Source: Kiloniellaceae bacterium (GTDB lineage: Bacteria; Pseudomonadota; Alphaproteobacteria; Kiloniellales; J153). Taken from it: a stretch of DNA of 64,000 nt. This document shows positions 1 to 64,000 of this stretch, one piece after another. The DNA is taken from the NCBI GenBank assembly GCA_046758005.1, contig JBHHZJ010000006.1:634-64633 (forward strand), in the 5' to 3' direction. Made by a program: the position numbers and the translations under genes. Below the pieces are notes generated by a model, which saw only the letters and a program-made list of their open reading frames with translations, made no database searches and was not told where the DNA came from. The first letter of the stretch is position 1; each line of letters begins with the position of its first letter.

Positions 1-432
1 TTCGGCAACACGGTCGCCAATGGATCGACCACGACCAGCTTCACCTTCAAGGTCGGGACCGGCAACCAGACGTACGACGACCTGACCTTCTCGGTGAACG
101 CGGCCAGCGCCTCGGCGCTGGGGCTGAGCAACACCGGCATCAGCACCGCGGCCCTCGCCGGGACGGCCTCGACCGCGGTGTCTGCCGCGATCGATACGCT
201 GAACCAGACCCGGTCGGACATCGGTGCGGCGCAGAACCGGCTCACGTTCGCCTCGAGGAATCTGTCGACGGCGATCGAGAACGCGGAGGCCGCCCGGAGC
301 ACGCTCCTCGACCTGGACGTCGCTCAGGAAATCTCCACTTTCACGAGCAAGCAGATCCTGGTTCAGACCGGCGTGTCGATGTTGGCCCAGGCCAACCAGT
401 TGCCGCAGAACCTGCTACGTCTGTTCCAGTAA
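1..432 (+). CDS. fliC: Flagellin, C-terminal part (5' truncated by the window)
   Basis: Frame 1 is open from base 1. C-terminal flagellin signature RSDIGAAQNRL...LDLDVAQE...QILVQTGVSMLAQANQLPQNLLRL. Confidence 0.95.
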   Translation, partial: FGNTVANGSTTTSFTFKVGTGNQTYDDLTFSVNAASASALGLSNTGISTAALAGTASTAVSAAIDTLNQTRSDIGAAQNRLTFASRNLSTAIENAEAARSTLLDLDVAQEISTFTSKQILVQTGVSMLAQANQLPQNLLRLFQ

Positions 433-443
433 GGAACCGGGAC

Positions 444-471
444 GGAGAGAGGGGGGGCCCCCCCTTTCTCC
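444..471 (+). terminator. Strong hairpin between flagellin and flaG (terminator or mRNA stabiliser)
   Basis: GGAGAGAGGGGGGG/CCCCCCCTTTCTCC inverted repeat 12 nt after the stop codon; no clear U-tract. Confidence 0.5.
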
Positions 472-507
472 CCTCCCCGACGTTAGCGAGGGACAGTGGA
501 GGGTAAG

Positions 508-852
508 ATGGAAATCCGGCCAGTCATATTACCGGCTGCCGTGCCATCGGCCCCGAAGGACCAAACAGCACGGTTGCCGGGCGAGGCGAATCCCGCCACG
601 CCGCCCCCCAAAGCGGCACGGCCCGACGTTCAGACCAGCGTGCCGGACGAACCGGTCAAGGCGCGGGAAGGCCCGCGGATCGTCAAGGTCCGCGCGGAGC
701 TGCGGTTCGACGAGAGCATCAATCGCGTCGTGGGCCGCATGATCAACGAGGAGACCGGTGAGGAGGTCCGCGAAATCCCGCCGGCGGAACTTCGACGAAT
801 CTACGCGGCCATTCGCGAGATGCTCGGCTCACAGCTCGACGAGACGGCGTAA
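508..852 (+). CDS. flaG: Flagellar protein FlaG
   Basis: ELRFDESINRVVGRMINEETGEEVREIPP motif; lies between flagellin and fliD; GGAGGG before ATG 508. Confidence 0.85.
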   Translation: MEIRPVILPAAVPSAPKDQTARLPGEANPATPPPKAARPDVQTSVPDEPVKAREGPRIVKVRAELRFDESINRVVGRMINEETGEEVREIPPAELRRIYAAIREMLGSQLDETA

Positions 853-3800
853 TGGAGCTCTTCAACCTCAACAACGTGACCGTCGACGCCAGCGGCAAGG
901 TGACGTTCTCCGGCCTGAGCTCGGGGATCGACTTCAACAAGGTGACCGACGACATCATCGCCGCCAAGCGGATTCCCATAGATTCGATCGAAGCCCAGAT
1001 CACAGAGAACACCGACAAGATCACCGCCCTCGAGGATCTGCGCGGCTTGCTCACCGCGCTGAGGGACTCGCTCGACGACCTGCGCGGCAAGGTCAGCGTC
1101 GGAAACGCGGGCAACATATTCGCCGCCAAACAGGTCTTCGCGAGCACGAGCCGCACCGACGGGCTTGTTCCCAGCGCCGCCGCCAACCTTCTCGGCGCAA
1201 GCGCGACCAACGCGGCCGCGAACGACAGCCACACCATCGAGGTCCTGCGCGTGGCCGCGGCGCACAAGGTCGCCTCGACGACGTTTACGAGCAAGACGAC
1301 CGCCCTCGCCCTGTCGGGTAACTTCGAGGTGACCGGCAGCAAGGCATCGGCGACGATCGCGGTCACCGCCACCGACACGCTGCAGGACATCCGCGACCGG
1401 ATCAACAACGCCAACACCGGCACGACCGCGACCGGGATGACCGCGAGCATCGTCCAGGCCGCGACCAGTCAGTTCATCCTCGTGCTCACGTCCGACGACA
1501 CCGGCCAGAGCATGCGGATCACCGACACGGGGACCGTGCTTTCCGGCCTCGGCATCTCGTCAACCAACGGCGCCGGCGGCTTCCGCAACGGGGTCGGCGC
1601 CGCCAGCAAGATCGACGCCACCAACGACGGGTTCAAGCACATCCTGTTCGACGGCACCCAAGGGGATAAGGCGTTCCTGATCAGTTACGATCAAGCCACC
1701 AAGGTCATGACGCTCACGCGCGGGGACGGGCAGACCGACACCGCGACGTTGTCCTCCACGGCGATCGCCACCGGCAAGACCGAGACGGCGACCTTCAGCA
1801 AGTTCGGGGCCACGATCGTCCTGGACGAGAACTTCAGCAAGACGACCGACATCCTGGTGGATGCCGATACGGCCAGCGTCACCGGCGGCACCGGCGCGAT
1901 CGACGCCAACACGATCAAGATCACCGGCAGCACCGGCAACGTCTCGGGCATCGCCTCGACGACGCTCACCTTCGGCAACCTGGCCACGCCGAACGCCATT
2001 TCGGTATCGGTCGGCGGCTTCTCCGGAACCTTCGACGGCACGTCCACCGGCACCAAGACGGTGACGCTGAGCGACGGCAGCGGCAACGTGCTGACGATCC
2101 AGTTCAACGTGGGCGGAGTCTTCGACGGCACCGAGACCGCGGCCTCGATCGATTTGCAGGAACTCGAGAACCTCGTCGTCTCGAACGGCACCCAGTTCAC
2201 CAACGAGCTTCAGGCCAGCCAGACCGCCCGGTTCACGGCCGACGGCCTGCTCGACCAGGACCGCTTCGAATCCCGGTTCGTCACCAACAGCAGCTCCACG
2301 CTCAGCAGCCTGGCGCCCCAGGCGGGCAGCCCGGGCAGCTTCGACATCAAGGTCGGCAGCGGCACGGTCACGGTCAACTACACCGGCACCGACACGCTCG
2401 CCCAACTGGTCACCGCGATCAACAGCGCGATCACCACCGCCGGCGCCGGCAACGCCGTGTTCGACGCCGGCACCTCCGCCTCGCTGATGACCGATGGTGG
2501 TGGGGTCCGCCTGGTCATCACCAATACGAGCGGCGCGGCGATCTCCCTGACCGACACCAACAACCTGCTGGCCGGGCTGGGGGTCGACAACAACCTGGTG
2601 ATCGAGCGCACGAGCAACACGGTGAGCGACCTGTTCGACGGCATTACGCTGACCCTGTTCCAGGCCGAGGAAGGCACGCAGGTCAAGCTCGACGTCGAGC
2701 GGGACCTGGCCGCCGCGAAAACCGCCATCCAGAACCTCGTCACCACGTACAACGAGTTGAAGAAATCCCTCAACCAGCACTCGAAGGTCGATTCGTCGAC
2801 CGGCACGATCACCGAGGACACCGGCGTACTCTTCGGCACGCCCACCCTGCTCGGGATCACCTCGCGGGTGTCCTCGGTCTTTTCGCAGGAGACGCAGGGC
2901 GTCGACACCGCCTTCGCCGCGCTGTCGCAGATCGGCGTCAAGTTCGTCGACAACAACTCCATCTCCGACCCGTTGCTCGCCAACACGCTGGAGATCGACG
3001 AGACGGCTCTGGACGCGGCGCTGCTCAACAACCCGGACGACGTGCGCCGGCTGTTTACGTTCGACTTCTCCTCGTCCGACCCGCGGGTCTCCCTGCTCAG
3101 TTTCACCGGCAAGACGGCCTTCAACGCCTCCGGCTACACGCTCAACATCGACTTCGACGACCGCTTCCACAGCCAGGCCTTCACCGCGGGCGGTTCGTTC
3201 ACGCTGGTCGACGCACAGGACGGTGGCCCGGCTTCGGACGGCATCAGCGCGATCACCTTCGGCGACGCCGTGGTGTCCGGCAACGCCTATCGCTACAGCT
3301 ACACCAGCGCCACAGAGCAGTTGTCGCTCACCAACGTGACCACGGGGCTGACCGAGACCGTCGATATCACCAGCACGCTCGACGCCATCGGCAACGGCGG
3401 CGACCTGGACGCGGGCGAGACCGCGACGATCACCTTCTCGGCCCACAACGCCACCATCACGCTGTCCGGCGACAAGGGCTTCACGCGCGCGACCAACATC
3501 TCGAACGGGGCGCTGGACACGACGGACCTGGCCGCCAACGGCCTGACCATGACGGGCGGCGCCGTGACGACGCCGGTCAGCGGCCTGAACAAGGCCACGG
3601 TGGATGCGCTGCGCGCGGCCGGCGCATTCAGCACCACGACCGGGTTGCTGACGCTCAACGTCGATAGCACGGGCGTGGGCAACGCCACCTTCGATGCGGC
3701 GGCCGGGATCAAGTTCGCCGTGGACGGCGGGGTCATCGGCGCGGGGCCGACGGTCAACGTCGGGGACGGCGCGGCCCACACCATCGACATTTACGTGAAC

Positions 3801-4646
3801 GACGGAACCTCCGACATCAAGGTGGCGACCCACACATTCACGTCCTTGACCTCCGCCGGCGCGGGCACCGGCAACCTGACCATCGACCTGGGCACAGGGC
3901 TGGTCGGCGAGACCTCGACCGTCGCCTCCGACAAGGCGCCGATGGAGAACTTCCTGACCCTCAGCAACGGCTCGTTCGAGATCCGCGACGCATCGAGCAC
4001 GCTGCTGGGGACGGTCAGCTACAACAAGACCGACAGCCTGACCGACCTGGCCAACAACATCACGGCAAACGTCACGGACGTTTCCGCCAGCGTGATCAAC
4101 GCGAGCGGGACGTTCAAGCTGGAGATCGTCCACAAGGACCGCGACGTGCTTACCTTCACCAACGACAGCGACGGGCTGCTCTCCCAGCTCAGCCTCGCCA
4201 ACGGGGGCGACGCCGTGTTCACGGCGAACATCGACGGCGCGGCCAACGGCGGTGACAACCTGAGCACGACGGTGAGCGCACGGTCCATGACCGCGACCAG
4301 CCTGACCGGCGCGGAGGGCCTGAAGGTCTTCTACAGCGGCATCGGCGATTTGAGCGGCGTGAAGCTCAATTTCACCGTGGGCTTCGGCGCGCGCTTGTTT
4401 TTCGAGATCGACGAGTTGCTCACGGCCGAGACCGGGCTGATCGACTCGAACGTCGAAACGCTCAAGGAGCAGAACAAGCTGAGCCAGAGCCGCGTCGACG
4501 ACATGCTCGCGCGGCTCGAGCAGACCCGCGAGCTCCTCGTACAGCGCTTTATCAACGCGGAGACCGCGCTGGCGCAGGCGAAAAATCTTCAGGAGAATCT
4601 GCGTCTCGCGTTCGACGCCTTGTTCGCCAATCAGAACAAGCGATAA
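852..4646 (+). CDS. fliD: Flagellar filament cap protein FliD, unusually long (1264 aa)
   Basis: N-terminal SGLSSGIDFNKVTDDII; SNTVSDLFDGITLTL; LSQIGV; C-terminal helical RFINAETALAQ; three flagellin-IN-like motifs (TDTLQDIRDRINNA and others). Confidence 0.93.
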   Translation: MELFNLNNVTVDASGKVTFSGLSSGIDFNKVTDDIIAAKRIPIDSIEAQITENTDKITALEDLRGLLTALRDSLDDLRGKVSVGNAGNIFAAKQVFASTSRTDGLVPSAAANLLGASATNAAANDSHTIEVLRVAAAHKVASTTFTSKTTALALSGNFEVTGSKASATIAVTATDTLQDIRDRINNANTGTTATGMTASIVQAATSQFILVLTSDDTGQSMRITDTGTVLSGLGISSTNGAGGFRNGVGAASKIDATNDGFKHILFDGTQGDKAFLISYDQATKVMTLTRGDGQTDTATLSSTAIATGKTETATFSKFGATIVLDENFSKTTDILVDADTASVTGGTGAIDANTIKITGSTGNVSGIASTTLTFGNLATPNAISVSVGGFSGTFDGTSTGTKTVTLSDGSGNVLTIQFNVGGVFDGTETAASIDLQELENLVVSNGTQFTNELQASQTARFTADGLLDQDRFESRFVTNSSSTLSSLAPQAGSPGSFDIKVGSGTVTVNYTGTDTLAQLVTAINSAITTAGAGNAVFDAGTSASLMTDGGGVRLVITNTSGAAISLTDTNNLLAGLGVDNNLVIERTSNTVSDLFDGITLTLFQAEEGTQVKLDVERDLAAAKTAIQNLVTTYNELKKSLNQHSKVDSSTGTITEDTGVLFGTPTLLGITSRVSSVFSQETQGVDTAFAALSQIGVKFVDNNSISDPLLANTLEIDETALDAALLNNPDDVRRLFTFDFSSSDPRVSLLSFTGKTAFNASGYTLNIDFDDRFHSQAFTAGGSFTLVDAQDGGPASDGISAITFGDAVVSGNAYRYSYTSATEQLSLTNVTTGLTETVDITSTLDAIGNGGDLDAGETATITFSAHNATITLSGDKGFTRATNISNGALDTTDLAANGLTMTGGAVTTPVSGLNKATVDALRAAGAFSTTTGLLTLNVDSTGVGNATFDAAAGIKFAVDGGVIGAGPTVNVGDGAAHTIDIYVNDGTSDIKVATHTFTSLTSAGAGTGNLTIDLGTGLVGETSTVASDKAPMENFLTLSNGSFEIRDASSTLLGTVSYNKTDSLTDLANNITANVTDVSASVINASGTFKLEIVHKDRDVLTFTNDSDGLLSQLSLANGGDAVFTANIDGAANGGDNLSTTVSARSMTATSLTGAEGLKVFYSGIGDLSGVKLNFTVGFGARLFFEIDELLTAETGLIDSNVETLKEQNKLSQSRVDDMLARLEQTRELLVQRFINAETALAQAKNLQENLRLAFDALFANQNKR

Positions 4647-4687
4647 CCGAATCCAGGATTTCCGTACCCGCCAGGAGGGCCCAGGGC

Positions 4688-5116
4688 ATGGACGTTTCCC
4701 AGAAGTACCTGATGCAACAGATCATGGCGGCCTCACCGGCCAAGCGCGTGGCCATGCTCTACGAGCGCGCGATCGGTCTGCTCAAGGAAGCCGTGGCGGC
4801 CATAGAGGCGGGCGACATCGAGCGGCGCTGGAGGGCGAACAGCAAGGCGTCGGAGGTGATCTGCCACCTCTGGGAAACGCTCGACATGGAGCGCGGCGGC
4901 GAGATCGCGGCGGACCTTGGCCGCCTCTACGAGTTCATTGTCCGGCGCCTGACCGCGGTCGATGTGGCCAACGATCCGCAGGCGGCGCGGGAGGTGATCC
5001 GGCTGCTCGACCCCCTGCGGCGGTCCTGGCACGAGCTTGCCGAGGCCGCCGCCGCGCAAGACGGCTCCTCCGGATCGGACCAGCCCGTGCCCACCCAAAT
5101 TACGCTTTCGGCCTGA
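4688..5116 (+). CDS. fliS: Flagellin export chaperone FliS (paralog 1)
   Basis: ASPAKRVAMLYERAI...LDMERGGEIAADLGRLYEF...LRRSW. Confidence 0.9.
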   Translation: MDVSQKYLMQQIMAASPAKRVAMLYERAIGLLKEAVAAIEAGDIERRWRANSKASEVICHLWETLDMERGGEIAADLGRLYEFIVRRLTAVDVANDPQAAREVIRLLDPLRRSWHELAEAAAAQDGSSGSDQPVPTQITLSA

Positions 5117-5289
5117 GCCGTGCCGAACGGGCCGTCATGGACTTCCTCGACGCCGACAAACGGGTCAGGCCGTTCATCAATCCGCATCGGCTGGTCGCGA
5201 CCGAGGCGCAGTTCAAGTTACTGATCAGGAACAACAAACCCTAATCCGCAAGACCGACCCCGAGATCGGCGGCTGCAAAACGGAGGACA

Positions 5290-5811
5290 GTGCGGGTGAA
5301 CCGGCAGCTTCAGACATATGGAACCCAGCAGGTGATGACCAGCGATCCGGTTACGCTCGTCGCCTTGCTCTACGACAAGGCCGTCCTATCGTTGAAGGCC
5401 GCGGTCAAGGCCATTCGCGACAACCAGATCGAGAACCGCTGGCGCGCCAACAACAGGGCGGTGGAGATCATCAAGCACCTGCTCATGACGCTCGACATGG
5501 AAAAGGGCGGCGAGATCGCCAGCAACCTGGAGGCGATTTACGCCTACATCCTTCGCCGCCTCGTCGATGTGGACGTGAACAATGACTCCCGGGCGGCGGA
5601 AGAGGCCATCGCCCTGCTCGAGCCGCTGCGCGCGTCGTGGACGGAGCTGGCCCGGGCCACCGGGAACGTCGCGGTCGACGATCCCAAGCTCCGCACCCTG
5701 GCCGCCGCGGCGCCCGCGGACGGCGAGGCCGCCGGTCCGGGCGCGCCCGACGCCCGGATCGGCGCAGACCCCTCGCCCGCCGCCGTCGGAACCGTCTGTC
5801 TCTCGGCCTGA
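5290..5811 (+). CDS. fliS: Flagellin export chaperone FliS (paralog 2)
   Basis: YGTQQVMTSDPVTLVALLYDKA...LDMEKGGEIASNLEAIYAY...LRASW; GGAGGA RBS before GTG. Confidence 0.92.
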   Translation: MRVNRQLQTYGTQQVMTSDPVTLVALLYDKAVLSLKAAVKAIRDNQIENRWRANNRAVEIIKHLLMTLDMEKGGEIASNLEAIYAYILRRLVDVDVNNDSRAAEEAIALLEPLRASWTELARATGNVAVDDPKLRTLAAAAPADGEAAGPGAPDARIGADPSPAAVGTVCLSA

Positions 5812-5952
5812 GCAGCACCGTATAAAGCGTCTCGGGGCATGGGCCGCCGTTGGCCCGGCCCCGTTCTGCGCGCCGGCAGGCCCGGCCGCGGCCGCGCGGG
5901 CGGCACCCGCTCGGGCCCCTTGGCCGGGGTGCGGCAAAAAGGGTCGGGCCGG

Positions 5953-5969
5953 CGGGCACGATTTGCCGG
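5953..5969. promoter_or_regulatory. Putative FlbD-binding ftr enhancer
   Basis: CGGGCACGATTTGCCGG (GGCA-N5-TGCC dyad) about 110 bp upstream of a sigma54 promoter. Confidence 0.5.
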
Positions 5970-6048
5970 CCAACGGCAGCAATATCTTCCCCCAAGGCTC
6001 CGAATGCGGCCGGCACCAAACCGGGCTCGGCAGATACATTTAGCTTAA

Positions 6049-6061
6049 AAACAAGTACTTA
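6049..6061 (+). promoter_or_regulatory. Putative IHF site
   Basis: AAACAAGTACTTA is one mismatch from WATCAANNNNTTR; AT-rich context between the ftr-like site and the sigma54 promoter. Confidence 0.5.
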
Positions 6062-6078
6062 AGGAACATTTGCCGGTT

Positions 6079-6094
6079 TGGCACGGTGGTTGCT
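6079..6094 (+). promoter_or_regulatory. Sigma54 -24/-12 promoter for fliS3-fliK-flgD-flgE
   Basis: TGGCAC-GGTGG-TTGCT, an exact consensus match. Confidence 0.85.
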
Positions 6095-6194
6095 CCTACG
6101 CTATTGCCGGGAATGCCCGGGCGAACCCGCGCTGCGCCGCCCGGACCCGAGCGGTCCCGCGCGGCGGGTGCGAACAGGAGGAACAGGACGACCG

Positions 6195-6593
6195 ATGGCT
6201 TTGGCAGCGTCCCAGGAACAGCACGACGAGACGGCGGCGGCGCGCCCCGAACGCGCCGGATTGGCGGGCTACGACGCCGCGGTCCGCGCGCTCGAGGACG
6301 CGGCCGCGGCGATCGCAGAGGACGACATCGAGGCGCGCTGTCATGCGGTTCAAGCCGCCACCGAGGCCGTCACGACAATGTACCTGGACCTCGACATCCG
6401 ACGCTGCGGCGAGCTCGTGCAGAGCCTGAGCACGCTCTACCACGTGATCCTCGGCCGGCTGCTGCGCATCAACCTGGATAACGATCCGGCGACGGCGCGC
6501 GAGGCCATCGAACTGCTCGAACCTTTTCGCGCCGTCTGGGCGGCCGGCGGGGACCCGCTGGCCCCGCCGCAACGCGCGGCCGGTCCGCAATAA
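6195..6593 (+). CDS. fliS: Divergent FliS-like protein (paralog 3)
   Basis: YDAAVRALEDAAAAIAEDDIEAR...LDLDIRRCGELVQSLSTLY...LLEPFRAVW resembles the other two FliS; ATG 6195 follows AGGA. Confidence 0.75.
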   Translation: MALAASQEQHDETAAARPERAGLAGYDAAVRALEDAAAAIAEDDIEARCHAVQAATEAVTTMYLDLDIRRCGELVQSLSTLYHVILGRLLRINLDNDPATAREAIELLEPFRAVWAAGGDPLAPPQRAAGPQ

Positions 6594-6618
6594 ACCCGCA
6601 CACAGGACGGCAACCAGG

Positions 6619-8631
6619 ATGGAAGCCCACGCGATCACGCCAGCCAAGGCCAGCCCACCGCCCGCTAGGCCGGAACCGCGAAGCGGACTCGGCGACCTGT
6701 TCCACGTCTTGTTGCGGGCGAGCGCGCGGCGGCTCGCGGTCGAGGCCGCGCCGGCCTTGCACGCGGCGGACGGCGTAGCGCGCGCCCCGCGCGCCGAGCC
6801 CCGTCGCGAACCGGCGAGCGCGCCGACATCTTCCGATCCGGACCGGCGCGCGGACGAACCGGAGGCGCAGGCCGCCGCCGGTTTGAAACCCACGGCGGAC
6901 CCGGAACCGCGGGAACCGGAGAAGGAGCGCGCGGAGCCGGAGGAGATGGCGGGTCGATCGGACGCACCGCCCCGGATCGCCGACCCGGACAACGCCGAAC
7001 CCGCCCGCCTTGCGGCCGACAACGAGGTCGCGCCAGGCGCACCCCCAGGCGCACCATTGGACCCCGCGGGCGCGCCCGGGGAACCCGTCGGGGCCGCGGC
7101 GCCCGCTCCGGCACCGAACTTCGCCGCCGAGACCCCCGCCGGAGCGGCGCGCGCGGCCGGCACGGATGGCCACCTTGTCCCGGCGGCAACGCGCCTGGCC
7201 GCACAGGCCCAAGCCGCCGCCGCGTCGGCGCCGGAGGTCCCGGCGGGTCCGGCCGGTGCGGCGCTCCGCGTCGAGTTCACACCGGCCACGCTTGTGGCCC
7301 CGCCCAACGCCGCGCTGGGCGGCGGTGCCGCGCTCGCGGTATTGGCGGCGAACGCCGCGCAACGCGCGGCGGCGCAGGACGGCCAAACCGGCCCGAACCG
7401 ACCGGCATCGCGCGCCAACGCGGCCATGGTTGCGCCCGGGACGGCGCCGGCATCCGCGCCCTCCGTGGCCTCGGCCGCCGGCAATCCGGGACAGACCGCC
7501 GGCCAATCGCGCGCCGGGGCACCGGGCGCGCCCACGCCCAATCCGAACGCCGCGGCGGCAGGGACTCACGCCGGCCGGGGTGCGAAACTCGTCGGCGCAA
7601 CCCCACCTACGGCGCCCGCCGCGACGCCGGGCGGGCCGGCGCAAGGCGACGCCACGGCCGCGACCGACCACGCTTTGCAGGCCCCCATCAACGCGCAGGC
7701 GCCGTTCGCCGAGTCCCGCAATTCCCGGGCCCGCAACGCGGACGCATTGAGCGCGCCGAGCGCAAGCACCGCGATGCCGGAGGCCCGCAACCGAAACGCG
7801 CTCGCCCAGAACGCGGCGGCGCCGGGCGACGGCGCGCGGGCCGAGGCGGGGCCCGATGCGCGAATCCAGGAGCTACCGGGTCCGCAGGGCGGGCCGCACG
7901 GACGGTCGCAGGCCGCGCCGGCGTCCGCGCACGCGCCGGACGGGCAGGCGCGGAGCGCGGCGAGCCAGGGCGGACACACGGCCGACTCATCGGCACCGTC
8001 CGTCGCTTCCCCACCGGGGGCGACGCCCGGGCAGCCGGCCGCGGCCATGGCGACCGCCATGCCGCTCGATCCGATCACCCCGGCCCGCCACGCCGATCCC
8101 GCAGGGCCCCAGACCGCCAGCCTGCCGGACGCTGCGGCGGGCGGCCCGGCCCAGGCGGCCGGGCGCGCGGCGGCCACGCTGCCCGCGCACGCGCGCCCGG
8201 GCGCGGCGCTGTCGGTCCCCGTGGATCAGGTCGCCGTGCATATCCAGCGCGCCGCCGCCCGCGGTGAGGACCGCATCCGCATCCGCCTGCATCCGGCCGA
8301 ACTCGGCCAGATCGACGTCAAGCTCAAGGTCGGTTCCGACGGCATCGTCAAGGCGGTCGTCTCGGTCGATCGGGCGGATACCCTCGATCTGCTGCAACGC
8401 GACGCGCGGGGGCTCGAGCGCGCGTTGCAAGACGCCGGCCTGAAGACCGATTCGGGAAGCCTCAGCTTCAACCTGCGCGGCGGCGGTCAGGGCGGCCTCG
8501 ACGCCCGGCACGAGGCGCCGGCCCACGCGCCTTCGAGCGCGGAGCGCGCCGACCGGCCGGAAGCGCCTGCCGAGACCGGACCGCAACCGACGCCCTTCGT
8601 GTCCGAGCGCGCCTTGGACATTCACGTTTAG
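6619..8631 (+). CDS. fliK: Flagellar hook-length control protein FliK
   Basis: Long Pro/Ala-rich region, then IRIRLHPAELGQIDVKL...DTLDLLQRDARGLERALQDAGL...LSFNL; upstream of flgD. Confidence 0.92.
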   Translation: MEAHAITPAKASPPPARPEPRSGLGDLFHVLLRASARRLAVEAAPALHAADGVARAPRAEPRREPASAPTSSDPDRRADEPEAQAAAGLKPTADPEPREPEKERAEPEEMAGRSDAPPRIADPDNAEPARLAADNEVAPGAPPGAPLDPAGAPGEPVGAAAPAPAPNFAAETPAGAARAAGTDGHLVPAATRLAAQAQAAAASAPEVPAGPAGAALRVEFTPATLVAPPNAALGGGAALAVLAANAAQRAAAQDGQTGPNRPASRANAAMVAPGTAPASAPSVASAAGNPGQTAGQSRAGAPGAPTPNPNAAAAGTHAGRGAKLVGATPPTAPAATPGGPAQGDATAATDHALQAPINAQAPFAESRNSRARNADALSAPSASTAMPEARNRNALAQNAAAPGDGARAEAGPDARIQELPGPQGGPHGRSQAAPASAHAPDGQARSAASQGGHTADSSAPSVASPPGATPGQPAAAMATAMPLDPITPARHADPAGPQTASLPDAAAGGPAQAAGRAAATLPAHARPGAALSVPVDQVAVHIQRAAARGEDRIRIRLHPAELGQIDVKLKVGSDGIVKAVVSVDRADTLDLLQRDARGLERALQDAGLKTDSGSLSFNLRGGGQGGLDARHEAPAHAPSSAERADRPEAPAETGPQPTPFVSERALDIHV

Positions 8632-8655
8632 CCGACCGGCAAGGAGTCGTCCGCC

Positions 8656-9324
8656 ATGGAAATCAACGGCGTGGCCTTCAAGGAACCGACCACCGGCGGG
8701 TCCAACGCCGGGCAGTCGCTCGCCGGCACGTTCGACACGTTCCTCACGCTGCTGACGGCCCAGCTGCAGAACCAGGACCCGCTCGATCCGCTCGACAGCA
8801 ATCAGTTCACCGAGCAGCTCGTGCAGTTCGCCGGGGTCGAGCAGTCGATCACCACCAACAAAAAGCTGGACCAGCTGGTCCAACTCCAGACGAGCAACCA
8901 GTTGAACGGCGCAGTCTCCTACATCGGCCGCACGGTCGAGGTGGTCAGCGACCAGCTCCTGCTCGACGACGGGGCCGCCACGATCAGCTACGGCCTGGAC
9001 GGCAACGCCGCGCAGACGATCGTCAACATCGTCGACGAGACCGGGCGCATGGTCCGCACCGTCAACGGCGAGACCGCGGCCGGGCGCCACGAGTTCAAAT
9101 GGGACGGCCGGGGGTCGAACGGCGCCCAGCTTCCCGACGGCGTCTACAACTTCACCGTGACGGCCGTGGATTCGAACGACAAGACCATCGACGCGGTGAC
9201 CGCGTCCATCGGCCGCGTGACCGGGGTCGAGATAGTGGACGGCGTCGTGACGCTCAACATCGGCGCGCTGGGGGTGCCGTTCGATTCGATCTTCGCCGTC
9301 CGCGAGGACCAACCGCAGACTTAA
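8656..9324 (+). CDS. flgD: Hook capping protein FlgD
   Basis: FLTLLTAQLQNQDPLDPLD...FKWDG...LPDGVYNF. Confidence 0.96.
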   Translation: MEINGVAFKEPTTGGSNAGQSLAGTFDTFLTLLTAQLQNQDPLDPLDSNQFTEQLVQFAGVEQSITTNKKLDQLVQLQTSNQLNGAVSYIGRTVEVVSDQLLLDDGAATISYGLDGNAAQTIVNIVDETGRMVRTVNGETAAGRHEFKWDGRGSNGAQLPDGVYNFTVTAVDSNDKTIDAVTASIGRVTGVEIVDGVVTLNIGALGVPFDSIFAVREDQPQT

Positions 9325-9406
9325 ATTCGGCACCGACGATCGATCACATGACGGACCATCGCAGCCGGGGCAGGACGCCCCCGCCAGGTAAGGAGGAGAT
9401 TTCAGG

Positions 9407-11968
9407 ATGAGCATCTTTGGTGCGATGTTTTCCGGTGTCACCGGGCTGGACGCGCAGAGCCAGGCGCTGGGCATGATCGCGGACAACATCTCCAACGTGA
9501 ACACGGTCGGATACAAGGCGACCACGACCCGCTTCTCCACGCTGGTGACCGAGTCGGCCTCGCGAACGCGGTTCACCCCGGGCGGCGTCCAGTCCCTGCC
9601 CGCCCAAGGCATCGACAGGCAGGGCCTGCTGCAGTCCTCCACGTCGCGGACGGACGTGGCCATCGCCGGGCGCGGTTTCTTCGTCGTGAACGAGTCGGCC
9701 AAGCCGGGCGTCGGCAACGAGTTCCTCTTCACCCGGGCCGGGTCGTTCAATCCGGACGAGAACGGCAATCTGATCAACACGGCGGGCTACTTCCTGCAGG
9801 GATGGCCGCTGACCAACGGCACGACGCTGCCGACCAACACCAGCGTTCTGACCAGCGTGCAGACCGTGAACGTGTCGAACCTGGCCGGCACCGCGAGCCC
9901 GACGACGAGCGTCGACCTGGCGCTCAACCTGCCCTCGACCGCGGCCGCGGCGACCGGCGGCGGCCAGATCAACACCAAGATCTCGGCCTCCACCCTGGCC
10001 GGCATCACGGACATCGACTACAAGGCGTTCGGCACGCTCGGGCAGGTCGCAAAGCTCACCTACGACTCGGTGCTGAAGCGGATCACCCTCGACATCGGCG
10101 GCCAGACCGGGGTCTTCGACGTGAGCGCGCAGACCGCCACGACCTACACGAGCACCGGCACGCTCGCGGGCATGGAGATCACGCTGGACACGAATTTCAA
10201 TTACAACACCAGCGTCACGACGCAAACGAACACGATCACCGAGACCAACCGCACCGGCACCGACACCGCCGATTTCACACAGGCGACCAACCTGAACGGC
10301 ATCCAGACCATGTCGTTCAACAGCGTGGTTTCCAACAACGACATCATCACCGTCGATTTCGACAGCGTGAGCGGCACGCTCACGGTCAGGGACCAGACCA
10401 CGGGCGACACGGGATCGGTGATTATCGGCACCACCGGCGGCAACGGCGTGAAGGACTTCACATTGACCGGCGGCACCCTGGCCGGCACGGTCGTGACGAT
10501 CGACACCAACGTCTTCAACTTCACCACGTCGTTCAACAACACGATCAACGCCTCCACCGGCGTGCGGAGCGGAGCGAGCACCGACACCAACGGCGTCACC
10601 ATCAGCAGCTTCGCGATCGGGAGCCTCGACGCGGCCGCCCTGCGCAAGGTCGATACCGGCATCAAGGCCTTCACGCTGACCATCACGGAGGCCGCCGGCG
10701 CCGACGGAATCGCGATCAGCAACAACACCGGCTCCGTGTTTACGACCGCCACCATCACCGCGGGCGACGTTAGCGCCGGCGCCACGACCATGACCATCAA
10801 CGTCAGTGACGGCACCGACTCCTTCGACGTGACGTTCAACACCAGCGGCGCGGTTTCCGCCGGCAACACGCTGGTCGTCGACGTGACGTTGAACGAAATT
10901 CTCAACAAGGTCGCGGCCGAGAACGACAACTTGGTGGTCGCCGCGACCACCCCGACGATCAGCAGTTTCGACGCCAACGACCTGGCGGCGATCGACAAGA
11001 CGGCAATTACGTTCAACGTCGATGCGAAAGGCCGTGTCGTCATGGAGAGCGGCCCGACGGGGTTCTCCGTCAACCAGTCCCAGAGCGACAGTTTCGCGAC
11101 CGCCGGCAACCGGAACATCGTGCTCACCGACGGAACGAACACCTTTACGGTCACGCTCAACGTGACCACGCCGATCACGGCCGGCAGCGCCGATGTCGCG
11201 GTCGACCTGCTCGAGCTGACGAACAGTGTCGGGCTCGGCAGCCCCATCGCCGGCGGGCAGTTCTCGTCCACGGTCCAGATCTTCGATTCGCTGGGCAACG
11301 CCCACGACCTGGAGATCCAGTACCTGAAGGAGGCCACCAACCAGTGGACCATCACGGTCCTGGACCCGGTCCTGGCTTCGACCGGGGCCAAGAGCGGCAC
11401 GGTGGTCAACGCCACCCGGAGCATCGTCTTCAACGGCGACGGCACGCCGCAGACGATCACCTTCCCCGACGTCCGGATCACGGGCTGGACCACCGGGGCA
11501 ATCGACAGCACGGTCGCCATCAAGCTCGGCACGACCAGCAAAGCCGACGGGGTGACGCAGTTCGCCGGCGAGTTCTCGATCAGCTCGATCGACCAGGACG
11601 GCGTGCGCTTCGGCGGTTTCGTCGGGGTGAACATCAGCGAGACCGGCGTCGTCACCGCCGTGTTCGACAACGGCGAGCAGTTGGCGATCTACAAGCTGCC
11701 GGTCGCCATCTTCGCCAACCCGAACGGCCTTGAGACGGTGAGCGGAAACGCCTTCCGGCAGACCGACACCTCCGGCGATATCCTGCTCCAGCAGGCCAAC
11801 AGCGGCGGCGCGGGCACGGTGGCCTCCTCGGCCCTGGAGTCCTCGACCGTCGACCTGGCCGAGGAGTTCACCAAGATGATCACGACCCAGCGGGCCTATT
11901 CGGCCAGCGCCCGGATCATCACCACGGCAGACGAAATGCTCGAAGAGCTGATCCGCATCCGCCGATAG
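9407..11968 (+). CDS. flgE: Flagellar hook protein FlgE, enlarged (853 aa)
   Basis: IADNISNVNTVGYK, FTRAGSF, IFDSLGNAH, LESSTVDLAEEFTKMITTQRAY; large insertion at about 9960-11250. Confidence 0.96.
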   Translation: MSIFGAMFSGVTGLDAQSQALGMIADNISNVNTVGYKATTTRFSTLVTESASRTRFTPGGVQSLPAQGIDRQGLLQSSTSRTDVAIAGRGFFVVNESAKPGVGNEFLFTRAGSFNPDENGNLINTAGYFLQGWPLTNGTTLPTNTSVLTSVQTVNVSNLAGTASPTTSVDLALNLPSTAAAATGGGQINTKISASTLAGITDIDYKAFGTLGQVAKLTYDSVLKRITLDIGGQTGVFDVSAQTATTYTSTGTLAGMEITLDTNFNYNTSVTTQTNTITETNRTGTDTADFTQATNLNGIQTMSFNSVVSNNDIITVDFDSVSGTLTVRDQTTGDTGSVIIGTTGGNGVKDFTLTGGTLAGTVVTIDTNVFNFTTSFNNTINASTGVRSGASTDTNGVTISSFAIGSLDAAALRKVDTGIKAFTLTITEAAGADGIAISNNTGSVFTTATITAGDVSAGATTMTINVSDGTDSFDVTFNTSGAVSAGNTLVVDVTLNEILNKVAAENDNLVVAATTPTISSFDANDLAAIDKTAITFNVDAKGRVVMESGPTGFSVNQSQSDSFATAGNRNIVLTDGTNTFTVTLNVTTPITAGSADVAVDLLELTNSVGLGSPIAGGQFSSTVQIFDSLGNAHDLEIQYLKEATNQWTITVLDPVLASTGAKSGTVVNATRSIVFNGDGTPQTITFPDVRITGWTTGAIDSTVAIKLGTTSKADGVTQFAGEFSISSIDQDGVRFGGFVGVNISETGVVTAVFDNGEQLAIYKLPVAIFANPNGLETVSGNAFRQTDTSGDILLQQANSGGAGTVASSALESSTVDLAEEFTKMITTQRAYSASARIITTADEMLEELIRIRR

Positions 11969-11988
11969 GCGCGCTGCGCGGCGATAAG

Positions 11989-12034
11989 GCGGCCGGTCCG
12001 TGATAGGCGAACGTTCCTAATCCGGACCGGCCGC
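11989..12034 (+). terminator. Stem-loop after flgE
   Basis: Perfect 12-bp stem GCGGCCGGTCCG/CGGACCGGCCGC with inner TAGG/CCTA pairing; no U-tract. Confidence 0.4.
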
Positions 12035-12072
12035 AGGCCGCGGAAAAGCGGCCGCGGCAGGCGCGTCCCCGT

Positions 12073-12117
12073 TTTACGCAATATTAGCTTAATCCTTGGA
12101 ATTAATCGTTTTTCAAC
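12073..12117 (+). promoter_or_regulatory. Two CtrA-box-like sites upstream of sciP
   Basis: TTTA-N7-TTAGC (12073-12088) and TTAA-N7-TCAAC (12102-12117), compared with consensus TTAA-N7-TTAAC. Confidence 0.6.
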
Positions 12118-12173
12118 AGCGGGGCGATAGGCTCTGCGAAGTCGCTGCGAGCGTGATTAATGGAGTGGAGTCG

Positions 12174-12506
12174 ATGGAGTCGGACCGTCCAGGTAGGCGC
12201 AAGAACGTCATTGGACCGGCAGGACAGCCGCTGACCATCGACGACCTGCCACCGCCGGAGACGAAGCGCTGGGTCATCCGACGCAAGGCCGAGGTCGTGG
12301 CTGGGGTCCGCAACGGCCTGATCAGCCTGGAGGAGGCCTGCAACCGCTATAAGCTCTCGGTGGAGGAGTTCCTCTCCTGGCAGCGGCTGATCGACGAGCA
12401 CGGCGTGCGCGGCCTGCGCAGCACGCGCCTGCAGCAGTACCGCAGGTCCGCCAACGGCGACGCGGCACCGCAGCGCAACGACCTGAAGCCCAAACCCTCG
12501 TCCTGA
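12174..12506 (+). CDS. sciP: CtrA inhibitor SciP (DUF1153)
   Basis: VIGPAGQPLTIDDLPPPETKRWVIRRKAEVVAGVRNGLISLEEAC...LRSTRLQQYR. Confidence 0.92.
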   Translation: MESDRPGRRKNVIGPAGQPLTIDDLPPPETKRWVIRRKAEVVAGVRNGLISLEEACNRYKLSVEEFLSWQRLIDEHGVRGLRSTRLQQYRRSANGDAAPQRNDLKPKPSS

Positions 12507-12658
12507 CCCGCCCAAGGCCCCCGACCCGCCGGCCGACCGGTCGCCCCCGCTCCACGGCGCCGGCGCCCGGGACGCGCCGATGGGCCGACATGCCGTCGCG
12601 CCGGGGGCGTCACGGCCGGGTCCCGGGCCCGTGAGGGGGCAATTTTTTCCTGCCCGCT

Positions 12659-12692
12659 AGGCAAAATTTGCCTTCATTAACTGCAACTTTAC
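12659..12692 (+). promoter_or_regulatory. fliF promoter region: ftr-like dyad next to a CtrA box
   Basis: AGGCAAAATTTGCCT dyad (12659-12673) and TTAA-CTGCAAC-TTTAC (12677-12692). Confidence 0.65.
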
Positions 12693-12815
12693 CGCCCTGT
12701 TTTACCTTGATGCCCGAGGACACGGGAGGCGCCCCGCGCGCCTCCCGTGTTCTGGAACCAGGGCTCCTGACGGGGCGGTGCGATCCAGGACGGAAGCTTT
12801 CCAGGACGGTCGATT

Positions 12816-14471
12816 TTGAACAGCATCGCCGACACGTTGCGGAACTTGGGTCCGGCCCGCCTCGGCCTCATGGGCGCCGTTGCGGCGGGGATCATCGCCT
12901 TTTTCATCTACCTGACGAGCCAGCTGACCACGCCGGACCTGGCGTTGCTCTACGCCGACCTCGATCCACAGGACAGCGGGCAGATCGTCAGCCGGCTGGA
13001 GCAGATGGAGGTCAGATACCGCCTGGGCAGCGACGGCACCCAAATCTTCGTCCCCAGCGACCAGGTCGCGCGCCTGCGCGTGGCCATGGCCGAGGACGGA
13101 CTGCCGAGCGGCGGCTCGATCGGCTACGAGATCTTCGACCGCTCCGAGGGCCTGGGCACGACCAACTTCGTCCAGAATATCAACCACGTGCGCGCCCTCG
13201 AAGGCGAGTTGGCGCGCACCATCCGCTCGATCGGCTCGATCCGGCAGGCGCGCGTCCACCTGGTCCTGCCGCGGCGCGAGCTGTTCACGCGCGACCGCCA
13301 GGAGCCGACCGCGTCCATCGTGCTCGCCTTGACGGGCAAGCAGCGGCTGGACCGGCCGCGAGTCCTGGCGATCCAACACCTGGTCGCCGCCGCGGTGCCG
13401 GGCCTCAAGCCGAACATGATCTCGATCATCGACAGCAACGGCACGCTGCTCGCGCGCGGCACCTCGGACGAGGACCTGCAAGGTACGGCAACGACCGCCG
13501 AGGAGATGCGCATCGCCTACGAAACGCGAATGGTGCGGACCATCGAGGAGCTGATCGAGCGCTCGGTCGGACCCGGCAACGTGCGCGCCCAGGTCTCCGC
13601 CGAGATGGATTTCGACCGGGTGACCGAGAACGCGGAAATTTTCGATCCGGACGGCCAGGTCGTGCGCTCGACCCAGATCATCGAGGAGGAGTCGGGCTCC
13701 CTCGACGGCAATGGCCCGCCGCCGGTGACCATCGGCGGAAACCTGCCCGAAGCCGCATTGCCCGCGGCTGAACCCAACGGCAGCCAAACCAACGCGACGC
13801 GCAACGAGGAGACGACGAACTACGAGATCTCGCGCACGGTCAAGACCCACGTGCGCGAGACCGGCACCGTGCGCCGCCTCTCGGTCGCCGTGCTGGTCAA
13901 CGGCACGACGACGCAGACGAGCGACGGCAAAACGGCCTACCAGCCACGCAACCCGCAGGAAATGGAGCAGCTCGCCGCCCTCGTCCGCTCCGCGGTCGGC
14001 TTTGACGAGGCGCGTGGCGACGTGCTGGAGATCGTCAACCTGCAGTTCGCGGACCTGGGTCAGGACCTGAACGAGGCGGGGTCGGGCTCGTTGTTCGGGC
14101 TCGACCAGGCGCAGCTCATGCGGATCGCCGAGGTGCTGGTGCTCGGCGTGGTCGCGGTCCTCGTGCTCCTGCTCGTGGTCCGGCCGCTGGTCGGGCGTGT
14201 GATCGAAGGCGGGGCGGAGGACGGCACCGGCAGGCTGACCGACCAGAGCACCACGCAGGCCGCGCTCGCCGGCCCGGACCAGCAAGATGAGGGCGCCGGC
14301 GGCCTGACGAATTTGGAGGTGGTGGCGGACGAGATCGAGCAGATGATCGACCTCAACAAGGTCGAAGGCCGGGTGCGGGCGTCCTCGGTCAAGAAAATCG
14401 GCGAGATCGTGGACAAGCACCCGGAAGAGGCCGTCGCGATCATACGCAATTGGCTTTACCAGGAAAGCTAA
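12816..14471 (+). CDS. fliF: MS-ring protein FliF
   Basis: GYEIFD, RALEGELARTI, ARVHLVLP, NYEISRT, RRLSVAVLV; two TM segments; TTG start. Confidence 0.96.
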   Translation: MNSIADTLRNLGPARLGLMGAVAAGIIAFFIYLTSQLTTPDLALLYADLDPQDSGQIVSRLEQMEVRYRLGSDGTQIFVPSDQVARLRVAMAEDGLPSGGSIGYEIFDRSEGLGTTNFVQNINHVRALEGELARTIRSIGSIRQARVHLVLPRRELFTRDRQEPTASIVLALTGKQRLDRPRVLAIQHLVAAAVPGLKPNMISIIDSNGTLLARGTSDEDLQGTATTAEEMRIAYETRMVRTIEELIERSVGPGNVRAQVSAEMDFDRVTENAEIFDPDGQVVRSTQIIEEESGSLDGNGPPPVTIGGNLPEAALPAAEPNGSQTNATRNEETTNYEISRTVKTHVRETGTVRRLSVAVLVNGTTTQTSDGKTAYQPRNPQEMEQLAALVRSAVGFDEARGDVLEIVNLQFADLGQDLNEAGSGSLFGLDQAQLMRIAEVLVLGVVAVLVLLLVVRPLVGRVIEGGAEDGTGRLTDQSTTQAALAGPDQQDEGAGGLTNLEVVADEIEQMIDLNKVEGRVRASSVKKIGEIVDKHPEEAVAIIRNWLYQES

Positions 14472-14483
14472 GGGACGCCGAAG

Positions 14484-15500
14484 ATGCGCCTGCGCGATGA
14501 CTACCGCACGATGCGCGGCCCGGAGAAGGCCGCGCTTCTGCTGATGTCGGTCGGCGAGGACAACGCCTCGCGCCTCTTTGCCCTGATGGACGACGACGAG
14601 ATCAAGGAGCTGTCGCAGGCCATGGCCAATCTGGGCACGGTGAGCTCCCAGATGGTGGAGCGGCTGTTGGTCGAGTTCGCCGACCAGATCTCCTCGACCG
14701 GCTCCCTTGTCGGCAACTTCGACAACACCGAGCGCCTGCTCTCGAAGGTCCTCGAGAAGGACCGGGTCAGCGTGATCATGGACGAGATCCGCGGCCCGGC
14801 CGGCCGGACCATGTGGGAGAAGCTGACCAACGTCAACGAGATGGTGCTCGCCAATTATCTCAAGAACGAGTACCCGCAGACGGTCGCCGTCGTCCTCTCC
14901 AAGATCAAGCCGGAACACGCCGCCAAGGTGCTCGCGCTCCTGCCCGAGCCCTTCGCGATGGAGGTCATCATGCGCATGCTGCGCATGGAGTCGGTGCAGA
15001 AGGAGGTGCTCGACGACGTGGAGCGCACGCTGCGCAACGAGTTCATGTCGAACCTGGCGCGCACCAACCGCCGCGACGCCCACGAGCTGATGGCCGACAT
15101 CTTCAACTTCCTGGACCGGAGCATGGAGACCCGGTACCTGACCGCGCTGGAGGAGCGCAACCGGGACTCGGCCGAACGCATCAAGGCGTTGATGTTCACC
15201 TTCGAGGATCTGAGCAAGCTCGATCCGGGCGGAGTCCAGACGCTGTTGCGCAACGCCGAGAAGGACAAGGTGGCCCTGGCGCTGAAAGGGGCCTCGGAGG
15301 ATCTGCGGGACCTGTTCTTCTCCAACATGTCGGAACGGGCCGCGAAGATCATGCGCGAGGACATGCAGGCCATGGGGCCGGTCCGCCTGCGCGACGTCGA
15401 CGAGGCCCAGATGTACATCGTCCAGCTGGCCAAGGACCTCGCCGCCAACGGCGAAATCATCATCGCCGACAGCAAGGGCGAAGACGAGCTGGTCTATTAG
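14484..15500 (+). CDS. fliG: Motor switch protein FliG
   Basis: [47 protein letters not shown]. Confidence 0.97.
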
Positions 15501-15517
15501 GACGAGGCTGAGATCGC

Positions 15518-16201
15518 ATGAGCGCGCCCAAGAAGTTTCTTTTCGACACTTCGTTCGAGCCGCCGCGGGACGAGGCCGAGGCGGCGCGGGCGCAAGGCAA
15601 GCCGGTGGCGAAGTACTTCGACGAGGACCTCGAACAGGCCCGCGAGGAGGGCTTCGCGGCGGGCAAGGAGGCCGGCGAGCGCGAGGCCATGGGCGGCATC
15701 GAGCAGGCCATCGCCCGGACGCTCGACGCCATTGCGCAGCAGTTGCCGGCGCTGTCCCGAGCCCAAGCCGAGGCGGAGGAACGCCAAAGCCGCGAAGCGG
15801 TTGCGGTGGCGACCACGCTGGTGCGCAAGCTGTTCCCCAAGATGGCCCGGCAGCAGGGGTTCGCCGAGATCGAATCGCTCGTCGTCGAGTGCCTGGAGCG
15901 CCTCCGCGAGGAGCCACGCATCGTCATCCGCGTCGCCGACGCCCTGCTCGACCCGGTTAACGAGCGGGTATCCGCCCTGGCCGGCCAGGTCGGATTCGAG
16001 GGCAGGATCGTGTTTCTCTCCCAGGATGAACTGAACCCTGGCGACGTGCGCGTCGAATGGGCCGACGGCGGCGCCGAGCGGGACAGCCACCGGCTTTGGC
16101 GCGAGGCCGACGGCGTCATCGAGCGGTTCCTCGGAGTGGCGCCCGAGGCCCCGGCGCCCGATCAGCCCATGGCACACAAGAGCGCCCTCGCATCCGCATA
16201 G
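15518..16201 (+). CDS. fliH: Flagellar assembly protein FliH
   Basis: KFLFDTSF, AREEGFAAG, EPRIVIRV, GDVRVEWADGG; between fliG and fliN. Confidence 0.88.
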   Translation: MSAPKKFLFDTSFEPPRDEAEAARAQGKPVAKYFDEDLEQAREEGFAAGKEAGEREAMGGIEQAIARTLDAIAQQLPALSRAQAEAEERQSREAVAVATTLVRKLFPKMARQQGFAEIESLVVECLERLREEPRIVIRVADALLDPVNERVSALAGQVGFEGRIVFLSQDELNPGDVRVEWADGGAERDSHRLWREADGVIERFLGVAPEAPAPDQPMAHKSALASA

Positions 16202-16228
16202 GCCCTCATTCCCACAGGAGACGCCATC

Positions 16229-16594
16229 ATGGCCGAAGAGCAAGACCTGGAACTGACCGACCTGGAAAACGAAACCCCGGAGCCGGAGCAAGCCGCGCCG
16301 GAACCGGAGCCCGCCCCGCCGGCGGAGCCCTCCAAGCCGCCGACCAACGCCAGGGAGCTGGAGGCGGTCTACGACATTCCGGTGCAGGTGTCTGCCGTGC
16401 TCGGCAAGGCGAGCATGCAGGTGAGCCAGCTTCTGAAGCTGGGCCGCGGCGCGGTGGTCGAGCTGGACCGCAAGGTCGGCGAGGCCATCGACATCTACGT
16501 CAACAACCGCCTGGTCGCGCGCGGCGAGGTCGTCGTCGTCGAGGACCGACTCGGCGTGACCATGACCGAGATCATCAAGATGGACCGCTCGTAG
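16229..16594 (+). CDS. fliN: Motor switch protein FliN
   Basis: DIPVQVSAVLG...LDRKVGEAIDIYVNNRLVARGEVVVV. Confidence 0.96.
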   Translation: MAEEQDLELTDLENETPEPEQAAPEPEPAPPAEPSKPPTNARELEAVYDIPVQVSAVLGKASMQVSQLLKLGRGAVVELDRKVGEAIDIYVNNRLVARGEVVVVEDRLGVTMTEIIKMDRS

Positions 16595-16623
16595 GGGCGA
16601 ACGCGACGAGAAGGCCCCGGGGC

Positions 16624-17469
16624 ATGGCGAGCCTCACCGCAACGGAAAAGCAGGGCGCACGGCGGCGGCAAGCCGCCGCCGTGCCCAGTGGTGCGCCGAC
16701 GATCGATCTTGCGACCCTGCTGGGCGTGGCGGGCGCGTTCGTGGTGATCGGTGCGGCAATGGTCTTGGGCGGTTCGCCGGGCGCGTTCGTCGACATCCCA
16801 GCCATTCTGATCGTGTTCGGCGGCACGTTCCTGGTGACCACGGCCTCGTTCACCATGGACGAAGTGAAGCGCGCCCAGAGCGTCATGCTGCGCGCGGTCG
16901 TCTATCACGCCGAATCGCCGAGCGACGCGGCGCGGCGCATGCTCCACCTGGCCAACCGCGCCAGGCAGACCGGCGCGCTGTTCCTGGAGGACAGCGTCAA
17001 GGCGATGCGGCCGAGCCGCTTCCTCAGCCAGGCCATTCAGCTCGTGGCCGATGGCATGCCCACGGAGGAGATCGAGCAGATCCTCTGGCGCGAGCGGCAG
17101 GCTACGCGCGAGCGCCATGCGCGTTCGGCCAGCGTCCTGCGCCGCGCCGCCGAGGTGGCCCCCGCCATGGGCCTGATCGGCACGCTGATCGGCCTGGTCC
17201 AGATGCTCGGCAACCTGGAGGACCCGTCGTCCATCGGCCCCAGCATGGCGGTCGCGCTGCTCACCACCTTCTACGGCGCGATCCTCGCCAACATGGTCTT
17301 CCACCCGCTGGCCAGCAAGCTGGAGCGGAACTCGGACGTCGAGTCCATGGTCAATCAGATTTACACGATGGGCGCCGTCTCGATCAGCCGCCAGGAGAAC
17401 CCGCGGCGGCTGGAAGTGATGATCAACACGATCCTCTCGCCCCTCCAACGGGTGAGCTACTTCGACTGA
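16624..17469 (+). CDS. motA: Stator A subunit (MotA/PomA family)
   Basis: IDLATLLG, APAMGLIGTLIGLVQML, IGPSMAVALLTTFYG; start approximate. Confidence 0.9.
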   Translation: MASLTATEKQGARRRQAAAVPSGAPTIDLATLLGVAGAFVVIGAAMVLGGSPGAFVDIPAILIVFGGTFLVTTASFTMDEVKRAQSVMLRAVVYHAESPSDAARRMLHLANRARQTGALFLEDSVKAMRPSRFLSQAIQLVADGMPTEEIEQILWRERQATRERHARSASVLRRAAEVAPAMGLIGTLIGLVQMLGNLEDPSSIGPSMAVALLTTFYGAILANMVFHPLASKLERNSDVESMVNQIYTMGAVSISRQENPRRLEVMINTILSPLQRVSYFD

Positions 17470-17491
17470 CCCAGGTAACGGGAGAGTACGT

Positions 17492-18883
17492 ATGCGACTC
17501 CTCATCGTTGGCACCCTTGACGGTCACATCGCCTCGGCCGGCAAGATTGCGTTGGAGCGCGGCGCCAAGGTGGCGCACGTCGACGCGATCGAGCCGGCCT
17601 TGGTCGCGTTGCGATCCGGTCAGGGCGCCGACCTGCTCATGATCGACGTGCGCCTGGACATCCGGCAGTTGTGCGCCAGCCTGGAGTCCGAGCGGTTCTC
17701 GGTGCCGGTCGTGGCCTGCGGCATCGGCGCGGAGACGCAGTTGGCCGTCGAGGCGATCCGCGCCGGCGCCAAGGAGTACATCCCGCTGCCGCCGGACGCC
17801 GAGCTGATCGCCGCGGTGCTCGCCGCGGTCGCCGAGGAGCCGAGTTCGATCATCTACCGCGACCCGGCCATTGCCAGCGCCCTGCGCCTGGCCGATCAGG
17901 TCGCCCCCTCGGACGCCACCGTGCTGATCACCGGCGAGTCCGGGACCGGCAAGGAGGTCTTGGCGCGCTACCTGCATTCCAAGTCGAAGCGGGCCAAGAA
18001 GCATTTCATCTCGATCAACTGCGCGGCGATTCCGGAGAACCTGCTCGAGTCCGAGCTGTTCGGGCACGAGAAAGGCGCTTTCACCGGCGCGGTCAGCCGC
18101 CGCATCGGAAAGTTCGAGGAAGCGCACGGCGGCACCCTGCTGCTCGACGAGGTCTCGGAGATGCACCCGCGGCTGCAGGCCAAGCTGCTGCGCGCGATCC
18201 AGGAACGGGAGATCGACCGGGTCGGCGGCACGCAACCGATCAAGGTGGACATCCGCCTGCTCGCCACCTCCAACCGCGACCTTGAGGAGGAGATGCGCAA
18301 GGGCAACTTCCGCGACGACCTCTACTTCCGCCTCAACGTGGTCACCATCCACCTGCCGCCGTTGCGCGAGCGGCGCCAGGACATCGACGTGCTGGCCAAC
18401 CACTTCATCGCCAAATACGCCGAGGCCAATGGCGTCGCCACGCCGACGCTGGGCGCGGAAGTGCGCGAGCTCATGCACCGGCATCCGTGGCGCGGCAACG
18501 TACGCGAGCTCGAGAACACCATGCACCGCGCGGTGCTTCTGACGCGCGGCGGCGTCATCACCCCGGACTCGATGCTGCTGACCGGCGGGACCTGGGCCCC
18601 CGAGGACGGCAACGGCGCGTCGCCGTCCGACGCCGTGGCCGCGGCGGTTGCCCAATCGCGCACCACCCTGCGCGCCGAGGCGCAAGGGCTGGTCGGGCGC
18701 ACCGTGGCCGATGTCGAGCGCGACCTGATCCTGGATACCCTCGAGCACTGCCTGGGCAACCGGACCCACGCGGCCAACATCCTGGGCATCTCGATCCGCA
18801 CCCTGCGCAACAAGCTCAAGCTGTACAGCCAGCACGGCGTACAGATCCCGATGCCGGGGGAAGCGGAGCGGTCCTCGGTATGA
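17492..18883 (+). CDS. flbD: Sigma54-dependent flagellar activator FlbD
   Basis: Atypical receiver domain, GESGTGKE, ESELFGHEKGAFTGA, C-terminal HTH GNRTHAANILGISIRTLRNKL. Confidence 0.92.
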   Translation: MRLLIVGTLDGHIASAGKIALERGAKVAHVDAIEPALVALRSGQGADLLMIDVRLDIRQLCASLESERFSVPVVACGIGAETQLAVEAIRAGAKEYIPLPPDAELIAAVLAAVAEEPSSIIYRDPAIASALRLADQVAPSDATVLITGESGTGKEVLARYLHSKSKRAKKHFISINCAAIPENLLESELFGHEKGAFTGAVSRRIGKFEEAHGGTLLLDEVSEMHPRLQAKLLRAIQEREIDRVGGTQPIKVDIRLLATSNRDLEEEMRKGNFRDDLYFRLNVVTIHLPPLRERRQDIDVLANHFIAKYAEANGVATPTLGAEVRELMHRHPWRGNVRELENTMHRAVLLTRGGVITPDSMLLTGGTWAPEDGNGASPSDAVAAAVAQSRTTLRAEAQGLVGRTVADVERDLILDTLEHCLGNRTHAANILGISIRTLRNKLKLYSQHGVQIPMPGEAERSSV

Positions 18884-18932
18884 GGCCGCGAGGACCGGCC
18901 GGCCCGGGCGCACCCTTGGCGCATCCTAGGCG

Positions 18933-21065
18933 ATGACCGACACCACGGCTCAGGACGGCGGCGGCGCGGGCCCCAACCGCACGGCCGCCGGCGCGTCGTT
19001 CCTCGCCCGCGTGGTGAACACGCTCAGGCGCGGCGACATCGCGCTCGCGCTCGGCATCGCATGCATCCTGGTCGTGCTCATCCTGCCGATGCCGAACTGG
19101 ATGCTCGACATCTCGCTGGCGGTGTCGATGACCTTCTCGGTGCTGGTCCTCATGACCGTGCTGTTCATCAGCCGGCCGCTCGATTTCAGCTCGTTCCCGA
19201 CGGTCCTGCTCATCGCCACGATGCTGCGGCTTGCCCTCAACCTCGCCTCGACGCGGCTTATTCTGGCCAACGGCCACGAGGGCACCGATGCCGCCGGCCG
19301 GGTGATCCAGGCCTTCGGCAACTTCGTGATGGGCGGCAACTTCGTCATCGGGATGATCGTCTTCGGCATTCTGGTGATCGTGAACTTCATCGTCATCACC
19401 AAGGGCTCGGGCCGCATCGCCGAGGTCTCGGCCCGGTTCAGCCTGGACGCCATGCCGGGCAAGCAGATGGCCATCGACGCCGACCTCTCGGCCGGCCTGA
19501 TCGACGAGAACGAGGCGCGCGGCCGGCGCAAGCAGCTGGAGGACGAGAGCAACTTCTTCGGCTCCATGGACGGCGCGGCGAAATTCGTGCGCGGCGACGC
19601 CATCGCGGGGCTGCTCATCACCTTCATCAACATCGTCGGCGGCATGATCATCGGGGTCGCACAGAACGACCTCACCTTCGCCGAGGCCGGGCAGGTCTAC
19701 ACGCTGCTGACCGTGGGCGACGGTCTGGTCACCCAGATTCCGGCGATCATCGTCTCGACCGCGGCGGGCCTGCTGGTGTCCAAGTCGGCCGCGATCGGCT
19801 CCGCGGACAAGGCCCTTTTCAGCGAATTGGGCGGCTACCCGCGGGCGCTCGGCCTGTCGTCGTTCCTGATGCTCGCCCTCGCCTTGCTGCCCGGCATCCC
19901 GGCGGTGCCGTTCCTCCTGCTCTCCGGCGTCGCCGGTACGCTCGCCTGGTCGACGGCCAAGCGCGGCGAGGCCGGCGAGGCGGCCAAGGCCGAGGGCGGC
20001 GATGCCGACGCGGCGCCGGCGCCGGCGGCCGAGGAGCCGATCAGCAACGCCCTGCAGATCGACAACCTGCGGCTCGAGCTGGGTTACGGGCTGCTGCCGA
20101 TGATCAGCAGCCAGGGCGGCCAGCGCCTGACCGACCAGATCAAATCGCTGCGCCGCCAGTTGGCCCAGGAGATGGGCTTCGTCCTGCCCTCGGTGCGCAT
20201 CCAGGACAACCTGCAGCTTCCCGCCAACACCTACGTGATCCGCCTCAAGGAGATCGAGGCCGGGCACGGCGAGCTGCGCCCGAACATGCTTCTGGTCATG
20301 GACCCGAAGGGCGAGAAGATCCCGCTGAGCGGCGAGGAGACGACCGAGCCGACCTTCGGCCTGCCGGCCATGTGGGTCGACGCGGGGGCGCGCGAGGAAG
20401 CGTTGTTCCGCGGTTACACCGTGGTCGACCCGCCGACCGTGATCACCACCCACCTGACCGAGGTGGTCAAGGACAACATGGCCGAGCTGCTGTCCTACGC
20501 CGAGACGCAGAAGCTTCTCGACGAGCTGGAACAGGACCAGCAGAAGCTGATCGCGGACCTGATCCCGAACCAGATTTCGGTCGGCGGCCTGCAACGAGTG
20601 TTGCAGAACCTGCTCGGCGAGCGAGTGTCGGTCCGCGACCTGCCGACCATCCTGGAGGGCGTGTCCGAGGCCTGCGGCTACACGCGCAGCATCACCGGCA
20701 TTACCGAGCACGTGCGCGCCCGCCTGGCCCGGCAGATCTCCAACGCCCAGCTCAACGAGCAGGGAATCCTGCCCATGGTCACGCTGACGCCGCAGTGGGA
20801 GCAGGCCTTCGCCGAGGCCATCGTCGGCGAGGGCGAGGAGAGGCACCTGTCCATGGCGCCCTCGAAGCTGCAGGAGTTCATCCACCAGGTGCGCACGACC
20901 TTCGAGCGGCACGCCATGATGGGCGAGACTCCGGTCCTGCTGACCAGCCCCGCGATCCGACCCTACGTGCGCTCGATCGTCGAGCGCTTCCGCCCGTCCA
21001 CGGTGGTCATGTCGCAGAACGAGGTCTACGCCAAGGCCCAGATCAAGACCCTGGGCCAGATCTGA
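18933..21065 (+). CDS. flhA: Export gate protein FlhA
   Basis: RIAEVSARFSLDAMPGKQMAIDADL, FFGSMDGAAKFVRGDAIAG. Confidence 0.97.
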   Translation: MTDTTAQDGGGAGPNRTAAGASFLARVVNTLRRGDIALALGIACILVVLILPMPNWMLDISLAVSMTFSVLVLMTVLFISRPLDFSSFPTVLLIATMLRLALNLASTRLILANGHEGTDAAGRVIQAFGNFVMGGNFVIGMIVFGILVIVNFIVITKGSGRIAEVSARFSLDAMPGKQMAIDADLSAGLIDENEARGRRKQLEDESNFFGSMDGAAKFVRGDAIAGLLITFINIVGGMIIGVAQNDLTFAEAGQVYTLLTVGDGLVTQIPAIIVSTAAGLLVSKSAAIGSADKALFSELGGYPRALGLSSFLMLALALLPGIPAVPFLLLSGVAGTLAWSTAKRGEAGEAAKAEGGDADAAPAPAAEEPISNALQIDNLRLELGYGLLPMISSQGGQRLTDQIKSLRRQLAQEMGFVLPSVRIQDNLQLPANTYVIRLKEIEAGHGELRPNMLLVMDPKGEKIPLSGEETTEPTFGLPAMWVDAGAREEALFRGYTVVDPPTVITTHLTEVVKDNMAELLSYAETQKLLDELEQDQQKLIADLIPNQISVGGLQRVLQNLLGERVSVRDLPTILEGVSEACGYTRSITGITEHVRARLARQISNAQLNEQGILPMVTLTPQWEQAFAEAIVGEGEERHLSMAPSKLQEFIHQVRTTFERHAMMGETPVLLTSPAIRPYVRSIVERFRPSTVVMSQNEVYAKAQIKTLGQI

Positions 21066-21107
21066 CGATGGCCGGAGGCGCGTCGACCTGAAGGAGATGA
21101 CCGGTCC

Positions 21108-22085
21108 ATGCGGCTGAAGAGCTTCACGGCGAACACCTTGCCCGAGGCCATGAAGCGCGTGCGCGAGGCCCTCGGGCCGGACGCCGTCATTCTGTCGACC
21201 CAGCCGGCGGAGAACGGCCTGGGCGTGCGCGTGACCGCGGCCCTGGAGGACTCTCCGCTCGACGAGCTGGACTTCGGCCCGCAACCGGGCGGGCCGCCGC
21301 CCATCGACGTGATCTCCCAGGCCCTGTCCTACCACCGGCTGCCGCCCGGCCTGTTCGACCGCCTGCTCGGCGCCGCCGCGAGCCTGCCCGCGTGCGAGGC
21401 CGTGATGGTGCTCGCCGGCGCGCTCGACACCGCGTTCGCCTTCGCGCCCCTGCCGGCGCTCGAGGCGCCGCGCCCGGTCATGCTGGTCGGCGCACCGGGA
21501 GCGGGCAAGACCGCGACCGCGGCCAAGCTGTGCGCCCGTGCGCGCCTCGCGGGCCGGCCGGCCGCGCTCATCACCATGGACACCGTCAAGTCGGGCGGGC
21601 TCGCCCAGGTCACGGCCTTCGCCAAGGCGCTGACGGCGCGCCTCGCCCAGGCCGGGGACGCAAGGGCGCTGGCCGAGGCGGTCCGGGCCTGCCCTCAGGA
21701 CCATTTCGTCGTCATCGACACCGTGGGCGCAAACCCCTTCGAGGCTAAGGACCTCGCCCGCGTGTCCGAGGCCGCGCGCGCGGCCGGGGCCGATGTCGCG
21801 CTCGTGCTGCCGGCGGGCGGCGATGCGGCCGACTCCGCCGAGGCCGCGCTCGCCTTCGCCCAGACCGGGGCGAAGGGCCTGATCGGAACCCGCCTGGACA
21901 CCGCCAGGCGCTTCGGCGGGCTGCTCAGCGCCGCACAGGCCGGCCGGATGGCCTTGATGGCGGCCGGCACGTCCCCCCACATCGGCGACCCCTTGCTGCC
22001 GATCAATCCGGTTTCGCTCGCGCGCCTGTTGTTGCCCGCCGAGGCCGTGGCCGAGCAAGCCGCCCAAGTCAGGAAATCGCGCTAA
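21108..22085 (+). CDS. flhF: SRP-type GTPase FlhF (short form)
   Basis: MRLKSF...EAMKRVREALGPDAVILS; GAPGAGKT...AKL; IDTVG; TRLD. Confidence 0.85.
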   Translation: MRLKSFTANTLPEAMKRVREALGPDAVILSTQPAENGLGVRVTAALEDSPLDELDFGPQPGGPPPIDVISQALSYHRLPPGLFDRLLGAAASLPACEAVMVLAGALDTAFAFAPLPALEAPRPVMLVGAPGAGKTATAAKLCARARLAGRPAALITMDTVKSGGLAQVTAFAKALTARLAQAGDARALAEAVRACPQDHFVVIDTVGANPFEAKDLARVSEAARAAGADVALVLPAGGDAADSAEAALAFAQTGAKGLIGTRLDTARRFGGLLSAAQAGRMALMAAGTSPHIGDPLLPINPVSLARLLLPAEAVAEQAAQVRKSR

Positions 22086-22876
22086 TGGTCGAAGCTCCGA
22101 ACATGCCCGCCAGCGCCGCCGGCGCCGCCGCGCTCGGCAACGGGATCGCCGTCGCCTCGGGCAAGGGCGGCGTCGGCAAGACCTGGCTGTCGATCACGCT
22201 ATGCCACGCCCTCGCCAAGCGCGGGTGCAAGGTCCTGCTGTTCGACGGCGACCTGGGGCTGGCCAACGTGGACATCCAGTTGGGGCTGGCGCCATCGCGG
22301 GACCTGGGCGGCGTGCTCGCGGGGCGCTACGGCCTAGGCGACGCCGCGCTCGGCTATTCCGAGGGTGGCTTCGACGTCGTCGCGGGCCGCTCGGGCTCGG
22401 GCAGCCTGGCAAGCCTGCCGGGGGACCGGCTGGCGCGGTTGACCGCCGGCCTGGCGCAGCTGGCCCCGGCCTACGATTGGCTCGTCCTCGACCTCGGCGC
22501 CGGGGTCGAGCGCACCGTTCGCCAGTTCGCCGCGCAGGCCCGGACCTGCCTGGTCGTGACCACCGACGAGCCGACCGCGATGACCGACGCCTACGCGTTC
22601 ATCAAGCTGTCCCTGCACCGGAAGCCGCCGCCGGACCTGCGTCTGGTCGTCAACATGGCCGCCTCGCACGGCGAGGGCGAACGGACCTACGCGACCGTGC
22701 GCAAGGCGTGCGAGTCCTTCCTCAAGATCGCGCCGCCGCTGGCCGGGATCGTGCGCCGCGACGGCAAGGTCAAGGAGGCGATCCGCAACCAAGCCCCGCT
22801 CCTGGTTCGCTACCCGAACTCGGCCGCCGCGGCCGACATCGAGGGCCTGGCGCGGCGCCTCGTGGAGACGCTATGA
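22085..22876 (+). CDS. flhG: MinD-like ATPase FlhG/FleN
   Basis: IAVASGKGGVGKT, DGDLGLANVD, EPTAMTDAYAFIK. Confidence 0.92.
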   Translation: MVEAPNMPASAAGAAALGNGIAVASGKGGVGKTWLSITLCHALAKRGCKVLLFDGDLGLANVDIQLGLAPSRDLGGVLAGRYGLGDAALGYSEGGFDVVAGRSGSGSLASLPGDRLARLTAGLAQLAPAYDWLVLDLGAGVERTVRQFAAQARTCLVVTTDEPTAMTDAYAFIKLSLHRKPPPDLRLVVNMAASHGEGERTYATVRKACESFLKIAPPLAGIVRRDGKVKEAIRNQAPLLVRYPNSAAAADIEGLARRLVETL

Positions 22877-24882
22877 ACGACCCGTTGCGACCGTCGTCCC
22901 TGTTGGGCGCCGCGGTCCCGGCGACCGCGCCCTCGGGCGTGCTCGCCACCATTCCCAACCCGCCGCCCGACGTGGCGCGGCTGGCCGCCGGCACCATCCT
23001 GCGCGGCGTCGTGGTGGGCGAGGACGGCAAGGGCCGCGTCCTCGTGCGCACCGAGCTCGGCACGCTCGCCGTGGCCACCAAGGTCCACCTCGCCCCCGAC
23101 GCCGAGGTCACGCTGCAGGTGCGCAGCAGCGGGGCGCAGCTTCACGTCCTGCTCATGCAGACCCGGGCCCAGGCCGCCGCAGCGCCGGGGCGCTTGGCGC
23201 CGCAAGGCTCGGCGGGCTCCGGCGGGGCGCAAGCGAACGCGCCGCCCGCGCCCGCGGCGGCGGGCACGCCGGCCCTCGCCGCACACGGCCCCGCGGCCGC
23301 CCCGCCCGACCTGCTGAGCCTGGGGCAGTTGGTGCGAGCCGTGCTCCAGACCCCCGCCGCGCCGCCGGACGCCGCGGCGGGCTCCGCCTCGACCCTCCCG
23401 CCGGCCCTGTTCCGCCTCGCGCCCGGCAGCGAGCTGCAGGTCCGAATCCTGGCGGTCAGCGCCCCGCCCGTCCAGGATCAAGGGCCGGCCTCGGCCACGG
23501 CGGGGCAGGCGGCCGCCGCCCCGCCCGCCGCCGCGACGCCGGCCCCGGCGGCGCAAGGCCAGGGGGGGACCGTTGCGGGGACCGCGCCTCCGGCCGCGCG
23601 GATCAACGCTGGCGCACCGCCGCAGCCACAAGCCACGCCAGGCGCTTCCGCCGCGGTTCCGGCCCAGGGGGCTTCGGCCTCGGGCTCGGCCGCGCCACAG
23701 GTTCGGCCGGCGCCGCCGCCCCTCGCCCCCATAGCGGGTCAGCCAACCCCCGGCGCCCCGACGCCCGGCGTGGCGCGGAACCGGGCCCCGCCGGCGATCC
23801 CACCTCCCGCCGCCGGTCCGGGCCAGCCCTCCGCGCCCGGGCTCGGGGCGGGTTCGACGGCGACTCCGGCACCCTCGGCGCCGGTACGGCCCGGCCCCGT
23901 CGTCGCCCCGGGCGCCGGACAGCCGAGCGCTCAAGCGGCGGGAAGCGCGGAAGTCGCCGGGCCGCGGCCGGGCGCCGCCCCTGCCGTCGGCATCGCCCAG
24001 CCATCGTCCCCGCCCATACCGACCGGAGCGCTCCGGTTTACCGGCGAGGTGACGGCCGTGACCCACGCCGGCCAACCGGTGCTGCGCACACCGCTCGGCA
24101 CCATGACCCTGGAGCTCGAGGCCTCCCTCCCGCCGGGCGGCCGGGTCACGCTGGAGTTGCCGGCCGGGGCGCTCCCCGACGGTGAAGCCCCCGCGGGGCC
24201 GACCCCGCGCCCGCTGGGCCACGCGTGGCTGGCGCTGGAGGAGGCGCTGCAAGCGCTTCAGGAGCTCGGCACGCCGGGCGCGGCCACGCCGCCCGTCCCG
24301 CACGGGGTGCCCCAGCCGGGGCCAAGGCTCGCCTCCGGCATCCTGTTCTTCCTCTCGGCGCTGAGCCGTGGCGAGATGAGCCGGTGGCTCGGCGCCCAGA
24401 CCGTGCAGCTCCTGAAAAACGCCGGGCGGGACGGCCTGCTCAACCGCCTCGGGCAGGACTTCGGCCAGATGAGTCGCCTGGCCGACGGCACGGGCGGCGA
24501 TTGGCGCCTGGTGCCCATTCCCATTTGGGACGGCCACGAAGTCCAGCAGCTGCGGCTGTTCCTGCGCCACAGGGACCGGCGGCGCGGCGCGGCCGGGAGC
24601 CAGGACGGCGACGAGGCGACCCGTTTCATCCTCGAGGTCGAAATGTCGCGCCTCGGCGAGTTACAGCTCGACGGCCTGGTCCGGGCGAAGCGCTTCGACC
24701 TGATCCTGCGCACGCGCCAACCGCTGCCCGAGGCCATGCGCCACGATATCCGGCAGATCTTCCAAGACGCCAACGACGCCGCAGGCTACGCCGGCGGCCT
24801 CGGGTTCCAGGCCTCGCGCGAGTGGCGGTTCCTGCCGATCGAAAGTCCCGCCGCGGCCGCCTCGTCCAGCCTGGTCGTGTAG
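22873..24882 (+). CDS. Pro/Ala-rich hypothetical protein with a FliK-like C-terminus (669 aa)
   Basis: ATGA overlap with flhG; repeated RTELGTL/RTPLGTM beta motifs; C-terminal RFILEVEMSRLGELQLDGLV. Confidence 0.75.
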   Translation: MNDPLRPSSLLGAAVPATAPSGVLATIPNPPPDVARLAAGTILRGVVVGEDGKGRVLVRTELGTLAVATKVHLAPDAEVTLQVRSSGAQLHVLLMQTRAQAAAAPGRLAPQGSAGSGGAQANAPPAPAAAGTPALAAHGPAAAPPDLLSLGQLVRAVLQTPAAPPDAAAGSASTLPPALFRLAPGSELQVRILAVSAPPVQDQGPASATAGQAAAAPPAAATPAPAAQGQGGTVAGTAPPAARINAGAPPQPQATPGASAAVPAQGASASGSAAPQVRPAPPPLAPIAGQPTPGAPTPGVARNRAPPAIPPPAAGPGQPSAPGLGAGSTATPAPSAPVRPGPVVAPGAGQPSAQAAGSAEVAGPRPGAAPAVGIAQPSSPPIPTGALRFTGEVTAVTHAGQPVLRTPLGTMTLELEASLPPGGRVTLELPAGALPDGEAPAGPTPRPLGHAWLALEEALQALQELGTPGAATPPVPHGVPQPGPRLASGILFFLSALSRGEMSRWLGAQTVQLLKNAGRDGLLNRLGQDFGQMSRLADGTGGDWRLVPIPIWDGHEVQQLRLFLRHRDRRRGAAGSQDGDEATRFILEVEMSRLGELQLDGLVRAKRFDLILRTRQPLPEAMRHDIRQIFQDANDAAGYAGGLGFQASREWRFLPIESPAAAASSSLVV

Positions 24883-24899
24883 CCCGGATTTCTTTCCAG

Positions 24900-24926
24900 G
24901 TCATGGCCGGGCTCGCCCCGGCCATC
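24900..24926 (+). repeat. Solo REP-like palindrome (CGTC-type)
   Basis: GTC-ATGGCCGGG-CTCGC-CCCGGCCAT-C; same layout as the 60215/60556 repeats; between convergent genes. Confidence 0.75.
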
Positions 24927-24965
24927 AGAGACTCCGGCCAGCCCGACCGAGGGCCGGCGGACCGG

Positions 24966-25394
24966 TCAGTCCTCCCGCGCCAGACGGCCACGCCGGTACA
25001 GGCTCGTGCCGAGCTCGTCCAGCGCCTTTTGCTCGCCCCGGGCGCGGCGGTCCCGTTCGCGTTTGTCGTCGTTGTCGCGCGCGAGCTCGTACTTCTTCAC
25101 TTCCTGGAAGGCGGCATGGACCTCCTCGCGAGCGGCCTCGATGGCGCGCTCCAGTTCGGCGATCGACTGGCGCAGGCGCTTGCGCCGCTCCAGCGCCGCG
25201 GCGACGAAGGCGGGAAAGGCGACCGTACCCTCGAGCGACCCGGAGGCGGCCCGTTGCTCGCGCTCCAGGTCCTCCTGGAGCCGGCGCAGATCGTCCTTCA
25301 TGCGCTCGGCGAGCCCTTCCAGCGCGGCGAGCTTCTGCCGCTTCTCGTTGAGGATCCAGTCGTGGACACGGACCAGGCTGCCGAGCGCGGTCAT
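24966..25394 (-). CDS. fliJ: Flagellar export protein FliJ
   Basis: Coiled-coil 142 aa ([13 protein letters not shown]...AFQEVKKYE...EQKALDE); ATGA overlap with the fliI stop. Confidence 0.85.
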
Positions 25395-26794
25395 GGCGTT
25401 TCGGGGCCCTCGCCGCCCTTCGGGCCTGGCGCCTTGCCGCCCGGCGGCCAGGGCACGCCCAAGATCCCTGCCAGGGCCGCGTAGCCGCTCGCGAGGTCGC
25501 AGCGCTCCGCCTTGCCCTGGCTGAGGAAAGCCTCGAGCTGCGGCTGGTAATGAATGGCTTCGTCGATCGTGGCGTCGCTGCCCTTCTTGTAGGCGCCGAT
25601 GCGGATCAGCTCGGCCATGTCCTCGTAGGTCGACAGCAGCACGCGCGCACGGTTGACAAGCGCGTTCTCCGCCTCGGTGTTGCAATCGGGCATGGTCCGG
25701 GAGATGCTGCGCAGGACGTTGATCGCGGGGTAGCGGTTGCGCTCGGCGATCGCGCGGTCGAGCACGATCTGCCCGTCGAGAATGCCGCGGACGGCGTCGG
25801 CGATCGGCTCGTTGTGGTCGTCGCCCTCGACCAACACGGTGAACAGGCCGGTGATCGAGCCTCCGTCCTCGCCCGGCCCGGCCCGCTCGAGGAGCTGCGG
25901 CAGCTGGCCGAACACGCTCGGGGTGTAGCCCTTGCTCGTCGGCGGCTCGCCGGCGGCCAGGCCGATCTCGCGCATGGCCATGGCGAAGCGGGTAATCGAG
26001 TCGATCAGGCAGATCACGTCCTTGCCCAAATCGCGGAAGTATTCGGCGATGGCGAGCGTCAGGTTGGCCGCCTGGCGGCGCATCAGCGGCGGCTCGTCCG
26101 ACGTGGCCACGACGACGACCGAACGCGCCAGGCCCTCGGCGCCGAGGTCGTCCTCCAGCCATTCCTGGACCTCGCGGCCGCGCTCCCCGATCAGCCCGAT
26201 GACGATCACGTCCGAGGTCGAATAGCGCGCCAGCATGGACAGCAGCACCGACTTTCCCACGCCCGAGCCGGAGAAAATGCCCATCCGCTGGCCCCGGCAG
26301 CAGGTCAGGAAGGTGTTGAGCGCGCGCACCCCGAGGTCGATCTTGCCGCCCACGCGCTGGCGCCGATGCGCCGGCGGCGGCCGGCGCCGCAGGGCGCCGG
26401 GAACCGGGCCCGACGGCAGCGGGCCCTTGCCGTCGATCGGCTCGCACAGTGCGTTGACCACGCGCCCGAGCCAGGCCTCGGTGGGCCAAATCAGGGGCTC
26501 CGCCTTGACGACCTCTGCCTTGCAGCCCAGGCCGACGCCGTCGAGCGAGCCGAAGGGCAGCAAGAGCGCTCGGCCCTGGCGGAACCCGATGACCTCGCAC
26601 TGCACGCTGGCGCCGCCGCGCGCCAGCACGTTGCAGCGCTCGCCGACCGAAAGCTCGCGCTCGAGCCCGGCCACCTCGACCAGCATGCCGAGCACGCCGC
26701 CGACCCTGCCGTAGAGGCGGAATTCGGGAAGTTGATCGAGCTCGTCGATTAGGGACCGGACGGCCGCTGCCACCTGCGCCTCCCCATCGCGCAT
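25391..26794 (-). CDS. fliI: Flagellar export ATPase FliI
   Basis: [46 protein letters not shown]. Confidence 0.97.
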
Positions 26795-26836
26795 CGCGTG
26801 ATACGCCCAATTGGGGCGCAGTATGGGCCGGGCGCT

Positions 26837-26913
26837 TTAAAGTTGCGTAAAACAACAAAGATCAGACTTGCGGCGCTAAGGGTTTGTTAATAAAACTTCC
26901 GCAAAATGGTTAA
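26837..26913. promoter_or_regulatory. CtrA-box-like sites in the divergent fliI/ctrA promoter region
   Basis: TTAA-N7-TAAA (26837-26851), CTAA-N7-TTAA (26876-26890) and ATGGTTAA (reverse TTAACCAT half-site, 26906-26913). Confidence 0.65.
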
Positions 26914-26956
26914 CATCAGTAATTCCCGTCCAAACTAAGGCATCAGGATTGGATTC

Positions 26957-27685
26957 ATGAGAGTGCTTCTAGTCGAGGATGATCCGGCCACGGCCCAGAG
27001 CATAGAAATGATGCTCAGGTCCGAGAGCTATGTCTGCGACACCACGGACATGGGCGAGGACGGGCTCGAGATCGGCAAACTCTACGATTACGACATCATC
27101 GTTCTCGACCTCATGCTACCCGACATGGACGGCTATGAGGTCCTGCGCCGCTTGCGGGCCGCCCGAGTCAAGACCCCGATCCTCATTCTCTCGGGACTGA
27201 ACGGGCTGGATGACAAGATCAAGGGCCTGGGCGTGGGCGCCGACGACTATCTGACCAAGCCGTTCGACAAGCGGGAGCTGGTGGCGCGCATCCAGGCGAT
27301 CGTCCGGCGCTCGAAGGGCCATTCCGATTCGGTCATCAAGACCGGCAAGCTGACCGTCAACCTGGACACCCGAACCGTCGAGGTCGATGGCCAGCCGCTG
27401 CACCTGACGGGCAAGGAATACGGCATCCTCGAGCTGCTTTCGTTGCGCAAGGGCACGACCCTGACCAAGGAGATGTTCCTGAACCATCTCTACGGCGGCA
27501 TGGACGAGCCGGAGCTGAAAATCATCGACGTCTTCGTGTGCAAGCTGCGCAAGAAGCTCACGGCGGCCACCGGGGGCGAGAACTACATCGAGACCGTCTG
27601 GGGCCGGGGCTACGTCCTGCGCGACCCGACGCCGGCCCAGGACGGCGCAAAGGATCAACTCGGTCGCCAAGCGGCAGCCGGCTGA
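26957..27685 (+). CDS. ctrA: Cell-cycle/motility master response regulator CtrA
   Basis: MRVLLVEDD...[16 protein letters not shown]...[33 protein letters not shown]...[14 protein letters not shown]. Confidence 0.97.
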
Positions 27686-27751
27686 CCGCTCGGGCATCCG
27701 GGGAACTCGACTCGGACGGGAATCCACCGGCAAGAAACGAACGGCGCGTTC

Positions 27752-27890
27752 CTAGAGCGGATCGTGATTGATTGGAACCACTTCGCGGCTCCAATCAATC
27801 ATGTGAATCCGCTCTATACATTACAGTTGGAGCAAATCCGGGTCGATGAATCGCCTTCGGGCAATTCTCATCGACCCGGATTTGCTCTAG
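27752..27890. repeat. 139-bp double-hairpin intergenic element of CIR/RIME/Bru-RS type
   Basis: Starts CTAGAGC and ends GCTCTAG; hairpin 1 at 27753-27816; hairpin 2 has a perfect 20-bp stem (27830-27849/27868-27887); two GANTC sites. Confidence 0.8.
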
Positions 27891-27959
27891 GGCAGCGCGC
27901 CGGTGTTTCACAAATGTCGGCCGCGCGTGACGGCAAGCCGGCGCGCTTCGGGCCGCTCA

Positions 27960-28119
27960 TTCCAACCACCGTTGATATCGACCCGTTTCGCCGGGACGAT
28001 TTTTGCCGCCGGACCGGTGCCAGTCGCGCCGGAGCGCGGGCCACTTCAAGCGACGAGCGATGTATCCGGCGGCGAAAGGCGCCCGGCCTTCGGTGGGGCA
28101 ATATCAACGGTGGTTGGTA
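27960..28119. mobile_element. 160-bp MITE-like element
   Basis: 19-bp terminal inverted repeats TTCCAACCACCGTTGATAT/ATATCAACGGTGGTTGGTA (18/19 match); TCA direct repeats on both flanks; inner 13-bp inverted repeat (28001-28013/28065-28077). Confidence 0.75.
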
Positions 28120-28959
28120 TCAGCTGGCGGCCCGCGCCGCCGTGCCGGACGCCGCCAGCGTATAGATGCCCCGCTTCCCCGGCATGAGCTGGAAGCGGTC
28201 GGTCGTGCCGAGCACGGTCTCGGCGCCGCCGAGGTACAGGAAGCCGTCGGCGGACAACAGGTTGGCGATGTTGTCCAGGACGCGGGTCTTGGTCGGCGGG
28301 TCGAAATAGATCAGCACGTTGCGGCAGAACACGACGTCGAACCGGCCGAGCGGCGCCGGGTCGTTCAGCAGGTTGAATTCCATGAACTTGACCATCTTGC
28401 GGATGCCTTCGTCGATCTGCCAGCGATCGCCGACCTGCTTGAAGTATTTGACCAGCAGCGTGATCGGAAGGCCGCGCTGGACCTCGAACTGCGAGTAGAG
28501 CCCTTCCTTCGCCTTGTCCAGGATCTCGCGCGAGAGGTCGGTGGCCACGATCTCGACCCGCCAGCCGGCGAGCTTCGCCTCCTGCTCCTTGAGGATCATG
28601 GCGAGCGTGTACGGCTCCTGGCCCGACGAGCAGGCGGCGCTCCAGATCCGGAACGCGCGTTTCGACGCCCGGTGCTCGAGCAAGTGCGGCAGCACGACCT
28701 CGCGGAACTGTTCGAACGGTTTCTGATCGCGGAAGAAGAACGACTCGTTGGTGGTCATCGCCTCGGTGACGTCCACCAGGAGCGCGTCGTCCTTGCCGTT
28801 CCTGATTGCCTGTGCCAGCTCGTCGAAGCCCGCGAAGTTCCACTTGCGGGCCACCGGATTGAGCCGGCTCTCGAGCAGATACGCCTTTTCCTTGCTGAGC
28901 GCGAGACCGCTGCGCTCCTTCAGGATCTGCGCGATCAGTTCGAAGTCGCTTACGTTCAT
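28120..28959 (-). CDS. cheR: Chemotaxis methyltransferase CheR
   Basis: TTNESFFFRD, IWSAACSSGQEPY, FDVVFCRNVLIYFD. Confidence 0.96.
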   Translation of the reverse strand: MNVSDFELIAQILKERSGLALSKEKAYLLESRLNPVARKWNFAGFDELAQAIRNGKDDALLVDVTEAMTTNESFFFRDQKPFEQFREVVLPHLLEHRASKRAFRIWSAACSSGQEPYTLAMILKEQEAKLAGWRVEIVATDLSREILDKAKEGLYSQFEVQRGLPITLLVKYFKQVGDRWQIDEGIRKMVKFMEFNLLNDPAPLGRFDVVFCRNVLIYFDPPTKTRVLDNIANLLSADGFLYLGGAETVLGTTDRFQLMPGKRGIYTLAASGTAARAAS

Positions 28960-30080
28960 GCCGCCGACCTCACAGCGAGCTTGCGGACGTAGGGTGCGAT
29001 CTCGGGCAGCGGCAGGACCGCCGAGCACAGGCCGGCCGTCGCGACCGCCCCCGGCATGCCCCAGACCACGCTTGTCGCCTCATCCTGGGCGACGACCGCG
29101 CCCCCGGCGGCCGTCACCGCCTGGGACCCGTTGCGGCCGTCCGCCCCCATGCCCGTCAGAATGAGCACCAAAAGGCGCGACCTGTAGATCGGCGCCATGC
29201 TGCGCAGCAACGGGTCGACCGCCGGCCGACAGTAGTTTTCCGGCTCGCCCTGGTGCAGCCGGATCGCGGTGCCGGTCTTGCCGCGCTCGACCAGCATATG
29301 GAAATCGCCGGGAGCGACGTAGATGCGCCCCGGAACGATGGACTCGCCGTCTTTGCCCTCATGGCATGGAATGCCCGAGGCGCGCGTGATGTGCTCGGCG
29401 AGTAGCGCGGTGAACGTCGCCGGCATGTGCTGCGTGATAAGGATCGGCTGCGTGACGTCCCGGCCGAGGTCGCCGAGGACCTTGAACAGAGCTTGCGGTC
29501 CGCCGGTCGAGCTGCCGATCGCGATCACGTCGGGCCGCACAGCGGGGGCCGGGCGCAACCTGATGTCAGGCGCGGGCTGCCGCTCTGCGCCGGCCGGGGC
29601 GGCGCGCGGGACTGCGCCGCGCGCGACCAATCCCCGCCGCGCCGCGCCCCTGCGCCCGGAGCGGCCGGCCGCGGCCACGGCCTTGACCTTCTCGGTCAGC
29701 TCCCGCTTGAAGGCGTCGGCCGAATGCAGCTCGCTCGTCGAACTCGGCTTGGTCACGTAGTCGGCGGCGCCGTTGGCCATCGCCCGCAGACTGATCTCCG
29801 CGTTCTGGCGGGTCAGCGTCGAGGCCATGACGACCTGGACCCCGGGCCTGGCCCTGAGCAGCAGGGGCAGCGCGGTCATGCCGTCCATGACCGGCATTTC
29901 GATGTCGAGGAGGACGATCTCGATGTCCTGCCGCTCGACGGCCCGCAACGCCAGCTCCCCATTGGATACCGACGCGACGACCGAAATCGCGGGATCCGCC
30001 TCCAGGCAGCGCGTCAGCAGACCCCGAATCACGGCGGAGTCGTCGACGACCATCACCCGATAGGGACCGTCTGTCGCCAT
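28956..30080 (-). CDS. cheB: Chemotaxis methylesterase CheB
   Basis: Receiver domain plus IGSSTGGP, QHMP, ILTGMGADG, AQDEATSVVWGMP. Confidence 0.97.
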   Translation of the reverse strand: MATDGPYRVMVVDDSAVIRGLLTRCLEADPAISVVASVSNGELALRAVERQDIEIVLLDIEMPVMDGMTALPLLLRARPGVQVVMASTLTRQNAEISLRAMANGAADYVTKPSSTSELHSADAFKRELTEKVKAVAAAGRSGRRGAARRGLVARGAVPRAAPAGAERQPAPDIRLRPAPAVRPDVIAIGSSTGGPQALFKVLGDLGRDVTQPILITQHMPATFTALLAEHITRASGIPCHEGKDGESIVPGRIYVAPGDFHMLVERGKTGTAIRLHQGEPENYCRPAVDPLLRSMAPIYRSRLLVLILTGMGADGRNGSQAVTAAGGAVVAQDEATSVVWGMPGAVATAGLCSAVLPLPEIAPYVRKLAVRSAA

Positions 30081-30108
30081 GCGCGCGCCCTCTCCGCCTC
30101 GCCGGAGC

Positions 30109-30474
30109 TCAGAGCAGGCCGACTTGGGAGAACTTCGACTCGATGATCTCGCTGTCGAAGGGCTTCATGATGTACTCGTCGGCGCCCGCCTTTATCGCCT
30201 CCTGGATGTGCTCCATGTCGTTTTCCGTCGTGCAGAAGACGACGATGGGCTGCTCGACCCCTTCCATGGCGCGCAGTTCGTGAAGGAACTCGATGCCGCT
30301 CTTGACCGGCATGTTCCAGTCGAGGAGGACGGCGCTCGGCATCCTCTGGCGGCAAACGTCCAGGGCCTGCTGGCCGTCCTCGGCTTCGTCGATCCCGAAG
30401 TTGAGGCCTTCCAGGATCTTGCGCGCGACCATGCGCACGACCTTTGAATCATCGACGATGAGGCAAGTCTTCAT
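30109..30474 (-). CDS. cheY: Chemotaxis response regulator CheY
   Basis: Single receiver domain (LIVDDS, LLDWNMP, YIMKPF) inside the che operon. Confidence 0.92.
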   Translation of the reverse strand: MKTCLIVDDSKVVRMVARKILEGLNFGIDEAEDGQQALDVCRQRMPSAVLLDWNMPVKSGIEFLHELRAMEGVEQPIVVFCTTENDMEHIQEAIKAGADEYIMKPFDSEIIESKFSQVGLL

Positions 30475-30564
30475 TGCTGCGAACTCCGTGACGCTCGTCA
30501 GGGGATCGGCCTGCGGGCGGCCTCTCCCCTACCACTGCGTACGATACCGGCCGCGACCCGGGCA

Positions 30565-31062
30565 TCACGACAGTGCCGCCTGGGACCGCCCGTAATCGAG
30601 CAGCCGGTTCACGTCCAGTACGACCAGCAGATGCTCGTCGAGCCGGTAGACCCCGTCCGAGAAGGCGCGGACCATGGGATCGAGGGTCGGCGGATTGCGC
30701 TCGAAGGTGCTGGACGACAGCGCGAGAACCTCGCCGACCGAGTCGACCACGAGGCTGTAAAGCTCGCCGTCGTTCTCGGCCACGATGCTCATGCTCTCGG
30801 ACCCGTTCGGCCGCGGCGCCAGGCCGAGCCGCGCGCGCATGTCGATCGCGGTGACGACGCGGCCGCGCAGGTTCAACGATCCCATGATCTCGGGCGGCGC
30901 CAAGGGGATGCGCGTGATCCGATACGAGCTGAGCACGTCCTGCACCTTGAGCACCGGGATTCCGAACAGCTGCCCGGAGATCGTGAAGGTCAAGAAATCC
31001 TCCGTCGCGTCGGAAGCAACGGCCGGGTTCAGGGCCTGGGTGGCTTCGGCCTGGCTTCTCAT
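30565..31062 (-). CDS. cheW: Coupling protein CheW
   Basis: FGIPVLKVQDV, GSLNLRGRVV, LVVDSVGEV. Confidence 0.95.
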   Translation of the reverse strand: MRSQAEATQALNPAVASDATEDFLTFTISGQLFGIPVLKVQDVLSSYRITRIPLAPPEIMGSLNLRGRVVTAIDMRARLGLAPRPNGSESMSIVAENDGELYSLVVDSVGEVLALSSSTFERNPPTLDPMVRAFSDGVYRLDEHLLVVLDVNRLLDYGRSQAALS

Positions 31063-33815
31063 GCCGCACCCCGAATGTCGGCCAAGGTCTCGTGCAGCGC
31101 GCTCAACAGCGCTTCGCGGTCGCTCTTGGCCACGTAATCCCTAAAGCCGACGGCCCGCCCGCGCGCCAGATCCTTCGGCGTGGCGAACGAGGACAAGGCG
31201 ACCATCGGGACCTTGGCCCAGCGGGGGTTGTTCTTGACCGCTTCGGCGAACTCGAAGCCACTCATGCCCGGCATCTCGATGTCGGAAATGATCATTTCGA
31301 ATTGCTCGCCCGCCTCGCACAGATCCAGCGCCGCGCTCGCGCTGTCCACGGAAGTTACATCGTACCCGGCCACCGCCAGCAGCGGCGACAGCAGGTTGCG
31401 GAAGAACGGGCTGTCATCGACAAGCAGGATCCGGATCGATCCGCTGTCGCCGAACGACTCCGCGGCTTCGGTGCCGAACCAGTCGTTGAAGGCCAGGGTC
31501 AAGTAGTGGGCCACGTCGACGACGTCGGTCGCCCGCTCGGCGATGATGGCGCTGCCGACGAAGCCGGTCCGCTTGGCGGTCAGTTCGATGTGCATGCGGT
31601 CCTCGACGATGTCGTCGATTTCGTCGACGACCAGTCCCATCGTCCGGTCGCGATCGGTGAAGACCAGGACCGGCTGCCGGCCCTCCTTGCCGAGCTCGCA
31701 GCCCCCTTCCATCTGCACCAGCGGCATGAGCTGGCCGCGGTACTGCACGACGTACTGGCCATTGGACATCTCGACCTTGGAGCGGTCGATTTCCTCCAGT
31801 CGCGCGACCAGGGCCAAGGGCACGGCCTTCGGCGCCTTGTCGACCGCGCGAAAGACCAGCATGGCCACGGTCTCCTCGCCGCGCGTGGCGTGCCGGTCGA
31901 CTGTGGCCTCGGAGCTCTCTTCGGCCAGCTCGACCTCGCCGGTCGCCGCCGCGATCCCGTTCGGGTCGAGGATCATGACCACGCTGCCGTCGCCGAGGAT
32001 CGTGTTGCCGGAGAACATCTGATTTTCGCGCAGGATGCGCGCCACGGGTTTGACCACGATCTCTTCGGTGTCGAAGACCCGATCGACGATGATGCCGAAG
32101 GTGTAGCTTCCGACCTGGGTGACGACGATGAAGTTGTCGTCGCCGGCGCCCCTTTTCATCTCGATCGCGCCGACTGCCTCGGATTCCGCGCCATTGGTGT
32201 CGCCGGCGACCGGTAACGTTGCCGCCTGCAGCTTCATCAAGTCGCACAGGTTGACCAGTGGCAAAAGCCGGTTGCGCAGGCGCAGAACCGGTGTCTCGTT
32301 GATGCGCTCGATCGTGTTTTCCGAGTGGGCCGAGGCGCGCACCAGTTCGAGCACGCTGATCTGCGGAATGGCGAAGCGCTCGCCGGCGCATTCGACGATG
32401 AGCGCCGAGACGATCGCCAGGGTCAGCGGGATCTTGATGATGAACGTGGTGCCTTGCCCTTCCACCGAGGTCAGCTCCACGGTGCCGCCGATCTTCTCGA
32501 TGTTGCTGCGGACGACGTCCATGCCCACGCCGCGGCCGGAGACCGCGGTGACCTGGGCGGCGGTCGAGAAGCCGGGCTTGAAGATGAACCTCTGGATCTG
32601 CTGCTCGGTCATCGACTCGACTTCGGCCTCGGTGGCCAGGCCGTTCTCGATCGCCTTCTTCTTGACCTGCTCCACGGTCAGGCCGCGCCCATCGTCGGAG
32701 ACCTCGATGATGATGTGGCCGCCCTCGTGATAGGCGTTGAGCGTGACCTTGCCGACCTCCGGTTTGCCGGCCTTGATGCGGTCCTCGGTGGTCTCCAGGC
32801 CGTGGTCGGCCGAATTGCGCACCATGTGCGTGAGCGGATCCTTGATGAGCTCCAGCACCTGACGGTCGAGCTCGGTCTCCGCGCCTTTCATGACCAGGTC
32901 GATCTTCTTGCCGAGCTCGTGCGACAGGTCGCGGACGATGCGCGGCAGCTTGGCCCAGGCGTTGCCGATCGGCTGCATGCGCGTCTTCATCACGCCCTCC
33001 TGAAGCTCGGAGACGACGTGATTGAGCCGCTGCAGGGGCGCCGCGAATTCGCTTTCCTTGTGGCTGCGCAGGATCTGTAGGAGCTGGTTGCGGGTCAGCA
33101 CCAGCTCGGAGACCATGGTCATCAGGTCTTCCAGCAAATCGACGTTGACGCGGATCGACTGGTTGGCCACCGAGGACTCTTTCTTGCCGTCCTTGGCCTT
33201 GGCGTCGGCGGCGGCCGGGCCCGCGCTCACGCCCGGCGGCGCGGCGGCTTCTGCGGCGGCCTCGCCCGGCGCTTCGCCCTGGTCCTGTGTTTCGCAATGT
33301 GCCGGCTCGGCGGCCGTGTCGGCCTCGGCGGTCTCGGTGATTTCGGCCGGTGCGGCCTCGAGCGCCGGCTCCTCGGCGGTGGCTTCGGCCGGCGCGCCCG
33401 CCTCGTCCTCGCCCGGGGCGGCTGCCTCCGCCCCGCCGCCCTCGTTGGCCAGGGCGTTCAGGCGGCCGATCAGGTCGGCATCTTCCCCCTCCGGCTCGGC
33501 CTCGGTCTCCTCGAGGGCGACCAGGAGCGACCGGATCCGGTCCAGGCATTCCAGGATCAGGGACACCGCCGCCGGCGTGACCACCAAGCCGCCTTCGCGG
33601 ATCTTGCCCAGCACGTTCTCGCCCGCGTGGGCGACGGCCTCGAGACGCGGCAGACCCAGGAACCCGCAGGTCCCCTTGATGGTGTGCATGAGCCGGAAGA
33701 TGTTGCTCAGCAGTTCGTGGTCGTTCGGGTTTTTTTCGAGATTGACGAGCTCGACATCCAGGACGGCCAAGCCTTCGTTGGTCTCGGTCAGAAACTCGCT
33801 TAGAAGGTCGTCCAT
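31059..33815 (-). CDS. cheA: Hybrid chemotaxis kinase CheA (HPt-kinase-CheW-CheW-receiver)
   Basis: IFRLMHTIKG, HMVRNSADHG, SGRGVGMDVV; two CheW domains; C-terminal receiver. Confidence 0.96.
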   Translation of the reverse strand: MDDLLSEFLTETNEGLAVLDVELVNLEKNPNDHELLSNIFRLMHTIKGTCGFLGLPRLEAVAHAGENVLGKIREGGLVVTPAAVSLILECLDRIRSLLVALEETEAEPEGEDADLIGRLNALANEGGGAEAAAPGEDEAGAPAEATAEEPALEAAPAEITETAEADTAAEPAHCETQDQGEAPGEAAAEAAAPPGVSAGPAAADAKAKDGKKESSVANQSIRVNVDLLEDLMTMVSELVLTRNQLLQILRSHKESEFAAPLQRLNHVVSELQEGVMKTRMQPIGNAWAKLPRIVRDLSHELGKKIDLVMKGAETELDRQVLELIKDPLTHMVRNSADHGLETTEDRIKAGKPEVGKVTLNAYHEGGHIIIEVSDDGRGLTVEQVKKKAIENGLATEAEVESMTEQQIQRFIFKPGFSTAAQVTAVSGRGVGMDVVRSNIEKIGGTVELTSVEGQGTTFIIKIPLTLAIVSALIVECAGERFAIPQISVLELVRASAHSENTIERINETPVLRLRNRLLPLVNLCDLMKLQAATLPVAGDTNGAESEAVGAIEMKRGAGDDNFIVVTQVGSYTFGIIVDRVFDTEEIVVKPVARILRENQMFSGNTILGDGSVVMILDPNGIAAATGEVELAEESSEATVDRHATRGEETVAMLVFRAVDKAPKAVPLALVARLEEIDRSKVEMSNGQYVVQYRGQLMPLVQMEGGCELGKEGRQPVLVFTDRDRTMGLVVDEIDDIVEDRMHIELTAKRTGFVGSAIIAERATDVVDVAHYLTLAFNDWFGTEAAESFGDSGSIRILLVDDSPFFRNLLSPLLAVAGYDVTSVDSASAALDLCEAGEQFEMIISDIEMPGMSGFEFAEAVKNNPRWAKVPMVALSSFATPKDLARGRAVGFRDYVAKSDREALLSALHETLADIRGAA

Positions 33816-33920
33816 AACCACGAACCCACGACTGCTTGCCCCGGTCTCGGGCGCGTCTCGAGATTGGCCAAGCGGCGACAAGGCCCCCGACGCTCAGCGA
33901 AACACACTGACAAAAAGAGA

Positions 33921-33935
33921 TTAATGACCCCTTAC
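33921..33935. promoter_or_regulatory. CtrA-box-like site upstream of cheA
   Basis: TTAA-TGACCCC-TTAC about 105 bp before the cheA start. Confidence 0.55.
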
Positions 33936-34146
33936 CCTGCCGTGCGCGGGCCCATTCTGCCCGGCCGGGCCCCGTCCCGGCGCGAGCATCCGGGATAGAT
34001 TCTCCTGCGCCGGTTGTCGTACCGCGGGCGGCCCCCGGGCGCCGGTTCGGACCCCCGACGCGCCGCCCGCGAAGCGTTGCCCGGAGGCCTTGCGGCTGTT
34101 AAGCCTTGGCTGCGCCTTGCCGACGCGCGAAGCAACCTGGTTGAAC

Positions 34147-35868
34147 GTGACCGAGACCGCCCGCCGCCAAGCTCCTACGGGCCCGCTGCCGATCCCGCCC
34201 GGCCGGTTCGCTACCCGGCCGGCGCGCCGAATCGGGGTGCTCACCTGGGCCGCGCTCCTCATCGCGAGCCTGTTCGCAACACCGGTCGTCAGCGTGCTCG
34301 CCAACGTGTTCGTACCCAGCCAGGGGACCTGGCAGCACCTGGCGAGCACGGTGCTGCCCAGTTACGTGGCCAACACGATCTGGCTGGCACTCGGCGTCGG
34401 CCTGGGCGTGTTGGCGATCGGCCTGAGCACGGCGTGGCTGGTGACCATGTGCCGTTTTCCTGGCCGGCGGACCTTCGAGTGGGCGCTCATCCTGCCGCTC
34501 GCCGTGCCGGCCTACGTCATGGCCTACACCTATACCGATTTCCTGCAGTTCACCGGGCCGGTGCAATCGCTCCTTCGGGAGGTGACCGGATGGGGGCCGC
34601 ACGACTACTGGTTCCCGCAGATCCGTTCGCTGGGCGGGGCGATCGTGATGCTTGCGCTGGTCCTCTATCCCTACGTTTATCTGCTCGCCCGCGCCGCATT
34701 CCTGGAGCAGTCGGTGTGCGCCCTCGAGGTCAGCCGGACGCTGGGTTGCGGCCCCTGGGCGAGCTTTTTCCGCGTCGCTCTGCCGCTCGCCCGGCCGGCG
34801 GTCGCGGCCGGAGTGGCGCTGGCGCTCATGGAGACCATCGCCGATTTCGGGACGGTGTCGTTCTTCGGCGTGCAGACCTTCACGACCGGCATCGTGCGCG
34901 CCTGGTTCTCGCTCGGCGACCGGGTGGCGGCGGCCCAGCTCTCGGCGGTCCTTTTGGGCTTCGTCTTGGCCGTGCTGCTCCTGGAGCGATGGAGCCGCGG
35001 CCCGGCCCGCTACTACCATACCTCGGGCCGCTACCAGCACCTGCCCGACTACCGGCTCAAGGGTTGGCGGGCGGCGCTGGCCAGCGCGGCCTGTATCGTG
35101 CCGATGACGATGGGGTTCCTGCTGCCGGCCGCCATCCTGCTCCGCATGTCGATCGAGGCGGGCGATGCGCAGTTCGGCCCGCGGTTCGCGCGCCTGGCCT
35201 TCAACAGCTTCACCCTGGCCGCGGTCACGGCCGTAGCGGCGGTGCTGCTGGCCGCGATCATGGCCTACGGCGTGCGCCTGAGCCCGAGCCGGCTGACCGT
35301 GGGCGCCAGCCGCGTGGCGGCGATGGGCTATGCGGTCCCCGGGACCGTGATCGCCGTCGGCGTGCTGATCCCCTTCGCCCTGTTCGACAACGCGCTCGAC
35401 GCCTGGATGCGCGCCCGCTTCGGCGTGTCCACGGGCCTGCTCCTGACGGGTACGATTGCGGCCCTCGTCTTCGCCTACCTGGTGCGCTTCCTGGCCGTTT
35501 CGCTGAATGCGGTCGAGGCCAGCCTGAGCAAGATCAAGCCGTCCATGGACGACGCCGCGCGCAGCCTCGGCCACGGGCCGGCCGGGACCCTGCTCCGGGT
35601 CCATGCGCCGCTCATGTGGGGCAGCCTGCTGACCGCCGCCCTCATGGTCTTCGTCGACGTGATGAAGGAGCTGCCCGCGACCCTGATCATGCGCCCGTTC
35701 AACTTCGATACCCTGGCGGTGCAGGCCTTCAACCTGGCCTCGGACGAGCGCTTGACGGAGGCTTCGACCGCGTCGCTGGCCATCGTCGCGGTGGGGATCC
35801 TGCCGCTGTTCCTCCTCAGCCGGGCGATCGCGCGCGCCCGGCCGGGCGGTGGCGGGCAGCGGCGGTAG
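34147..35868 (+). CDS. fbpB: Fe(III) ABC transporter permease (FbpB/FutB family)
   Basis: LPLAVPAYVMAY, YPYVYLLARAAF, VALPLARPA, VFVDVMKELPATL; start approximate. Confidence 0.9.
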   Translation: MTETARRQAPTGPLPIPPGRFATRPARRIGVLTWAALLIASLFATPVVSVLANVFVPSQGTWQHLASTVLPSYVANTIWLALGVGLGVLAIGLSTAWLVTMCRFPGRRTFEWALILPLAVPAYVMAYTYTDFLQFTGPVQSLLREVTGWGPHDYWFPQIRSLGGAIVMLALVLYPYVYLLARAAFLEQSVCALEVSRTLGCGPWASFFRVALPLARPAVAAGVALALMETIADFGTVSFFGVQTFTTGIVRAWFSLGDRVAAAQLSAVLLGFVLAVLLLERWSRGPARYYHTSGRYQHLPDYRLKGWRAALASAACIVPMTMGFLLPAAILLRMSIEAGDAQFGPRFARLAFNSFTLAAVTAVAAVLLAAIMAYGVRLSPSRLTVGASRVAAMGYAVPGTVIAVGVLIPFALFDNALDAWMRARFGVSTGLLLTGTIAALVFAYLVRFLAVSLNAVEASLSKIKPSMDDAARSLGHGPAGTLLRVHAPLMWGSLLTAALMVFVDVMKELPATLIMRPFNFDTLAVQAFNLASDERLTEASTASLAIVAVGILPLFLLSRAIARARPGGGGQRR

Positions 35869-35957
35869 GCCGGGCGCCGCCGCCCAAGGCCAACCCGGCG
35901 CGCCGATACCGATGGGCGCTCGGGTTACCTCGTGCGCCCATCGGTGTCAGGCCGCGC

Positions 35958-37007
35958 CTATTTCCAGCCGGCGCGGTCGAAAATCCTTTGCGCGAGCGGC
36001 TGGTACCTGCCGACCTGGGCGACGTTCAGGATGTCACGCTTGAAGTCGCCGAGCGACTTCAGGGCCGCGTTCGCCGCCACGCCCGGGACCACCGGGTACT
36101 CGTTGTTGCCGTCGGCGAAAATTCGCTGCGCCTCCTCGCTCGTCAGGTATTCGAGGAACCGGACCGCGGCATCGGTGTGCCGCGCGTGCTTGAGCACGCC
36201 GGCGCCGGAGATGTTGACGTGCGTGCCGCGGTCCTCCTGGTTCGGGAACACCACGCCGACCGCTTCGGCGATCTTCCTGTCCTCCTCCTTCGGGCTGGTC
36301 ATCAGGCGGGCGTAGTAGTACGAGTTGGCCAGCGCGATCCCGCACTCGCCGGCGGCCACGGCCTTGATCTGATCCGTGTCGCCGCCCTGCGGATCGCGGG
36401 CAAAATTGGCCACCACGCCCTTGGCCCAGGCCTGCGCCGCGGCCTCGCCCCGGCTGGCGATGATCGAGCCCAGGAGAGACAGGTTGTAGATGTTGCTGCT
36501 CGAGCGGATGCAAACCATGCCGCGCCACTTCGGGTCGGCCAGGTCCTCGTAGCTCTTGATCTCGCCCGGCTTGACCGCGTCCTTGTTGTAGAAGATGAGC
36601 CGGGCGCGCTGAGAGAATCCGAACCAGCGGCCCTCGGGATGCCTCAGGTTCGCCGGGACGCGCGCCGCCAGGGTGTCGGAGGTCACCTGTTGGAACAGGC
36701 CCGCCTGCTCGGCGCGCCAGAGGCGGCCTGCGTCAACGGTAATCAGGACATCGGCCGGGCTGTTCGGGCCCTCGCTCTTGATGCGCTCGATGAGCGCGTC
36801 GCCCTTGCCCTCGATCCGGTTGATCCTGATGCCCGTCAGCCTGGTGAAGCCCTCGTAGAGCGCCTCGTCGCTCTGATAGTGGCGCGAGGTGTAGATGTTG
36901 AGGACCTCGTCCTCTTGCGCCGCGCCGGCGGCGACGGACGCGACGGCGGCGGCCAGAAGTATGATCGGAACGCTGCGCAAGACTCCGTGCATCATGTGAC
37001 GCATCAT
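35958..37007 (-). CDS. fbpA: Fe(III) ABC transporter substrate-binding protein (FbpA/FutA family)
   Basis: Signal peptide; IYTSRHY, ADVLITVDAGRL, RSSSNIYN, NSYY, GTHVNISG; AAGGAG RBS. Confidence 0.93.
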   Translation of the reverse strand: MMRHMMHGVLRSVPIILLAAAVASVAAGAAQEDEVLNIYTSRHYQSDEALYEGFTRLTGIRINRIEGKGDALIERIKSEGPNSPADVLITVDAGRLWRAEQAGLFQQVTSDTLAARVPANLRHPEGRWFGFSQRARLIFYNKDAVKPGEIKSYEDLADPKWRGMVCIRSSSNIYNLSLLGSIIASRGEAAAQAWAKGVVANFARDPQGGDTDQIKAVAAGECGIALANSYYYARLMTSPKEEDRKIAEAVGVVFPNQEDRGTHVNISGAGVLKHARHTDAAVRFLEYLTSEEAQRIFADGNNEYPVVPGVAANAALKSLGDFKRDILNVAQVGRYQPLAQRIFDRAGWK

Positions 37008-37163
37008 GTGATCTCCTTTCTCGACGGGACTTTGCCATTGCTCCCCCGACATTCAGCCCCGAACGAACCCGGGACTCCCGGCGATACCGGCCGCCTCCGG
37101 CTTCCGTCCTTGAGCGGTACCAACGGGCTTGGCCCAAAGCAACGGCGATGCGAAGTTATTGCG

Positions 37164-37210
37164 ATTGCAACTCATTCGCGATGCTAATGCGTCTCACTTG
37201 CAAATGTCAA
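37164..37210 (-). promoter_or_regulatory. fbpA sigma70 promoter overlapped by two Fur-like boxes
   Basis: Minus-strand TTGACA (37210-37205)-N18-TAGCAT; imperfect dyads ATTGCAACTCATTCGCGAT (37164-37182) and AATGCGTCTCACTTGCAAA (37186-37204). Confidence 0.65.
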
Positions 37211-37428
37211 GCACGATTGAACCGACCGGTCGTCCGCGCCCCGCCTCCCGGGCGGCGCGTCGGCGGATTCCTCCCCAACGGCGGTCGGCGCGCCATGATC
37301 GAGCAACCCGAGGGCTCTGCGCGAGGCCCGCCAAGCGAACCTGCGCCCATGACCATTGCGCACACATTGACTCGCATGACTCGACGGCGCGCGCGGGGAA
37401 GCCCGCCGGAACGCGGAATTCCTTGGAC

Positions 37429-38073
37429 TCAGGACGCGAACGCGACGGAAAACCGTACGCAATCGGACCCGGAGGTATCGAGCGACAGCTCGGCGCCCAG
37501 ACGCCGCGCGAGCAGGCGCGCGAAATAGGCCTGGACGTTGCGCGGCGTCAGGTCGTCGGGCCCGGCGCCGTGGGCCAGGACGGGCGGAATGTCGTCACGC
37601 AAGGCCGCGTGGTCCCCGGAGGCCGCGACCGAGGCCTCCAGGCCGCCCGGCCCGTTCCGCACCGCCACGCTCAGGGTGCCGCCGATGGGCAGCGACTCCT
37701 CGCCGAGCAGGACCAGATTGAGCAACAGCTTGCCGAGATCCTCGGGCGTGTCCGCCAAGGGCTCGGGCACCGACCACTCGAGCGCGATTTTGTTGTTCGC
37801 CAGGAAATTGGCCGTCAGCTGGCGCAGTTCGCCGGGGTCGCCGCCGATGCGCGAGCCGGCCATGCCGTAGGCGAAGCGGTAGTACTGCAGGGCGGTGGCC
37901 GCACGTCGGGCGCTGTCGGCGGCCAGTCGGAGGGCGTCTTGAGCCATGTCGGCGCCGTCTTCGTCCTCCAAGAGCTCCAGGCCATTGTTGACGGCCCCGA
38001 CCGGCCCGACCAGGTCGTGGCACAGGCGCGAGGCCAGCAGCTCGGCCACTCGCAAGTCGATCTGCACGTCCAT
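37429..38073 (-). CDS. chpT: Histidine phosphotransferase ChpT
   Basis: LLASRLCHDLVGPVGAVNNGLELL...YYRFAYG...KLLLNL...PRNVQAY. Confidence 0.92.
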   Translation of the reverse strand: MDVQIDLRVAELLASRLCHDLVGPVGAVNNGLELLEDEDGADMAQDALRLAADSARRAATALQYYRFAYGMAGSRIGGDPGELRQLTANFLANNKIALEWSVPEPLADTPEDLGKLLLNLVLLGEESLPIGGTLSVAVRNGPGGLEASVAASGDHAALRDDIPPVLAHGAGPDDLTPRNVQAYFARLLARRLGAELSLDTSGSDCVRFSVAFAS

Positions 38074-38405
38074 CTCGGTCTCCCCTGCCCCGATCCCCAA
38101 CGCGCCGCGTCGGCTCGCCGGACGCCTTGTCGCTCCGGTTGCGTTAGACTGCGAATTGGGAGTTCACCGCCGGCACGGCGCCCCTTATACACCAACGGGC
38201 GAGATTCGGAAGAGTGCGCGTTCACGCCGGGCCGGCCGGGGCCCCCGTCCGCGCCAGGCAAGTGCGATGCGCCAAGGCGCCGCGCGGCAACAACGTTGCG
38301 AGGAAAGCACGCCGTGGTATACGATATACCAATCGCCCGGGACGCGGCGCACGGCTCCCTATCGGGCCGCCGGCCCAGCGTCTTCGCGCGGTCGCGGGGC
38401 GGACG

Positions 38406-38585
38406 GTGACCGAGGACCTGGTACCTGGAATGCTGGTGCGCCACCCGGCCAAGCCGGACTGGGGTATCGGGCAGGTTCAATCGGTGATCGGCCATCGGGT
38501 GACCGTGAACTTCGAGCACGCCGGCAAGCTGCTGATCAACAGCGCGCATGTGACGTTGGAGGTGATCGACGAGGCGCCCCGTTGA
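38406..38585 (+). CDS. DUF3553 family small protein
   Basis: PGMLVRHPAKPDWGIGQVQSVIGHRVTVNFEHAGK; 59 aa; GTG start. Confidence 0.85.
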   Translation: MTEDLVPGMLVRHPAKPDWGIGQVQSVIGHRVTVNFEHAGKLLINSAHVTLEVIDEAPR

Positions 38586-38741
38586 CGGCGCCGCAGCCGA
38601 ACGCCTTACATAGCCGTGGGTTGAGATCGCCGGTGAAGTGGATCAAGATCAATCCGGGCGCACGGCGCCGTGGCCGGAAGGGCGAACCGCCGGACACGCG
38701 CGGCGGATCGGAGCGAAACGAAAGGGGGACGGGGCGAAACA

Positions 38742-40457
38742 ATGGCTGAAGGCGAGGCCCGCGACGATCGTGCCTTGGGACGCAGGATCCACCCCGGCTC
38801 TGGCCGGCGCGAGGGGCCGATCTTCCCGAAGGGCCGCCGGCTCGATCCGGCCGCGCGCGAGGAAATCCGCACGCTGCTCGGCGGCCGGCCGCGCCGGCGC
38901 GACCTCCTGATCGAGCACCTGCACCTGATCCAGGACCGCACCGGCTGCCTTGGCGCGGCGCACCTCCACGCACTCGCCGAGGAAATGAAGCTGCCCATGG
39001 CCGAGGTTTTCGAGGTGGCCTCGTTCTACGCCCACTTCGACATCGTACTCGACGGCGAGGACCGGCCCCCGGAGATAACCATCCGGGTGTGCGACAGCCT
39101 GTCCTGCGAGATGATGGGCGCGCAGAAGCTGCTCGCCGAACTGCCCGCGCAGGTCGGCGCCAACGTGCGCGTTGTGCGCGCGCCATGCATGGGCCGATGC
39201 GACGCCGCGCCGGTGGCCGAGGTCGGGCACCGCCACGTCGATCACGCGAGCGTTCAGCTGCTCGCCGAGTCCGCCAGGAACGGGCGTCTCCATCCCGAGA
39301 TGCCCGACTACCGGAACCTTGCCGCCTACCGGGCCGACGGCGGCTATGCCAGGCTCAAGGACTGCCTCGAGGGCCGGCTCGGCGTCGAGCAGGTGATCGA
39401 CACGCTGGGCGAGTCGGGCCTGCGCGGGTTGGGCGGTGCCGGGTTCCCCACGGGGCGCAAGTGGACCTTCGTGCGCGCCGAACCCAAGCCCCGCTACGTC
39501 GCCGTCAACGCCGACGAGGGCGAGCCCGGCACCTTCAAGGACCGCTACTACCTCGAGCGCACGCCGCACCAGTTCCTGGAGGGCGCGCTGATCGCCGCCT
39601 GGGCCGTGGAGGCGGAGGCCGTCTATATCTATCTGCGCGACGAATACCCTGCGGCGCGCGCAATCCTGCTCGAGGAGATCGCGGCGATCGAGGCGGCCGG
39701 GCTTAGCCCCCACACCAAGCTGCACCTGCGCCGCGGCGCCGGCGCCTACATCTGCGGCGAGGAGTCGGCGATGATCGAGTCGATCGAGGGCAAGCGCGGC
39801 CTGCCCCGCCACCGCCCGCCCTACGTGGCCCAGGTCGGCCTCTTCGGCCGGCCCACCCTCGTGAACAACGTCGAGACGCTCTACTGGGTTCCGGAGATTC
39901 TGACCAAGGGTGCGGCGTGGTTCGCCGGCCAGGGCCGCCACGGCGGCAAGGGGCTGCGCAGCTATTCCGTCTCCGGGCGGGTGAGGGAACCGGGTGTGAA
40001 GCTCGCCCCGGCCGGCATCACGGCGCGCGAGCTCGTCGAGGAGTACTGCGGCGGGATGGCCGACGGCCATGAATTCAAGGCCTATCTCCCGGGCGGCGCC
40101 TCGGGCGGCATCCTGCCCGCGAGCCTGGCGGACATCCCGCTCGACTTCGGCACGCTCGAGAAACACGGCTGCTTCGTCGGCTCGCACGCGGTCGTGATCC
40201 TCTCCGACAAGGACGACGTGAAGGCCGCGGCGCGCAACCTCATGCGCTTCTTCGAGGACGAGAGCTGCGGTCAGTGCACGCCCTGCCGGAACGGCACCGA
40301 AAAGGCGGTCAAGCTGATGTCGGACGATAAGTGGGATGGGCCGCTGTTGGAAGAGCTCGCCGCGGCCATAGGAGACGCCTCGATCTGCGGCCTGGGCCAG
40401 GCGGCGCCCAACCCGCTGCTCAGCGTGCTCAAACACTTTCCGGAGGAGGCCCAATGA
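38742..40457 (+). CDS. NAD-dependent formate dehydrogenase beta subunit (NuoE+NuoF-like fusion; Fdh1B type)
   Basis: 2Fe-2S CDSLSC...CMGRC; GLRGLGGAGFPTG; ADEGEPGTFKDR; GAYICGEE; ESCGQCTPC. Confidence 0.92.
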   Translation: MAEGEARDDRALGRRIHPGSGRREGPIFPKGRRLDPAAREEIRTLLGGRPRRRDLLIEHLHLIQDRTGCLGAAHLHALAEEMKLPMAEVFEVASFYAHFDIVLDGEDRPPEITIRVCDSLSCEMMGAQKLLAELPAQVGANVRVVRAPCMGRCDAAPVAEVGHRHVDHASVQLLAESARNGRLHPEMPDYRNLAAYRADGGYARLKDCLEGRLGVEQVIDTLGESGLRGLGGAGFPTGRKWTFVRAEPKPRYVAVNADEGEPGTFKDRYYLERTPHQFLEGALIAAWAVEAEAVYIYLRDEYPAARAILLEEIAAIEAAGLSPHTKLHLRRGAGAYICGEESAMIESIEGKRGLPRHRPPYVAQVGLFGRPTLVNNVETLYWVPEILTKGAAWFAGQGRHGGKGLRSYSVSGRVREPGVKLAPAGITARELVEEYCGGMADGHEFKAYLPGGASGGILPASLADIPLDFGTLEKHGCFVGSHAVVILSDKDDVKAAARNLMRFFEDESCGQCTPCRNGTEKAVKLMSDDKWDGPLLEELAAAIGDASICGLGQAAPNPLLSVLKHFPEEAQ

Positions 40458-43216
40458 GCGGACCGGTCAAGTTCACGTTGAACGGCCAGGATGTCGAAGC
40501 CGCCCCCGGCGAAACCATCTGGCAGGTGGCCCACCGGCTCGGCATCGAGATCCCGCACCTGTGCTATTCGCCGGAGCCGGACTACCGCGCCGACGGCAAC
40601 TGCCGCGTGTGCATGGTCGAGATCGAGGGCGAGCGCGTGCTCGCCGCCTCCTGCATCCGTGCGCCGAGCCAGGGCATGAAGGTCTCGACCGCCTCCGAGC
40701 GCGCCCGCAAGTCGCGCGAGATGGTCTTCGAGCTGCTGGTCGCCGACCAGCCGCCGCGCGAGCGCGCGCACGACCCCGAGTCCAAGTTCTGGCGCTGGGC
40801 CGAGAAAGTCGGCGTGACCACGAGCCGCCTGCCCGCGCGCGAGCCGATCGCCGCCGACCCGAGCCATTTGGCCATGCGGGTCAACCTGGACGCGTGCATC
40901 AACTGCACCCTGTGCGTGCGGGCCTGCCGCGAGGTCCAGGTCAACGACGTGATCGGCATGGCCTACCGGGGCCACGGCGCCAAGGTCGTCTTCGACTTCG
41001 ACGTTCCCATGGGCGAGAGCACCTGCGTCGCCTGCGGCGAGTGCGTACAGGCCTGCCCGACCGGCGCGCTCATGGAAGCGAGCCTGCTCGACGAGCATGG
41101 CGTGCGCACGGGGTTCGAGGACCGCGACGTCGAGACGGTGTGCCCGTACTGCGGGGTGGGGTGCCAGACCACGCTGCACCTCAAGAACGACAAGGTGCTC
41201 TACGTCGACGGCCGCAACGGCCCGGCCAACCGGAACCGGCTGTGCGTGAAGGGCCGCTTCGGGTTCGACTACATCTCCCATCCGCATCGCCTGTCCAAGC
41301 CCATGATTCGGCGCGCGGACGCGGCCAAGTCGGCGGACATCCAGATCGACCCGGCCAATCCCTGGACGCACTTCCGCGAGGCGACCTGGGAGGAGGCGCT
41401 GGACGCGGCGGCGGCGGGCCTCAAGAGGATCCTGGAGCGCGACGGGAGTCCGGCGCTCGCCGGCTTTGGCTCGGCCAAGGGCACCAACGAGGAGGCCTAC
41501 CTGTTCCAGAAGCTGGTGCGCACCGGCTTCGGCACCAACAATGTCGATCACTGCACGCGCCTGTGCCACGCCTCCTCGGTGGCGGCGCTGATGGAGGGCA
41601 TCGGCTCCGGCGCGGTGACCGCGCCCTTCACCGCGGCCAAGGACGCCGAGTGCATCATCGTGATCGGCGCGCGGCCCGAGCAGAACCACCCGGTGGCCGC
41701 GACCTTCCTCAAGAACGCGGCCAGGCGCGGCGCCAAGCTGATCATCATGGATCCGCGCGACCACGCCATGGCGCGCTACGCCACCCATATGCTGCGCTTC
41801 AAGCCGGGCCAGGACGTGGCGCTGCTCAACGCCATGCTGCACACGATCATCGAGGAGGGCCTGACCGACCGGCAGTACGTCCAGGCCCACACCGAAGGCT
41901 TCGAGGAGCTCAAGCAGCGGGTCAAGGCCTTCGCGCCCGAGGAGATGGCGGAAGTCTGCGGCGTCGAAGCGGCGACGATCCGCGAGGTGGCGCGCACCTA
42001 CGCGACCTCGCGCGCCTCGATCATCTTCTGGGGCATGGGCATCTCGCAGTCGGTGCACGGCACCGACAACGCCCGCTGCCTCATCTCGCTGGCGCTCGTG
42101 ACCGGGCACGTCGGCCGGCCGGGCACGGGCCTGCACCCGCTGCGCGGCCAGAACAACGTGCAGGGCGCCTCGGACGCCGGCCTCATCCCCATGGTCTATC
42201 CCGACTACCGCTCGGTCGCATCGGAGGACATCCGCAGCCAGTTCGAGGACTTCTGGGGCACGCGGCTCGACCCCAAGCCCGGCCTGACCGTGGTCGAGAT
42301 CGTGAACGCCATCCTCGAGGGCCGGATCAAGGGCATGTACATCATGGGCGAGAACCCGGCCATGTCCGACCCGGACCAGAACCATGCCCGCGCGGCGCTG
42401 GCCAAGCTGGAGCATCTCGTCGTCCAGGACATCTTCCTGACCGAGACCGCCTGGCACGCCAACGTGATCCTGCCCGCCTCGGCCGCGGCCGAGAAGACCG
42501 GCACCTTCACCAACACGAACCGCGAGGTGCAGCTCGCGCGTCAAGCCTTCGACCCGCCCGGCGAGGCGCGCCAGGACTGGGCGCTGATCCAGGAGATCGC
42601 CCGGCGCATCGGGCTCGACTGGGCCTACACGCACCCCAGCGACGTCTTCGCCGAGATGGCCCGGGTCATGCCCTCGCTCGACAACATCACGTGGGCGCGC
42701 CTGGAGCGAGAGGACTCCGTCACCTATCCGTGCGACGCGCCGGACAAGCCGGGCAACGAGATCATCTTCGCCGAGGGCTTCCCGACCGAGAGCCGGCGCG
42801 GGCGTATCGTGCCGACCGACCTGACCCCGCCGGCCGAGCTGCCCGACGAGGACTATCCCATGGTGCTGTCCACGGGGCGGATGCTCGAGCACTGGCACAC
42901 CGGCGCGATCACCCGGCGGGCGAGCACGTTGGACGCCCTCGAGCCGGAGGCGGTCGCCCTGCTCAACCGCCGGGACGTCGAGCGCCTGGGCGTCGCGCCC
43001 GGCGACATGATCAGGGTGGAGACCCGGCGCGGCCGGATCGTGATCAAGGTGCGCCAGGACGGCGACGTGCCGCAAGGGATGGTCTACATCCCGTTCTGCT
43101 TCGCCGAGGCGGCGGCCAACGTGCTGACCAACCCGCAACTCGACCCCTATGGCAAGATCCCCGAGTTCAAGTTCTGCGCCGCGCGCGTGGAGCCGGTGCG
43201 CGCGGCCGCCGAGTAG
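40454..43216 (+). CDS. NAD-dependent formate dehydrogenase alpha subunit (Mo/W-bisPGD; Fdh1A type)
   Basis: N-terminal Fe-S clusters, CPYCGVGC, catalytic CTRLCH, PLRGQNNVQG; no signal peptide. Confidence 0.95.
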   Translation: MSGPVKFTLNGQDVEAAPGETIWQVAHRLGIEIPHLCYSPEPDYRADGNCRVCMVEIEGERVLAASCIRAPSQGMKVSTASERARKSREMVFELLVADQPPRERAHDPESKFWRWAEKVGVTTSRLPAREPIAADPSHLAMRVNLDACINCTLCVRACREVQVNDVIGMAYRGHGAKVVFDFDVPMGESTCVACGECVQACPTGALMEASLLDEHGVRTGFEDRDVETVCPYCGVGCQTTLHLKNDKVLYVDGRNGPANRNRLCVKGRFGFDYISHPHRLSKPMIRRADAAKSADIQIDPANPWTHFREATWEEALDAAAAGLKRILERDGSPALAGFGSAKGTNEEAYLFQKLVRTGFGTNNVDHCTRLCHASSVAALMEGIGSGAVTAPFTAAKDAECIIVIGARPEQNHPVAATFLKNAARRGAKLIIMDPRDHAMARYATHMLRFKPGQDVALLNAMLHTIIEEGLTDRQYVQAHTEGFEELKQRVKAFAPEEMAEVCGVEAATIREVARTYATSRASIIFWGMGISQSVHGTDNARCLISLALVTGHVGRPGTGLHPLRGQNNVQGASDAGLIPMVYPDYRSVASEDIRSQFEDFWGTRLDPKPGLTVVEIVNAILEGRIKGMYIMGENPAMSDPDQNHARAALAKLEHLVVQDIFLTETAWHANVILPASAAAEKTGTFTNTNREVQLARQAFDPPGEARQDWALIQEIARRIGLDWAYTHPSDVFAEMARVMPSLDNITWARLEREDSVTYPCDAPDKPGNEIIFAEGFPTESRRGRIVPTDLTPPAELPDEDYPMVLSTGRMLEHWHTGAITRRASTLDALEPEAVALLNRRDVERLGVAPGDMIRVETRRGRIVIKVRQDGDVPQGMVYIPFCFAEAAANVLTNPQLDPYGKIPEFKFCAARVEPVRAAAE

Positions 43217-43265
43217 CGCGGCGCTCACCCCGCGAGCGCCGGTCGGAAGGGACGTGGGCCGTCGG

Positions 43266-44441
43266 ATGCGGGACATTATGGCGGCCCTTTTCTTCGGATT
43301 GACCTGTGCGGCCGTCCTGAGCCCCGCGCCGGTCCTCGCGCAGGAGCGCGTCGCCGACCGGGCCCTGCTCCAGGCCGCGCAAAACGACGACGCCGAGCTG
43401 GCCGAGTTCGCCCTGTCCAAGGGCGCGGACCCCGAGGCCCGGGACGGCCGCGGCTTCACCCCGCTCCAGGTCGCGGCCCTGTTCGACAACCGCAACGTGC
43501 TCGAGGTTCTGCTCGGGCGCGGCGCCGACCCGGCCGCGGCGCACCCCGACACCGGCTCCACGGCGCTGCATCTGGCCGCCGGGGAAGGTCACGATGCGAT
43601 CGCGCGCCGCCTGATCGCGGCCGGCGCGCCGCTCGACGCCCGGCGCAAGGCCGACGGCAAGACGCCGCTGCATCTGGCCGCCCGGCGGACGCACCGGCGG
43701 GTCGTCGCCGCCTTGATCGAGGCCGGCGCGCCGCTGGATGCCCGCGACCACGTGCGCGGCAATACGCCGCTCATCGACGCCGCCTTCGGCCCGGCGAACG
43801 TCGGCGTGATCGCCGAGCTGCTCGCCGCCGGCGCGGACGTCGACGCGGCGGCCGAGGACGGCGCGACCGCGCTGCTCGCCGCGGCCCGGCAGGGCAACCG
43901 GGCGATCGTGCAGTTGCTGCTCGCCGAGGGCCCGGCCATCGCGCACGCCGACGGCAAGGGGCGCAGCGCGCTGTTCCTCGCCGCGGCGGCGGGCCATGGG
44001 GCGGTCGTGCGCGACCTGATCCGCGCCGGCGCGGCGCCCGAGGCGGTCAGCGGCGAAGGCCGCACGGCCCTGGGGCGCGCCGCGATCGGCGGCCACCGGG
44101 ACGTGGTCGCCGCCCTGCTCGATGCCGGAGCGGAGATCGAACGGCGCGAGCGCAACGGCCGCGCGCCCCTGCTCCTGGCCGCCCTCGGTGGGCACGAGGA
44201 GGTCGTACGCCTTCTGCTCGCCCGCGGCGCGGACGTCAACGCGCGCGAGACCGGCACCGGCAACACCGCGCTAATGCTGGCCGCCAACCGCGGGCGACTG
44301 GGCGTCGTGCGGCTCCTGCTCGCGGCCGGCGCCGATGTCGCGGCCCAAGCGGCCGACGGCTGGACCGCCCTCGAGGCGGCCGAGATGATCGGGGACGAGG
44401 AAACCGCGACCGCCTTGCGCGCGGCGGGCGCGCGACACTGA
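43266..44441 (+). CDS. Ankyrin-repeat protein with a predicted signal peptide
   Basis: About 11 T[PA]LxxAA...G..VV..LL..GA repeats after a hydrophobic leader ending VLA-Q. Confidence 0.9.
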   Translation: MRDIMAALFFGLTCAAVLSPAPVLAQERVADRALLQAAQNDDAELAEFALSKGADPEARDGRGFTPLQVAALFDNRNVLEVLLGRGADPAAAHPDTGSTALHLAAGEGHDAIARRLIAAGAPLDARRKADGKTPLHLAARRTHRRVVAALIEAGAPLDARDHVRGNTPLIDAAFGPANVGVIAELLAAGADVDAAAEDGATALLAAARQGNRAIVQLLLAEGPAIAHADGKGRSALFLAAAAGHGAVVRDLIRAGAAPEAVSGEGRTALGRAAIGGHRDVVAALLDAGAEIERRERNGRAPLLLAALGGHEEVVRLLLARGADVNARETGTGNTALMLAANRGRLGVVRLLLAAGADVAAQAADGWTALEAAEMIGDEETATALRAAGARH

Positions 44442-44493
44442 GGCCGGAAATCCCGGCGCGCGCCCGAACCGCGCGGCGCCGCCGGTGGCGGAA

Positions 44494-44616
44494 TCAGAGC
44501 CGGACGTTCGCGGTGGAATACGTTTCCGCCGTTGTGAGCCCGAGTGAATTCAGGGCCACGGCGGCGGCGATGGCGATGACGATGGCCGCCGCCGTACCGG
44601 CGATGAAGGCCTTCAT
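44494..44616 (-). CDS. 40-aa single-TM small protein (not in the ORF track)
   Basis: MKAFIAGTAAAIVIAIAAAVALNSLGLTTAETYSTANVRL; GGGAGG RBS; GC-rich third codon positions; co-oriented with the upstream operon. Confidence 0.75.
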   Translation of the reverse strand: MKAFIAGTAAAIVIAIAAAVALNSLGLTTAETYSTANVRL

Positions 44617-44658
44617 GTCGTCCCTCCCACGTTGTCGTGATGCGCCCGGACTCGGCCC

Positions 44659-46005
44659 TCAGTCCGCGGGCGCCGTCACGCGCTTCAGATAGGCGATCAG
44701 GTCCTCCCGGTCCTCCGCCTTGGGCATGCGTTGCAACGGCATCTTGCTCCCCGGCGTGTATTCATGCGGCCCTTGGGAGAAGAGCGCATCGATCGTCTCC
44801 TCCGTCCACACCAGGGTGCTGTTGCGCAGTGCCTCGGAGTAGTTGTACCCCCGGACCGATCCGGCGCGGCGGCCGAATACGCCGTAGAGCGTGGGCCCCG
44901 CGCGGTTGCCTCCGTCGGCCGTGACCGTATGGCAGACGGCGCACTTGCGGAACAGTTCGGCGCCGCGCTCCTGGCCGTCGGCGTACGGAACGGACGGCCC
45001 GGTGGCCAGCCGGCGCGCGCCTCCGGCGTCGACCTCCTCCCCCGTCGCCAGGTCCCAGACGCGCACGACCTCGTCCGAGCCGGCGGACAGCAGGCGCCGC
45101 CCGTCGGGCGTGAAGGCGAGCGACCAGATCGGCTGCGTGTGCCCGTAGAAGGCCCGCAGGAAGGTCCGCGTTTCCAGATCCCACACGATGACCGTGCGGT
45201 CCGCGCCGCCGGATGCGGCCAGCCGCCCGTCGCGCGACACGGCCACGCCGAAGACCGGCTCCTCGTGGCCGACGAGCGCGGCGACCTCCCGCCCCGTGGC
45301 CAGATCCCAGATGCGGACGGTCTTGTCCACCGAGGCCGAGACCGCCCGCGCGCCGTCCGGCGTGAAGGCGACCGAAGTGACGCTGAAGTCGTGGCCGTTC
45401 AAAGTGTCGATCAGCGTGCCGTCGGCGACGCGCCAGAGCTTGAGCGTCGAATCGTAGCTGCCGGTCAACAGGCGCTGTCCATCCGGCGAGAAGGCCACCG
45501 CGTTGACGTTGTCCCGATGCCCTTTCAGAACCCGCCCCGGCGCGAGCGCCGCCAAGTCCCAGAGGCGGGCCGTGCGGTCCCAGCCGGCCGAAGCGGCGAG
45601 CCGGCCGTCGGGGGAGACCGCGACCGCGGCCACCTTCCCACGGTGGCCCTGAAAGGTATGAAGCAGCGCCCCGGTTGCAGAGTCCCAGAGGCGCACGGTG
45701 CCGTCGTCGGAGCCGGATACCAGGCGCGCGCCGCCGGCAAACAACGCGACGCCGTTGACCCCCGCCTCGTGTCCCTCGAAGGCGCGAATCTCCCTCTGCG
45801 CCTCGATGTTCCAGAGGATGAGGCGGTAGTCGAAGCTGGCGCTCGCGGCCAGGCGCCCGTCGCCCGATACGGCCAGCCCCTTCACGAAGCCGCCGTGGCC
45901 CACGAACTGGGCGACCGCCGGGGCCGCGATGACGATCGCCACCGCCGCAATCGCGGCCACTCGCGCCCGGCGGCGCGCCGGCCATGCGTCTCGTTGCACT
46001 GCCAT
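44659..46005 (-). CDS. Secreted WD40 beta-propeller fused to a class I cytochrome c
   Basis: Signal peptide, seven GH...W[DNR] repeats, then CAVCH...GPTLYGVFGR...PGSKMP. Confidence 0.92.
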   Translation of the reverse strand: MAVQRDAWPARRRARVAAIAAVAIVIAAPAVAQFVGHGGFVKGLAVSGDGRLAASASFDYRLILWNIEAQREIRAFEGHEAGVNGVALFAGGARLVSGSDDGTVRLWDSATGALLHTFQGHRGKVAAVAVSPDGRLAASAGWDRTARLWDLAALAPGRVLKGHRDNVNAVAFSPDGQRLLTGSYDSTLKLWRVADGTLIDTLNGHDFSVTSVAFTPDGARAVSASVDKTVRIWDLATGREVAALVGHEEPVFGVAVSRDGRLAASGGADRTVIVWDLETRTFLRAFYGHTQPIWSLAFTPDGRRLLSAGSDEVVRVWDLATGEEVDAGGARRLATGPSVPYADGQERGAELFRKCAVCHTVTADGGNRAGPTLYGVFGRRAGSVRGYNYSEALRNSTLVWTEETIDALFSQGPHEYTPGSKMPLQRMPKAEDREDLIAYLKRVTAPAD

Positions 46006-46093
46006 CGATTCGCTCGATTCCGTTGGTGCAAAAAAACGGCGACGACCCGACCTTGTCAAGCCGGGCTCCGCATCCCCCGCCGATGCGCCCGGT

Positions 46094-46720
46094 TCACTCA
46101 ATGTCGAACGGCTCTCCCTTGACCGTGCGGCCCAGGCCGGCGACCAGCGGCCGGATCATGGAGCGGGCGATGCGCAGGGTGTCGGGCGTCAGCATCTCGC
46201 AGAAGGCGTCCCCCTGCCAAAGCGTCTTGCCCGAGCGTCCGTCGCGCAGAATCGCGTTGATGTGGAACACGTTGGCCCGGCGGGGCTCGCCCTTCCGGCG
46301 GCCGCCGAGGATGCTGTCCCTGCTCGAGGACCAGATGTTGAGTTCGAAGCGAACGCCCGAGGAGCCGCCCTCGAATCGGCCGAGGTCCCCGGCCGCGCCG
46401 GGGAACCGGCCCTGGATAACCTCGGTCTCGAACCACAGGCCGAGCACGGCGTCGTCCGAAATCGGCCGGCTGACGCCCCGCAGCTCGTCCTCGAGGCGCT
46501 GCTGGATCGCCAGGTTGAGCTCGTTGTCGTCGAACGGCTTGACCGCGATCGCAAGACCCGGCGCCACCGGGGCGAACGCCACGGCATTGACGATCCCGGG
46601 CGCGCCGCCCGGCCCGAGCTGGGCGAGCCGCATCTCCGGCGGATACTCGGCAAGCGCGCGGCCCGCGATGGCGCCGGCCAGGACGCACGCCCACGGCGCT
46701 AGGGTCGCGAGCAGCCGCAC
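46094..46720 (-). CDS. Exported hypothetical protein
   Basis: Signal-like N-terminus ending ALA; C-terminal ILRDGRSGKTLWQG beta motif; in operon context. Confidence 0.7.
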   Translation of the reverse strand: MRLLATLAPWACVLAGAIAGRALAEYPPEMRLAQLGPGGAPGIVNAVAFAPVAPGLAIAVKPFDDNELNLAIQQRLEDELRGVSRPISDDAVLGLWFETEVIQGRFPGAAGDLGRFEGGSSGVRFELNIWSSSRDSILGGRRKGEPRRANVFHINAILRDGRSGKTLWQGDAFCEMLTPDTLRIARSMIRPLVAGLGRTVKGEPFDIE

Positions 46721-46823
46721 CGCCGCCTCGACCGGGCCGCCGGCGCGGCCGGCCCGGGCTTCGCACGGGATCGAGGGTCGTTTCGTTCGGTCACCCGACC
46801 CACGACCGACCGCGATATGCAGG

Positions 46824-47225
46824 CTAGCGCCATGCCCCGGAGCGCATCACACTCGGCCGCTTGTCCACCTGGGTCCGGACCGACTCCGCTGTCCCGACCG
46901 GGCCCTGCGGCCCGTGGCGAAAGGCCGGGACAAGCTTGCCGGTCGCCTGGTCCACGGCGAGTGTGGTGACCTGGAAGGCATCGTTGGAATCGCCGCCCGG
47001 CTTCATCACCGTCACCAGCCAGACCGGCGCGCCCGCGACCTCGCCCGGGCGCACGCGCAGGACCTTCACGTTGTAGTCCGCCCTGATCCTCGCCGCGGCT
47101 GCGTCGCTTGTCACCTGGGCCGCCACCGGGCGCGGCGCGACGAGCCCGGCACCCACAAGCAGCATGCCGCCCAGGGCGCCGACGGCGACGCAGATCCGCC
47201 GGACCGTGGAGCCTCTGCGCGACAC
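46824..47225 (-). CDS. Exported hypothetical protein with a PepSY-like fold
   Basis: GGGGAGG RBS and GTG at 47225; signal peptide; VWLVTV...LAVDQATGKLV. Confidence 0.7.
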   Translation of the reverse strand: MSRRGSTVRRICVAVGALGGMLLVGAGLVAPRPVAAQVTSDAAAARIRADYNVKVLRVRPGEVAGAPVWLVTVMKPGGDSNDAFQVTTLAVDQATGKLVPAFRHGPQGPVGTAESVRTQVDKRPSVMRSGAWR

Positions 47226-47236
47226 GGCCGCCTCCC

Positions 47237-48358
47237 CTACTCCGCCGGCTGGGTTTCGCCGCCGGGGCCGGCCGCCGGCGCGCCCTTGAGCTCCGCGTAC
47301 CAGAGGTTGTGGTGCTCGCGCGCCCAGTTCTCGTCGACCCGGCCCGTGCCCATGGCGTCGAAGGCTCCCTCCATGCCCAGCGAGCCGATGTAGATGTGGG
47401 CGATGATGATCACGATCATGACCAGCCCGACCAGAACGTGCCACAACTGCGAAAGCTGCATCTCCTGCACCGGACCCAAGTTCGTGGGCAGATCGAAGCC
47501 GAACACATTGAGCACCTCGAAGGTCACCGAGAACATGGCGAACCGGAACGGAAATAGCAGCGAAATCCCCGAAAGCGCCAGGGACAGGCCGCCCAGGATC
47601 ACGACCCAGAAGACGAGCTTTTGCCCGGCGTTGAACTTCTTCGACGGCGGATGCACGCCTTTCACGAACAGGCCGCCGCCCTTGGCGAGCCAGACGAGGT
47701 CGGCCTTGTTCGCGATGTTGTGGCGCACCCAGAGCACGAACATCAACACAACGCCCAGCATGAACGGAAAGGCGACGAAATTGTGGACGTACTTCCCGCC
47801 CAGCGCGATGGCGGCGAAGGCCTCGGGACCAAGGACCGGCAAGAGGACATGCTTGCCGTACAACAGATTGAGCCCCGTCAGGGCGAGGACGATGAAGGAC
47901 ACCGCCGTCAGCCAATGGACGAAGCGCTCGACGCCGTTGAACCGCTCGATCGTCCGGCCGCTCGGCCCCGCGTCGATCCTGATGCGCCCGCGCGCGACAA
48001 AGAACAGGGCGAGGGCTCCGAGCATGCCGAACAGGCCCCAGATCCCGTAAACCGTCATCGGGCCGTTGCGCCAGGCGCGCCAGTTATCGCCCTCCGACTG
48101 GATCATGACGCCGGCCTGCTTGTCCGGAATCGAGACGCTCCCTTGCAGGCCGCCGCGCACGGCGCGCCAGATCTCGGCGTCGCTGTAGGTGCCGAGATGG
48201 CCGCCCGGAACGTTGCCGCCGAGCGGGCTCGGCTGCTCGACAGTGCGCCCCCCGGTTTGCGCGAGCGCGTGCTCGACCCCGAGCGGCGCGACAACGACGG
48301 CGCACAAGAGAACGAGGACGCCGAACCAGCCGGCGAACCGCTTGCTTCCGATGCTCAT
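47237..48358 (-). CDS. Formate dehydrogenase gamma subunit (cytochrome b)
   Basis: ERFVHWLTA, KYVHNF, KKFNAGQK, QLWH, IAHIYIG, AREHH. Confidence 0.93.
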   Translation of the reverse strand: MSIGSKRFAGWFGVLVLLCAVVVAPLGVEHALAQTGGRTVEQPSPLGGNVPGGHLGTYSDAEIWRAVRGGLQGSVSIPDKQAGVMIQSEGDNWRAWRNGPMTVYGIWGLFGMLGALALFFVARGRIRIDAGPSGRTIERFNGVERFVHWLTAVSFIVLALTGLNLLYGKHVLLPVLGPEAFAAIALGGKYVHNFVAFPFMLGVVLMFVLWVRHNIANKADLVWLAKGGGLFVKGVHPPSKKFNAGQKLVFWVVILGGLSLALSGISLLFPFRFAMFSVTFEVLNVFGFDLPTNLGPVQEMQLSQLWHVLVGLVMIVIIIAHIYIGSLGMEGAFDAMGTGRVDENWAREHHNLWYAELKGAPAAGPGGETQPAE

Positions 48359-48457
48359 GGGACTAATAACCCCACCCTTTCGATCCGAGTGTTCGGTGAT
48401 CCCAGGACGGCCCGAGTACCCATCATAATAAAAGGATGACGCCCATGATGGTGGGTA

Positions 48458-48655
48458 CTAACCGCCTCGTTGGAGGCGCGTGCGCTGGCGCAGGTCCTCC
48501 CGCACGTCCTCGGTAAGCGGCTGGTCCTTCGGACCCAGGTACGTGCCCTTTTCGTAGCGCAGGACCCGCCCCTGTTCGGATTCGTCGCAGGCGGTCATCA
48601 TGAGACCCGTCAACAAGGCGAACGCCGGTACGAACAAGATTGGTCTGACGCGCAT
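48458..48655 (-). CDS. Small lipoprotein between the FDH beta and gamma genes
   Basis: GGAGG RBS; lipobox MTA-C; mature CDESEQGRVLRYEKGTYLG. Confidence 0.75.
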   Translation of the reverse strand: MRVRPILFVPAFALLTGLMMTACDESEQGRVLRYEKGTYLGPKDQPLTEDVREDLRQRTRLQRGG

Positions 48656-48884
48656 CGAGGGACCACCTCCCATCAGGCTGCTCCGCGCCGGCGGGCGCGA
48701 CCGGCGTCGCCCCACGCCGCCGCACTCCAAATAACCGCCCCGCCGCCGGCGGCCGCGGTGCTCATAACCCTATCCCGATTCGAAGCCGCTTGTCAGAGAA
48801 GAATACCCACGCTGGGGCGGGAACGGCGCTTGGCGCCGCCCCCAGCACACCAACGATTCCGCCCCGTCGCGGACGACGGCGCGG

Positions 48885-49481
48885 TCAGGAGCCCGACTTC
48901 TGCTGGTAAGCCGTGCCCCAACCCCAAGCGCCCGACCCGAATCCGCGGGCAACCACGCGCTCGCGGTAGATGTCGGACACGATGTCGCCGTCGCCGGCGA
49001 GCAGCGCCTTGGTCGCGCACATCTCGGCGCACAGCGGCAACTTGCCCTCGGCCAGACGGTTGCGGCCATACTTCTGGAACTCGGCCGCGGAGTTATCCTC
49101 CTCCGGCCCGCCCGCGCAGAAGGTGCACTTGTCCATCTTGCCGCGGCTGCCGAAGTTGCCGGCCTGCGGATACTGCGGCGCGCCGAAGGGACAGGCGTAG
49201 AAGCAGTAGCCACATCCGATGCACAGGTCCTTGGAGTGCAGGACCACTCCTTCCTCGGTCTGGTAGATGCAGTCGACCGGACAGACCGCGATGCAGGGGG
49301 CATCGGAGCAGTGCATGCAAGCCACCGAGATCGAACGTTCGCCGGGCCTGCCGTCGTTGATGGTCACGACACGGCGGCGGTTGATGCCCCAGGGGACCTC
49401 GTTCTCGTTCTTGCACGCCACGACGCAGGCGTTGCACTCGATGCAACGCTCGGCATCACAGAGGAACTTCATTCGTGCCAT
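48885..49481 (-). CDS. fdh3B: Formate dehydrogenase Fe-S beta subunit (FDH3 type)
   Basis: CIECNAC, CMHCSDAPC, CIGCGYC, KCTFC: four 4Fe-4S motifs. Confidence 0.92.
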   Translation of the reverse strand: MARMKFLCDAERCIECNACVVACKNENEVPWGINRRRVVTINDGRPGERSISVACMHCSDAPCIAVCPVDCIYQTEEGVVLHSKDLCIGCGYCFYACPFGAPQYPQAGNFGSRGKMDKCTFCAGGPEEDNSAAEFQKYGRNRLAEGKLPLCAEMCATKALLAGDGDIVSDIYRERVVARGFGSGAWGWGTAYQQKSGS

Positions 49482-49494
49482 GGTTCAGGTCTCC

Positions 49495-52362
49495 TCAAGC
49501 AGGTTCGATCCGGCACAGGCTACACTTGGTTTCCTGCATGTTGGTCACCGAATCGTAGCCATACGTCATGGCCGTATTTGCAGATTCACCCAGGACATAG
49601 GGATCGGCTCCCTCCGGGTATTTGGACCGGCGGTCCTCGCCTTGCCAATGGCCCGCGAAATGGAACGGCATGAACGCGACGCCGCGCGCGACGCGGTCGG
49701 TCACCATGGCCATGACCTTGACCTTTGCCCCCTCAGGCGTGTAGAGCCAGATCATCTTTCCGTCCCTGACACCGATGTTGTTGGCATCGAACGGGTTGAT
49801 CTCGGCGAACATGTCCTGCTGGAGCTCGGCCAGCCATGGATTGGCCCGCGTCTCGTCGCCGCCGCCCTCGTACTCCACGAGGCGACCCGTCGTCAGGATC
49901 ATCGGATAGCTTCCGGTGAAGTCCTTGTCCTGAATCGACTTGTACAGGGTCGGAAGCCTGAACATCTTGCGGTCCGTGTAGGTCGGATAGTCGCCGACCA
50001 GATCACGGCGCGAGGTGTACAGCGGCTCGCGGTGTATCGGCACCGGGTCCGGGAAGGTCCACACCACGGCCCGGGCCTTGGCGTTCCCGAAGGGCGCGCA
50101 GCCGTGCTTGATCGCGACCCGCTGGATGCCGCCCGAGAGGTCGGTCTTCCAGTTGGTCTTGTCGCCGGCGACCTTCTCGATCGCAGCCCGTTCGGCCGCG
50201 GTCAGGTCCTTGTCCCAACCGAGCTTCTTGAGCATGGCCATCGTGAATTCCGGATAGCCGTCCTTGATCTCGGAGCCGACCGGATAGCTGCCGTCGGCGA
50301 GCAGGTTCTGCCCGTTGCGCTCCACGCCGAACCGGGCGCGGAAGCACAGGCCGCCTTCGGCCACCGGCTTCGAGGTGTCGTAAAGCAACGGCGTCCCCGG
50401 ATGCTTCATCTCCGCCGTGCCCCAGCAGGGCCACGGCAGCCCGTAGTACTCACCGTCGGCCGGACCACCCACCGCCTGGAGCGTGGTCTTGTCGAAGGTG
50501 TACTGGTTGGCCATGTGGAGGCGCAGGCGCTCCGGCGACTGCCCGGTGTAGCCGATGGTCCACATGCCGCGGTTGAACTCGCGGGTGATGTCCTCGATCA
50601 GCGGCTCGTTGCCGTTGACCTTGATGTTCTTGAACATCTCCTTGTCGAAGCCGAGCTTCTTGGCCATGAGATACATGATCTCGTGGTCCGTCTTCGAATC
50701 GAAGATCGGATCGACGACCTTTTCCCGCCACTGCAGCGAGCGGTTGGACGCGGTCACCGAACCATAGCCCTCGAACGGCGTGGCCGCCGGCAGGAGATAG
50801 GTCCCGTCCGTGCGGTCATGGATGACCGCCGTCGCGGTCGGGACCGGATCGATGACGACGAGGAGATCCAGCTTCTCCATCGCCTTCTTCATCTCGAGGC
50901 CGCGCGTTTGCGAATTCGGCGCGTGACCCCAGAAGATCATGGCCCGGAGGTTATCCGGCTGATCGATATTCTCCTTGGCCTCGAGCACGCCGTCGACCCA
51001 GCGGGAGACCGGGATGCCCTTGCTCTCCATGAGCTTCTTGCTGGCAAAACGGCTGAGCAGGTAGTCGTACTTGACGTCCCAGACCCGCGCCCAGTGCTTC
51101 CACGATCCGGTCTTGAGACCGTAATACCCGGGCAGGCTGTGCGAGAGCACGCACATGTCGGTCGCGCCCTGCACGTTGTCATGGCCGCGGAAGATGTTCG
51201 TCCCGCCGCCCGCCGTGCCGATCGTGCCGAGGGCCAGACCCAGGACGCAGTAAGCCCGGGTGTTGTTGTTGCCGATGGTGTGCTGCGTGCCGCCCATGCA
51301 CCAGATGATGGTGAAGGGCCGGTTGTTCGCAAGCGTACGGGCGACCCGCCTGAGCTGCGAGCCGGGCACGCCGGTGACGCGCTCGGTCTCCTCCGGCGTC
51401 CACTTCCTCACCTCTTCCTTGATCTGGTCCATGCCCCAGACCCGCTGGCGGATGAACTCCTTGTCCTCCCACCCGTTCTCGAACACGTGCCAGAGGATGC
51501 CCCAGATCAAGGCCACGTCCGTCCCCGGACGCAGACGCACGTACTCGTCGGCATGCGCCGCGGTCCGCGTGAAGCGCGGATCGCAGACGATGAAGGGCGC
51601 GTTGTTCTGCTCCTTGGCCCTGAGCATGTGCTGCATCGCCACCGGATGGGCCTCGGCGGGGTTGCCGCCGATTTCCAAGATGGCGCGCGAGTTGTGGATG
51701 TCGTTGTAGGAGTTCGTCATCGCGCCGTAGCCCCAGGTGTTGGCCACACCCGCGACCGTGGTCGAGTGACAGATCCGCGCCTGGTGGTCGCCGTTGTTGC
51801 TGCCCCAGAAGGCGTAGAACTTGCGGAACAGATAGGCCTGCTCGTTGCTGTGCTTGGCCGAGCCCAGCCAGTAGACCGAATCCGGGCCCGATTTCTCGCG
51901 AATCTCGAGCAGCTTGTCGCCGATCTCGTTGATCGCCTGGTCCCAGGAGATCTTGGTCCACTTGCCGCCCTGCAGCTTGACCGGGGTCTTCAGGCGCCGC
52001 TCGCCGTGGGTCATCTCGCGCACCGAGGCGCCCTTGGCGCAGTGCGCGCCGAGGTTGAACGGGCTGTCCCAACCCGGTTCCTGGCCGATCCACACGCCGT
52101 TTTGAACCTCGGCGATGACGGTGCAGCCGACCGAGCAGTGGGTGCAGACGGTCTTGACCTGGGTGACTTGCCGGGCCGCGGTCTGGGCGGCCGCCTTTTT
52201 CACCCTCCCGAACGGCAGCGCGGACGCAGCCGCGACGCTTCCGGCGGCAAGACCGGAGCGCTTCAAGAACGTGCGACGGTCAATTGCACGGCCGGCGACG
52301 CCGGCCAGCGCCTTTGACAAACGGGGGCCACTCGCAACCCCATTCGTCCTTTTGGTTAACAT
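49495..52362 (-). CDS. Tat-exported formate dehydrogenase alpha subunit (FDH3 type)
   Basis: DRRTFLK Tat motif, CTHCSVGC, catalytic ARICHST, FRGHDNVQG. Confidence 0.95.
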   Translation of the reverse strand: MLTKRTNGVASGPRLSKALAGVAGRAIDRRTFLKRSGLAAGSVAAASALPFGRVKKAAAQTAARQVTQVKTVCTHCSVGCTVIAEVQNGVWIGQEPGWDSPFNLGAHCAKGASVREMTHGERRLKTPVKLQGGKWTKISWDQAINEIGDKLLEIREKSGPDSVYWLGSAKHSNEQAYLFRKFYAFWGSNNGDHQARICHSTTVAGVANTWGYGAMTNSYNDIHNSRAILEIGGNPAEAHPVAMQHMLRAKEQNNAPFIVCDPRFTRTAAHADEYVRLRPGTDVALIWGILWHVFENGWEDKEFIRQRVWGMDQIKEEVRKWTPEETERVTGVPGSQLRRVARTLANNRPFTIIWCMGGTQHTIGNNNTRAYCVLGLALGTIGTAGGGTNIFRGHDNVQGATDMCVLSHSLPGYYGLKTGSWKHWARVWDVKYDYLLSRFASKKLMESKGIPVSRWVDGVLEAKENIDQPDNLRAMIFWGHAPNSQTRGLEMKKAMEKLDLLVVIDPVPTATAVIHDRTDGTYLLPAATPFEGYGSVTASNRSLQWREKVVDPIFDSKTDHEIMYLMAKKLGFDKEMFKNIKVNGNEPLIEDITREFNRGMWTIGYTGQSPERLRLHMANQYTFDKTTLQAVGGPADGEYYGLPWPCWGTAEMKHPGTPLLYDTSKPVAEGGLCFRARFGVERNGQNLLADGSYPVGSEIKDGYPEFTMAMLKKLGWDKDLTAAERAAIEKVAGDKTNWKTDLSGGIQRVAIKHGCAPFGNAKARAVVWTFPDPVPIHREPLYTSRRDLVGDYPTYTDRKMFRLPTLYKSIQDKDFTGSYPMILTTGRLVEYEGGGDETRANPWLAELQQDMFAEINPFDANNIGVRDGKMIWLYTPEGAKVKVMAMVTDRVARGVAFMPFHFAGHWQGEDRRSKYPEGADPYVLGESANTAMTYGYDSVTNMQETKCSLCRIEPA

Positions 52363-52405
52363 TGACCTCTCCTGTTCGTAAGGATTCCGAACGCCAAGTC
52401 CCTCT

Positions 52406-52600
52406 CTAGAACCTGGCCAGCTCGTAAAACTTCTTCACGTGGTCCGTCTCGCGGTAGCCGGCGCCCTTGGCCGAGGCCTTGGACGGAGCCGCCGCCTTCA
52501 CCGTGGAGGCGGACAGCCCGACGGCCGCCACACCGGCCCCCAGGCCGACGCTGCGAAAGAAGTCCCGACGACCGATCGACGCCGTTGTCTTCTTGCTCAT
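52406..52600 (-). CDS. Small Tat-signal protein of formate dehydrogenase loci
   Basis: GRRDFF twin-arginine motif; C-terminal GYRETDHVKKFY. Confidence 0.85.
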   Translation of the reverse strand: MSKKTTASIGRRDFFRSVGLGAGVAAVGLSASTVKAAAPSKASAKGAGYRETDHVKKFYELARF

Positions 52601-52695
52601 ATCGCTCACCCTTTCCTGCTGGTGAACCACCCAGGACGGTTCTTGTCGTATTCCGGCCGGGTCCGCCCGAACCCCGGCCGGTGCGTACGTCGGCC

Positions 52696-53301
52696 TCAGG
52701 CCGCCATCTCGAAGGCCTGAGTCTCGATCGCCATGAACCTCCTGCCGATCGTGCCGACGGGCATGTACAGCGCGGCCGACCGGGCCGCCTCGAGGTCCTC
52801 GAAGAACCGCGGCGCCCAGCAGCCGACGTGCCGGTCGAAAAACTGCTGTTGCCGAGCCAGATCGACGGGGGCGCCGAAGGCCCCGGTGATCATCCCGGCC
52901 ATCATCTCGCACAGGCTGGCGATGTGGTCCTCGGGCTCCTTGACCTCGTCCGCGCGGGTGATGCCCAGCTCGGCCATGTCGCCGCGCAGGCGCGCCAACG
53001 GCTTCTCGTTCAGGAACCCGGTCAGATAGTACGAGGCGAAAGGCAGAAGCTCGCCCTGCCCGACGCCGATGAAGAGGTCGAAATACTCCTCCTCCGCCGT
53101 GCCGGGCGTGGCGCCGCGCGCGGCCGCGGCCAGGGCTTGCACGCCCCGGCCGAGTTCGGTCTCGTCGCCCCGCAGCCCGCGCACGAAGGCCAGCGTCGCC
53201 TCCTCGGGCGGCGCCGAGAGCAGACGCGCCACAAGCGCGTACCAGTGGGCCCGGAGCCGGTCTTCCTCGGCAATGTCGAACTCGGCGTTCGTCTCCGCCA
53301 A
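52696..53301 (-). CDS. TorD/DmsD-family molybdoenzyme chaperone
   Basis: EYFDLFIG, PFASYYLTG, EPEDH. Confidence 0.92.
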   Translation of the reverse strand: MAETNAEFDIAEEDRLRAHWYALVARLLSAPPEEATLAFVRGLRGDETELGRGVQALAAAARGATPGTAEEEYFDLFIGVGQGELLPFASYYLTGFLNEKPLARLRGDMAELGITRADEVKEPEDHIASLCEMMAGMITGAFGAPVDLARQQQFFDRHVGCWAPRFFEDLEAARSAALYMPVGTIGRRFMAIETQAFEMAA

Positions 53302-53453
53302 GCGCCCCTCCCTAAGAGCTCCCCGCGATCAAGACCGCGCAAAGATCCGCTTTTCGGCCGTTTTTTTCGTGCTCTTGCGCTTGGCCGCCGCGGGCGCGAT
53401 TGGGAAGCTAATGTCCTTTATTAATCAAGGGTTTTTGCGCCCTCGATTTGGAA

Positions 53454-53482
53454 ATTAGAAAACCTTTCCGATTGGCTGTCAA
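53454..53482 (-). promoter_or_regulatory. Sigma70-like promoter for the chaperone-FDH operon
   Basis: Minus-strand TTGACA-N17-TCTAAT in an AT-rich gap; IHF-like AATCAAGGGTTTT at 53423-53435. Confidence 0.55.
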
Positions 53483-53797
53483 GAAAATGCGTTGCTGCAC
53501 CTGCGAACACACAAATGACCTGTAAATGCTGACAAAGACTCCGAATGGGCAAGAAAGCACACATCGACGCCGCGACCGCCGACGGGCGCGACGCCGCGGC
53601 GCGGTGGCGGCCGGGCCGTGGGCAATACCAAGTCTCGGTGATAATGGTTCGATACGTTTTTCTGCTCTTGATCTTGACCCCGGTCTCGAACGGGGCGTCG
53701 CAGGCGCTGGTCCATGTCTCGAGCGTCTTGGGAAGATTTGGGAATCGAAGCCGGATCTTCCGTCTGCGAAATCCCGGTATGCCGCGGCTGGCGCCGC

Positions 53798-54406
53798 CTA
53801 ACCGGAAAAGCGGCCCCAGCGGCGGTCCCGGGCGCTCGGCCGGCCCGGCGCGGCGGCGGGTTGGCCCGCGCGGGCGGACTGGCCGGCGGGCGGCGCGGCG
53901 GGTTCGGAGGGCAATTCCGGAGGCGGCGGCGCCGGGGGCGCGGGCGTCCCGTCGGCGTCGGGCCGGTCCGCCACGGAGTCGGCGCTCCCGGGCGGGGCCG
54001 CCGAAGGGCTAGGTTCCTCGGCCTCGGGCGTCTCGTCGCCGGCGATGCCCCGGCCGACCTTGTAGAGCGTCTTGAGGCCCTCGATCACGGTGGCCGCGTC
54101 GGTAAAGTCCTCGTCGTAGTCGTTCAGGCCGTCCAGGTTGGCCAAGACCGGGTTGAGGCGCCACAGCCGGCGCAGGGCCTTGCGCCGGATCGCCTCGGGC
54201 ACGCCCTCCTTGAGGAACACGGTGAAGTCCGAGGCCTCGTCCAGGCTGTCGACGTCGGGCAAAGGCTCGACGGGTTGGGACCGCGAGGGCGGCGCCGGCC
54301 CTTCGGGCGCCGTCACGCCCTCGGGCGGGCGCGCGGCCGCTTGGCCGCGGGACTTGCGCTTGCGTTTCGACCAGCGGGAGACGAAGCCGTCGCCGGAGTC
54401 AGCCAT
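53798..54406 (-). CDS. DUF3306 family protein
   Basis: GFVSRWSKRK, SDFTVFL, RKALRRLW, LDGLNDYDEDF. Confidence 0.88.
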   Translation of the reverse strand: MADSGDGFVSRWSKRKRKSRGQAAARPPEGVTAPEGPAPPSRSQPVEPLPDVDSLDEASDFTVFLKEGVPEAIRRKALRRLWRLNPVLANLDGLNDYDEDFTDAATVIEGLKTLYKVGRGIAGDETPEAEEPSPSAAPPGSADSVADRPDADGTPAPPAPPPPELPSEPAAPPAGQSARAGQPAAAPGRPSARDRRWGRFSG

Positions 54407-54938
54407 GACGGCCCCCACGGGGCCCGGCGGGGGGCCCCTGGCCGAACCCAACCTTCTGCGGGTCGGCGCGTTTGCGCTTGCGCTTGCGGAAGGGCTCGTC
54501 GACGTGATGCCGGTCGATGTAGGCCTGGACGAAGGCGATCACGTCCGGCGGCATGGTCACGGCCTCGACGATCTCCTCGCCGCTGTCCAGGTAGTCCTGC
54601 GCCTCGTACGGGCAGGCGGTGACCAGGAAGGGCACGACCTCGTGCTCGCTGTCCGAATCCTCGCCGGCGCGCAGCACAACGAAGACCCGCGGCGGTTCCT
54701 GCGAAAGGTTGAGCTTGTAGCCCTCGGTCTCGCGGCGGAAGAGTTCGAGCGGCAGGGTGCCGCCGTGGTAATGGATCCAGTCCTCCCCCTGGCGCAGCAC
54801 CGACCACTCGCCGTGCGGATCGCGCGGCGGTGCCCCCGGGATCACCGCGACCGGCGCCCAGGAGTAGTCCAGCCAGGGATGGTCGATCCGGCGCCGCTCG
54901 AGCACCACGCCGAGCGGCAGCCTCTCGTGCCTGTCCAT
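54399..54938 (-). CDS. DUF3305 family protein
   Basis: LELFRRETEGYKLNL, VTACPYEAQ, EPFRKRKR; paired with DUF3306. Confidence 0.88.
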   Translation of the reverse strand: MDRHERLPLGVVLERRRIDHPWLDYSWAPVAVIPGAPPRDPHGEWSVLRQGEDWIHYHGGTLPLELFRRETEGYKLNLSQEPPRVFVVLRAGEDSDSEHEVVPFLVTACPYEAQDYLDSGEEIVEAVTMPPDVIAFVQAYIDRHHVDEPFRKRKRKRADPQKVGFGQGPPAGPRGGRHG

Positions 54939-55103
54939 CGCGGTCCGCTCCTGCCGGACCCGCCGAAGCGCGGTCCCGGGAATGTCCTGCACAAGACATA
55001 GCGAATCCGGCGGCAAAAGTTAAGCCGGCGCGACGCCAGACCGCAACGCGCGGCCGGGGCGGACCGTCAACCCGCTCCGCGGTTGTCTCGCGCCGCGCGG
55101 CCG

Positions 55104-55928
55104 CTACTTGGCCGGCAGCGTTTGCATGTAGGCCAGGATGTCGACCAGATCCTCGATGCCGAGCACGTCCAAGGCCACCATGCCGACGCCCGGTTGACCG
55201 AAACGGATCTTGTGCAGGGCTTCCCAAGGGTTCTCGACGGCGATGGTCCCCACGTACTCGGGATGTTTCTCGTCCTTGAAATTCATCGCCTTTCCGTCGA
55301 AGCCGTGGCACACCGCGCAAATCGTCTGGAAGAACGCCGCGCCCCGCCTGGGATTGCCGCGCGCAACCTTGGTCTTGCGGTCGATGTACTTGTCGACGTC
55401 GATCTGGCCGCGGCTCAGGAACAGGGCGAGCTTCTCCATGGCGCTGTGCGGCATCATGTCCGCGGTGAAGCCGTGGGTCTCGTTCATGATGATCTGGTGG
55501 ATCTTTTCCGGTTCCATGCCGGCGACGCCGCGCACGCCCTTGATTCCGGTGTAGTGCGAGCCTTTGCCGTAGGCGCCGTCCTTGCCCTTGTAATCCCAGC
55601 CGTGGCACTCCTTGCAGCGCCAGGTGCCGGCGCCCTTTTTCTTGCCGCTGGCCGGATAGGCCGGATGGGTTTGTTTGGGCGGCTCGGCCTCCATCACCGC
55701 CATCCAGTTGTCGTAGAGTTCGCCGCCGCGGGCTACGTCCCAAACATCGGTCATGTCGTGGGCGTGGCCGGAAACCTCCGCGTTTTCGCTCTTGTCTTCC
55801 TGGGGCGCGCCTTGCGCCGGCGCGAGCGGCGTCGCGCCCGCCAGGGCGAGGAAGCCGAAGCACGCTGCCGTGAATACGGCCCATAACCTGTACCGAGGGC
55901 CGCCTCGATAGATCGAATTCTTGATCAT
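55104..55928 (-). CDS. Periplasmic dihaem cytochrome c
   Basis: Signal peptide; CKECH and CAVCH motifs; RGGELYDNW. Confidence 0.88.
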   Translation of the reverse strand: MIKNSIYRGGPRYRLWAVFTAACFGFLALAGATPLAPAQGAPQEDKSENAEVSGHAHDMTDVWDVARGGELYDNWMAVMEAEPPKQTHPAYPASGKKKGAGTWRCKECHGWDYKGKDGAYGKGSHYTGIKGVRGVAGMEPEKIHQIIMNETHGFTADMMPHSAMEKLALFLSRGQIDVDKYIDRKTKVARGNPRRGAAFFQTICAVCHGFDGKAMNFKDEKHPEYVGTIAVENPWEALHKIRFGQPGVGMVALDVLGIEDLVDILAYMQTLPAK

Positions 55929-56046
55929 GACTTCCTCCGGTCTTCCGGACCGCCCTGGCGGTCCGGCCCCCTTGCGGCTGGGCCCCGACAGACCCGACTC
56001 CATTCCAGACTTGAATAATTATTACATCCGTTCCAGCGGGCTGGCA

Positions 56047-56060
56047 TTGATGCAGGTCAA
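56047..56060. promoter_or_regulatory. FNR/FixK box upstream of the dihaem cytochrome c
   Basis: TTGAT-GCAG-GTCAA; AT-rich -10 (minus-strand TAATAAT, 56024-56018) at class II spacing. Confidence 0.7.
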
Positions 56061-56068
56061 GCTGGCCG

Positions 56069-56722
56069 TCAACGGGCCCCGGAGCGGGCCGCGGATCGGG
56101 TCGCGGCGAAACGCGCCGCCTGCTCCAGGTCCTCGGGGCGGTTGGCGTTGAAAAAGGGGTCGAGCGGGCCGGCCGGCGTATCCACCCCGGGAAACTCCAC
56201 CGCGACCAGCCGGTAACGCGCGGTCCACACGTCGACCTTGCGGATGTCCTCCCCGACCATGGCGCGGCGCAGCTCGTCCTTGAGGCGCACGGGCCAGAGG
56301 CCGAAAACGGGATGGCTGCGCCCGTTCGAGGCGGCGCAGGCCAGGTCGGCGCCCTCGGCCTCGACCTCTTCGAGGAGGCGCTCGACCAAGTCCTCGGGAA
56401 AGAACGGCGCGTCGCAGGCGAAGCTAGCAACGTAGTCGCACCCGGGCGCGTGCCGCGCCGCCCACTCCAGGCCGGTCAGCACGCCGGCGAGCGGCCCGGC
56501 GAAGCCTTCCACCACGTCGGCCGCGACCGGCAGGCCGAACGCCGCGAAGCGGGCCGGATCGCCGTTGGCGTTAAGGACCAGCGGCCCCACCTGGGACTGG
56601 GCGCGCGCGATCACGTGGGCCAGGATCGGCTTGCCGGCGAGCCGACGCAGGCACTTGTCGCCGCCGCCCATGCGCCGCGACCGCCCGCCGGCTAAAAGGA
56701 CACCGGCGACGGGCGCCGTCAT
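56069..56722 (-). CDS. mobA: Molybdenum cofactor guanylyltransferase MobA
   Basis: [36 protein letters not shown]. Confidence 0.95.
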
Positions 56723-56755
56723 GGGGCGCCCGGGCGCGCGGCCGGTCCGGCCGCC

Positions 56756-57706
56756 TCACGCCGCATCGTCGTCTCGGCCGGCCTTGCGCTGGTGGCGGCG
56801 GTCCTCCTCGGCCACGGTGTCCGGGTCGAGGTCGTGGACGATGCGCTCCTCGCCGGACAGGGCGACGAAACGCCTGCCCTTGGCCCGCCCGATGAGGGTG
56901 AGACCGGCCTGACGCGCGAGATCGACGCCCCAGGCGGTGAAGCCCGAGCGCGAGATCAGGATCGGGATGCCCATCTGCACGGTCTTGATGACCATCTCCG
57001 AGGTCAGCCGCCCGGTCGTGTAGAAGATCTTGCCCTCGGGCCGGATCCCCTTGAGAAACATGTAGCCGGCGATCTTGTCGACGGCGTTGTGCCGGCCGAC
57101 GTCCTCCATGTAGACGAGCGGCCGGTCCGCCTCGCACAGCACGCAGCCGTGGATTGCCCCGGCCTCCAGGTACAGGCTCGGCGTCATGTTGATCTTTCGC
57201 GACAACGTATAGAGCCAAGACGTTTTCAGGATCGCGTCCTTGGGCAGATCGATCTCTTCGAACTTCTCCATCAGATCGCCGAACACCGTGCCCTGGGCGC
57301 AGCCGGAGGTGCGGGTCTTCTTCTTGAGCTTGTCCTCGTAGTCGGTCGCGCGCTCGGTGCGCACGACCACGACGTCGAGCTCCGTGTCGACGTCGATCCC
57401 GGTGATTCGGTCGTCGGCGCGCAGCATGTTCTGGTTGAGCAGGTAACCGGCCGCCAGGTACTCGGGAAAGTCGCCGATCGTCATCATGGTGACGATTTCC
57501 TGGCCGTTGAGAAACAGCGTCAGCGGCCGTTCGACCACCACCGCCGTCTCGATCGCCCGGCCGGTCTCGTCGACGCCGCGGACGCGCTCGGTCAGGCGCG
57601 GGTCGGCCGGGTCGGGGCGCACGAGGAACGCGCCCAGCGCCGCCGGGTCGCCGGCCTTCGGCCGGGCGCGCCGGACCGTGCGGACCTCATCGCGCTGATC
57701 GCTCAT
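56756..57706 (-). CDS. fdhD: Formate dehydrogenase sulfurtransferase FdhD
   Basis: VERPLTL, TSGCAQG, GAIHGC, EDVGRHNAVDK, TGRLTSEMV. Confidence 0.95.
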   Translation of the reverse strand: MSDQRDEVRTVRRARPKAGDPAALGAFLVRPDPADPRLTERVRGVDETGRAIETAVVVERPLTLFLNGQEIVTMMTIGDFPEYLAAGYLLNQNMLRADDRITGIDVDTELDVVVVRTERATDYEDKLKKKTRTSGCAQGTVFGDLMEKFEEIDLPKDAILKTSWLYTLSRKINMTPSLYLEAGAIHGCVLCEADRPLVYMEDVGRHNAVDKIAGYMFLKGIRPEGKIFYTTGRLTSEMVIKTVQMGIPILISRSGFTAWGVDLARQAGLTLIGRAKGRRFVALSGEERIVHDLDPDTVAEEDRRHQRKAGRDDDAA

Positions 57707-57836
57707 GCCTGCGTCTCGTCCTCGGGCCGCCCTCCCCTCGCAATATGCGCCCGCGCGGGGCCGGCGGCAAGGCGAGGCCGCGGCACCCGTCGGACTCGCC
57801 CCTTTTTCTCCGAGATTCGCGTTATTTCTGTAAATC

Positions 57837-57862
57837 ATGCAGGGAATTGCATAAGATTGCGC
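57837..57862. promoter_or_regulatory. Candidate operator in the fdhD/tupB divergent region
   Basis: WTGC repeated at 10-bp phase (57837, 57847, 57857); also forms the dyad ATGCA-N6-TGCAT. Confidence 0.4.
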
Positions 57863-57892
57863 ATCGGAGACGTTGCCTGAGCTGGCTCGATC

Positions 57893-58597
57893 ATGGCGGA
57901 CCTATCCACGGCCTTTGCCCTGGCCCTCGAGATGCTGGTCCGGCTCGACCCGGACCTGGTCGAGATCGTCGGCCTGTCGCTGCGGGTCAGCCTGAGCGCG
58001 GTCGGCCTGGCCGCGCTCATCGGCCTGCCGCTCGGCGCGGCCGTCGCGCTCTACCGGTTTCCCGGGCGGGTGGTCATCGCCGCCCTGCTCAACGCCTTCA
58101 TGGGCCTGCCGCCGGTGGTCGTCGGCCTGGTCGTCTATCTGATGCTCTCGCGCGCCGGGCCGCTCGGCGTGCTCGGCCTGTTGTTCACGCCCGGGGCGAT
58201 GATCGCCGCGCAGTGCCTGCTCGTCATTCCCATCGTTGCCGCGCTCGCCGCCCAGACCATCGCCGACCTCAACGAGGAGTACGACGAGCAGCTCCGCTCG
58301 CTGGCCGCCGGCCCGGTGCAGCGGCTTCACACCCTGCTCTGGGACGGCCGATTCAGCCTGCTCACCGCGGTGCTCGCCGGCTTCGGCCGGGCCATCGCGG
58401 AGGTGGGCGCGGTAATGATCGTCGGCGGCAACATCAACCACGTGACCCGGGTCATGACCACCGCGATCGCGCTCGAGACCAGCAAGGGCAACCTGGCGCT
58501 CGCGCTGGGCCTCGGGCTGGTGCTGATCGCGCTCGCCCTCGGCGTCAATCTCGCCGCCATCGGGCTCAGGGATGTCGCGCGCGCCCGCCACGGCTGA
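57893..58597 (+). CDS. tupB: Tungstate ABC transporter permease TupB
   Basis: MGLPPVVVGL, GFGRAIAEVGAVMIVGGNI, TRVMTTAIALETSKG. Confidence 0.92.
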   Translation: MADLSTAFALALEMLVRLDPDLVEIVGLSLRVSLSAVGLAALIGLPLGAAVALYRFPGRVVIAALLNAFMGLPPVVVGLVVYLMLSRAGPLGVLGLLFTPGAMIAAQCLLVIPIVAALAAQTIADLNEEYDEQLRSLAAGPVQRLHTLLWDGRFSLLTAVLAGFGRAIAEVGAVMIVGGNINHVTRVMTTAIALETSKGNLALALGLGLVLIALALGVNLAAIGLRDVARARHG

Positions 58598-59360
58598 GCG
58601 GCGCGGGCCCGCGCCGCGCGGCGACGCCGCGGCGGGGGTGCGCGGCCCGTCGATCCTGCCGCTGCGCCTCGCCGGCGTCAGCTACGAGGCGGGCGGCAAG
58701 CGCCTGATCGACGACATTTCGCTGGACCTGGCGGCCGGCCCGCGCAGCGTCGTCCTGGGGCCCAACGGGGCGGGCAAGAGCCTGCTCTTGCGCCTGTGCC
58801 ACGGCCTGATCGGCCCCAGCGCCGGGCGCATCTCCTGGGCCGGCCCGGCCGGCCCCGAGGTCCGGCGCCGCCAGGCCATGGTGTTTCAGCAGCCGGTGCT
58901 GCTGCGCCGCTCGGTGGCGCTGAACGTGGCCTATCCCTTGCGCCTGCGCGGCGTGCCCGGGCGGGAGCGGCGCGCGCGCGTCGAGGAGGCGCTGGCGAAG
59001 GCCGGCCTCGCCGCCCTGGCCGGGCAGCCGGCCCGGACGCTGTCCGGCGGCGAGCAGCAGCGCCTGGCGATCGCGCGCGCCTGGGCGCCGCGCCCCGACG
59101 TGCTGTTCCTCGACGAGCCGACCTCGAACCTCGACCCGGCGGCGACCCGGGCGGTCGAGGACCTGATCCTGACCGTGCACGCGAGCGGCACCAAGATCGT
59201 GATGACCACCCACGACCTGGGCCAGGCGCGCCGGCTGGCCGACGAAATCCTGTTCCTGCACCGTGGCCGCCTGCTCGAACGCACGGCCGCGCAGCGCTTC
59301 TTCACCGCGCCGCGCACGGCCGAGGCGGCCGCCTTCATCAAGGGAGACCTGATATGGTGA
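58572..59360 (+). CDS. tupC: Tungstate ABC transporter ATPase TupC
   Basis: GPNGAGKS, LSGGEQQR, FLDEPT; between tupB and tupA. Confidence 0.9.
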   Translation: MSRAPATAERRGPAPRGDAAAGVRGPSILPLRLAGVSYEAGGKRLIDDISLDLAAGPRSVVLGPNGAGKSLLLRLCHGLIGPSAGRISWAGPAGPEVRRRQAMVFQQPVLLRRSVALNVAYPLRLRGVPGRERRARVEEALAKAGLAALAGQPARTLSGGEQQRLAIARAWAPRPDVLFLDEPTSNLDPAATRAVEDLILTVHASGTKIVMTTHDLGQARRLADEILFLHRGRLLERTAAQRFFTAPRTAEAAAFIKGDLIW

Positions 59361-60184
59361 CGAGACGCGCTTTCCTGTCGGCTGTTTTGCTTGCCACCGT
59401 TCTGTGCGCTCCGGCGTGGGCCGGGGAGCGTTTCATCACGGTGGCCTCGACGACCTCGACCGAGAACTCGGGCCTGTTCGACTACATCCTGCCCCTGTTC
59501 GAGCGCCAGACCGGCATCCAGGTGCGCGTCGTCGCGGTCGGCACGGGCCAGGCGATCAAGATCGCCAGAAACGGCGACGCCGACGTGCTCTTCGTGCACC
59601 ACCGGCCCTCGGAGGAGAAATTCGTCGCGGAGGGGCATGGGGTGAAACGCTTCGACGTCATGTTCAACGACTTCGTCCTCATCGGCCCGAGGTCCGATCC
59701 GGCCGGGGTCGGCGGCCTGCGCGAGGCCGCGGCGGCGCTGAGGAAGATCGCCGCGGCGCGGGCCGTGTTCGTCTCGCGCGGCGACGACAGCGGCACGCAC
59801 AAGAAGGAGCTGAGCCTGTGGACCGACGCCGGCGTAGACCCGGCGGCGGCGAGCGGGACCTGGTACCGCGAGACCGGCTCGGGCATGGGCGCCACGCTCA
59901 ACACCGCCGCGGCGCTCGGGGCCTACGCGCTCGCCGACCGCGGCACCTGGATCAGCTTCGCCAACAAGGGCGACCTGAGCGTGCTGGTCGAAGGCGACGC
60001 GCGCCTGTTCAACCCCTACGGCGTGATCCTGGTCAACCCGGCCAGGCACCCGCACGTCAAGGCCAAGGACGGCCGGGCGTTCATCGACTGGCTGACCTCG
60101 CAGACCGGGCAGCGCGCGATCGCCGACTTCCGCGTGAACGGCCAGCAGCTGTTCTTCCCCAACGCGCGCGAGCCGGCCTCGTGA
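59354..60184 (+). CDS. tupA: Tungstate ABC transporter binding protein TupA
   Basis: ASTTSTENSGL, VGTGQA, FVSRGDDSGTH, GSGMG, DRGTW. Confidence 0.93.
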   Translation: MVTRRAFLSAVLLATVLCAPAWAGERFITVASTTSTENSGLFDYILPLFERQTGIQVRVVAVGTGQAIKIARNGDADVLFVHHRPSEEKFVAEGHGVKRFDVMFNDFVLIGPRSDPAGVGGLREAAAALRKIAAARAVFVSRGDDSGTHKKELSLWTDAGVDPAAASGTWYRETGSGMGATLNTAAALGAYALADRGTWISFANKGDLSVLVEGDARLFNPYGVILVNPARHPHVKAKDGRAFIDWLTSQTGQRAIADFRVNGQQLFFPNAREPAS

Positions 60185-60214
60185 CGGGGAAACAACTTTC
60201 CGAAATCCATCATT

Positions 60215-60244
60215 GTCATGCGCGGGCTTGACCCGCGCATCCAT
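60215..60244 (+). repeat. REP palindrome, left arm of the GIY-YIG cassette
   Basis: GTC-ATGCGCGGG-CTTGA-CCCGCGCAT-CCAT; exact reverse complement of 60556-60585. Confidence 0.92.
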
Positions 60245-60264
60245 CGCCGTGTCATGCTCGGACG

Positions 60265-60552
60265 GTGCCGTACTACGTGTACATACTTGCGAGCCGTCCA
60301 TACGGATCGTTGTACGTCGGCGTCACGAACGATGTCATCCGCCGTGTTTGTGAGCACAGGGATGGGCTCGTCGATGGATTCACGAAACGATATGGCGTGA
60401 AGACGCTCGTACACTTTGAGGCGTACGACGAGGCCGGGACCGCGATCCAGCGCGAGAAGACCATCAAGCATTGGAAGCGGGACTGGAAAATCGCCTTGAT
60501 CGAACGAGACAATCCGCATTGGGATGATCTGTACGAACGCCTGTGCGGCTGA
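60265..60552 (+). CDS. Stand-alone GIY-YIG nuclease (95 aa)
   Basis: YVYILAS...LYVGVT...RRVCEH...FTKRY...AIQREK.IK.W.R.WK..LIE..NP.W.DLY. Confidence 0.92.
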   Translation: MPYYVYILASRPYGSLYVGVTNDVIRRVCEHRDGLVDGFTKRYGVKTLVHFEAYDEAGTAIQREKTIKHWKRDWKIALIERDNPHWDDLYERLCG

Positions 60553-60555
60553 GGA

Positions 60556-60585
60556 ATGGATGCGCGGGTCAAGCCCGCGCATGAC
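60556..60585 (-). repeat. REP palindrome, right arm of the GIY-YIG cassette
   Basis: ATGGATGCGCGGGTCAAGCCCGCGCATGAC followed by G, giving a CGTC tag on the minus strand; starts 3 nt after the nuclease stop. Confidence 0.92.
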
Positions 60586-60609
60586 GAAATTGGCAGCGAT
60601 GGGGTCGTC

Positions 60610-61620
60610 ATGACGACTGAAACCATGCGCGCGATGGTGCTGGAGCGGGCGCGGGCGCCGCTGCGCCTGGAGGAACGTCCGGTGCCGGAACCGGGCCCCG
60701 AGCAGGTGCTGGTGCGGGTGCGTGCCTGCGGCGTGTGCCGCACCGACCTGCACGTGGTCGATGGCGAGCTGCCGCACCCAAAACTCCCGCTCGTGCCCGG
60801 CCACGAGGTGGTCGGCACCGTGGCCGCCCGCGGCCGCCACGTCGAGCGCTTCGCGGAGGGCGCGCGCATCGGCATCCCGTGGCTGGGGTGGACCTGCGGG
60901 ACCTGCCGCTTCTGCCGCGCCGGGCGGGAGAACCTGTGCGCGCGGGCCAAGTTCACCGGCTACACGCTCGACGGCGGTTACGCCGAGTATGCGCTGGTCG
61001 ATCAGCGCTACGCCTTTCCGATCCACGGGCGGTACAGCGACGCCGAGGCGGCGCCGCTGCTGTGCGCGGGGCTGATCGGCTATCGCTCGCTGCGCCTGGC
61101 GGGCGAGGCCGAGCGGCTCGGCCTGTACGGCTTCGGCGCGGCCGCGCACATCGTCGCGCAGGTCGCGCGCTATCAGGGCCGGCGCGTGTTCGCCTTCACC
61201 CGCCCGGGCGACGAAGCGGCCAAGGCCTTCGCGCGCGACATGGGGGCGGTGTGGGCCGGCGATTCGAGCGAGGCGCCGCCGGAGGAGTTGGACGCGGCGA
61301 TCATTTACGCCCCGGTCGGGGCGCTGGTGCCGGCGGCGCTGCGCGCGGTCGCGCCGGGCGGCACCGTGGTGTGCGCCGGCATCCACATGAGCGACATCCC
61401 GCGCTTCCCTTACGAGATCCTGTGGCGCGAGCGCAAGGTGCTCTCGGTCGCCAACCTGACCCGGCGCGACGGCGAGGAGTTCCTGGCGCTCGCCCCCGAG
61501 GCGGGCGTCGAGACCGCGGTCGAGCCGATGCCGCTCGAAGAGGCCGACGAGGCGCTCGCCCGCCTGCGCGAGGGGCGCCTGCGCGGCGCCGCGGTGCTGA
61601 CGATGGGCGGGGCGGAGTGA
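60610..61620 (+). CDS. Zinc-dependent alcohol dehydrogenase family protein
   Basis: CGVCRTDLH, PGHEVVG, CGTCRFC...ENLC, LLCAGLIGY, GFGAAA; start at 60610 or 60625. Confidence 0.93.
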   Translation: MTTETMRAMVLERARAPLRLEERPVPEPGPEQVLVRVRACGVCRTDLHVVDGELPHPKLPLVPGHEVVGTVAARGRHVERFAEGARIGIPWLGWTCGTCRFCRAGRENLCARAKFTGYTLDGGYAEYALVDQRYAFPIHGRYSDAEAAPLLCAGLIGYRSLRLAGEAERLGLYGFGAAAHIVAQVARYQGRRVFAFTRPGDEAAKAFARDMGAVWAGDSSEAPPEELDAAIIYAPVGALVPAALRAVAPGGTVVCAGIHMSDIPRFPYEILWRERKVLSVANLTRRDGEEFLALAPEAGVETAVEPMPLEEADEALARLREGRLRGAAVLTMGGAE

Positions 61621-61624
61621 CGGG

Positions 61625-62542
61625 TCACGGTCCGTTGTAGCGCACCGTGCCGAGGCCCGTGACCTCGTACCCGCCCATCTCTGCGGCGCGCTTGGCGAAC
61701 GCCTCGCTCCGCGCGAAGGCGAAGAGCGTCTGCAGCGGCGGCTCGAAGTAGTCGCGCCGGCGCAGGAGCAGGTCGTAGCGCTCGCGCATGAGCGGCACGA
61801 AGCCGAGCCTGAGCGTGCGCGCCACCGCCTCGACGGCCAAGCCCGCCTCGGCCCCGCCTTCGAGGATCGCCAGGCCCAGGTCGGTCTCGCCGCGCGCGGT
61901 CTCCTCGGCGAAGGCGAGGTCGGCAAGGTCGAGCCCTTCGCGCTCCAGCAGGTGCGCGAGCAGGAGGTGGCTGCCGGCCTCCTTCTGGCGGCGGATTACG
62001 CGCAGGCCCTTGTCCTTGAGATCGCGCAAGCCGCGCACGCCGTGCGGGTTGCCGGCGGCGACCACGAGGCCCTGCCGGCGCCAGGCCCATTCCAGCAGCA
62101 CCACGCCCTGGCGCGCGAGCGGCGGCCCGGCCAGGCCCGCGCCGAGCGCCGGCAGGTTGAACTCGCCGCTGTCGGCGTCGAACAGATGCAGGCCGGCGAC
62201 CATGGCCTGCGCCTGGGCGAAGCGGGCGATGCCGTCGAGGCTGCCGCCGGGCAGCAGGGCCAGGGCGCAGCCCGATTCCTTGACCGCCCAGTCGAGCAGC
62301 GGGTCGTGGCTGCCGGCGATCACCGGCGGCGGCCGGATCGCCCGATCGCCGTCCACGGCCTCGGCCAGCCAGAGGTCGACGAGCGCCTTGGGGAACAGCC
62401 ATTTGCCGGTGACCCGCGTGCAGGGAATCGCGCGCCGGCGCACCAGCTCGTAGACCCGCCGCTCCTTGATGCGCAGGTAGGCGGCGACCTCCCTGGTGGT
62501 CAGGAACTCCTGTCCGGGGGCGGGGTCGTCCGGGCGCGCCAT
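61625..62542 (-). CDS. Excisionase-type HTH plus molybdate/tungstate PBP-domain transcriptional regulator (TaoR-like architecture)
   Basis: FLTTREVAAYLRIKERRVYEL...IPCTRVTGKWLFP, then GSHDPLL, GSLDG, RRQGL, RQKEAGS, ERYDL. Confidence 0.88.
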   Translation of the reverse strand: MARPDDPAPGQEFLTTREVAAYLRIKERRVYELVRRRAIPCTRVTGKWLFPKALVDLWLAEAVDGDRAIRPPPVIAGSHDPLLDWAVKESGCALALLPGGSLDGIARFAQAQAMVAGLHLFDADSGEFNLPALGAGLAGPPLARQGVVLLEWAWRRQGLVVAAGNPHGVRGLRDLKDKGLRVIRRQKEAGSHLLLAHLLEREGLDLADLAFAEETARGETDLGLAILEGGAEAGLAVEAVARTLRLGFVPLMRERYDLLLRRRDYFEPPLQTLFAFARSEAFAKRAAEMGGYEVTGLGTVRYNGP

Positions 62543-62692
62543 GGCGCGAAGTATACGCCCGGCACGGCGCATGGCCGCAGCAAATTTGGGGTCGTTTCGC
62601 CCCGGCGCGCCGCTAGAATGGCGCCAACTCGTCATAGCGGGAAGGCCGGCGCGGCCGAACGGCCCCGGGGCCCGGCGGGAGAGGAGCGTTTC

Positions 62693-64000
62693 ATGGAGAT
62701 TCGCGGCCGGCACGTGCTCGTATGCAACTGCGAGCAGACCATGCCGCTCGACGCCGGCAAGCTCGCCAAGGCGTGCCGGGCGGCCGGGGCCGAGGGCGAG
62801 ATCGAGCTGAACGGCCAGCTCTGCCGGGCCCAGCTCGGCAACTTCCAGCAGGCGATCCTGGGCGAGCGGCCGGTCCTGGTCGCGTGCACCCAGGAGGCGC
62901 CTCTGTTCTCGGAGATCGCCGAGGAGGACAACCCGGCCGCGGAGATCGCCTTCACCAACATCCGCGAGCGCGCCGGCTGGTCCGGGGAGGCCGAAGACGC
63001 CACCGCCAAGATCGCCGCGCTGCTGGCCGAGGCGGCGCTCGACATCCCGCCGACACCCGCGGTCACCCTGAAGTCGGACGGCGCGTGCCTGGTCTACGGC
63101 GCCGACGAGCGCGCCATCGAGGCGGCCAAGCAGCTGGCCGGGCGGCTCGACGTGACCGTGCTGCTGCGCGAGCCGGGCGAGATCCTGCCGCCCAGGATCA
63201 TGGACGTGCCGATCTTCAAGGGCGCCATCGTCCAGGCCAAGGGCCACCTCGGGGCCTTCGGCGTCACGGTCAACGACTACGCGCCGGCGGCGCCGTCCTC
63301 GCGCGCGGCGCTGGTCTTCGAGGCGCCCAAGGACGGCGCGTTCTCGCAGTGCGACCTGATCCTCGACCTGTCGGGCGGGACGCCGCTGTTCCCGGCGCAC
63401 GAGAAGCGCGACGGCTACCTGCGCCCCGACCCGGACGATCCGGTCGCCGTGCAGAAGGCGATCTTCCAGATCGCCGACATGGTGGGCGAGTACGAGAAGC
63501 CGCGTTACGTCCTCTACGACGCCGACATCTGCGCCCATTCGCGCAGCCGGCAGACGGGTTGCACGCGCTGCCTGGACGTGTGCCCGGCCTCGGCGATCCG
63601 CTCGGCCGGCGACACGGTCGAGATCGACGCTCACGTCTGCGCCGGGTGCGGCGCGTGCGCGAGCGTCTGCCCGACGGGTGCGGCGACCTACCAGCTCCCC
63701 GCCGGGGACACCGTGTTCCAGCGGCTGCGCACCCTGCTCGGCGCCTACCGGGCGGCGGACGGCGCGGACCCGGTGTTGCTCGTGCACGACACGCGCCACG
63801 GCGAGGAGATGGTCGCCGTCATGGCGCGCGCCGGGCGCGGCCTGCCGGCCCACGTCCTGCCCTTCCCGCTCAACGAGGTGACCCAGATCGGGCTCGACTT
63901 CCTGGTCATGGCGCTCGCGTACGGCGCGGCGCAGCTCTGCCTGCTGGTCGATCCCAGGAAGGCCGGCGAACTGGGCGGCCTGGCCGAGCAGGTCGGCCTG
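62693..64000 (+). CDS. 4Fe-4S ferredoxin-domain protein of FDH-associated clusters (3' truncated; not in the ORF track)
   Basis: GAGGAG RBS; MEIRGRHVLVCNCEQTM...VACTQE...NIRERAGWS...CAHSRSRQTGCTRCLDVCP...CAGCGACASVCP; open to the window end. Confidence 0.88.
   Translation, partial: MEIRGRHVLVCNCEQTMPLDAGKLAKACRAAGAEGEIELNGQLCRAQLGNFQQAILGERPVLVACTQEAPLFSEIAEEDNPAAEIAFTNIRERAGWSGEAEDATAKIAALLAEAALDIPPTPAVTLKSDGACLVYGADERAIEAAKQLAGRLDVTVLLREPGEILPPRIMDVPIFKGAIVQAKGHLGAFGVTVNDYAPAAPSSRAALVFEAPKDGAFSQCDLILDLSGGTPLFPAHEKRDGYLRPDPDDPVAVQKAIFQIADMVGEYEKPRYVLYDADICAHSRSRQTGCTRCLDVCPASAIRSAGDTVEIDAHVCAGCGACASVCPTGAATYQLPAGDTVFQRLRTLLGAYRAADGADPVLLVHDTRHGEEMVAVMARAGRGLPAHVLPFPLNEVTQIGLDFLVMALAYGAAQLCLLVDPRKAGELGGLAEQVGL

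Follow-up and report, generated by a model that had tools for sequence, protein, structure and literature searches.

The 371-bp unit at positions 60215–60585 of the window (the whole 64,000-nt stretch of DNA analyzed here) is very probably a canonical SRM-ssn-SRM locus, judging by its sequence and by the published description of Nm SsnA. The Ssn family was defined by Chenal et al. (2025, Nat Commun 16:2388; PMC11893778), whose main text describes ~94-aa, single-domain GIY-YIG proteins encoded by genes that are flanked by NTS/SRM hairpins. Because this arrangement was published in 2025 as Ssn, we regard the locus as a well-preserved member of that family and not as a new type of element.

Organization of the unit

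The unit is made of two 30-nt arms that are 100% complementary as inverted repeats, with 311 nt between them. This confirms the layout that had originally been predicted, a 30-bp REP followed by a 95-aa GIY-YIG ORF and the exact reverse complement of the REP. Both arms are built as GTC + ATGCGCGGG + CTTGA + CCCGCGCAT + CCAT and form, as ssDNA, a hairpin with a 9-bp stem and a 5-nt loop (-12.5 kcal/mol each; folding z against 200 shuffles, -2.75 for the left and -3.54 for the right arm). The left SRM, or CGTC-type REP hairpin (60215–60244, plus strand), directs its tag outward and its CCAT tail toward the gene. The right one (60556–60585, minus strand) is the exact reverse complement of the left and reads (C)GTC...CCAT on the minus strand, again with the tag outward and the tail inward. 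With one extra base included, the tags are TGTC on the left arm and CGTC on the right arm (minus strand). A half-REP relic, TGTCATGCTCGG, is found in the leader directly before the start codon (60250–60261, plus strand), and matches positions 60214–60225 as a 92% repeat.

Between the arms lies the ssn-like gene (60265–60552, plus strand, GTG start), identified as an ORF and by Pfam as coding for a single-domain GIY-YIG nuclease of 95 aa. The Pfam match (GIY-YIG, PF01541) spans residues 3–75 (E 9.8e-12; 45.4 bits, cut-off 22.6) and is the only Pfam domain in the protein, for which the NCBIfam search returned no family. Across 26 aligned homologues, Y17, G19, R27, H31, and E64 are invariant (numbering of the window protein), and Y6 is nearly so (at least 90% conserved). 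The nearest solved sequences are the UPF0213 proteins BH0048 (1zg2; E 5.9e-20) and EF2693 (1ywl; E 3.4e-15); the structure-specific endonuclease SLX1 also matches (7cq2; E 0.0029). All of them have the GIY-YIG core in common with the 95-aa protein. We know of no function assigned to the two UPF0213 structures, and SLX1 differs from the window protein in being larger, in working with its partner SLX4 and in cutting branched dsDNA structures. In homing endonucleases of the I-TevI type, which occur in introns or free-standing in phages, the GIY-YIG domain is linked to a distinct domain that binds DNA. Such an identity was rejected, given the single 95-aa domain, the lack of a PHROGs match and the chromosomal intergenic site. 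A defence-system or phage protein was also rejected, with 0 families matched in PADLOC and 0 in PHROGs.

The element lies between two genes that are not part of it, a TupA-like periplasmic binding protein gene on the left (59354–60184, plus strand; NCBIfam TupA, 229.8 bits, under the equivalog cut-off of 400) and a Zn-dependent alcohol dehydrogenase gene on the right (60610–61620, plus strand; TIGR02822, 362 bits). These NCBIfam matches corroborate the predicted position between tupA and an alcohol dehydrogenase gene. A longer adh ORF, starting at 60556 and crossing the right REP, is probably an over-call. The element has a GC content of 58.8% versus 69.2% for the genome, and its codons are less GC-biased than those of the neighbors, as had been noted before: GC3 is 72% in the ORF versus 94% in both tupA and adh.

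Relationship to the Ssn family

Nm SsnA is a single-domain GIY-YIG protein of 94 aa (CDD cd10448, GIY-YIG_unchar_3), and the main text of Chenal et al. reports that Y6A, Y17A, and E64A each abolish its cleavage (PMC11893778). The window protein is alike in domain composition and size (95 aa) and conserves Y6, Y17, and E64 at the mutated positions. Further likenesses are the inverted hairpins that bracket the gene, with their YGTC tag, AT stem start and C-rich tail, and the format of a 9-bp stem and a 5-nt loop, which is that of NTSvar. In addition, homologues of the 95-aa protein carry the published repeats themselves: in the set of 80 homologue loci described below, exact NTS (CGTCATTCCCGCGMAVGCGGGAATCYRG; PMC11893778) is found beside the gene at three (L049, L063, and L102), and exact NTSvar at a fourth (L090). 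The locus differs from the described family in its stem ATGCGCGGG, where one compensated pair departs from the SRM search motif as published; in its host, an environmental alphaproteobacterium-like genome with 69% GC; and in the abundance of the cognate repeat, which has two copies here, both at the gene, against hundreds in pathogenic Neisseria.

As described in the same text, SsnA acts on ssDNA alone, both in binding and in cutting, and has no such activity on dsDNA, RNA or its reverse strand; a key determinant of binding is the C that follows the palindrome, and of cleavage the 3 nt that precede it, with the cut a few nt upstream, 5' of the tag (PMC11893778). The earlier idea of a hairpin-recognizing nuclease agrees with this family biochemistry. 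By homology to SsnA, the window protein would bind its hairpin only when that strand is single-stranded, recognizing the GTC tag, the stem and the C that directly follows it. The nicks are predicted a few nt 5' of each tag, at about 60210 (top strand) and 60590 (bottom strand), which would place both cuts just beyond the unit on their respective strands.

The published family set comprises proteins of up to 150 aa with homology to Nm SsnA at E < 1e-10, and the SRM search motif, HGTCWYN(0-2)YYVSBRHN(0-5)WNVSBRGN(0-2)RNCYNB, was sought within 500 bp on both sides; according to the main text, just 42% of homologues had it on both sides (PMC11893778). This motif matched 18 of 74 of our homologue loci (24%) and misses the window locus, with 0 matches in 60100–60700: both arms depart from it at stem pair 5, where a compensated G:C pair stands in place of the Y...R asked for. 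The annotation of the locus can be corrected to a predicted Ssn-type ssDNA endonuclease with two cognate hairpins, which would add a new predicted stem specificity to a family proposed as a source of ssDNA tools. Literature searches, with most subscription journals outside their coverage, found no work later than Chenal et al. (2025) with "Ssn-related motif" or cd10448, and none joining GIY-YIG with "repetitive extragenic palindromic" or two of GIY-YIG, UPF0213, and YhbQ; wider searches likewise listed no paper that connects them.

Relationship to CGTC REPs and to RAYTs

A superfamily of CGTC-tagged REPs, mostly from Alphaproteobacteria, was described by Di Nocera, De Gregorio, and Rocco (2013; PMC3733652). 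The text of that paper defines the repeats by an unpaired CGTC (or TGTC/CCTC), an AT-starting stem of 8–9 bp, a loop of 4–5 nt and the tail CCA, and reports that the units pair inverted. The arms of the window have these features, with TGTC/CGTC as tags, ATGCGCGGG as a 9-bp stem starting with AT, the 5-nt loop CTTGA and the tail CCAT, in inverted pairing. A difference concerns the enzyme: the text of the 2013 paper concluded that CGTC REPs lack a dedicated one, whereas in the text of the Ssn paper, as here, a GIY-YIG gene lies between the repeats. The premise of the original prediction that these REPs have no assigned enzyme is outdated, as Chenal et al. (2025) assign them a nuclease under the names NTS and SRM. 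The SRM/NTS repeats are those of the CGTC REP superfamily, an identity that appears not to be stated in the Ssn paper, since its main text does not cite Di Nocera et al. Should the self-propagation proposed below hold, Ssn would be the enzyme of the superfamily that was reported in 2013 without one. The layout of the unit also invites comparison with another class of REP-associated genes.

RAYTs are HUH Y1 (IS200-like) transposases that form a covalent intermediate and have GTAG-tagged REPs. Common to both systems are a single-copy, vertically inherited nuclease gene between inverted hairpin repeats, the recognition of ssDNA hairpins (predicted here from SsnA), and gene-less doublets, which resemble REPINs. 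The differences lie in the catalytic fold, which is unrelated (a GIY-YIG hydrolase versus HUH Y1), in the tag (CGTC versus GTAG) and in the strand-transfer chemistry, which is not expected here. Membership in RAYT/REPIN was rejected on the basis of the GIY-YIG protein and the Y-GTC tag, and the resemblance is one of layout and inheritance. By analogy, the evolutionary style of the locus resembles that of RAYT/REPIN systems, as a persistent single-copy nuclease gene inside its own repeats. The prediction of a RAYT-locus layout with a GIY-YIG nuclease in place of the transposase holds to this extent: the gene and two REPs form a unit, and their association is general. RAYT/TnpA-REP genes and their REPs and REPINs were reportedly treated by Nunvar in 2010, Bertels and Rainey in 2011, and Ton-Hoang in 2012.

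Association of the nuclease gene with inverted hairpins

Homologue loci were searched with the 15 closest sequences, and the best-scoring 80 of 588 were retained; these loci are consequently biased to the close subfamily and to top scorers. The proteins at these 80 loci are 53–67% identical to the query alignment, and their hosts belong to the Alpha-, Beta-, Gamma-, and Deltaproteobacteria, Cyanobacteria and Planctomycetes. A motif-free flank test (repeat called at a score of at least 16; shifted controls) was applied to 78 of the 80. Repeats flank the gene at 70 of these 78 loci, as had been expected for GTC-tagged hairpins, versus 2 of 147 shifted controls; eight loci have none. Among 31 related genomes, repeats were found at 23 of 29 loci. 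Almost all flank repeats are YGTC-AT...AT-CCA hairpins, and the tag is out and the tail in on both sides at 34 of the 80 loci. The association between GIY-YIG gene and hairpin is general across phyla. Its detection at ~90% of loci by a structure-aware or motif-free test does not seem to be reported in what Chenal et al. present as main text.

The consensus of 137 gene-flanking REPs, collected with a detector that required only GTC and a hairpin, has Y before GTC at a frequency of 0.96, A and T at the stem start at 0.95 and 0.88, and a tail of C (0.99), C (0.93), and A (0.93). The left arm of the window agrees with it in tag, stem-start AT and tail CCA. This consensus mirrors the mutagenesis reported in the main text of Chenal et al. 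(2025; PMC11893778). As to whether REP stems co-vary with nuclease phylogeny, stem class changes 42 times on the nuclease tree (shuffled mean 52.8, minimum 47) and loop length 22 times (shuffled mean 27.9, minimum 21). Within the close subfamily, co-variation is thus only modest.

Intergenic REPs might in principle flank the gene by coincidence or through a generic effect, for example as mRNA-stabilizing or terminator hairpins. REPs of this class are indeed intergenic in the window's own genome, and the text of Di Nocera et al. (2013; PMC3733652) reports a preference for positions downstream of genes. Besides the homologue counts, however, the arms are identical within the unit and co-vary between orthologous loci, and a scan of 60100–60700, weak either way, found neither a sigma70-like promoter nor a T-tract terminator. 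Within the genome, the best inverted flank match among 1500 random intervals scored 14, whereas the ORF scores 30 and ranks first among 2616 crude genes, the second (22) being an unrelated palindrome; both GIY copies of the genome are extreme outliers in this ranking. Chance flanking was rejected on the random intervals, the gene ranking and the counts in homologues versus controls, and we consider a coincidental or generic origin extremely improbable.

Repeat copies in the host genome

The assembly to which the window belongs is a 3.65-Mb draft in 205 contigs, 93% complete; repeats are often left unassembled in drafts. In it, the exact 30-mer has two copies, both at the gene, even when up to five mismatches are allowed. 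This count led us to reject the 30-mer as a common genome-wide REP. High copy number in the genome is a further trait of the CGTC REPs of Di Nocera et al. (2013). The wider class GTC-9-5-9-CCA accounts for 33 of the 80 hits of the detector, most of them arranged as short doublets (13 in all) whose stems differ from that of the unit, and the dispersed REP types of this genome have ATTGCCGG and ACCCTCGCG stems. As its cognate stem has no other copy in the genome, the enzyme would be without a dispersed substrate population here. An IS or MITE family would show several near-identical copies in unrelated settings, with defined termini and a target-site duplication; in this genome the unit is the only one of its type.

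Inheritance at the tupA site

In a survey of 13 tupA loci, the unit is intact after tupA in four genera (G000, G005, G003, and G007). Three loci carry remnants: the last ~12 nt of the ORF with the right REP in G012, 27 codons in G004, and the left REP with ~4 codons in G010. The remaining six show no trace of the unit beside tupA. The TupA-like gene is a conserved anchor of the site in these relatives. Amino acid identity among relatives is 72–75% for TupA and 62–66% for GIY. The tupA-linked orthologues have pN of 0.17–0.23 versus pS of 0.69–0.85, and dN/dS of the gene is about 0.1. The arms co-vary, with ATGCGCGGG on both here and ATGCTCGGG on both in G007 and G003. The half-REP relic has the stem type of these two orthologous loci, and is also present in G005. 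The unit has thus long resided at the tupA site and has been passed on vertically; purifying selection maintains the intact copies, while deletions have worn it away elsewhere.

Spread of the nuclease together with its REPs, as originally predicted, is not supported at this locus, which is syntenic in four genera with remnants in three more genomes and whose REP type occurs nowhere else in the genome. The original prediction had named a syntenically fixed gene as evidence against it, which is largely what the synteny and the remnants amount to.

Vertical inheritance over several genera, the low dN/dS and the single copy of this type are what one would expect of a host factor domesticated in the manner of Neisseria meningitidis, a nuclease that cuts incoming or transient ssDNA bearing its hairpin and thereby tunes recombination or transformation, with the hairpins as relics or autoregulatory sites. 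Such a nuclease, however, would find nothing dispersed to act on in this genome unless its specificity were loose. Moreover, at least three related genomes have lost the gene or keep it in eroded form, and six more of the 13 loci lack it next to tupA, which argues against an important host role. We consider this explanation doubtful.

Proliferation of the unit in Sphingomonas

In the complete genome of Sphingomonas G031, an HMM search gave 19 matches (~14 full units, 4 with an internal stop). The nine closest copies are 95–98% identical over a stretch that begins ~20 nt ahead of the left REP and ends ~25 nt beyond the right one, and 25–35% identical outside those limits. The REP type of G031 has 62 copies there, versus 0 for the reversed control pattern and 0 in four other genomes, and these REPs form tag-out pairs spaced by ~374 nt (gene inside) or by 80–151 nt. 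L157 is a clean internal-deletion derivative, joining 3' 104 nt at 94% with 5' 70 nt at 93%; L160 and L166 resemble it. In the sister genome G037, one deletion junction is common to six loci; it sits at a 10-nt microhomology and could have formed more than once. Comparisons of L133, L125, L135, and L139 with G036–G038 gave no clean filled/empty sites, the differences between the intergenic regions extending beyond the element itself, and neither termini nor a target duplication could be defined in the G031/G037 comparisons. The copies in G031 and G037 show that the unit has proliferated, and do not identify the catalyst of its spread. Multi-copy units and derivatives in some genomes also seem to be absent from the main text of the 2025 paper, whose authors remark on an "IS-like architecture" (PMC11893778). 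That remark can now be turned into a testable question, namely how a hydrolytic nuclease could propagate repeats.

Mobilization of the REPs by the nuclease is a hypothesis, kept alive by the ~14 near-identical Sphingomonas copies and the MITE-like deletion derivatives. We tentatively propose, giving it somewhat less than an even chance, that SRM-ssn-SRM units are or recently were self-propagating, that the gene-less CGTC REP doublets found across alphaproteobacterial and other genomes are their MITE-like internal-deletion derivatives with Ssn as the partner enzyme, and that spread occurs by nick-initiated copying. Such copying would proceed at ssDNA hairpins, through homing-like repair or restart of replication and not through transposase chemistry, and the window locus would represent an old master copy, now quiescent, that has outlived its own REP population.

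We judge it unlikely that, as the original prediction read it, the unit acts or until recently acted as an autonomous selfish element, in which Ssn nicks the terminal hairpins and drives the copying of both the unit and the gene-less doublets. The Sphingomonas data point in this direction, through the near-identical units, tag-out REP pairs and deletion derivatives of G031 and the six G037 loci with one junction, although the latter may be recurrent and another enzyme could mobilize the units in trans. The deviant GC3 of the gene, the spread of 53–67% identical proteins over proteobacterial classes, Cyanobacteria and Planctomycetes, and the predicted cut sites bracketing the unit would also fit an autonomous element. 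The genome of the window, however, has only one unit of this REP type, at a site that is syntenic in four genera and with a gene under purifying selection, and in the Sphingomonas comparisons neither a clean filled/empty pair nor termini or a target duplication could be defined. The chemistry is a further objection: GIY-YIG enzymes hydrolyze DNA without a covalent intermediate, so that strand transfer would need host functions.

Metagenome contigs

Among sequencing runs, no RNA data set was listed as containing the sequence, the only sources being contigs of the probable source metagenome. Two contig joints from other organisms, X6 (a REP-like 26 nt, 36 nt and adh) and X3 (REP, 22 nt and REP), have sides shorter than 30 nt and were not used as evidence. 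The unit itself is covered without variants by metagenome contigs X1 and X2.

A GIY-YIG gene enclosed by inverted REPs

The 371-bp unit lies between a TupA-like binding protein gene, itself preceded by an ABC ATPase gene (PF00005) and an ORF without Pfam match, and a gene for a Zn-dependent alcohol dehydrogenase family protein (ADH). It is bounded by a perfect 30-nt inverted repeat (60215-60244 and 60556-60585, arms opposed, 311 nt apart), each arm consisting of GTC, the 9-bp stem ATGCGCGGG, a CTTGA loop, the return stem and CCAT. As ssDNA, each arm is predicted to fold into exactly this 9-bp/5-nt-loop hairpin (-12.5 kcal/mol; z = -2.75 and -3.54 versus shuffles). The single ORF between the arms (60265-60552, forward strand, GTG start) encodes 95 aa with a GIY-YIG match (Pfam, E 9.8e-12). 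GC content is 58.8% in the element versus 69.2% in the genome, and GC3 is 72% in the nuclease ORF versus 94% in both neighboring genes. The original prediction had described the locus accurately in every particular.

A half-REP, TGTCATGCTCGG, lies immediately 5' of the GTG start (60250-60261); its stem type is the one flanking the orthologous genes of two related genomes (G007 and G003). A third, G005, has a comparable relic ahead of the start codon. The longest ADH ORF (60556-61620) opens within the right REP, which thereby encodes a pseudo-peptide, MDARVKPAHDE, at its N-terminus; the match to the ADH domain begins from 60610. Many nuclease-family representatives of 120-170 aa, with the match at their C-terminal end, may be similar over-calls through an upstream REP.

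Relationship to the Ssn nucleases

In the account of Di Nocera et al. (2013, PMC3733652), CGTC-tagged REPs have CGTC, TGTC or CCTC tags, 8-9-bp stems starting AT, 4-5-nt loops and a CCA tail, occur mostly in Alphaproteobacteria and apparently lack a dedicated transposase. Literature searches for a link between GIY-YIG proteins and REPs found none under those names, and it was via the GIY-YIG superfamily that the Ssn family of ssDNA nucleases emerged (Chenal et al. 2025, Nat Commun 16:2388, PMC11893778). These are described as single-domain GIY-YIG proteins (CDD cd10448; Neisseria meningitidis SsnA, 94 aa) whose genes are bracketed by hairpin repeats: NTS (CGTCATTCCCGCGMAVGCGGGAATCYRG, which includes dRS3), NTSvar (CGTCATACTCGGGNNNNNCCCGAGTATC) or the looser SRM. 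At least one SRM is reported near 71% of homologues, and on both sides of 42%; a homologue is present in 137 of the 169 genomes that carry >200 SRMs. Binding of the hairpin by SsnA is confined to ssDNA, and the cut falls in the variable flank, a few nt upstream; the enzyme is inactive on dsDNA, RNA and the reverse strand. Cleavage is abolished by Y6A, Y17A and E64A, and activity by altering the stem sequence with the hairpin retained; the C directly 3' of the palindrome is the main determinant of binding, and the three nt 5' of the palindrome that of cleavage. Three more homologues were seen to cut near their own repeats, and the SsnA system influences natural transformation in N. meningitidis. 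The same authors likened NTS-ssnA-NTS to an insertion sequence and proposed domestication by analogy with RAYTs (all PMC11893778). The original prediction, in treating CGTC REPs as having no assigned enzyme and the arrangement as novel, is out of date since the 2025 publication; its idea of a hairpin-recognizing nuclease is right, in agreement with the Ssn biochemistry.

The window's protein resembles the Ssn family in its 95-aa, single-domain architecture, and carries Y6, Y17 and E64 at the same residue numbers as SsnA, all invariant or nearly so among homologues. Its arms share tag, stem start and tail with the Ssn repeats, lie inverted, one on each side, and follow the 9-bp stem and 5-nt loop format of NTSvar. 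The published SRM search motif has no match within 60100-60700, because it requires Y...R at stem pair 5, which in the arms is G:C. Judging from these resemblances, we assign the locus to the Ssn family with high but not complete confidence and, with the same confidence, regard it as a new, well-preserved member with an unlisted stem type.

Gene and repeat association across genomes

Homologues are present in 17 of 31 related genomes, a tally that takes in one unpublished genome on which no result depends. In a motif-free comparison of flanks, repeats scoring >=16 were found at 23 of 29 loci of the related genomes (15/17 close and 8/12 distant homologues), with palindrome type differing by protein subgroup, one type each. 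Within the close subfamily, REP type follows the nuclease tree only modestly. A distant GIY-YIG subgroup, ~40% identical (L023, L026, L036, L037, L038, L041, L042), is flanked by CCTCATCCTGAGCCTGTCGAAGGATGAGG-like palindromes, which fit the CCTC tag variant described by Di Nocera et al. (PMC3733652).

A wider scan with one genome per species confirmed at least 588 of 600 candidate stretches, and we analyzed the best 80 of these loci (53-67% identity to the query alignment), from Alpha-, Beta-, Gamma- and Deltaproteobacteria, Cyanobacteria, Planctomycetes and candidate phyla. Flank repeats reached a score >=16 at 70 of the 78 testable loci among these best 80, versus 2 of 147 shifted control intervals, and >=20 at 59 of 78 versus 2 of 147, which bears out the predicted association of GIY-YIG genes with REPs. 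Exact NTS occurs at three of the best 80 loci, and exact NTSvar at one, which speaks indirectly for the family assignment made above. Of 74 loci taken from L043-L122, the SRM motif is found on both sides in 18 and on one side in 17 more; given the 70 of 78 obtained motif-free, the published 42% probably understates the association. The motif is a search device, not a definition.

Our REP detector requires only GTC and a hairpin, with tag start, tail and stem start not imposed. Even so, 147 of 158 REPs at the best 80 loci begin CGTC or TGTC, 135 of 158 finish CCA, and stems are 8 or 9 bp. Conserved in 137 REPs are Y-GTC, the stem A (0.95) and T (0.88) and the tail (C 0.99, C 0.93, A 0.93); inside the stem, the sequence is free. 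At 34 of the 80 loci, the REPs closest to the gene on both sides point their tags outward and their tails inward, lying 12-50 nt 5' of the start and 3-25 nt 3' of the stop; 18 have a one-sided REP, 13 different arrangements, and 15 none by the GTC-hairpin detector, several of these last showing longer hairpins in the motif-free test. The family is large: clustered at 50% identity, it numbers 26,622 representatives at E <= 1e-3, of which 9,627 reach E <= 1e-10.

Repeats in the host genome

When the 100-nt flanks of 1500 random intervals of the window's genome (G000) were compared, no inverted match scored above 14, the best value. In a ranking of 2616 crude gene calls (200-nt flanks), the window's nuclease gene comes first for inverted flanks, with a score of 30; the runner-up, an unrelated palindrome, scores 22. 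Genome-wide, with up to 5 mismatches tolerated, the exact 30-mer occurs only as the two arms of the element, a count that does not favor the original idea of a nuclease spreading these REPs. Of 80 detector hits, 33 belong to the class GTC + 9 bp + 5 nt + 9 bp + CCA, and the majority of these 33 form 13 doublets with ~54-nt spacing, outward tags and stems ATTGCCGG and ACCCTCGCG. The arms are thus true members of the REP class, with a stem type that has no dispersed population in this genome. Neither doublet stem equals those flanking the two ssn-like genes here; ATTGCCGG-type REPs flank ssn genes in other genomes (L045, L055, L110). The doublets span ~83 bp, with tails inward and halves differing in stem (e.g. 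contig positions C4:118-200, C7:58663-58745, C11:48712-48794). The closest relative of the window's arms, at 6 mismatches, is a degenerate, gene-less inverted REP pair 14 nt apart (C105:8958-9031).

History of the unit at the tupA site

We read the history of the site from 13 tupA loci. The element is intact immediately 3' of tupA in four genera (G000, G005, G003, G007). Remnants persist in G012 (right REP and final ~12 nt of the ORF only), G004 (27 codons) and G010 (left REP and ~4 codons). No trace was found at six of the 13 loci: tupA abuts adh in G002, G009 and G013, and the remaining three are from different families. Identity among relatives is 72-75% for TupA, 83-86% for ADH and 62-66% for the nuclease. 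The four intact orthologues show pN of 0.17-0.23 and pS of 0.69-0.85; as pS is saturated, dN/dS is ~0.1 or less. The arms co-vary, both being ATGCGCGGG in the window and both ATGCTCGGG in G007 and G003, that is, four coordinated changes. The simplest reading of these comparisons is that the unit is old and vertically inherited, maintained by selection wherever it is intact, with repeated losses, the same style of inheritance as RAYT genes. The shared position after tupA in four genera also speaks, by the original prediction's own test of syntenic fixation, against recent mobility at this locus.

In G005 (L002), the 3'-terminal ~30 nt of tupA, stop codon included, recur 3' of the element with 2-3 differences, before the end of a convergent regulator gene; insertion of the element, or a later rearrangement, may have produced this duplication.

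Multiplication in Sphingomonas

A complete Sphingomonas genome (G031) contains 19 HMM matches; ~14 of them are full units, 4 matches carry an internal stop, and fragments also occur. Over the stretch that runs from ~20 nt before the left REP through ~25 nt past the right REP, the nine closest copies share 95-98% identity; outside it, identity falls to 74% in the 40 nt directly upstream and 25-35% beyond. The unit's REP type has 62 copies in G031, versus none for a reversed control pattern and none in four other genomes, and almost all lie in tag-out pairs spaced ~374 nt (gene inside) or 80-151 nt (gene-less). Among the short pairs, L157 derives cleanly from the unit by internal deletion, L160 and L166 are similar, and a 131-nt family retains a leader-like segment. 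In the sister genome G037, six loci have one common junction, with the first 4 codons fused to the last ~25 across a 10-nt microhomology, which could have arisen recurrently. From the copies, tag-out pairs, deletion derivatives and this junction, we infer that the Sphingomonas unit has multiplied and that the gene-less doublets derive from it, much as in a MITE family. Mobilization of REPs or unit by the Ssn nuclease, as originally predicted, stays a hypothesis. A novel idea worth testing, drawn mainly from genomes other than G000, casts Ssn units as autonomous partners to the CGTC REP doublets.

The Sphingomonas insertions examined yielded no clean filled/empty pair, and neither termini nor a target duplication emerged from them. 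Copies and short derivatives in G031 and G037 (L125-L146, L153-L167, L174-L179) are moderately conserved for 40 to >100 nt outside the REPs, with the motif CCCCGAC(A/T)T(A/T)GC on both sides. This common outer sequence hints that the REP-bounded unit may be nested in a larger composite repeat; alternatively, it may prefer a repeated target.

Proposed action and a second homologue

By homology, the window's protein would bind its hairpin while the strand is single-stranded and place its nick 5' of the tag, a few nt away. Because the arms are inverted, cleavage would fall on the top strand of the left arm and on the bottom strand of the right, placing predicted nicks at ~60210 and ~60590, just beyond the unit's ends. 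As G000 has no other cognate hairpin, the enzyme may act on its own flanks, have a wider specificity than SsnA, or target incoming DNA.

The only other homologue in G000 (C109, 57% identical) ranks second for direct flank repeats among the 2616 gene calls, the top ranks otherwise being tandemly duplicated genes only. At this locus (L031, C109:6905-7452) the gene lies between two direct repeat copies of 105-108 nt, 91% identical and absent elsewhere in the assembly. The repeat holds two palindromes, ATCCCGGATAATCGC...GCGATTTCCGGGAT and CGTCATCCCGGCC...GCCGGGA.
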